A stretch of 63,107 nt of DNA, filler included, from Rhabdomonas costata (taxonomy: Eukaryota): NCBI GenBank assembly GCA_019059605.1. It is 46 parts of 46 records of this genome, joined end to end, with 100 filler letters (N's around TTAATTAATTAA, not from the genome) between each part and the next. Parts side by side here need not be neighbours in the genome. Positions count along the whole stretch, not along the records: positions 32,987 to 34,260 come from JAHMHO010021031.1; 45 more parts are not named here. One strand, given 5' to 3'. Made by a program: the position numbers and the translations under genes. Below are positions 1 through 63,107 of the stretch, in pieces (the stretch's first letter is position 1; each line of letters begins with the position of its first letter). Below the pieces are notes generated by a model that worked only from the letters and a program-made list of their open reading frames with translations, had not been told where the DNA came from and searched no databases.

Positions 1-1273
1 TGTTGGGTTGCGGATCCATTCTGGCCCGCCTGTCGTCTATTCGCCGTCTATGTCTATGTCGCCTGCACTTGACTGTGCTGCTGTGTGAGCGTGCTTGTGT
101 CTGCGTGCGCGACTGCGCTGTTCTGGGTTCGTTTTACGCCTCGCGTGTCATCTGCCGGCTCAGGGATGCAGCGGCCCTCAAACGACCCTTGATTGATGAG
201 ACCTATTCTACATATCATCCTCCGTGCTTCCATGGAGCCGAATTGTGCTAATGTCCATGCAGAGATGGACAGTTCCGTTCTGTGCATGCCCATGACGGGC
301 CCCTTCCTAAACCGCCTTAAACCAAAAGCCGCACGGCAATCCTCCAAACCGGAGGCCCCTTCCCCCCACGTCCCTACCGCTGTGCTCGATGATCTCCTCA
401 ATGTCCTCTTGGGAGCCCTCCCCGTGCACCATCCCGCTGTACCGCGCCGCAGCGTCCTCTCCACTTACCCGAGGAGCCTTTGGGGTAGCGCCTGGGGAGC
501 AGCACGTCCCTGTGCTTGTGCTGGCCTCCAGGTTCTCACTGGGGACGTCCGACATACATGCGAGGAAGGGATGGGGGAGGGATGGCAGGCCAATGGGGTG
601 GGAGTAAACGGGGAAAGGGTCAGAATTGGGGCGGCTTCACTGCCCCACCATGAAAAGCTAGTCCATTAGAGCAAATACAGAGCAAAGAGATCTGTCGGAC
701 CAGTGAAATGATAAAACCATTGGATAGGAAAAAACAGGTCATCGAGTGCTACCTCTGCGTGAAAGCAATAACTCGACCAAATCAGCTAAACTGTAAACGG
801 GTTCCGGTTTGCTGCGCTATCGACAAACGAACGAGATGCCGCGTTCAATCACTCCCACAGTATGCCGGAGAGGACCTCGCAACCGCTGCTTGTTTCGGCC
901 GTTGGCATTCCGGGAAGTAGTAATTCGATGATGGGTCCGCGACACATTGTTCCCAGACTCATACAAGTCGAAGCCCTCAAAATCGTTTTCAGTTTTCCAA
1001 AGAAGGTACAGGAGATGATTAGCCCTTGGAGCCCTGAAGAGCCGCTGAACCGGTAATCCGGCTGAATATATGACCTTAAGAGGAAACTGATACAATCAGG
1101 CAAAACATCCCTGCATCAATTGATTCCCCCGATTCATTACTCTTCTCTGCCCTTCCTTCTTCGCTGCTACTCCATAGTAAGCCCACTCCATGCAAGCATA
1201 AACAAACCGCAAAGCTAGGCACGGTATGTCGCAGCACCAGCAGGCAGCGGAAAACCGCGAAGAACAACAACCC

Positions 1274-1373
1274 NNNNNNNNNNNNNNNNNNNNNNNNNNN
1301 NNNNNNNNNNNNNNNNNTTAATTAATTAANNNNNNNNNNNNNNNNNNNNNNNNNNNNNNNNNNNNNNNNNNNN
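1274..1373. other. Artificial contig spacer N44-TTAATTAATTAA-N44 (first of 45, recurring about every 1.37 kb)
   Basis: Identical 100-nt spacer with stops in all six frames recurs at 1274, 2649, 4022 ... 61735; flanking fragments are all about 1.27 kb and unrelated. Confidence 0.99.
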
Positions 1374-2648
1374 GTGTTTGGGTGTGTTGGTGTTGGGTGT
1401 GGAGTGTATGGAGGGTCTGGATGGTGTTGCGTTGGACGGTGGTGTTGCAGTGGCTCATGGTATTCCTTCTGTGCTGGGTTCCTTGTTGGGTGGTGTGTAA
1501 TTAGGTGCTATGGTGCTTTTTGCAGTGTTGGGTGTGGGATTGACTACGTGTTGTGTACTGGTTTGTGTTAAGGTGTGCGTTGGTGTCGTATGGTGGGTGG
1601 TGAGCTTTTGCATGGTGTGGGTATTGGAGGCTGGATTCATTACGTCTGCGTGTGCGTGTGTTCTTCTTCTCTTCTGTGTCGGTTTTTGTGCCTGTGTATG
1701 TAGGATATGTTGGTGGTAGCGTTGGTTGTGGTGGTGCTGTTTCTGTCCATGGTTCCGTTTCTTTCAACAATGCTCTCTGTGTCCGTCAACCATGCTCTCT
1801 GTCTCTGTGTCTGTCAACCTTGCTCTCTCTCAGCCATGCTCTCTGTGTCAACCATGCCGAGTCTCTGTTGCGTTGGGTGTCTGGTTCTGGCTGTAGCGTT
1901 GGGTGTGTTGGCTGGTGTTGGTGTTGCGTCCTCTGTGTCTACGTCTCCTGTGGTTGTGTCTTCGTCTCCTGTTGTTGGCTCTGCTTCTAGTAAGATGGTG
2001 CCTGTGTCTACTGCTTCTTGTATGCTTCCTGTTTCCGTTTCTGTGGATGCGTTGTAGTTGGAGGGTAGTGGTTTCGATGCTTCCGTTGTTAGTGCTTAGA
2101 GTGTGTAGAAGGATGGGTTGATGGTTGCTGGCTCTGTTGGTGTGAGGGATGGTGATGGTAGTTGTAATGTAGTGCTTGTGTCTGATGCTTCCAGTGTTCG
2201 TGTTGTACTTGTTTCTGGTTCTGTGAGTGGTTCGATGAAGTGCGTACGTGGTGATGTGATTGGTGATGCTGGTAGTGTGTTGGTAGTGCATGGTGATGGT
2301 TCCTGCGTTCTTGGCTATGAGGGTGTGTTTTTGGAGGGTAATGCTGGTTTGAAGATGGATGGTAGAGGCGTAAGTGTGATGGCTGATTCTGGTAGTGCTG
2401 CTGTAGTGTGTGCGTAAGGGTGTCATGGTGGTTCCTGGTGTTAGCGTTGATGTAGTGCTTTCTGGTGTTCGTGACTCTAGTGCTGTGGTAGTGTTAGCTT
2501 GTATCGGGGTGTGGTGTCAAGGCGTCTTGTGGTTTGTGGTGGTTAGTAGTGCGTTGGTAGTGTGTGTGTCTGTTAGTGTGTCTCATAGTGTTGGATTGTG
2601 GCTTGTGGGGTTGAGTGCGTGTGTTGGTGTTTGCGTTGGTGGTTGGTG
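1374..2648 (-). repeat. Low-complexity G/T-rich fragment; minus strand reads as a degenerate Thr/Pro/Ser-rich mucin-like sequence
   Basis: Minus strand gives stretches such as EPETSTTRTLEASDTSTTLQLPSPSLTPTEPAT and EAEPTTGDEDTTTGDVDTEDATPTPANTP, interrupted by TAA/TAG/TGA stops and a frameshift. Confidence 0.45.
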
Positions 2649-5496
2649 NNNNNNNNNNNNNNNNNNNNNNNNNNNNNNNNNNNNNNNNNNNNTTAATTAA
2701 TTAANNNNNNNNNNNNNNNNNNNNNNNNNNNNNNNNNNNNNNNNNNNNAAGGGAGCTTTGGTGTGGTTTGGGGACTGCCCCCAGGAGGAGGCGGTAGTGT
2801 TTTGCACTGTTCTTTTTTTTGTTTTTTTTGTGTGTAGGGCAGTGCTGTCATTAGTGCCTTTGCTGGAGGGAAGGCTAATTGTCAAACCGTTTTCACATTT
2901 TGGATTTTCGCATGCATAAAAGTGTCGAAAGAAGGTTGCGTCCATTAATAATGAAGCAAAAATTGACGAAATAGAAAAGAAGAAGAAAACACGGGACCCC
3001 AGGTGTGCAAAACCACACCTTCTGCCTGGTGGTGTGGATGGATCCCACTGTTCTCCATCGTTCGTGAGCTGGGGTTAGGGTCGAGGTGATCCAAGTCTGC
3101 TTTTGTTTGGACTGTGTTGAGTGGGGTGTCGGTTCCAACTGACCCAACCGTGGCCTCGCAGATGCCGATTTCTCCGGTGAAGAACTCGCCCGCCTCGGAA
3201 CAGGGTTGCACCCCATCCCCAAGCATCGACGACGCCCCATGCGACAGCAGCGATAGCTCCTGTTGCTCCTTCAAGGGCCGCGGGCGGCGAGTGAGCTTCT
3301 CGTCTGGCCCATCGCTTTGCATCAGCGCGGAGGAAGTGGAGGACGCTGAGTCGTCTTCCGCTGCGAAGGTTAGTACTGTATTTCCACTCTTGAGGACTCT
3401 CGTATCGTACTACTGTATTTCTACTCTCGTTTGGCATGGCTTCTCCCGTCTTTGTCGCCACGTATCTTTTTTCAAGGTGCTGTGGTGTGCGAAGCAAAGT
3501 CATATTTGGCAACACGTTTTTTTCCGCAGAGGGTTTGCTTTTGCCTTCCGTGACCATCTTTGGCCATCTGTGCCCAACTCGGGGCATCTGTGACACAAAA
3601 GTGTGCCATCATCTGACCAAAAATAAGGTTGGATGATTTCGGGGCTCCGCCTCCGCGCCCTACTGCTAACATAGCCTGTCCCAGGGGAAACCTGACACAG
3701 TTACCTAATCCCATGTTCAGGAGGACAACACTGGACAAAGAAGGCAAGAAGTCAAGTGAGAAGGGAGGACGAGGTTGTAATCTAAAGTAATGTGCAAGTG
3801 GAGGAGTTATGCGACAACGACTCCCCAGGCGAGAAAACCCGCTTTTCTCAATGGCGGTGTTGGGGTAAGGGGGAAAGAAGCGTCATACGTACGATGTTTC
3901 ACCCATTGAGAGCTGGAAAGAACACCAATGCCACGGAAGGATAAGGTGACGGGCGGTCACCTGCACCAGTTAGATGCTGAGGGGTGTGTGAAAAGTTGCA
4001 TTTTTTAACCCAAAAACACACNNNNNNNNNNNNNNNNNNNNNNNNNNNNNNNNNNNNNNNNNNNNTTAATTAATTAANNNNNNNNNNNNNNNNNNNNNNN
4101 NNNNNNNNNNNNNNNNNNNNNTTTGTTTGTGTTGTTGTCCTGGCGACAAACACGGAAAAGATTGTGGAGTCTTGAACAATAAAGCCCGCAGAGCAAACCT
4201 TAGGTCACCTTGAAGAAGAAGAACAGTGAAATTCACTGGACGTGGGGGGAATGCCCGATGCAGTTGCCCTGGATTCTTTTCCTTACGCCCTGTCCAACCG
4301 CAGTAGTCAACGAGCATTCTTCGAGCCTATGTTGAGTACTCGAGGTCACCCGCCTTCGGTTGAGACTTCGTATTGTTGGTCTTATGTAGATGTGGGCCCG
4401 GATATGTGTAATCTTTCATGACGCGAATGGGGGGGATCCTTTTTTACTCGAGCAGCGACTCACAGGCTTGAAGCGGCTTGATTTCAATGGGGAGAGGATG
4501 CAGGTGAGACCTAGGCTGGATGACAGGGAAAGACAGCTCCTTCAGCTCCCGCTTGGATCTTCCGCGGCTACCGCCGCCGGAGGTGAGGATCCCATCCTCT
4601 TTGGGGGTCAGCGCCCACGGGCCATGGGACATGAACCCAAACAGCGCATGTGCGGTTGCCAGCGAGGGAGATGAGGACGTGGACCCGAGCACCGGGTCGA
4701 CAACGGTGCGCCGGGAGACAAAAAGAGCAAGGAAGGCAGCCGCAAGCCCTTACGGCATGTGAAGGGTGCGCGCACGAGGGTATGGGTGTGGAAAAGGGAA
4801 GGTTGGACCTGGCGCAAATCAAACGCAACCGAAGCGAGCCAGGAGGGAGCAAGGGGAGGGAGGATGCGAAAAAAATACAAAACGATGCAAAGCAGGAACA
4901 AACAAGTAGTAAAGGCGACAGTCAGGGTAACTGTGAAAAATAACAATGAAGTGGTAATCCAACCAACCCAACCACATCACTAAAGTGAGGACACGCACGC
5001 CAAGAATGATACCTCCAATTTTTGTTAGGGAAAGCGATTTCAGTGTGTTCAACAAACAACTTTCAATCTTCAAATTCCAAACCTCTAACCGAGAACTCAA
5101 ATATCTGCACTCTGGCCCATGTGGAAAGTGAGAAGCGAGAGACTACAGCTAATGTCACTCGCACCACTGGAAAACATCGGCATATTCCAGAATACGTAAG
5201 GAACAACCAAGATGACATGGTTTACACCCCGAAAGGCAACATTTTCACTGTTTAGGAGGAACAGAAAATATTTCTCACCGGGGAAAAATCAAGGTGTAAG
5301 CGCAGATGAGGTACATCTACACCCCTGCGGGACACAGACTAATGTGCACGAACCACGCATATAGTTCCCTAGCTTACGGGGAATATACACCGTCCCNNNN
5401 NNNNNNNNNNNNNNNNNNNNNNNNNNNNNNNNNNNNNNNNTTAATTAATTAANNNNNNNNNNNNNNNNNNNNNNNNNNNNNNNNNNNNNNNNNNNN

Positions 5497-5513
5497 GTGG
5501 TGGGTGTGTTTGG
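5497..5513 (+). other. WGA primer remnant GTGGTGGGTGTGTTTGG (also at 21996 and 52217; reverse-complement variants end fragments at 8146, 34260, 38380)
   Basis: Same 17-mer at the starts of unrelated fragments; resembles GenomePlex/SeqPlex-type G/T-only universal primers. Confidence 0.8.
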
Positions 5514-5518
5514 GGGGG

Positions 5519-6584
5519 TGGGGCACGCTGGGGTTCGCCCCGGTCCTGCTGCGGCGCTCGGAGTTCCTCACGGAGGAGCGCAAGTTCACCTACGTCCCCG
5601 TCGATGGCACCCCGGTGACCGTGGTGCTGGCGAAGGGCCAGCTGGGGTTCACGTACTGCCAAGTCCTGGTGGTGTACGCCTTGGCCAAGGCCGCCAAGAT
5701 CACCGTCACGCCGGCAGCCGAGGTGCGTCCTCCAGTTAGCAGCTTTGCTGTTTCGTCCCGTTGATTTGTGCCACTGGAAGGCTGTGGTGACCTTTTTCTT
5801 CCTCGAACGTGGCCAACGCAGTCGTTTCGTTTTCTTTGATGTGGAGGGTGAAATGCCAGCAACCGGGCGGCTATGAGGCTGGTGCTCTTTGAAAAGACAT
5901 CATCCCCCTGGCAGATAATGAGTTATAGAGACATTACAAAAAAGCCAACGGCCGAGCAGTGAGAATAGTTTTGGTTACCATTTATAGGTTGTAGGTCGTT
6001 ATAGTAACCAAAGTGGTAAAAACTGATGTTTCTCACATACCCCATCCCTCCACAGCACAAATCTTTCATTACCTTAATTTGGCGTGTTCCGGAACCCACG
6101 CCACCCCACCCCACGGAAGCAATGCAGAGACACTCTGCCGCTGCACTGTTATCTACCCTAACCAGCGTCACTGGTCAAGTGAAGAGATTTGACTGTGCGT
6201 GTGCGAAAGGTTGCGAAGCAAACAGGTAATAACAATAGAAGAAAATGGGAACAATCATGCATCTTGGGGGGTATTCTCTTCTTTAGAATTCGTTATGAGT
6301 GTTTAAGATCGTGGCCGGGAGGCTGCAGTGTCGGAGTATTTATTCGAATCTTTCTTTCACTTGGTTTTCATGGTATTGGTTCTCTCTTCATTTCAAAAAG
6401 ATGGGTTGTTCTTCCCTCCACTTTTGGGTATGTCCATACGCACCTCGCTTCGTAGAAGGCTCCCGTGGAGGTAATTTCGGGGAAGCAGCTTAGCCCGGCG
6501 TGGAGTCAGGCCATCTTCCAGCGCTCTGGTAAGATCCGGCAGCTTCTGGTGGAGGTCGACGAGGCGGACCTTCTCTCGGCGTGA
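5519..6584 (+). CDS. C-terminal two exons (about 5519-5722, 6456-6584) of a GH149-like beta-1,3-glucan phosphorylase
   Basis: Phase-0 GT-AG intron 5723-6455 joins GTLGFAPVLLRRSEFLTEERKFTYVPVDG...GQLGFTYCQVLVVY...AAE to KAPVEVISGKQLSPAWSQAIFQRSGKIRQLLVEVDEADLLSA*; motifs LLRRSEFL, FTYCQVxVVY and SQAIFQRSG resemble the C-terminus of GH149 proteins as I recall them. Confidence 0.7.
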
Positions 6585-7166
6585 GCCGTTTCCACAGCCT
6601 CACCTCTACCCCAACACACACTCTCTCACTCCTTCTGTCTTCCCCCCGCCGCATCAAATTGACCATCCCCCTGATTTCTTTTTTCCCTGGGGTTCAACCT
6701 CCGTCGCTCGGTTTTCGAAATCCTCTCTTTCCCACCACGGAACAATTCAAACACACCTCACCCCAAAACCCNNNNNNNNNNNNNNNNNNNNNNNNNNNNN
6801 NNNNNNNNNNNNNNNTTAATTAATTAANNNNNNNNNNNNNNNNNNNNNNNNNNNNNNNNNNNNNNNNNNNNGGTTTTTTTTTTCTGCGCCCCGGGCTTCT
6901 GTGAAATCCGGGCTATCGATTCTGTTTGACTTTTCCGCTTTTCTGAATGGTAATCTCGATTGACGATTTCCTTTGGCAGATATGCAGAGGCTCTGGTGTG
7001 CTTTTTCTTCCTCTGTTGCATGGTCCATTGCTTTCGTAGCTTACGGCGCTGACCCTGAGTTGCTCCTCGATTGCCGGGTGCCTGGGGATCGCTTCCTATA
7101 CGCAAATTTCCAGCAGCAGCAGTGGGTACGATATGCGCGCAGAGAAGGAGGTGAGGGGTTCAGTAA

Positions 7167-7294
7167 CCCCGGGCCTTTTGCAGGCCTGCACACTAAGCCT
7201 AAGCTTTCGGCAGGGATTGCTTAACGTGCCCAGGAGTACTTCATGCTGGCACGGTGTGGACCGGAATGCTTGGGTTTACAGTCGCCCTAGAGGC
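7167..7294 (+). repeat. Dispersed repeat, copy 1 (second copy inverted at 49148-49305)
   Basis: Shared blocks TTTGCAGGCCTGCA..CT.AGCCTAAG.TTTCGGC, GCCCAGGAGTACTTCATGCTGGCAC, CCGGAATG and CTAGAGGC in the same order in two unrelated fragments. Confidence 0.85.
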
Positions 7295-9047
7295 CCATAG
7301 GCCATTCAGGCTTGGAATGACCGTTGTTTTTTTTTACACTTGCTCTTAGCGTCTAGCGCACTCACGGACACCATGAACGGACACTAACACCACAACACTA
7401 CCACGAGTCAAATGAGATGACACCCTTCGTGGGCCCCCTTACAAAGGGCCGGGATGGAGCACCCAACGAAGGGATTGCCGACAATTTGGCGAGCGAAAAC
7501 TCACGAAAACGGGGGGGACAGAAAAATCTCCGAATATGGGATCCCTGCCGATGGCTATCAACGGGCACCTCATCAGCCAACACTGCGGGCTCATGCGTAT
7601 TCACAGCCACTGCTATGCGTTCGAAGCGCGCGCGCGCACGCACACACACACATACATGTATGTGTATACATACACGCTCACTTACTCACTCATTATTGTC
7701 GTCCTGTGTGGATGTAAGTGGGTATGGTTTTCCCACGCGGCAGGCTCTCTGGGGGTGCGATTGCCGGCATTGTCATTGGAGCTGTCGCGGGTATTGTGCT
7801 GCTGCTCATCGGAGCTGTTGTGATTCGCCGCTGGAAGGGCTCTCGCTTGACCGGCCAGACTAGCTGCAGCTAAATAATGAACGGAACCGCCTTCAGAACC
7901 AGAGCCAGGGTTGCGGATATGCCGACGTGGTTGTGTTCTGTTTAGAAAGACGGTGCGTGTGTTTTTTATGCTTGTGGGGTTGTCTTGTTCTCGAGCGTTT
8001 GCTCACCGCTGCCGTGTCCTCTGTCTCAGTGCGCTTTTCTGCTTTTTTTTTCGCCATGTTCCTGCGTACCTTTGCTCACCCCTCGCTTATCCTTCACCGC
8101 TTTTCCTCCTCCACTGCCCCCCCACACACCCAAACACACCCAGCACNNNNNNNNNNNNNNNNNNNNNNNNNNNNNNNNNNNNNNNNNNNNTTAATTAATT
8201 AANNNNNNNNNNNNNNNNNNNNNNNNNNNNNNNNNNNNNNNNNNNNTCCGTCTCCAGAAGCAGTCGGTGGGGGTCGATCGGCTGTGTGTGGGCAGGAGGA
8301 TGGAAGAGGGGAGGAAGAGATGAGCGCTTCACTGAAGCGGTGCTGCCAGTATGCCTCTTTTCTTAACCAACCGGTTGGAAAACACTGGAGGGGCGAAGAT
8401 TCCATTTGGGAGACGGCCCGTGCCTTGATCCTTGCAGTCCAATCTGCTCCAAGCAATTTCATTGGGTGGCCGTGGGTGTGGCCAGATCAGCGAACCTGCC
8501 GTCCGCTTTCAGCCTACGTCTTGCTTTGGACTTGGTAGTACTAGGTAAAACACAGGAAATTTCGGATGCAGCGATGTAACGCACATGAAAGTATAGTCCC
8601 TTGCTGGCCCTTTCCTTTGTACACCTTTTGCACCACAATAACAATTGCAAAATCCTGTGGGCTTTTATGGCTCAACAATCATGAACATGCGCTCACTCGC
8701 TCTACTCATCACCTCCTATGGCAATTGCTGTCATGAATACTGAAACCAGTAATTGCATTTGTTAGTTGCATCTTTGTCACCTTTCAAACTTTACCCCAGC
8801 AATACGAATGGACACATACACCACCTGGAGGGAAGGGGGAAACGCAATTGAGGGGGCCCACCAAACATAACCTGGCCTTCCTTCTCATGGGTAACTGCCT
8901 TCAACGAACGCCTCTAAGGGTTTTTATTGCCTTTTGTTGTTTTTGTGTCCTGATTCTTGAGTTTTCCGCCAACTCCCCTTTTGGTGACTGCCCTTGTATC
9001 ATAGAAAATAGTTTGGCGTCGTTTTTGCTGCTGGCTCCTTCTCGCAG

Positions 9048-9143
9048 GTCACAGTGCTCTCCGTGAGGATCCGGAACTTCTCTTCCCTCCTTCACGCCGA
9101 CCCTTCTGCGACCGTGCGCAGCTACAACGATTTTATCGAGAAG
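9048..9143 (+). CDS. Exon of a probable degenerate class III nucleotide cyclase domain
   Basis: cgcag|VTVLSVRIRNFSSLLHADPSATVRSYNDFIEK|gt resembles the VTVLFxDIxNFT...LNxF start of adenylate/guanylate cyclases; the first metal-binding Asp is absent. Confidence 0.4.
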
Positions 9144-9660
9144 GTCCCTGCTCGACTTCTTCTGCGCCAGATTCTTTCCCTGGGACAGCCCCCGTCCGAG
9201 CTCTTTTTGTGCAGCCGTCTGGGCGATGCAAATGGCGCAGCAGCAGCCTCGCAGCACACCCTGGGATCGCGTCACTCTCCTCACCGCTACGGCAGTGGGC
9301 TAATTAACAACCGCTTTTTTTGTATTTCTGGTGAGTTATAGTCGCACTTTATTCTGAGCAATGTATACGTTATATTATGTTATATTATGTCGCCACCCAT
9401 ATCGACACATGAACAAATGAATGTTCATTTTTATTACCAGCAACCTCAAACAAAAAAACTGTCACAATGGTACGAGAGATGCAGCTCTTGCCAATATGAA
9501 AAGCCGAGAACAAAACAAAACNNNNNNNNNNNNNNNNNNNNNNNNNNNNNNNNNNNNNNNNNNNNTTAATTAATTAANNNNNNNNNNNNNNNNNNNNNNN
9601 NNNNNNNNNNNNNNNNNNNNNTGTGTGTGGGGGACCCCGCCTACTGTGAAACACGAGGTA

Positions 9661-9697
9661 ACAACAGGAAAGGGTGACCCTCACCCTTTCCTGTTGT
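9661..9697. repeat. Perfect 17-bp hairpin
   Basis: ACAACAGGAAAGGGTGA-CCC-TCACCCTTTCCTGTTGT. Confidence 0.9.
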
Positions 9698-10323
9698 CGG
9701 GGAGAGGAGCAGTTTCTTCCAACCGCAACCAGTACCAGTCTCAGCCTTCCTTGGGGTAATGGGACGATGTCGTCATGAATTGAATCCTTATCATCAAAAA
9801 CGGTCTTGCTTTATGTCCCAAGTGCGTAGAAGTGTGCCGATTCCCACTGCTGTGTGCAGAGCCCTGTGATCGACGAATTGCTGTGCAGGGCCCTTCCAGC
9901 GCAGCGCCAAAGATCGGGCGCGGTCCCAGTGCGTGAGTGAGTGTACGCTCCCACTTGGCAGGTGGGTCCCAGCGCATGTGTCCGTTCCTGTGAGTTTTGA
10001 TTTCGTCCATGGCGGCCCTTCCCGCCCCAATTTACCGACGGCCCTACGACCGATGCGTACAAGGCGGGCCGTGCAGTGTTCCGACCGAAATCTGACTGAA
10101 ATCCGACTGAAATCTGTGTATTTGGGGCGAAGCTCCCCATTCGTGCTGCGCAGCCCCCCCCCCTTGAGGTTTTTATCGGGTCCCACTCTGTTGAACTAGT
10201 AAATTGTTGGTCCACTTGATGGAAGTGATCCATTTTGCACACGCTATATTCTTTTTACACTTTTCGGACGTTCCTTCTAGCTAAAGATGACCCAGGAGTC
10301 TGGGAGGAGAGCTGGGAGGATGC

Positions 10324-10535
10324 CTCCAGGTCAGCAGCCTGGCGCTGTCCACGCGGCAGGCCATGTCGCTGATTTTGCGCTGGATGGCGTACAGCTTCGA
10401 GACAGTGATCCCAAAAGCCTTGCGCTCCAGGCTGTACTTCGAGGCCAGCTCCAGGGAGGCCTGCGCGATACCCAGGGCCTGCCCCGCCACCCCTATCCGG
10501 ATGTGGTCCAGCGCCATCATCGCGATGTGGAACCC
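10324..10535 (-). CDS. Internal exon of an acyl-CoA dehydrogenase (short-chain/butyryl-CoA type), C-terminal domain
   Basis: tcttag|GFHIAMMALDHIRIGVAGQALGIAQASLELASKYSLERKAFGITVSKLYAIQRKISDMACRVDSARLLTWR; classic ACAD GFxIAM..RIGIA.QALGIA..RKAFG motif; similarity ends at an apparent GC donor. Confidence 0.93.
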
Positions 10536-11309
10536 CTAAGAGAAAGGAAAAACGGAGGGAGCGTCCAAGGCTGATCTTACATGAATGCTTACACTAGCCT
10601 ATTTTCAGCTTTGACTTTGGGACACTTTTGTGTTTGTGTACGTTTTGTGCATGTACTGTGCTTTGTTCGTGTTTGTGTATGTTTGTGGGATGAAAAAGCA
10701 GGAAAGGAAGGACGCACATACACATACGCACACACATGAAGCTGACTGTGGGTGAAAAGAAAAGCTGCCCTTAACTCAAGACACACGCAGCCATGACACT
10801 CCTCGGAGGGTCCTAAAGCACTGTTCTCCGACGTGGGGTGCCGGCTCACCAAACAACAGGCCAGCACCCTCCACCTGCCCACGTTTCCCACCAACANNNN
10901 NNNNNNNNNNNNNNNNNNNNNNNNNNNNNNNNNNNNNNNNTTAATTAATTAANNNNNNNNNNNNNNNNNNNNNNNNNNNNNNNNNNNNNNNNNNNNTTGT
11001 TTTGTTTGCTTGGAAAATAGTAAAACCAGTGCAATTTTTTTGATTTCGAAAATATTCTCTTCTTGCCAAATCATATTTTGGCTGTTTTCAAGTCGCGTAT
11101 TTCACATTATAACAATCGTCTTTTTGCGCCAACACCGTCCTGTTTTGGGAAACATGGCACACTTTAACTTTTCCTTGCTGCACTGCTGCCTGCTGCAAAA
11201 AATAAGCTGTCCCATTCGGAAACTTTTGTACGAGCGTGTGTTCGTGTTTTACCGTTCGCGTGTATTCCCTCTCCAGTTCACCACCTTCCTTTGTTACTGC
11301 AAGGAAACC

Positions 11310-12270
11310 CAATGTGGATTGGAAGCGGCTAGCCTGAGAAAACTTTACTCGCAAAAGCGGTCCCTCCAATCCCAAGACAGCGAGGCGCTTCCACAGTATC
11401 TTGGAGACGGGCTCCAAGGCTTCCCAGCGCGTGCTTGCGGGCCAGCCTACGAATACACCGCCGGGCTTCGGGGCCTCATGGTCTCTGCGGCGGATGGCGT
11501 AAACCTCATGTGTTTCTTGCCACACTCCGAGTTGAACTTCGAGGCCTCGCGCTGCTCTGCTTCCGTGCCGGTGCCGGGTGAATCCTCCGCTGCAGAAGCG
11601 GAATGGCGCAAAATGTGCACCACACACACGTCAACGTGCTCAGGGGCCGCCTCGGACGGCTCCAGCAGGAGGACGTGAGACCGAGAAGTACCATCAGAAA
11701 GGGGATCCTCAAGCTTGGTCGGAATTCCAGCACGGTTAAATTCTGCCGCGAGAGAGTCTCGCAGAAGGTTGTGCCGAGCGTACATCCCGCAAGAAGGACA
11801 CGCCAGAAAGTGATCCCCGAAAGCGTCCCGCAACCTCCCCAGAGAGTGCCTTCGCGCAAAGGAAGACCCAACCGAAAGAAGCAGAGCACCTGCCACTCGT
11901 CGGCAGTGAGGCTTGTCCAACCGTCGTACTCAAGGGGTAGGTTCGTAACTCCTCCATAGGCGCCAGTGCAGAGATTACGGACGCTCAAGCCGCTCTGAAG
12001 CAATCACGATCAAATTCACGTCTACGCACACGGCAGAGGTCCAGAGCTTCTGATCTGTCCAGGTGCCCAACCTTGAGTCCTCCAACAATACAATTGTCGG
12101 CAGAGGCTGGTTCATTTCCGGGAGCTTGGAGAAAAGAGAGCTCACTGCGGGCATTAGGTCCGGATCCAGGCGGGTCAACGGAAGTCTCCCCGAGCAAGTG
12201 AGGAAGGATAACAACTGGTTCGGTTCAGTTGCACCGAAGCCCCCCAAACGAACAGAGAGAGAAGCCAAAC
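11310..12270 (-). mobile_element. Decayed non-LTR retrotransposon (CRE-like clade): RT thumb, Zn knuckle and restriction-like endonuclease region
   Basis: Across three frames: ASLSVRLGGFG (thumb), LTADEWQVLCFFRLGLP...GCG, DAFGDHFLACPSCGMYARHNLLRDSLA..AG..KLE, HVDVCVVH, SKFNSECGKKHMRFTPSAAET; frameshifts indicate inactivation. Confidence 0.8.
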
Positions 12271-25483: not shown

Positions 25484-25777
25484 CTGCTGTGTGGTGGAGG
25501 GAGGTTTACGACGGGTTGTGATCCAATGGAAGGTTCCATTTCCCCGAAGAAGGGGGCACTCTCCCTGCACGTCGCCATACAGCCCGAGCCCAGCGGGCTG
25601 GCGAAGAAGCTTGGTCCAATACTGTGCGCGATGCTGAACTCCTCCGAGGCGGAGCCTCGCCAGCTATGGGTGGGCCTTGGGCCCCAGGGTGAGGTCCAGG
25701 GGTTCCACGCCTTCCGGGGGGATCGGGACCGACTGAGGCTTGCGCTGGACCAGGTCTTGAGGTCCATCCGGCCCCCG
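25484..25777 (+). CDS. Exon encoding a Schlafen/AlbA_2-like domain
   Basis: cgcag|...KLGPILCAMLNSSEAEPRQLWVGLGPQGEVQGFHAFRGDRDRLRLALDQVLRSIRPP|gtatgc resembles the AlbA_2 core CAFLNS.GG.L.+GV...G.V.G...RD.LR..+D. Confidence 0.65.
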
Positions 25778-26927
25778 GTATGCATGTGTGCGTGTCGTCC
25801 TCTGCCAAGTGCCCAAAGGGTGTATGTGAGGGTGGTGGCTCGATGGGTCCATGCACCATCGAAAGTTGGGGGCCAGGGGGGAACTGGACCTCGAATTCTT
25901 CCCAGAAAAAATTCGCCCTCGCCACGCCAAGTACACAAAGTCTGTCTGTGTGCCAGTTGAGCGATGATCCCTACCCCGAGAAGCGGCGACACTGGCAGAG
26001 CATTTGAAAACCCCCCCAAANNNNNNNNNNNNNNNNNNNNNNNNNNNNNNNNNNNNNNNNNNNNTTAATTAATTAANNNNNNNNNNNNNNNNNNNNNNNN
26101 NNNNNNNNNNNNNNNNNNNNGGCTGGACCCGGCACAGCTGTCGTGGGTGTGGGAGATCCGGCAGATGCAGGTGGAGTTTCTTTGTTCTTGTTTGTGTTCT
26201 TGTTCGTGTTTGCTTTTTTTTTTGGCTTGTTTGGGTGATCAACATCTGTAATTTTTATGGTAACTTCAGGAATATTTTGACCTGGGTGGTGTAGAGCTCT
26301 TTTCTACTGCCTAACCCCGTTCGAATCAGATGACACGTGACCCCTCAGCTTGGCACTTGCATCGCCTTTTGAGCACCCTCCCCGGTGACACTTGCGTTGC
26401 CTTTCAACCCCCTGCCAATCTGCCCAAAAAGTTCACAGGAGCCTTTAAGAAAACTTGACACGGGGGGTTCAAAACACAGTTGAGGGGTGAAAAACATTTG
26501 TGCAACGTATGAAAAGCGTTCGGGACACTTCGGCTTCTTTCCGAATATTTACATCGGAAACTTCGGTGTTTTTGTATGTTCTGGAGCGCATTGTTTTCCT
26601 TTTTCGCACAGCAAAACTTTCGGACTACGGTGAGGAATCTCATTGAGTTCAGAAAGTACGTCCTTGTCTGCCTCTTCCCAAAACTCTCCTTTGCTTTACT
26701 TATCGCTTGCATCGATTTGCCGCAAACGACAGGGTTATGCTTTTTTTGTTCGTTGCCAAATTTCCCCCTGTTATCCCGACCCTTCCGCTCTTGTACCACA
26801 TGAGCTGCCGACCTTTTTGCCTGCATGTTGATCTGTCGTGATCCATGGATTGCGGCCTTTGCTTCTCTTTTCTGTGTTTTGAATTCCCGGTCATCTCTAC
26901 TTTGGCTTGGGCTTGGCTCCCGCACAG

Positions 26928-27244
26928 GTTCATGCCGGACACTCTCTTCGCGGCGGAGAGCCATCACTCCCTTGTCACGTCCGTGGACTCGGAGGTGGAG
27001 ACCTGCCCCGACCCCTCCAACCTCTCCGGGAGCCAGCGCTATGCCGCAAGCTCAGCCGAGGACACCCTGGTGCAGCCCCAAGCCCCGGTGTTTGTCGCCC
27101 CCGCGGTGGTTGGGGGGCCCACCTCCGCCCGCCGGCTCAGCGTGACCACTCCGCGGGGCTCGGACTCCGTCGGGGTGACAGCGGCGGGGATAAGCCTCTC
27201 TCTGTGGACGGGAAGCGTGACCGTCCTCTTGGCCGACGTCACAG
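26928..27244 (+). CDS. Exon of an adenylate/guanylate cyclase (linker and start of the catalytic domain)
   Basis: cacag|(R)FMP...low-complexity linker...GSVTVLLADVT(G)|gtcggt; matches the VTVLFADI.G first metal-binding motif. Confidence 0.6.
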
Positions 27245-27499
27245 GTCGGTCGGAGGAGGGAGGAAGGCGGGAGAGACTCAGTTCTGGATTTTGAGGACAC
27301 ATAGGGCTGAAAGAAGAAATGCAGAAAGCGATGGTCCGAATGATGGGTGGTAGGTGAAGATGTCCCTGCCATACAACCCACAACACCNNNNNNNNNNNNN
27401 NNNNNNNNNNNNNNNNNNNNNNNNNNNNNNNTTAATTAATTAANNNNNNNNNNNNNNNNNNNNNNNNNNNNNNNNNNNNNNNNNNNNGGTGGGTGTTTT

Positions 27500-28518
27500 C
27501 CCCGGTGTTCCAGTTCGTGACCGACGGCCGGTACGCAGTCTCCCTTGGAGTCCCTGTTCGCACTCTTGGGTGTGGTCAACGCATACTACGGTCTGAAGAG
27601 CATTGAGGAGGCATTGGTCTCCTCCCACCATGCCCTGGGCACCTCGGGGGTCCTGGTGCTTCTCGCGGAGGACGGCAGCCTCATCACCAGCTCTGTGGAC
27701 AGCACTTCCACAGACATCCAGACCACGGTGAAATTCCTGGCGTCTTTTCCGGTCGCACAGGCAGGCAGTGTGCTGCAGACGAGCCTGGGCCCATTCGGCT
27801 CTTGCTTTGTGCTTCAGCAGACCATTACGGGGCAAGTCCGGCCGGACTTCTTTGCGTACGGCCTGAACTGGAGACTGTTTGTGGTGCTGCCCCAAGCAGA
27901 CTACTACTCTGGAGTATGGAGCAACAACCGGCTTGCGGCAATCCTGGTGGTGGTGTGCTCGGTAACCTTCCTGCTGGTGCAGTTGTTCTTCTACCGGGTC
28001 ATCTTGGTGTTCCACCTGCGGACATTGCTAAGGGGACTTCTGGAGCTTCAGGCGCTGTGGACAGCTCAGCGGATGGAGCGGCAGCAGGGGCTGAGGAGGT
28101 GGCCGTGCGGTCGCTACACTCCCTGCCACATGTCCAGTCCGTGTTTACTGAGATCCGAGCCCTGCATAAGGTTTGAATTTGAGCTGATGCGTTTGGGAGT
28201 TGATTCTGTGTCCCTTCGTCGTCTTCTGTCCTTCGTTCATCCTCCTTCCTGACCCGTGATCCCTTGTGGTGCTGTGCGACTGTTTGAGATACGGTTTGTC
28301 CCCCCGTGTCCCCCTTTCGCCCTTTCGCCCTTTATCATTGCGATTCAACCTGCTGCTCGCTGCTCTGTGCGTGGCAGGCCTTCTTTGAGGCCATCTCCTC
28401 TGTGGGTCGAGCGGGGCACCAGAGGGCGCAGGAGATGGCCCTGGCCGCGGAGCAGGCCCGGGAGCTGGTGCGCTCAAAGGAAATGTTCTTCGCGATGGTG
28501 AGCCACGAAATGCGGACT
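27500..28518 (+). CDS. Membrane sensor histidine kinase fragment (Cache-like sensor, TM helix, HAMP-like linker, HisKA H-box) with apparent frameshifts
   Basis: LNWRLFVVLPQADYYSGVW, TM helix LAAILVVVCSVTFLLVQLFF, SVFTEIRALHK|gt, then exon 28378-28518 AFFEAISS...RSKEMFFAMVSHEMRT (H-box SHExRT). Confidence 0.75.
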
Positions 28519-30443
28519 GCGGACCGCTGACGACGTGCATTGGGATGGCTGAGGTGTGATCTTCGGATTTGGCGCCGTGCAGAAATTATGTTTCATTATT
28601 TCGGTGAATAAACCCAGTTTCCTTTTCTTTCCTTTTTTACCTTTACCGCAACTTTGCCGAAACAATCCTCATTACTGTGCCGTTGTGGTGCTCCCATCTG
28701 CCTGAAAATGTAGCTGTGGCCTGAACTTCTACCGTACGGTATACTTTCGGTAAACACCCAACNNNNNNNNNNNNNNNNNNNNNNNNNNNNNNNNNNNNNN
28801 NNNNNNTTAATTAATTAANNNNNNNNNNNNNNNNNNNNNNNNNNNNNNNNNNNNNNNNNNNNGATGGTGTTGCTATTGCTGGCTTTAAGTTTCGTGTGTA
28901 CTGTGGTGTTTGGGTTTGTGTGCGAATTGTTGGTGTTGGGTTTTCCATGTGGGTCATTGTGGGTTGTACGGTGGCTTGGGTGGTGGTGACTGTTGGATTG
29001 GCGTTCCGGGTGTGTCTGTCGTTTCATGCCTTTTAGTGACCGACAGCAGCATGCACCTGGCCTGGACCCGTACACATCTTCTGCGGAAGGGGTGGAGGTC
29101 TGCTTGTTGTCCTTCTGAAAATTGGATGGACCTTGACGGACCTGAAAAGACACATAGAATTTCGACTTCGGGTTCATCCGTATATGTCCTGTGTGAAGCC
29201 CAACCTGTTCTCAAGGGGGGGGGGGTCGGTTTTGTGGCAAGCGCTCAAACTCTCCCTTTTTTTTTCGGCCGAGTTCCCGTTGCATTTCTTTTCTTGTGAA
29301 AGTGAGGCGTGCCTTTGATTGGCGGTGTTGCGTTATGTTTCAGGCACAAGAATTAGCCCAAGTTCACCCAGGTGTGTTCGTATTCCCTGCCCCCCTCTCT
29401 TTTTCTCTGAGCGTAACTTTGTGAGGGCACGGAACAAGAGACCTCCCCTTCTCAAAAGCAGGTAGGCAGGATGCCCGCGGTTTACGGACCTTTAATGTGC
29501 TTCCTGCCTTCCCACCTCTCCAATTGTAAATGCTGGGCTCGTCGTCTGGGGTACTGTCGCCCCCAGCTCAGCACTGGTGAACCCACTGCAATGATAAGTA
29601 GGTGGTTAGAAATTAGATTTTCAAAAAAAAGGGATGATCGTTACGCACTTGCAAACTGGTACACCACACTCGTAAAACATATGAAAATGTCATTCCGCCC
29701 GCGGTACCGCCAAATCGCCTCTGATGCACTTTTTCTGGTTCCGCTCCGGCGGGCGCTGGCAGATCTCCGCTTAGGACAAGTCTGTGGCTTGTTACCTGAG
29801 CGGTGTGCCCACCCAGTTTGTACCAGACGAGCCTCAGTGCAGATATTTGAATTCTGTTAAATTCTCCCTACTGTGCGTGCGTCTGCAGCATTCTGTTGAC
29901 GTTTCAAACACCAGACGCCGCAGTGGAATGCTTTCTGTTTGTCACGCCATGCCAGCTTACGGCCCCTCCCAAACCTAACCCTCCACCTGTGACCCGGTGG
30001 TGGTATCGGACATCTTCTATGCCACATATTCTTTTGTGTTGTTCACTCCTCGGGGTGAGATTGAATCGAACTGCGAATTAAACTGAATTAAATCTGATCT
30101 AGTCACATTGAATTTGACAGAACGCAACACAAAAAAANNNNNNNNNNNNNNNNNNNNNNNNNNNNNNNNNNNNNNNNNNNNTTAATTAATTAANNNNNNN
30201 NNNNNNNNNNNNNNNNNNNNNNNNNNNNNNNNNNNNNACTTTTTTTTGGAGGGTGGGGGTAAAAAATCAAAGAAAAAATTTAAGAGGGAGAGAATCTCAA
30301 TGGTGAGCACGAGCCAACGGTAAACAAGAGGTAAGACATTGGTTTTTGCACCCTATCGCCTCTCCTTCTTCCGCCCCAACAAAAACACGCGCGAACAACG
30401 AACAGTACGCAAAAACAAAAAAACCAGTGCATGGAGTGGGCAC

Positions 30444-30791
30444 CCATCCCGGCAAGGCCAGGGGGCACCCCCAATGGTTGCCCGAGAGGTCCAAATTCCC
30501 CGGTAGATCCCCTGCGAACAGCGCCTCCGTGTCGTTGCCCACCTCCAGCCCCACCAGCTGGTTGCCTCCCAGGCCGAGAAGGCTGAGGTTCCGCGGAAGC
30601 CCCGACAGCACCACGGTCCCGGAGAAGTGGTTGGCCCCCAGCTGCAGCGTGATCAGCCCCGGGGGCAAGGTGGCGGTGAGGTTCAGAGGGCCCGAGAAGT
30701 TGTTGTGGGAAAGGTCCAGCACCCGCAGCCCACGCGGGGCCTGGGTGAGGTCCACAGGGCCACTGAACTTGCCCCCTTGCAGAGTAAGCTC
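30444..30791 (-). CDS. Exon of a leucine-rich-repeat (probably surface) protein
   Basis: ELTLQGGKFSGPVDLTQAPRGLRVLDLSHNNFSGPLNLTATLPPGLITLQLGANHFSGTVVLSGLPRNLSLLGLGGNQL...LDLSGNHWGCPL; LxxLxLxxNxFSG repeats with a cap; AG/GT bounded. Confidence 0.9.
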
Positions 30792-32986
30792 CTGCGAGCG
30801 TGTGCGTAAGGGCATCCCTCCTTAGGTCTACCTTAGGTCTCATGCCGAGCATACCTAAGGTAGGTGTTTGCCCCCTTGTAGAGTGAGCTCCTGTGAGCGT
30901 GTGCATAAGCGCGTTCGCGCGTTGCCTTTTGCGGTTCCACTCGCTTTGTTTTTGGAAAGGCGACGACATTGTGCGCGAAGCTTTTTCTACATTCATGCAC
31001 CCTCATGCACCTTCATCCACAGCGAGACTGTCCCTTTTAGGTGTGGAGCGGTGGAATGCTTCCTTGGTGAATGGCTGGCTTGCACCGCGATGAGGTGCAT
31101 GATGCTCACGTCCCCAGTTTTATCTCTATTAAGTTGTACGGGTGCTTCGCACCACAGAAACCAGGCGGGTTTTTCCTCTCACAGCGTGTGCGTACGTGCG
31201 TGTGCACGTGCGTGTGCGTGCATGTTCGTGCGCAAGCCGTGCTGGCAAACACGGGACAATCAGCCATTGAAATTACACTTCAAGAGGCTACAGCCGTCTA
31301 TACGCACTAAAAGAGCTCACAGTGCAAATATGTCATCTTGTTTCATGGTCTCCTAAACCAGTGCAACCCTCCCGAAACCTTCGACCAACGTGCCTTCTCG
31401 GCCGGAGTTTGTAATTTTTTTCGGTCTGACTCTTTGCTAAATTTACCCCAAACCAATCTTGCAATCTGAAATTTTTTTTTTGCGAATTTGTATTACGACT
31501 TACCAACCAACNNNNNNNNNNNNNNNNNNNNNNNNNNNNNNNNNNNNNNNNNNNNTTAATTAATTAANNNNNNNNNNNNNNNNNNNNNNNNNNNNNNNNN
31601 NNNNNNNNNNNGGTGTGGAGTGGCCATGCTGAGCGACGTGAGTTGGGAAAATAGGACCGCAGAAAATTCAGGATGCAAGACAACCGTGTGACGCAGACAC
31701 CCAGAGAGCACTTCCCACGGTGGCAGGATGCAAAAATAAACGGGAAGGGCAAGAGTGTGGCAGATGTCTGCGTATGTGTGTATGTGTGAACGTCCACTAT
31801 GCAAAGGGTAAGTCTGTGTGAGCATTGGTGGGGCCAAAGATGGAGAGCCAAACCGAGGCAAGCCAAGCAGTGAGATCCGGTTGTTGGCCTGTCCAGAAGG
31901 CTGCTCCCGCTGCGAGATGGAAGGGAAACGGAAAGAAGCAAACTGAAGGGCACGTGTGTGCGCTCGCGCCCAGCTGCGCCCCGGTGCTCAAGGGACGTGG
32001 AGGACAGGGGCCTTCTTCATCGAAACGGAGGTGGCTGTGGAGGGCAGTGCGCGGCGTAGTTCTCCGGTGGGGCGGAGCAGACGCTCGCGAAGCGCGGGGC
32101 AGGCCTGGGCAGCGTCTGGGCCCATGTCAACGGAGTATCAGAGTGAGAAAAAAGTACTCTATTACTAGCGTTAGCACAAATTGCAACATGGGGATGGGGT
32201 AGGGCGATGCTTAGAACATCCCAAGGGAACCAGAGCACTACTGTGATGACTAATTGCAGCTCTCTTCAAGAACCGGCTCAACTTTTCATATTAGTGTGCG
32301 GGTCTGAGCGGCGCATACGTCTGTTCCAAATTTGTCGAAGACCTTTTGGTGTTATTTAGCGAAGAAATTTGGGTTTACGGTAGGGATATAGTTCCTATTC
32401 GATGTCCTTTTTCAAGGTAAGGCCAGGATTACAGAGCTGTGGGAGCTGTGGGACAGGAGGGGGATAGGGCACTGCTTCCGTTCGGTGACTTGGTACCTCT
32501 TTCAAAGTGCACTTTTGACATGAAATGAAACCCTTTCCTCAAACAACTGGAGAATCCGTGTGTGTGTTTCTTTTCCGTCTTTTCATCGCACAAACATACA
32601 CAAACGCGAACAAGCGGGTCCCACTGCCCTCAAGTCAAGAATAAGAAATAAAAGCGCAGCTCACCACAAGGGAAGGGCAGTTCACTGCGATTTTTGCGAC
32701 GCCAGAGACGGTGCCAAGAATGGCGGAGACCTTCTCCTCCGAGAGCTGCCCACAAAAAATACAAACAGCACATTCACTCAAACACGCTGTCAATGCTGCC
32801 ACCACTGTCATGAAGACCCGCCAGATGAGCGCATACATGCACTCGTTTGTGTTCATGTTCAGTAGTTGGGTGACTGAAAACAAACCNNNNNNNNNNNNNN
32901 NNNNNNNNNNNNNNNNNNNNNNNNNNNNNNTTAATTAATTAANNNNNNNNNNNNNNNNNNNNNNNNNNNNNNNNNNNNNNNNNNNN

Positions 32987-33145
32987 GGGTTTTGTTATTT
33001 TATTACTTATATGTGTTGTTGTACTTGATTGTTGTGGTCTCCATGTATCTACTTTGTCCGTGTCAATGTATTGTAATAATTCTTTCGGGCATTCTGTATT
33101 TTTATCTTTATATTTATAAATTATCTCAAGTGTGTAAGTTGCCAT
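32987..33145 (-). CDS. 5' part of an AT-rich, probably viral hypothetical protein
   Basis: ATG 54 nt downstream of the methyltransferase stop on the same strand; MATYTLEIIYKYKDKNTECPKELLQYIDTDKV...; runs off the fragment. Confidence 0.55.
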
Positions 33146-33199
33146 TATATTTTATATGATTTTTTTTGTCTTATTATTTATAAAATAATATCCATTGTT

Positions 33200-34135
33200 T
33201 TAAGCTATTTTCTGAAAAATATAATATTTATTTAATTTCATAAATTCATATGATGCATGATGTACATCATCATTTGGTTTAGATACAAAAAATTTAGATA
33301 TATTTTCTATATACTTATTACCTGTATCATATTTATAATAAGATGTAAAAAATGATTTGTGAATATTATATATTTTTTCAAAATATTCCATTTCAACAAG
33401 TTGTAATCCACATTTCTTAAATTCATTTATTATAAATTTAGAATCTACAAGATATTCAGAAACATAATTATCTGATATTGTCGTATTTAATACATCAATT
33501 TTATATCCAGTCTTTATTATATCAGTATCACTAATATTATTTGTATATTTTTTTACAATTTCAAATAATTTTTTCTTTGTTCCATTTTGTGTATAATATA
33601 ATGTATATTGTTCTCCATGTGTTTGGAATAAATGCATTATTTTATTTGCATCAAAGCATGTTATAAATAAATATCCACCAACTTTCAAATAATTCTTTAT
33701 ATTCTCACAAAAATTTGTCCAAGTTTTGTCATTCTCCAAAAAATAATGTATCGCAAACTGACAATTAATTCTATCATATGTCATTGTTCCATTCAAATAT
33801 GTTTTTATATATTCATTGTTTGTATCTTTTATTTTTTTTGTATTTGTATGTATATTATTTTTATTAATTTTATCATATTTAAATATATCATTGTCATAAA
33901 TCGTAATTTCTTGTGATACTAATGTTAACGGTTCTCTAGCATCTGCTAATATAAAAATCATTAACGGTTTATTTTCTTTCTTTATACTTTTATATCTTGT
34001 AATTGCACTATCATTTTCAGAATATAAATTATATATATCAACATCAACACCAACATATAAATGAACATTATTATTCATAAATTTATGAATATCGCCTCCA
34101 CGACCACAACCAATATCTAGAACGACGACGTCACG
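33200..34135 (-). CDS. mRNA cap guanine-N7 methyltransferase domain of a giant-virus (Mimiviridae-like) capping enzyme, 5'-truncated
   Basis: Frame extends upstream of the ORF-track Met to VVLDIGCGRGGDIHKF (SAM motif I); YVGVDVD, SAITRY, FILADA, YDRINCQFAIHYFL, NYLKVGGYLFITCFDA, SEYLV, LNKYYIFQK; intronless, extremely AT-rich, K/N/I/Y-rich. Confidence 0.88.
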   Translation of the reverse strand, partial: RDVVVLDIGCGRGGDIHKFMNNNVHLYVGVDVDIYNLYSENDSAITRYKSIKKENKPLMIFILADAREPLTLVSQEITIYDNDIFKYDKINKNNIHTNTKKIKDTNNEYIKTYLNGTMTYDRINCQFAIHYFLENDKTWTNFCENIKNYLKVGGYLFITCFDANKIMHLFQTHGEQYTLYYTQNGTKKKLFEIVKKYTNNISDTDIIKTGYKIDVLNTTISDNYVSEYLVDSKFIINEFKKCGLQLVEMEYFEKIYNIHKSFFTSYYKYDTGNKYIENISKFFVSKPNDDVHHASYEFMKLNKYYIFQKIA

Positions 34136-34946
34136 TCATAAATTTCTTTGTGTTCTTATATCTCCAGTCCTTTTCTTTTTGCACTTTTCAGCAGGCACGC
34201 TCTCTTTTTCTTAATTTTCACGTTTTCTCCACGACCAACCAACCCAAACACACCCACCACNNNNNNNNNNNNNNNNNNNNNNNNNNNNNNNNNNNNNNNN
34301 NNNNTTAATTAATTAANNNNNNNNNNNNNNNNNNNNNNNNNNNNNNNNNNNNNNNNNNNNAATTCTTATCCCTCTTTTGCACAGTCGCCATTGCTTCTGT
34401 TTGAGACTGGGGTGGAAAATGGAAAATTACATCCCAAATTCACAAACTCAGAATTTAGTGACGTTACGAACATGGAATTGAAGTCCCGGAGTCCCAAACG
34501 CTTACAATTCCCATGAATTCACCTTCCACCTTCGCATATGGCGTTTTTAAATTCACTCTGGCTTGACATCGGCTGACAAGCCACCTAAATTTGAACACAG
34601 GGTGGCCAGGATGGCTCAACTTAGAAGGCTTTTCGAAGAATCCATTTCAATATGTACACGTGAAGTTTTGCAACACTGTTCCTTGCATTTTTAGGTAAGG
34701 GCACCGCTCAACTCTGCAGGAGAGCCACGCAGGCTTAAACCCGCAGCTAGAGAGAAACAGAGTGATGCTTCGCATCTGAAATCGGAGGATGGTTCGATTC
34801 TCGGTGTGCGGGGTGTGGGATGACGTGATGATGGATGCACTCGGGCTGAGGTTGAGGTGGGGGGTTATGTGCGAGAGTAAGAGAGAGAGGAGGGAGAGGG
34901 AGGGAGGGAGCACGCGGCAGAGCTAAGCAACGCACGAGCACGCGAC

Positions 34947-35544
34947 CTCTGCCCTTCACAATGCTATCAATCACAGTCCCCAGCGCAGACAGAGACAGGT
35001 TGATGTTCGCGCCCTCCTTCAAACGGTCTCCTGTAGCGTTGGTCTTGGACTGGCGCTCGCTTCCTATGGAGAAAGCCAATGAGGTTCAGTTTCCAACTCT
35101 GCGCGAGCACACGGACACTGAACAGCGGCAGGAAAATGGAAAATGATTTTCCTACATATCCTGTTTTTATATCTAAAACACACGCGCAAACATTAGTACA
35201 ACCTGAGGTCGATTTTCCAAATTTTAAGCAACTCACATGCAGATTCCGCTGTTTCTCAATATTAAAATGGTAATGGGGCTGAATGCTGAAGCGACACACA
35301 CGTGCATGGTGTTCGCGAAAGTATCTAACACCAGGGTTTGACACTGTCCTTCACACGACCCAAAAGTACGGATACCCGCCAGGTCGACAAGGTTGAGCTT
35401 GGAGGTGACCACCTTGCAGCTGCCGGCGTCCCCGTCCTCGCCGCGCTCGGAGCGCTCCAGGAGCACCGTGAACACGGAGTGCGAGCGGGAGGAGTGCGCG
35501 TTGAGGTCCGTCACCCCAACGCAGCGCCGATCCGTACCCTCCTC
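34947..35544 (-). CDS. Kinesin motor domain (kinesin-2-like), exons 35544-35376 and 35063-34947
   Basis: Switch [13 protein letters not shown], switch [42 protein letters not shown]; phase-1 GT-AG intron. Confidence 0.95.
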
Positions 35545-36412
35545 CTGCCACATGGGGCACACCCATCGCCTCCCCAAAAACCAAACCCCAAGCCAAAACA
35601 ACCCCCCCCCTCCTCCATTCACTCCAAAAACAAANNNNNNNNNNNNNNNNNNNNNNNNNNNNNNNNNNNNNNNNNNNNTTAATTAATTAANNNNNNNNNN
35701 NNNNNNNNNNNNNNNNNNNNNNNNNNNNNNNNNNTTTGTGTTGTGCTCCTGGGGACTTCACAAGCAAACAAGGGAAGGTCATGGTGTCAGGAATTTCAGG
35801 GGGAGGACTGTGCCTTGGGATTTTTCACTTCGGCGAAGATCCATTCTAAATTCAGTATCCGCATAGGAATTGAGGGTGTGTGTCCCGCCAAGGGAAAGGG
35901 CAAAGTATTTGCATTAGAAGTGCAAACGTGTTTTGCGCTACTTTTAGCCTTCGTATACGCATATCTTTCCTGCTTTGATAGCGCTCGAAAGGCCGTCGAA
36001 AAGGCAAATCCAAAACAGTTTGGCATTGCAAATGAACATAACCGTGGTTGCGGTGAGCAAAAACGGAACCGGAAGTTATTTTGGCAATTGTCCTGAAGCC
36101 CACTGAAGCGACACTAAAACCACACTGAAACCACATTTGAAACCACATTTTCAGGGACAAGGGCGAACGATACGGAAGGCAAATTGGGCGGCTGAGGTGG
36201 GAGCGTGACTGGGTCTTTTTGGAAGGTGTTGTCCGTGGGAAAACTTGTTAACAGTGGTAACAGTCATCCCCCCCCCCTAACGTCACTGGCTCCGAAATTG
36301 GCATGTAATAATCGATAGCTGGGTTGCAGGTTCCAGGTACTGGTGACTGGTGTCATCTCTTTGTCTATCTTCACTCCAGCTGAAATTTTCTTCTGGTACC
36401 TCTCTTTGAGAG

Positions 36413-37000
36413 ATGAGGGCCTCTACGTCTGGAGCAAGGAAGGTCTGGAAGCTTTCCTCTGCCGACCCGCCTCCACCACCCGCGGAGCATTCTGATGTTA
36501 TGGACACCGGAGAGCCAGCGGGCGACCTCAACGAGTGCGAGGAAGAGGAGGACCTTCCGCTGGAAGGTGAGGAAGAGGAAGACATGGAAGAGACGTTTCT
36601 GGCAAGCATCGATGTTGAGCCCGAACTGTCGTCCAGGACCCACGGCCCAAAGAGCAGGAAGGCCAAGCGGCGTGCGAACGGCGGTGGCAGGGCAGCGAAG
36701 GTTTGCGCATTTTGTGGCGAGAAATGGGAAGCGAACGTGTTCTGTTTCTTTCTGGGTTCGTCTTCTCGTGTGACAGATACGATAGTGAAGGGACTGGTGA
36801 CTGCAGCGAAGCGAGCCTTATCAACGATTCCAAACCATTTTAAATCGGCATCCCGGTTTTCACACGACGAACACAGTGTGCATCCTCTCCCTTCCATCTC
36901 CGGACAGGTCTCCAGCGACGCCGCATTCGAAGCCTTTTGTCAGCAGCAGCGGCTGCTTCGGCCGCAGGAAGAGCCTCCAAGCGAGGCCCCCTTCGCCCCA
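36413..37000 (+). CDS. Exons of an acidic low-complexity hypothetical protein
   Basis: GC-rich coding-like stretch EEEEDLPLEGEEEEDMEE...RAAK|gtttgc and acag|VSSDAAFEAFCQQQRLLRP; no family recognised. Confidence 0.35.
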
Positions 37001-39857
37001 ACAACCCCNNNNNNNNNNNNNNNNNNNNNNNNNNNNNNNNNNNNNNNNNNNNTTAATTAATTAANNNNNNNNNNNNNNNNNNNNNNNNNNNNNNNNNNNN
37101 NNNNNNNNCTTGTAGTAGAGAGTAGTGGTAAGGCGTTATAGAAAGAGGAAATATGGAGGAAGGAAGGAAGGAAGGACTGAGTAGTAGGACTTTGCATGAC
37201 GGTTGGGTGCGGGAAGGGGTGTTCTGGGAGTAGTACAATTCTTGTGTATGCACCGGGGAAAACAATCCGTCTAACGTGACGCTTTGTTGCATTGCTGCCA
37301 TGTGCAGGTTCGTTACACTGATGACAGTCCCTTTTGTTCTTTTCTCTCGGCTCGCGTTAATGTTGGGACGAAAGAACAACCACGACAGAAAAAGTTACAG
37401 CTAACAAAGTGTATTCGAGTAGCTTTTATCCAAAAGAAGAGAGACACTTCCCCTCCAGAAGTTTCCAGGTCAGGTCATTTTGACTCGAAAACCACACGCC
37501 GACGACCAAACACATCGAAAGGGTATTGGAAAACCCCACAAAAAATAGGGGTTCAATTATGGGCCCAATCGACGATAGGGGTGGGGGTACCAAAAAAACG
37601 TATCAAATTTGTTCTTATTCTAACAAAAGGTGCTGTGGCAAGCATCCTCGAATTAACTTTAGCGTGCAGTTTTGTTTATATGTTGCTCCGTGCCAGTGCT
37701 CCAGAGATGAGAACTCTTGGTTTGAAAGCCAAATCTGGTGCTGACTAAGGACTAACTTATGGCTGGAATATGGGCAGATAAGGAGGACAACATTCTGTTG
37801 GGCAAAAGCCAGTCCGCGTCGCGGCCGGAGCGGGCGCTGGGCCACGAAAGTGATCTGGGAGGCACTCCACTTTTAAAGTGTTATGTCCAACCACTGAAAA
37901 CCGATACCCCCCCCCCCCAACGTCGATTGTAACCTGGAATGACAGGCGAGAAAAATAGCCCAACACATGGACATCCTATCTCAATTTTCTGATTCATTCC
38001 TATTCAAATCAGTAGTTAGAACGGTTACCGCATCGTTTGCTCACAGGAACATGATGCTTATCGATTTGGTACAGATGCAACCGATACCAACATGAAAAGA
38101 CTAAGAATCAGAAAGATTTCGTGGAAAATTTTCTGATTCTCCTCCTAATACCTCCTATCAAGGTATAAAAAAAATCGCCCCAAATTTGGCACAGCATTCA
38201 CACATTCCGCAGTTACACTAAACGTCATCAAGGAGTCAGTTGGTTCAATACTGCGCCCTGCCCTTTCACCCCGGAAAGCAGATAAAAACGGGTCCACCAC
38301 ACCTTTGGAGCAAGAGCAAGCCGAGGTGCAACCAAGCGCGGGAAATGGTGCGTGTACAAAAAAACAAACACACCCACCACNNNNNNNNNNNNNNNNNNNN
38401 NNNNNNNNNNNNNNNNNNNNNNNNTTAATTAATTAANNNNNNNNNNNNNNNNNNNNNNNNNNNNNNNNNNNNNNNNNNNNGCAAGGATAAATCGGACCAA
38501 TTTACGCGGATCTTGCGAATGTACAGCGTAGCACACTCGATATGCTCCCATACGTTGTCCCTCCAGACAAAGATTTCGCTTCGTCAGCTTTCGACCCACA
38601 TAGGTGAGGTATTGTAACATCTGTTGACAGCACAGATTACCTGTCACACTTTGCAAACTATGTTTTACACCGCATATTCTTCTTTAAATTTTGATTTTTG
38701 GGTTTGTTTGCGGAGAAATTTCATTTATGTTTTTAGTTTTCCTAACAATGCATCATGTGGTTTCTCATTGTAGGAACCGCCCCACAGACTCGCCAAGTTA
38801 AGCGTGTTCCATCTCTTTCTTTCTCAATCCATCCTTCTTTTTACATCCATTCCATTACACCACCGGGAGTATGAATTGCATCAGGAATTGCAGGTTTCAA
38901 CTTTCCTACACACCCTTACATGTATTTGGAATGCTTCAAACGCTTGACAAGAGAGTCAAGGATAATTATCGTGGGTTAAGATTGATTTTGTTTTGGAACC
39001 TCATAGCGCAAACCATGAATCTGCATCTAACGTGCAAAAAGGCTGATTTCTCTAATTTTTGCTGGGACACCACGACACGTCATCACAGAAAAGGGTTCAT
39101 ATTGGTGAAACATGGAATTCCATGTTAAGACACGACTACCATCCCCCCATCTCTCTCTACATCCATCCATCCATCTCTCTTTTCACAACCATCTCCATCT
39201 ACCCAATGAAGGACCTAATCCGGTCAACCATTTTAGAACGGGTTTTCTGCTTTCTTGCTTGGTGTCTGGTCAATCCTGCGAGAATTGGGGACTTTGGGTT
39301 TGCAGTTTGTGAAAAGTGTGTTAATCGTTTCCTGAATAAGGGATGGAATAGGGGTGTGTAAGGTCTATTTTTGTACCGTTGTATTTTTAGAGTAGTTGTC
39401 CTTTCTTTTAACTTAAGCGTGCACGCTAGGCGAGAAAAAATAACAAAAGGGAACATCATCAGTGAAATAAACCCGCATATCACAGCAATGTAACAAACGT
39501 CACGGGCGGCCCGTTTCTATCCAAGGTCCGCACACAAGAATGGTACAATACGCCGCTACTACTCAAGGTCGCCGATTCCGTGATCCGTGTACCCCAAAAG
39601 TTTGGAGACCATCACAGCCAGCAGACCGATAATTGATGCGCACTTGGGTACTGCCATTCCAGCCAGGTTCTCACGGCGCTCTCGCCATGGCGGTCGGCAT
39701 CCTTCCGATACGCCAAGGTGGCCTTCACTGCGGCTTCGTTCTTCCAACCCAACAANNNNNNNNNNNNNNNNNNNNNNNNNNNNNNNNNNNNNNNNNNNNT
39801 TAATTAATTAANNNNNNNNNNNNNNNNNNNNNNNNNNNNNNNNNNNNNNNNNNNNAG

Positions 39858-40509
39858 GAGTTACAAGTGGAGCCTACAAGAGCCTCCCTGGTCAAAGCTT
39901 TTGAAAAGGGCTTCCGCGCGGTATCTGTTGTTTTGATGCACGGATACCGGTTTCCTGCTCATGAGCAAAAGGTCGCCCAGCTGGCCTCCGAGGTTGGGTT
40001 CTCGCAAGTCTCCGTCAGTCATGAGGTGAGCCCCTTGATCAAGCTTGTCAGCCGCGGTGACACCACTGTGGTGGATGCTTATCTCACCCCCATCTTGAGG
40101 CGGTACGTGGACATGGTGGCATCAAAGTTTGGCGGGGGAAACCTGCCGCTGCTGTTTATGCAGTCCAACGGTGCGGGTTGTTCTCTGTTTTGGCCTTTCG
40201 GTCCACCCTCCCGTTCCACCCCTTCGTCTTCCCTTCCCTTTCCGTCGTTTGTTTTCACTGTTTGTGTATTCTGCCTGCCTGTCCACTCACTTTTGCCCTT
40301 GCTTGCTATGAGACGGTGTCTTAGGAGTGCTGTGTGGGTTTTTCAGGGGGACTCACCAGTGCGGCTGCTTTTCAGGGAAAAGACGCCATCCTCAGCGGTC
40401 CTGCGGGAGGAGTTGTCGGGGCTGTTCGGACGGCAGCCCAGGAAGGATTTGAGAAATTGATTACCTTTGACATGGGGGGAACCTCCACGGACGTTGCTCA
40501 CTTCAACGG
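39858..40509 (+). CDS. 5-oxoprolinase (hydantoinase/oxoprolinase family), exons <39858-40170 and 40347-40509
   Basis: [53 protein letters not shown]...[30 protein letters not shown]; phase-1 GT-AG intron. Confidence 0.95.
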
Positions 40510-42867
40510 GTAGATGCGTGGTTGTTTCGCTGAGTCAAAGAAGCTCTTCTTTGACTCGAGAGTCGCTTCTTCTTTCCCTTCTCTTTCCAAAACAGACCAA
40601 GTTGAGATGTAACTGCTGAATAGAAGGATAAAAACACTAGGTGTTGTGGGGAAAAGATGTGATGTCGCAGTCGGTGCCTCATCACAGTGGCCGACTTGGG
40701 TCGCAACTCGTGGATAGCACTGAAGCAGAAGTGAGGCTCCACGGAAAAATCGGCTGGCAGGGTCGCATTGCCAGGACTTCCTGGGATGTAAGAATTAATC
40801 CGTGAAGAAGACGGAGGCAACCAACGTCACACATGCAGTGAGATCACGTAGAGAAACGCGAAGGGGACGGGTCTCAGGTGTACAGAACCTCGGGAAACGT
40901 CAGACTCAAAATAACAAAGAAACAAAGAAAACAAGACTGGCAGAGGCACATCCAAGGTGAACAGCGAATCGCTGCCATGGAGAGCTGGGCGAAGTGGGGA
41001 CTTGACCAGCCTTCAGTGCACCTTGACTCCAGCTCCAACTTAGGTGTTCTGTACTTGAAATATTGCCCACCACGGCACCAGCCCTTTTGTCGAGGTTTAC
41101 GCTGCAGATCGTTTTGGTCCCCAAAACCCNNNNNNNNNNNNNNNNNNNNNNNNNNNNNNNNNNNNNNNNNNNNTTAATTAATTAANNNNNNNNNNNNNNN
41201 NNNNNNNNNNNNNNNNNNNNNNNNNNNNNGGTTTTTGGGCCGCAGCCGAAGCTCTCGGGAGGGCTCGGCAATATTTGTGGAGGAGGTCCTTTTGCCCTTT
41301 TCCGGAACCCGAGGGGTGGCAATAATGTTAGCTACAGGGTGGTAGATAGTTAGATGGTTACCCGGAATGATCATGTTGACCTGTGATAGTTGCTGAGCGG
41401 GTTATCAGAGCTACGATTCCTTGGAACTTGAATAGTAATTCGAAAGGGACCGAGAGAGATGCGGGAGGGGGGGGATCGGGTGAGAATGACCTCCCCTCCA
41501 CTACTGATCATAATTTCCATCGCCCCTTATCGCCGTCACCACTAGCAGCAGGGATAACGTCATCTGAACCCCTTTTGTGCGTGATGTGAGGATGGCGGTG
41601 GTGGGGGATCACTGGAAAACTCCAGTTGGTCTTTTGCACAATGTCCAAATACAAATGCGAGCAATAATCACGAAACTGCACCCCCTCCCCTGGGAGTCGC
41701 GACACTCGCCCCCCTTCCGGCTGGGGGTGCAGTACGGTGACAAGAACCCAAATGCGAAAGAGAGAGCCTGTAGGGTACAAAGGGACAGCTTGTGAACGGT
41801 TTCCATGTGAGAGATGGACAAAGAGGAGGTTGCTCCAATGGCGCTTTTTATAGTCCTCGCAGAAAAGAGGCCACCTCACCCCCCATCACCAGTTGGGTTG
41901 AAGTGCCCAACAGACTCTCCGGACTCGGAGCCCAACACAGGAGGGAGAGTAGGTTTCTTCTTTCGCCGTGATCACCGTGTGGTGGTGACGGGTGGCACAC
42001 CGGTCATTTGTGGGCATAGATTTTTGTTGGCAGTTTCGTCCTCTCAACCCTTCCCGCCTCCACCTTTCGCCCATCTCCTGCCGCATTCTCTCGTGTAGGT
42101 CCTGGACCCGGATGCCTGTGAGGGGGCTGCCATTGCAGTGGTGGGGCAAATCGCGGCTGCGGCTGCGGCGACGGTGGGAAGCCCTCCCAGGTGTCGTTCT
42201 CGTGCTCTGTTGCGGTCGCTGAGCATGCAGTGTGTGGGTGTGGAGTGGCTTTGGTAGGCATGGTCGTCGCTATCAAGAAAGCCGACTCGTTGACTGTAAG
42301 CCATATTCTTTATGTGGCTGTCTCGGTACCTCGGCACCTTGTGCGTCCTTCCTCGCCGCGCCGTCCCTGCCTTTGCCCTCTTCCGGTGCCCGTTCCGTTC
42401 CACTTTTGCCTGTGTTTTATTTGTGTCTGCTCAACTGAGCTGTTGTACGCAGTGCCGTGAAAGTTTCACACAAAAAACCGCATGGACCCGTCGTTCATTG
42501 NNNNNNNNNNNNNNNNNNNNNNNNNNNNNNNNNNNNNNNNNNNNTTAATTAATTAANNNNNNNNNNNNNNNNNNNNNNNNNNNNNNNNNNNNNNNNNNNN
42601 GTGGTGGGTGGGGACTTCTGCATCGAAACGCAACCAAGAAGGCAGGCGAAAAAGGAAGGAAGAAGGAAAGGAAGGGAACAAGACAAACGGGGAAAACTAA
42701 AACACAAAAAACAAAAGAAGGACAGGGGGAGGAATATTTCAGGGAAGCGGGAAAACCGACTGCCGACTCCTTCATCCCCACCCTCCGCTAAAAAAAAGGC
42801 GTGAATGGACCACGATGTTCATATGCAATTGTCGCTGAATGAATCTCTCTGTGTGTATCTGTGACAC

Positions 42868-43541
42868 CTGCAGGAGCAGCTCCGGGGCGCGGTAGAGCAG
42901 CGTCACTACCACTGCGGTGAGGTCGTCGCGGAGCTGCTCCGGCTCATCGCGGGCGAGTCCCATGTCCGCGACCTGTAGCCTGGGAGGCTCACCTCGCGCG
43001 CTGCCGCCCCCCTTGGGCAGCACCACCAGCAGGTTGGCCGGCTTAAGGTTGCTGCAGGAGAAAAATCACGCCCAGGCATAACCTCTCAAAGCCGCTGCTT
43101 TTATTCGCGGAGTTGGCGTGCAACCTGCACAAGCAGCTACCACCCAATCTGATCTCATGGTGAGTGGAACATTGAAGAACGCAGCAAGCTGCCCGCAGCA
43201 AAGAGCAGTAGTGAAAACGAAGACTTCGAACCCCACCCAAACCCACCACGCAGCGCAAGCAACCGGAGCCATGCATCATAAGACTTTGCCGTTTGTGTGT
43301 GTGTGTGTGTGGAGGTGGTCATCGAACAGCCGCCTCAAGCTCCACGCCTCGCGCCTTGCGCGTTCGCGCGCTTCTGCTTCCACCGAAGAGACTGGATTCA
43401 GTGACTTTGGTGCAAAGGCTGCCGCCTCGGATGTCACACCGGTGGATAACGTGACAGTCGTGGAGGTACTGCAGGCCGCAGAGCACGTCTGCCATCATCG
43501 CAGGGAGGTCGGCCTCGCGGTATAGCTCCGAGCTCAGAAAG
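42868..43541 (-). CDS. CMGC/CDK-like protein kinase, exons 43541-43440 and 43051-42868; catalytic loop reads HRNLKPAN
   Basis: [16 protein letters not shown](R)|NLKPANLL...[10 protein letters not shown]...[17 protein letters not shown]; phase-2 GT-AG intron. Confidence 0.88.
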
Positions 43542-45353
43542 CTGGAAACACAGGGGAAGGATAAAGGTAGGGACACAGCCCTCAACTCGCAGAACGTCCC
43601 CTTCACTCCCACCACGTTTCTAGGAGACTACTTATTTTAAGGAAGAGCCCTGCAAAAGAGGCGGGTAGTAACAGAATGCTTCAACTTGCAAAAACCAGCC
43701 TCTGTGAATCGCAGTGGCGCATGACAGACGTGCTGACATCCACTGTTGGTCGTTTAAAGCAAAAGTTGTTCGCCAAAAAGCAAATTCTTGGAGAGAGAAA
43801 TTAAAACGCAATAATTAACCATGGGAGAAGAATGGTAACAACGGGACCAATCCCACCAAAAGTAGAAAAAAACCNNNNNNNNNNNNNNNNNNNNNNNNNN
43901 NNNNNNNNNNNNNNNNNNTTAATTAATTAANNNNNNNNNNNNNNNNNNNNNNNNNNNNNNNNNNNNNNNNNNNNGATGTTCTAGGCGACCACTATCTTAC
44001 ATGAAAACTGCTGGGTCGTTTTGCCCGTCACAACACCGTGCGGCTTGGAGACCCTCTGGGATCGTTGGTTAATGACCTTCTTTTGGAGAGCTTCCACCTG
44101 GGAAGCTTACTGATGCTGAATATCTCTGTGGTGGAAACACTGCAAGCTGAATCTTAGTGCAAGGCACCTGAATTGGTGGTAATTGCTCAACGCCGCGAAG
44201 AAGCGAATGACGCTCTGTATAAGCAGAAGTGCTGGCGGGGGGGCTACTGGTTTGCAGCTTTGGTCTGGGAAACGACGGAAAGCCGGGCATCGGAAGCTCT
44301 TCCGCATTCAGGAGCTTTAAAATCAGGGACTGAAAAGAATCAGGGAGTAAGAAGTAAGAAAGAACTGTGCATCTGATAATGCCGTGCCGACGCTGTCCTT
44401 GTGTATAATATGGAGTAAGTGATGATTAGGAGCAATTGAATCGAATGGATCCTTCGCGGTTTGAAGGCCAAATCGGTTGAAATGGTCGGACATGACCTCA
44501 CGGTAAAACCACCCACCGGCTGGAAAGCGACTCGGTTAGAGGAGTGAAATCACTGGATGGTAGTTGGGCCGCAATGCAGCAATACGACAGAGCATTCAGC
44601 GGCGTGGAGGATGTGGGAAATGATGGCGTAAAAATGGCGGTTTGATATAGCTGTGATAAATTGTGGTAATTGTGATAAATTGGGTGGCAAAATCATCAGA
44701 TAATTTTTAGCACTTTGTGCGCTTTATTTTCGCAAAAATTTGGAATAAGGAGATCAAGGTGAATTTTTAGTTACTGTTTGCTCGCCACAGTTTTTAGTAA
44801 TTTGGGAGTCATTTAAATTGGTGGTGCTGTTTTTAGAAGTTTGTTTCTTCCAGTAACTCATGAGCGACTCTGGATGATGTTCTAAGTGTTAAATGGACTT
44901 ATTTGATGATCTAAACAGATACATATTTTTTGTGTACCACCAAATCTACAAAGAGCAAGGGTTACAAATCCTCGGACATCTCCGCAACGGGAAGTGCGAT
45001 TGAAGTAGAAGCTGTGATTGTTTCCCTTAGATCCACTGTGTCACTAAACGGCATTTCAGCGGATACCTGGATGGCTACGCAATGAATCGCTGAAACAAAA
45101 AACAAGTGATTTAGACTGACCTCCCCAACCTACTTGTTGATGAATTTTATTAAAATCACACAGCGTGGCCGATTTTTTGAATCCGCTATTAATTCAAGGA
45201 GTCATATGAGAAGCCCAAGAACGTGGAAATGTGCCACAACAAAAAACCNNNNNNNNNNNNNNNNNNNNNNNNNNNNNNNNNNNNNNNNNNNNTTAATTAA
45301 TTAANNNNNNNNNNNNNNNNNNNNNNNNNNNNNNNNNNNNNNNNNNNNGTGGG

Positions 45354-45510
45354 GTGTGATGTTTCAGGATGATCATGGTGGTGGGATGGACAAGAACAAG
45401 GATCCTCGTATTCCTCGAAAATAGGCGAGTATTTCTTCTTCCATGCCGAGGAATACGAGGATCCTTGTTCTTGTCCATCCCACCACCATGATCATCCTGA
45501 AACATCACAC
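45354..45510. repeat. Perfect 64-bp inverted repeat (45354-45417 / 45447-45510) at a fragment start
   Basis: GTGTGATGTTTCAGGATGATCATGG...CCTCGTATTCCTCG and exact reverse complement, 29-nt spacer. Confidence 0.95.
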
Positions 45511-47811
45511 GCTTGTTTGGCACCGGCGCAGTTGTAGGCAGCAGTTGAACAACACCAGAAAACAGCCTTTATGCGCTGGAGAGCATACATGTTCGAGCCA
45601 AGTCCGCGTGCCGCCGGGCGAGCTCTCCAGGAAGTTCGGCGAAGGTTAGCCCGTGGAGGGGTTGAGGAAGGCCTCTCAGGCTGGACAATGACGTGACCGT
45701 GGTGGTCAGTCTTTGGGTAAGAGACAGAGCGCGGGAAAAAAAGAAGAGAGGATTGGAGAGGATATCGCATCGTACAAATCGTGTGATGGTCCAGCTTACT
45801 TTTTTCGCTTCAGTCAGCAATCATTTTGCGCCCCTTCTCCTTATCAATTGGCCTCGGACCCTACCAATGGGCACCTTCCTGGATGGGGAGGGGGGCGGGC
45901 GAAATGTGAAAGTGTCGGTCATGACGACCTTTTGGAATGCAACTTGTTGGCACCGCACCAAAAAAGAACACTGCGTTTGATGAAGGCGCGCGTCAGCAGC
46001 AGAAATATTCCTCCCAGGCTTCAGTGCGGAAAAGTGACAGCAGCGACCTTGTGGGTATTGCTAGAAAGCAAAACCGAAAACAACACACGCTGCAACATAC
46101 CAAAGTGCAAGCCGGGAGCAGTACAAATGGAATAAAGGCACACAAGCAAAGCAAAGGCAACATGGAGCGCATGGATGCACGGCGAGCAGGGAGGGGACAC
46201 AAGCACCTTCGTGCGTCCCCCTCAGGGGCACGGGACCCTGCAGCCGGGGCAGTAGACGAGGACCACCCGCCAAAGCTCCCCTTGGGCGGGCCCAAGGGCT
46301 GCCCCAGCGCATGCTCCACAATATTCCCTGCCAGTGGCACCCCGGCAGCCCCAGCAGGAGCCCCAGGGATGCCGGATTGCGGCTGGGACCCCGGCGCCAG
46401 CGGAAGCCCAGACTCCGCGTCGCCCTCGATGACACTCACCAGGGCATACCTGGAGCCACACCTCCATCGGTGATCAGCCCGAACCGCGGGACCCGTTTAG
46501 AGGACGCCGAGGAGGAAGACGAGGATCCCGGCACCACGGCCACCATGGTGATGGTACCCACCACAGGGGGGCTGCCCTTCAGCGACCCTTAGCGGCACAC
46601 GAAGCGCTTCACACCACACANNNNNNNNNNNNNNNNNNNNNNNNNNNNNNNNNNNNNNNNNNNNTTAATTAATTAANNNNNNNNNNNNNNNNNNNNNNNN
46701 NNNNNNNNNNNNNNNNNNNNCCTAACAAGCAAAGGAAGTGCTGATGGAATGGCAGCAATTTTGCACCCCTCGCTTGTGAAAGTGTTTGGTTGGTGTTTCG
46801 TACGAAACCGCAGTTCGCTCCGTACCAAAGGGAAGCTTCCGACGCTAGGGCAGCAGTGGTAACCTTCCAGAATGCCAACATATGCGCAGAGAGCGGAAAA
46901 AACGCAAAAAAAAAAAGGAAATGAAAAAAGGGTGGTGCAAGGGAAGACAATAAGGAGTTATGAGTATGAGTGGTTTTCTCGGCAATGCAAACCGATCGCC
47001 AATTTTAGGCGATAGGCTTCCGTTTGACAACATTTTTGACTCTCACCATTAAGGTGGCGCTGGCAAACAGCTTTTTCCTGGCGCATACCCCAAAGTCTTC
47101 ACAAGTGAGAGCTGGAGCAGAAGCGGAGTCTAGCCTGCCAAGGATAAACCACCTCAAAACCGTGTTTTGGAGTGCCTCCAGCAACGGTAGGTACCGGCCT
47201 GAGGGTGAAGGACCGGCCAAGCAGCGTTTTGGGAAGCTGAACGCACAAAAGACCCGGGCCTGCTTCGATTTCACCCCACACTTCTTTGACTGGTTCAATA
47301 ATTCCCAAACATCCAAAATTTGCGTTCGATCCGTATCTGATACCCGAAACCCCCTTTACGGTGAGAGACAGCATTTTTGGCCGCCCGGCCGTCACGTGAT
47401 TAGTGGTGGTGCAAACCCAAACGTTCCTCAAACGTTTCAAACTACTCGCTCCGATTCTTGGCCTCCGGCGCCAGCAAACAGTTCTTCAGTGTCCAGCGAT
47501 CACAGGAGCTATTGGCAAACAGAGAGCATGCTTTTCACTTTTTCCAAGCAAAAGAAATGTTCTTTAAAAGCGGGCTTTTCTTCTTCTTTTTTGAGAACAA
47601 GCTTTGGGTCGTCGCATCCCGGCCCTCAGTTACTGCCACCTCAAAAAAAAAACCGGGATCCAAATGCAACTGAGCGAGATAAGAAACCTCCCCTTTCCGC
47701 TCGCATTTTTAACTTGTGCATGGGAGAACAAGCGGCAGAAATCTCCTGCCCCCAAGAACCGGCCACGCACTGTTTGGGGAGGCCTGCTGCTTGATATCAA
47801 AGACACGAGAC

Positions 47812-47993
47812 CTGCTGGGGCTGAGCCCTCTTCTTCCCTCTTGTTATTCGTCCAGAATAATGCTCGCTGCACACTGTCTTCTGTTTTTGGATTTTGGGGT
47901 GCTTCTCCAATTATTCAAAAACAGAAGACAGTGTGCAGCGAGCATTATTCTGGACGAATAACAAGAGGGAAGAAGAGGGCTCAGCCCCAGCAG
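47812..47993. repeat. Perfect 78-bp inverted repeat (47812-47889 / 47916-47993) at a fragment end
   Basis: CTGCTGGGGCTGAGCCCTCTTC...CTGTCTTCTGTTTTTG and exact reverse complement, 26-nt spacer. Confidence 0.95.
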
Positions 47994-49147
47994 CNNNNNN
48001 NNNNNNNNNNNNNNNNNNNNNNNNNNNNNNNNNNNNNNTTAATTAATTAANNNNNNNNNNNNNNNNNNNNNNNNNNNNNNNNNNNNNNNNNNNNCTTGCC
48101 TTTTTGCCGCTTGTGCTCCTTTGCGGCCGCACTCACGGTTCGGATGTGGGGCTTGGCAATTGACTCCATCTGAATCCAACTGATCGAAAAGGTTACTCAT
48201 CCCCAAAGCATTGAAAAAACATGTTTCAAGCACCGTGGATGCCGTGCAAGCAAACGAGACTTCAACGAAGAAACATCTCCGTCTTCGGCAAGATCAACTG
48301 CAAAAAGAAAATAATGTTAAAAGCAGGTCCCTTCCACTTCTCTCGGCAAAACGTGACCTTAAAAACAGTCGATGGCCAAGAAGGTTGTCACCCCCATCGC
48401 GTTAAATCACAGGTGAAGCGATTTAATTAAGACGTTCACAATTGCAAGGAGGAAACCATCTCCACAAGCTTGGGATCACCACAGCAACCTCTGCCTGTTT
48501 ACTCAACCGGAATCAAGCAACTCTTGAGCTGAAAACTATATATGCGCACAGGTGCTCACTGCTGCTTGAGCTGAATGTTGCCTGTTGAGGCGTTAAGCTG
48601 CCTTTGGCTTCATCACAACAAAGACAGACGACTGAAAACAAGCGTGCTAAAAGCACGAATGAAATACGTGTTTTTCTAATTAGGGTTTTCAACATAAATC
48701 CACGAGGCATCAAAAGGTGCACAATAATAGAATCCTTATGCTCGCGGTGGTTTTATCATTTGGGAGGGACAGAAGAGAGCCGCGTCCCTCTGCATTGCAA
48801 GTGTAATCCCAGCCCAAAAAGCAACCCAAAATGTCTCAGCCACGTCCTAAAGAAATCTTACTGCACCTCCTCCACAGCAGCGCTACTTTCTCGCCGTTGA
48901 AGCATACTGTTTTGGTTGAAATCAAACGCTGGGCGATCTTCACGAGAAGTGTCATTACCCACTGTATTTGACGAGCAAGTTGAGGCGTCAGCTGCAACAC
49001 AAAACAATTCCAAACCAGACACTGACTTCAGAATTCAGGGCAAATTTCATTTAAAAAAAATCGAAGGCAACAATGAAAGGCAAAGCCTGACAAGCCTTTG
49101 TAAGGGCAAAAAGGCCCCCAAAAACAACACAAAATGTCCTTTAAATA

Positions 49148-49305
49148 GCCTCTAGCATGGCTCTCTAAACAGAAACATTCCGGCCCACTCCGGTGCCAGC
49201 ATGAAGTACTCCTGGGCTCTACCCTTAGGGATGCTAAGCAGGCCCGGCCGAAAACTTAGGCTCAGTTTGCAGGCCTGCAAAGGTCCGAAAAGTGCACCCC
49301 GGGCC
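49148..49305 (-). repeat. Dispersed repeat, copy 2 (see 7167-7294)
   Basis: Reverse complement contains TTTGCAGGCCTGCAAACTGAGCCTAAGTTTTCGGC...GCCCAGGAGTACTTCATGCTGGCAC...CCGGAATG. Confidence 0.85.
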
Positions 49306-50247
49306 TGAAAATTTCCGGTCGAAAGTGTCCTTAAAGGTAAAAAAAAAGGGGACCTTGAAGGGGCCATANNNNNNNNNNNNNNNNNNNNNNNNNNNNNNNN
49401 NNNNNNNNNNNNTTAATTAATTAANNNNNNNNNNNNNNNNNNNNNNNNNNNNNNNNNNNNNNNNNNNNTTGTGGGGGGGGAGGGGGGACGACACTTCATA
49501 CTTTGCCTCCGCAGTTGCTGCACCACGCCCTGGTACTCATCCCCGGCTGTGGCCTTGCAGTGCGCCGTGGTTCGAACGCCCGCAGCACAACCTACAGCAC
49601 GGGGGTTGGCTGCCGCAACGGCCCGCTTGGTGGCGTCCCCGGGACCAACCTGAGCAACGAGAGGAGAGCAAGCCTGCTCTTTGATTTGACCTTCGAACTT
49701 CACAAGGTGGTGACCGAAAGTCACCCAAAAGGCAGGGCAGTCCCCCCTACCCAGTGCAGTCCAGGAGAAAGGTTGAGCAGCGGCATAAATTTGTGAACAA
49801 AATGGACTTGGCAAGCCGCACTGAGTTCGCCCCAAATAACTTCAATGGCATGGAAATTATGGACCTGGCGGCGCGCAACCGTGGCACTTCGCACTCAGGC
49901 TTTCGATGTTGGACAAATGCGGGAAGGTCATCGGCCAATTTCACCCATACCTGAATAGCTCGTGAGGCTGTAAACAATTGGCTGGACAACCTCAGATGCT
50001 TAAGGGTTAATGAACTTTGAACTTGGTAGTATTGGCATATTTCACCATTCCCCATCGCTGTTTTTGAAGGAAGACTTTCTCAGATCATTCGGCAGCATTT
50101 CTTCTGTTTGGAAGCATCCCCCAGAGTTAGCCAATAGCTTTGCAAAGAAGACCAGTGCGGTTATCCCTCACCCTCCCCCCTCAATTCAATGCACTGGTGC
50201 GCTGGACACACCAGGTACCCCAGCAGGGAGTGGCGAGTTAGCCCCAC

Positions 50248-63107: not shown

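What the first reader, a model, noticed from the sequence alone, without database searches (positions are those of the whole stretch)
32987..34135. Giant-virus (Mimiviridae-like) DNA inside a protist assembly
Seen: this fragment is far more AT-rich than any other, has no introns, and carries two same-strand ORFs 54 nt apart. The larger one has SAM motif I (VLDIGCGRGGD) and CQFAIHYF / LKVGGYLFITCFD motifs. Known: these motifs mark cap guanine-N7 methyltransferases, which form the C-terminal domain of the trifunctional capping enzyme of Nucleocytoviricota; AT-rich Mimiviridae such as Bodo saltans virus infect euglenozoans. Inference: it comes from a possibly undescribed giant virus that infects, was ingested by, or is integrated in a euglenid-like host.
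Basis: partly seen in the sequence, partly recalled or inferred. Interest (0 to 1): 0.85.

Follow-up and report, generated by a model that had tools for sequence, protein, structure and literature searches.

The report
Giant-virus gene fragment in euglenid assembly
One small, very AT-rich contig in a euglenid genome assembly carries part of the mRNA-capping gene of an undescribed mimivirus-like giant virus, but the data cannot show whether the virus infects the euglenid, is integrated in its genome, or merely travelled with the sample.

Summary
The contig at 32987-34260 has GC 0.24; the other 45 contigs have 0.44-0.575. On the minus strand it carries a 311-codon open frame and, 54 nt downstream, the start of a second ORF.

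The large frame is the guanine-N7 methyltransferase domain of a Nucleocytoviricota trifunctional capping enzyme. It scores about 200 bits (38-46% identity) against 1000-1300-aa giant-virus proteins, and 27-44 bits against solved cellular cap methyltransferases. In trees it falls in the radiation that holds a Mimiviridae-sized genome and "Mimivirus LCMiAC01", with no close relative among about 15 billion proteins. ORF2 resembles the N-terminus of a viral MIF4G (eIF4G-like) protein.

- The gene is cut inside the methyltransferase domain at about 34125-34138, where about 745 residues are missing and an in-frame TGA stands.
- The next ~105 nt look like host DNA, not virus.
- The contig ends, like 53 of the window's 92 contig ends, are remnants of a degenerate whole-genome-amplification primer, so the contig is one amplicon.

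The junction may be an amplification chimera or a real integration site. Reads and the whole assembly were not available, so this stays open. The host contigs match Rhabdomonas costata. Verdict: a real viral fragment, a new member of a known kind, with the host link unproven.

The parts
32987..32998 (+). Remnant of the degenerate 3' part of a whole-genome-amplification primer (GGGTTTTGTT = ten G/T bases, then AT)
   Evidence: 53 of 92 contig ends in the window begin with ten G/T-only bases, against 0.5% of internal 10-mers. The published primer design is TGTGTTGGGTGTGTTTGG-K10-NN (Methods passage of PMC10781638).
32987..33145 (-). ORF2: first 53 codons of a second viral gene, cut by the amplicon end; probably an eIF4G-like MIF4G protein
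   Evidence: The ATG is at 33145-33143. Residues 1-32 are 47% identical to the N-terminus of a 307-aa MIF4G protein in giant-virus contig L015. 0 of 300 shuffles reach its 35 bits. No Pfam match of its own.
33146..33199 (-). 54-nt intergenic spacer, GC 0.11
   Evidence: Giant-virus contig L012 has a 48-nt spacer between its capping enzyme and a MIF4G gene.
33200..34135 (-). Stop-to-stop frame of 311 codons plus TAA: the C-terminal guanine-N7 methyltransferase domain of a trifunctional capping enzyme. Homology runs from about 34126 to 33203.
   Evidence: All 22 invariant columns of a 25-sequence alignment are kept.
34125..34138 (-). Breakpoint zone: end of capping-enzyme homology and in-frame TGA. 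The first four codons (CGT GAC GTC GTC) are atypical for the ORF.
   Evidence: Both GTC codons of the ORF lie here.
34127..34231 (.). About 105 nt of non-coding, host-like sequence of unknown origin (GC 0.37)
   Evidence: GC-matched k-mer log-odds fall at the 72nd-83rd percentile of host windows, and in the top 0.8-1.9% of windows from low-GC giant-virus loci. No exact 25-mer in the metagenome or prokaryote-genome collections.
34232..34260 (-). Amplification-primer remnant: GTGGTGGGTGTGTTTGG + GTTGGTTGGT (K10) + CG (NN)
   Evidence: The same 17-mer stands at four other contig ends, and a one-mismatch variant at a sixth.

Best explanation
The contig is a single whole-genome-amplification amplicon. 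About 1.13 kb of it (roughly 32999-34126) is DNA of an undescribed, very AT-rich giant virus of the Mimiviridae/Imitervirales type.

On the minus strand it holds three things. First, the last ~310 codons of the trifunctional mRNA capping enzyme; this is the SAM-dependent cap guanine-N7 methyltransferase domain, which in such viruses methylates the GpppN cap of viral transcripts made in the cytoplasmic factory. Second, a 54-nt AT-rich spacer. Third, the first ~50 codons of a gene that probably encodes an eIF4G-like MIF4G protein.

The triphosphatase, the guanylyltransferase and the first part of the methyltransferase domain are missing. At about 34125-34138 the viral sequence is joined to ~105 nt of host-like DNA.

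Shown: viral origin, domain identity, the truncation and the primer ends. Inferred: that the virus was physically present with the euglenid cells. My estimates for the junction are an amplification chimera with host DNA about 0.45, a true host-virus integration junction about 0.35, and something else about 0.2.
For: - Domain identity: PF03291 at 50.1 bits against a cut-off of 26.6.
- Relatives among longer proteins: 584 proteins at E<=1e-3. The best 120 are 690-1347 aa, most carry the capping guanylyltransferase families PF01331/PF03919 with PF03291, and identity is 35-43%. The two that carry an organism name are 'mRNA capping enzyme [uncultured virus]' and 'Mimivirus LCMiAC01'.
- All-length search: 145 representatives at E<=1e-30, and in the full-length ones the match lies at about residues 700-1070.
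- Solved cellular enzymes reach only 27-44 bits.
- The ESM Atlas look-alikes are mostly Nucleocytoviricota clusters.
- 445 IMG/VR stretches encode relatives; the best is 42% identical.
- Trees: the query lies in a 104-of-141-row clade (FastTree support 100). It also lies in a 40-of-50-row ingroup (SH-aLRT 99), within a 28-row polytomy that holds L003 and P0027. L003's contig is 1,021,348 bp, the published length of moumouvirus, a Mimiviridae member (abstract of PMC3542560).
- All 22 invariant columns are retained.
- ORF2 and its synteny with a MIF4G gene.
- Primer ends.
- Truncation.
Against: - Only one ~1.1-kb piece is available, and a single domain cannot place a virus securely.
- The query's position inside the radiation is unresolved. 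Its sister P0005 has SH-aLRT 85 only, and no starred clade holds it.
- Only three references carry any label.
- No other viral contig is in the window.
- ORF2's assignment rests on one 32-residue match. It has no Pfam hit, no hit in the large protein database, and no significant BLASTP match to the L012 MIF4G protein.
- The Mimivirus-type AAAATTGA promoter motif (recalled) is absent from the spacer.
Confidence: 0.9

Rival explanations
1. The viral DNA is integrated in the euglenid nuclear genome, as a giant endogenous viral element or a small viral insertion. The contig captures a true host-virus junction that truncates the capping-enzyme gene.
For: - The ~105-nt flank is host-like once GC is matched: 72nd-83rd percentile of host windows, top 0.8-1.9% of giant-virus windows.
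- The gene is cut mid-domain with an in-frame stop.
- There is a precedent in a euglenid. The E. gracilis GEVEs keep a GC of 25-35% and carry capping-enzyme genes (PMC12455990, passages).
Against: - The contig is one amplification product, so a chimeric amplicon gives the same picture. Host DNA is the most abundant partner for a chimera.
- The viral part shows no decay: 311 codons open and all invariant residues kept.
- The flank has no match to the other 57 kb of host sequence in the window beyond the shared primer.
- The known Euglena elements are Asfuvirales, not Mimiviridae-like.
Confidence: 0.35
2. The junction is an artefact. A free virus supplied the viral DNA; it may have been infecting the euglenid, stuck to the cells, present in the culture or pond water, or a laboratory or reagent contaminant. 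Template switching during whole-genome amplification then fused that DNA to a host fragment.
For: - Both contig ends are primer remnants of a degenerate-primer amplification method, as are 53 of 92 contig ends in the window.
- The viral genes look intact, and the spacer has typical giant-virus composition.
- No second viral contig lies in the window.
Against: - There is no direct sign of chimerism: no internal primer sequence at the junction.
- The rate of chimeras in this assembly is unknown.
- Divergence from every known sequence (at most 46-48% identity) argues against contamination by a common laboratory strain, but not against an environmental virus.
Confidence: 0.45
3. The flank is also viral. 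It could be an insertion, an intron-like element or a rearrangement inside the virus's own capping-enzyme gene, or an intra-viral amplification chimera.
For: - 4.5% of 98-nt windows in 48 low-GC giant-virus loci reach the flank's GC.
- An 11-nt identity (CTCCACGACCA) links the primer-proximal end (34227) to motif I (34096).
Against: - The GC-matched k-mer test puts the flank in the top 0.8-1.9% tail of giant-virus windows.
- The 11-mer is not significant: 231 of 2000 and 443 of 2000 shuffles do as well.
- No frame of the flank resembles the conserved region upstream of motif I.
- Rfam finds no intron or other RNA family.
Confidence: 0.08
4. The fragment is a cellular cap methyltransferase gene of an AT-rich eukaryote contaminant.
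For: PF03291 is shared with cellular enzymes, and two of the ten ESM Atlas rows shown are eukaryotic clusters.
Against: - Scores are about 200 bits to fused viral capping enzymes, against 27-44 bits to solved cellular enzymes.
- The C-terminal LNRYYIF-type end is shared with the viral proteins.
- The neighbouring gene matches a giant-virus contig.
Confidence: 0.02

Closest known systems
Trifunctional mRNA capping enzyme of Mimiviridae/Imitervirales (triphosphatase-guanylyltransferase-N7 methyltransferase; mimivirus R382 type, name recalled)
   Same: The methyltransferase domain aligns over 98-100% of the query, with motif I, the CQFAxHY motif and the C-terminal YYIF end. All invariant columns are kept. 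Some relatives also end right after the domain, e.g. P0009 at 1023 aa and the L012 enzyme at 1008 aa.
   Different: Only the last ~310 residues are present. About 745 residues, including the start of the methyltransferase domain, are replaced by unrelated sequence. Identity is at most 46-48% to anything found.
Giant endogenous viral elements of Euglena gracilis (PMC12455990)
   Same: AT-rich (25-35% GC) giant-virus DNA in a euglenid assembly, including capping-enzyme genes (passages).
   Different: Those are eight regions of 86-311 kb, eroded, and placed in Asfuvirales. Here there is one 1.1-kb intact-looking piece of Mimiviridae-like affinity, and integration is not shown. The Euglena sequences were not compared directly.
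Bodo saltans virus (Imitervirales), the only giant-virus isolate from Discoba according to PMC12455990 and PMC8061765 (passages)
   Same: A Mimiviridae-type virus linked to a euglenozoan. That its genome is AT-rich is recalled, not seen in a call.
   Different: Its host is a kinetoplastid. No labelled BsV sequence was in my sets, so relatedness is untested.
Cellular cap guanine-N7 methyltransferases (RNMT / Abd1 / Ecm1)
   Same: Same Pfam family and the same SAM-binding and cap-binding motifs.
   Different: They score 27-44 bits, against about 200 bits for the viral enzymes. The cellular enzymes are stand-alone proteins.

Membership tests
mRNA cap guanine-N7 methyltransferase (Pfam PF03291) | Profile score above the curated cut-off | tested here: met
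   50.1 bits against 26.6, E 2.7e-13.
mRNA cap guanine-N7 methyltransferase (Pfam PF03291) | SAM-binding motif I (VLDxGCGxGGD) and the F/H/Y cap-binding motif (CQFAxHY) | tested here: met
   Residues 5-15 and 125-132. They align to the same motifs in solved enzymes and in 24 relatives.
mRNA cap guanine-N7 methyltransferase (Pfam PF03291) | Complete domain, including the part upstream of motif I (profile positions 1-61 of 315) | tested here: not met
   The match starts at profile position 62. The conserved FHNWIKS-type stretch of the relatives (consensus) is absent from all frames of 34136-34260. The fragment alone is not a complete enzyme.
Nucleocytoviricota trifunctional capping enzyme | Methyltransferase fused downstream of the triphosphatase and guanylyltransferase domains in one ORF | tested here: inconclusive
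   Most of the best 120 relatives have the fused architecture. On this contig the upstream part is cut off at about 34125-34138.
Imitervirales / Mimiviridae-like viruses | Groups with labelled members in a gene tree | tested here: met
   It lies in the ingroup (SH-aLRT 99) and in a 28-row polytomy with L003 (genome length equal to moumouvirus) and 'Mimivirus LCMiAC01'. Only one domain and only three labelled references were available.
Imitervirales / Mimiviridae-like viruses | Hallmark genes (MCP, PolB, A32 ATPase, VLTF3, RNA polymerase) of that order in the same genome | not testable with these tools
   No whole assembly is held. None of the other 45 contigs in the window matches the giant-virus loci.
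Giant endogenous viral element (integrated virus) | Host-virus junction supported by independent molecules | not testable with these tools
The flank composition is host-like, but the contig is a single amplicon.
MIF4G / eIF4G-like protein (ORF2) | MIF4G domain (PF02854) | tested here: inconclusive
   ORF2 has no Pfam hit. By analogy with P0261, where the domain spans residues 69-275, it would lie beyond the contig end. Only the N-terminal 32 residues match.

The most novel reading that the evidence does not exclude
An undescribed Mimiviridae-like giant virus infects, or has recently integrated into, an osmotrophic euglenid (Rhabdomonas costata or a very close relative), and the contig captures the host-virus junction. 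This would be the first Imitervirales link to euglenids. The known Euglena elements are Asfuvirales, and the only Discoba isolate infects a kinetoplastid. It would also involve a host that does not feed by phagocytosis, which raises the question of how such a large particle gets in.
Probability: 0.35. Interest if true: 0.65.

Novelty: new member of a known kind. Interest (0 to 1): 0.4.

Why it matters
Giant-virus hosts in Discoba are almost unknown. There is one isolate, on a kinetoplastid, and one report of Asfuvirales-type endogenous elements in Euglena gracilis (passages of PMC12455990 and PMC8061765).

A Mimiviridae-like sequence tied to a heterotrophic, osmotrophic euglenid would widen that picture and give a concrete lead for virus isolation. 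In the paper library, 6 papers hold both 'Rhabdomonas' and 'virus', and none is about a virus of that genus by title. The genome paper on the species has 0 occurrences of 'virus' or 'viral' in its main text; its supplements were not seen.

There is also a practical lesson. Contigs of this assembly are single amplification products with primer remnants at their ends. Junctions inside them cannot be read as genome structure without the reads.

Tried and rejected
- Whole-assembly screen for other NCLDV markers: no genome is held.
- Single-protein scan of IMG/VR: 5 pattern matches, none confirmed. The alignment-based scan worked.
- Rfam over the whole window: 0 matches, so no intron or other RNA family was recognised in the flank.
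- Exact 25-mer of the flank: 0 matches in the metagenome collection and 0 in the prokaryote-genome collection.
- ORF2 against longer proteins of the 5.8-billion-protein set: none at E<=10. ORF2 against the L012 MIF4G protein by BLASTP: not significant.
- Raw GC of the flank: ambiguous. It is in the lowest 2.1% of host windows, and 4.5% of giant-virus-locus windows are as GC-rich. Only the GC-matched k-mer test leans towards host.
- The 11-nt repeat between the primer-proximal end and motif I, considered as a target-site duplication or a priming trace: not significant.
- A GT-AG intron reading of the flank: by eye, no boundary placement within the repeat gives GT...AG. No tool test was run.
- Mimivirus AAAATTGA promoter motif (recalled): absent from the spacer, with one copy inside the ORF at 33502.
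- Earlier findings of this scan: nothing by place, by sequence or by words.
- List of cluster members for 10 hits held by NCBI: no organism names beyond 'uncultured virus'.
- Pfam on 10 long frames of other contigs: only one had a family, DUF4246.

Full report
WHAT THE WINDOW IS. The 63,107 bases are 46 separate contigs of 1267-1275 bp joined by artificial spacers. The finding concerns one of them, 32987-34260. Its GC is 0.24, and the other 45 lie between 0.443 and 0.575. Everything below therefore rests on this contig, its 45 neighbours and public collections.

THE OBSERVATION. It is correct.
- On the minus strand there is an open frame of 311 codons (33200-34135, TAA stop at 33200-33202).
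- A 54-nt spacer of GC 0.11 follows.
- An ATG at 33145 then opens a second frame, which runs to the contig end after 53 codons.
- The three quoted motifs are at residues 5-15, 125-132 and 150-162.
- A 311-codon frame in 21% GC DNA, where stop codons are frequent, is not a chance event. The homology below settles the matter in any case.

WHAT THE LARGE FRAME IS. Pfam assigns it to PF03291, the mRNA cap guanine-N7 methyltransferase domain (50.1 bits, cut-off 26.6).
- Among proteins longer than the query, 584 match at E<=1e-3. The best 120 are 690-1347 aa and 35-43% identical over 95-100% of the query. Most of them carry the capping guanylyltransferase families PF01331 and/or PF03919 together with PF03291.
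- The two that bear an organism name are 'mRNA capping enzyme [uncultured virus]' and 'Mimivirus LCMiAC01'.
- An all-length HMMER search of 1.84 billion representatives gives 145 hits at E<=1e-30. In the full-length ones the match lies at about residues 700-1070.
- Solved cellular cap methyltransferases score only 27-44 bits. So does the chain 7d8u, deposited as 'GTP--RNA guanylyltransferase', which I recall as the African swine fever virus enzyme.
- The ESM Atlas look-alikes are mostly Nucleocytoviricota clusters.
- In a 25-sequence alignment the query keeps all 22 invariant columns, so the domain looks functional as far as it goes.

WHICH VIRUS.
- An alignment-based scan of IMG/VR confirmed 445 relatives among the 600 pattern matches examined. 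The 80 best were kept, and the best is 42% identical.
- In a FastTree of 141 methyltransferase domains (80 loci, 60 protein hits and the query), the query lies inside a 104-row clade with support 100. It is first-branching in an 86-row subclade with support 84, on an end branch of 0.72 against a median of 0.27.
- I then picked 50 of the 141 rows by hand to span the tree, 10 of them distant rows used as outgroup. In an IQ-TREE quick search on these, the query lies in the 40-row ingroup (SH-aLRT 99).
- Within that ingroup it sits in a 28-row polytomy (SH-aLRT 92) together with P0027 ('Mimivirus LCMiAC01'), P0012 ('uncultured virus') and L003. Its weak sister is P0005 (SH-aLRT 85), and its end branch is 0.88 against a median of 0.53.
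- L003 comes from a contig of 1,021,348 bp. That is exactly the genome length given for Acanthamoeba polyphaga moumouvirus, a member of Mimiviridae, in the abstract of PMC3542560. The identification rests on that equal length.
- 'Mimiviridae-like' is thus supported as far as three labelled references and one domain can carry it. The highest identity found anywhere is 46-48%, so the virus itself is not in the collections searched.

THE SECOND ORF.
- It has no Pfam match and no hit among longer proteins of the large database.
- Against the 80 giant-virus loci it has one clear hit. Residues 1-32 are 47-50% identical to the very N-terminus of a 307-aa ORF in L015, on the same strand and 2.5 kb downstream of that contig's capping enzyme. 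None of 300 shuffles of ORF2 reaches its 35 bits; the best is 33.1.
- That L015 protein has a MIF4G domain (34 bits, cut-off 30.8).
- Its only other relative in the 80 loci is a 240-aa MIF4G ORF in L012 (56.4 bits). It starts 48 nt after the stop of the L012 capping enzyme, on the same strand. The window's contig has the same arrangement with its 54-nt spacer.
- ORF2 itself does not match the L012 protein significantly.
I read ORF2 as the start of an eIF4G-like gene, with moderate confidence (about 0.55).

- The large frame has no start. The codon before it is TGA, and its first Met is residue 20.
- Query residue 4 aligns with residue 746 of the 1230-aa P0012.
- The conserved stretch that precedes motif I in all relatives (consensus) is found in no frame of 34136-34260.
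- Nucleotide-level similarity to relatives stops at about 34123.
- The first four codons (CGT GAC GTC GTC) hold both GTC codons of the ORF and are atypical for it.
The viral sequence therefore ends somewhere in 34125-34138.

- Read inward, 53 of the window's 92 contig ends begin with ten G/T-only bases, against 0.5% of internal 10-mers.
- Six ends carry GGGTGTGTTTG within their first 25 bases.
- A universal single-cell whole-genome-amplification primer, TGTGTTGGGTGTGTTTGG followed by ten K (G/T) and two N, is printed in the Methods of PMC10781638 (passage).
- The right end of our contig reads GTGGTGGGTGTGTTTGG + GTTGGTTGGT + CG. The left end reads GGGTTTTGTT + AT.
The contig is therefore one amplification product from primer to primer. 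Anything joined inside it may have been joined in the tube.

THE FLANK (34127-34231).
- By raw GC (0.36-0.37) it fits neither partner well. No 98-nt window of the viral part is as GC-rich (0 of 1028), and only 2.1% of host windows are as GC-poor. However, 4.5% of such windows in 48 low-GC giant-virus loci reach its GC.
- I then compared it only with GC-matched windows, using two-fold cross-validated Markov models of order 2-4. Its host-versus-virus log-odds sit at the 72nd-83rd percentile of 109 host windows, and in the top 0.8-1.9% of 1504 giant-virus windows. It is host-like.
- One caveat applies: the 'virus' model comes from other viruses, not this one.
- It has no match beyond the primer to the other 57 kb of host sequence. 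It has no exact 25-mer match in the metagenome or prokaryote-genome collections, and no Rfam family.
- An 11-nt identity between its primer-proximal end (34227) and motif I (34096) caught my eye. Between 12% and 22% of shuffles do as well, so I make nothing of it.

HOST.
- A 261-codon frame on another contig (20768-21550, minus strand) is a DUF4246 exon. Its core of about 190 residues is identical to EukProt protein RCo023177, and the two ends diverge as expected at intron borders.
- Protein ids beginning with 'RCo0' occur 26 times in the paper on the heterotrophic euglenid Rhabdomonas costata, described there as a primary osmotroph (search listing and passages of PMC8219788).
- The host contigs are thus genomic DNA of that species or something indistinguishable from it in this exon. 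'Euglenid-like host' is confirmed.

HOW THE PIECES FIT.
- Viral origin of about 1.13 kb is shown (confidence about 0.9 for the whole statement, including the Mimiviridae-like label).
- The mechanism of the encoded domain follows from the family: SAM-dependent methylation of the cap guanine N7 on viral transcripts. It was not tested here.
- The relation to the euglenid is inferred only from co-occurrence in one amplified sample.
- A real integration junction and a chimeric amplicon both predict host-like DNA next to intact-looking viral DNA. Each would be captured in roughly one to ten per cent of such contigs by my rough reckoning, which is an estimate and not a computed figure. I leave them at about 0.35 and 0.45. 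An intra-viral explanation gets about 0.08, and the rest is undefined.

COMPARISON WITH WHAT IS KNOWN.
- According to PMC12455990 (passages), the only giant-virus isolate from Discoba is Bodo saltans virus (Imitervirales, kinetoplastid host). The eight endogenous elements of Euglena gracilis (86-311 kb, GC 25-35%, eroded) belong to Asfuvirales.
- PMC8061765 (passage) states that viruses of euglenids had not been verified experimentally.
- A Mimiviridae-like sequence with a Rhabdomonas-type euglenid is not in the library I searched (supplements not seen).
- It is nonetheless one more divergent giant-virus capping-enzyme fragment among thousands from metagenomes. I rate it a new member of a known kind.

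VERDICT. Interest is 0.4. The lead is cheap to follow with the reads and the full assembly, and it would rise to about 0.65 if integration or infection were shown.

Noticed in passing
all contig ends of the window, e.g. 5497, 8146, 21996, 34260, 38380, 52217: Residual whole-genome-amplification primer sequence at contig ends. 53 of 92 ends start with ten G/T-only bases, and 6 carry GGGTGTGTTTG. The assembly was not fully primer-trimmed, and its contigs are mostly single amplicons.
   Followed up: yes
window 20768-21550 (-): DUF4246 exon whose core is identical to EukProt protein RCo023177. Both ends diverge, as at intron borders. This shows genomic DNA of a Rhabdomonas costata-type euglenid.
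   Followed up: partly
L012 5850-9647 and L015 5787-12304: In two giant-virus contigs a MIF4G (eIF4G-like) gene lies on the same strand downstream of the capping enzyme, 48 nt away in L012 and 2.5 kb away in L015. This may be a conserved cap-and-translation gene neighbourhood. Only 2 of the 80 loci showed it by tblastn.
   Followed up: partly
window 34227-34237 and 34096-34106: The 11-mer CTCCACGACCA stands next to the primer remnant and again in motif I of the methyltransferase. It is not significant by shuffling: 231 of 2000 and 443 of 2000 shuffles do as well.
   Followed up: yes
whole window: There are no Rfam matches at gathering threshold in 63 kb. Nine of the ten long frames tested on other contigs have no Pfam family. 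The host contigs are largely non-coding or lineage-specific.
   Followed up: no
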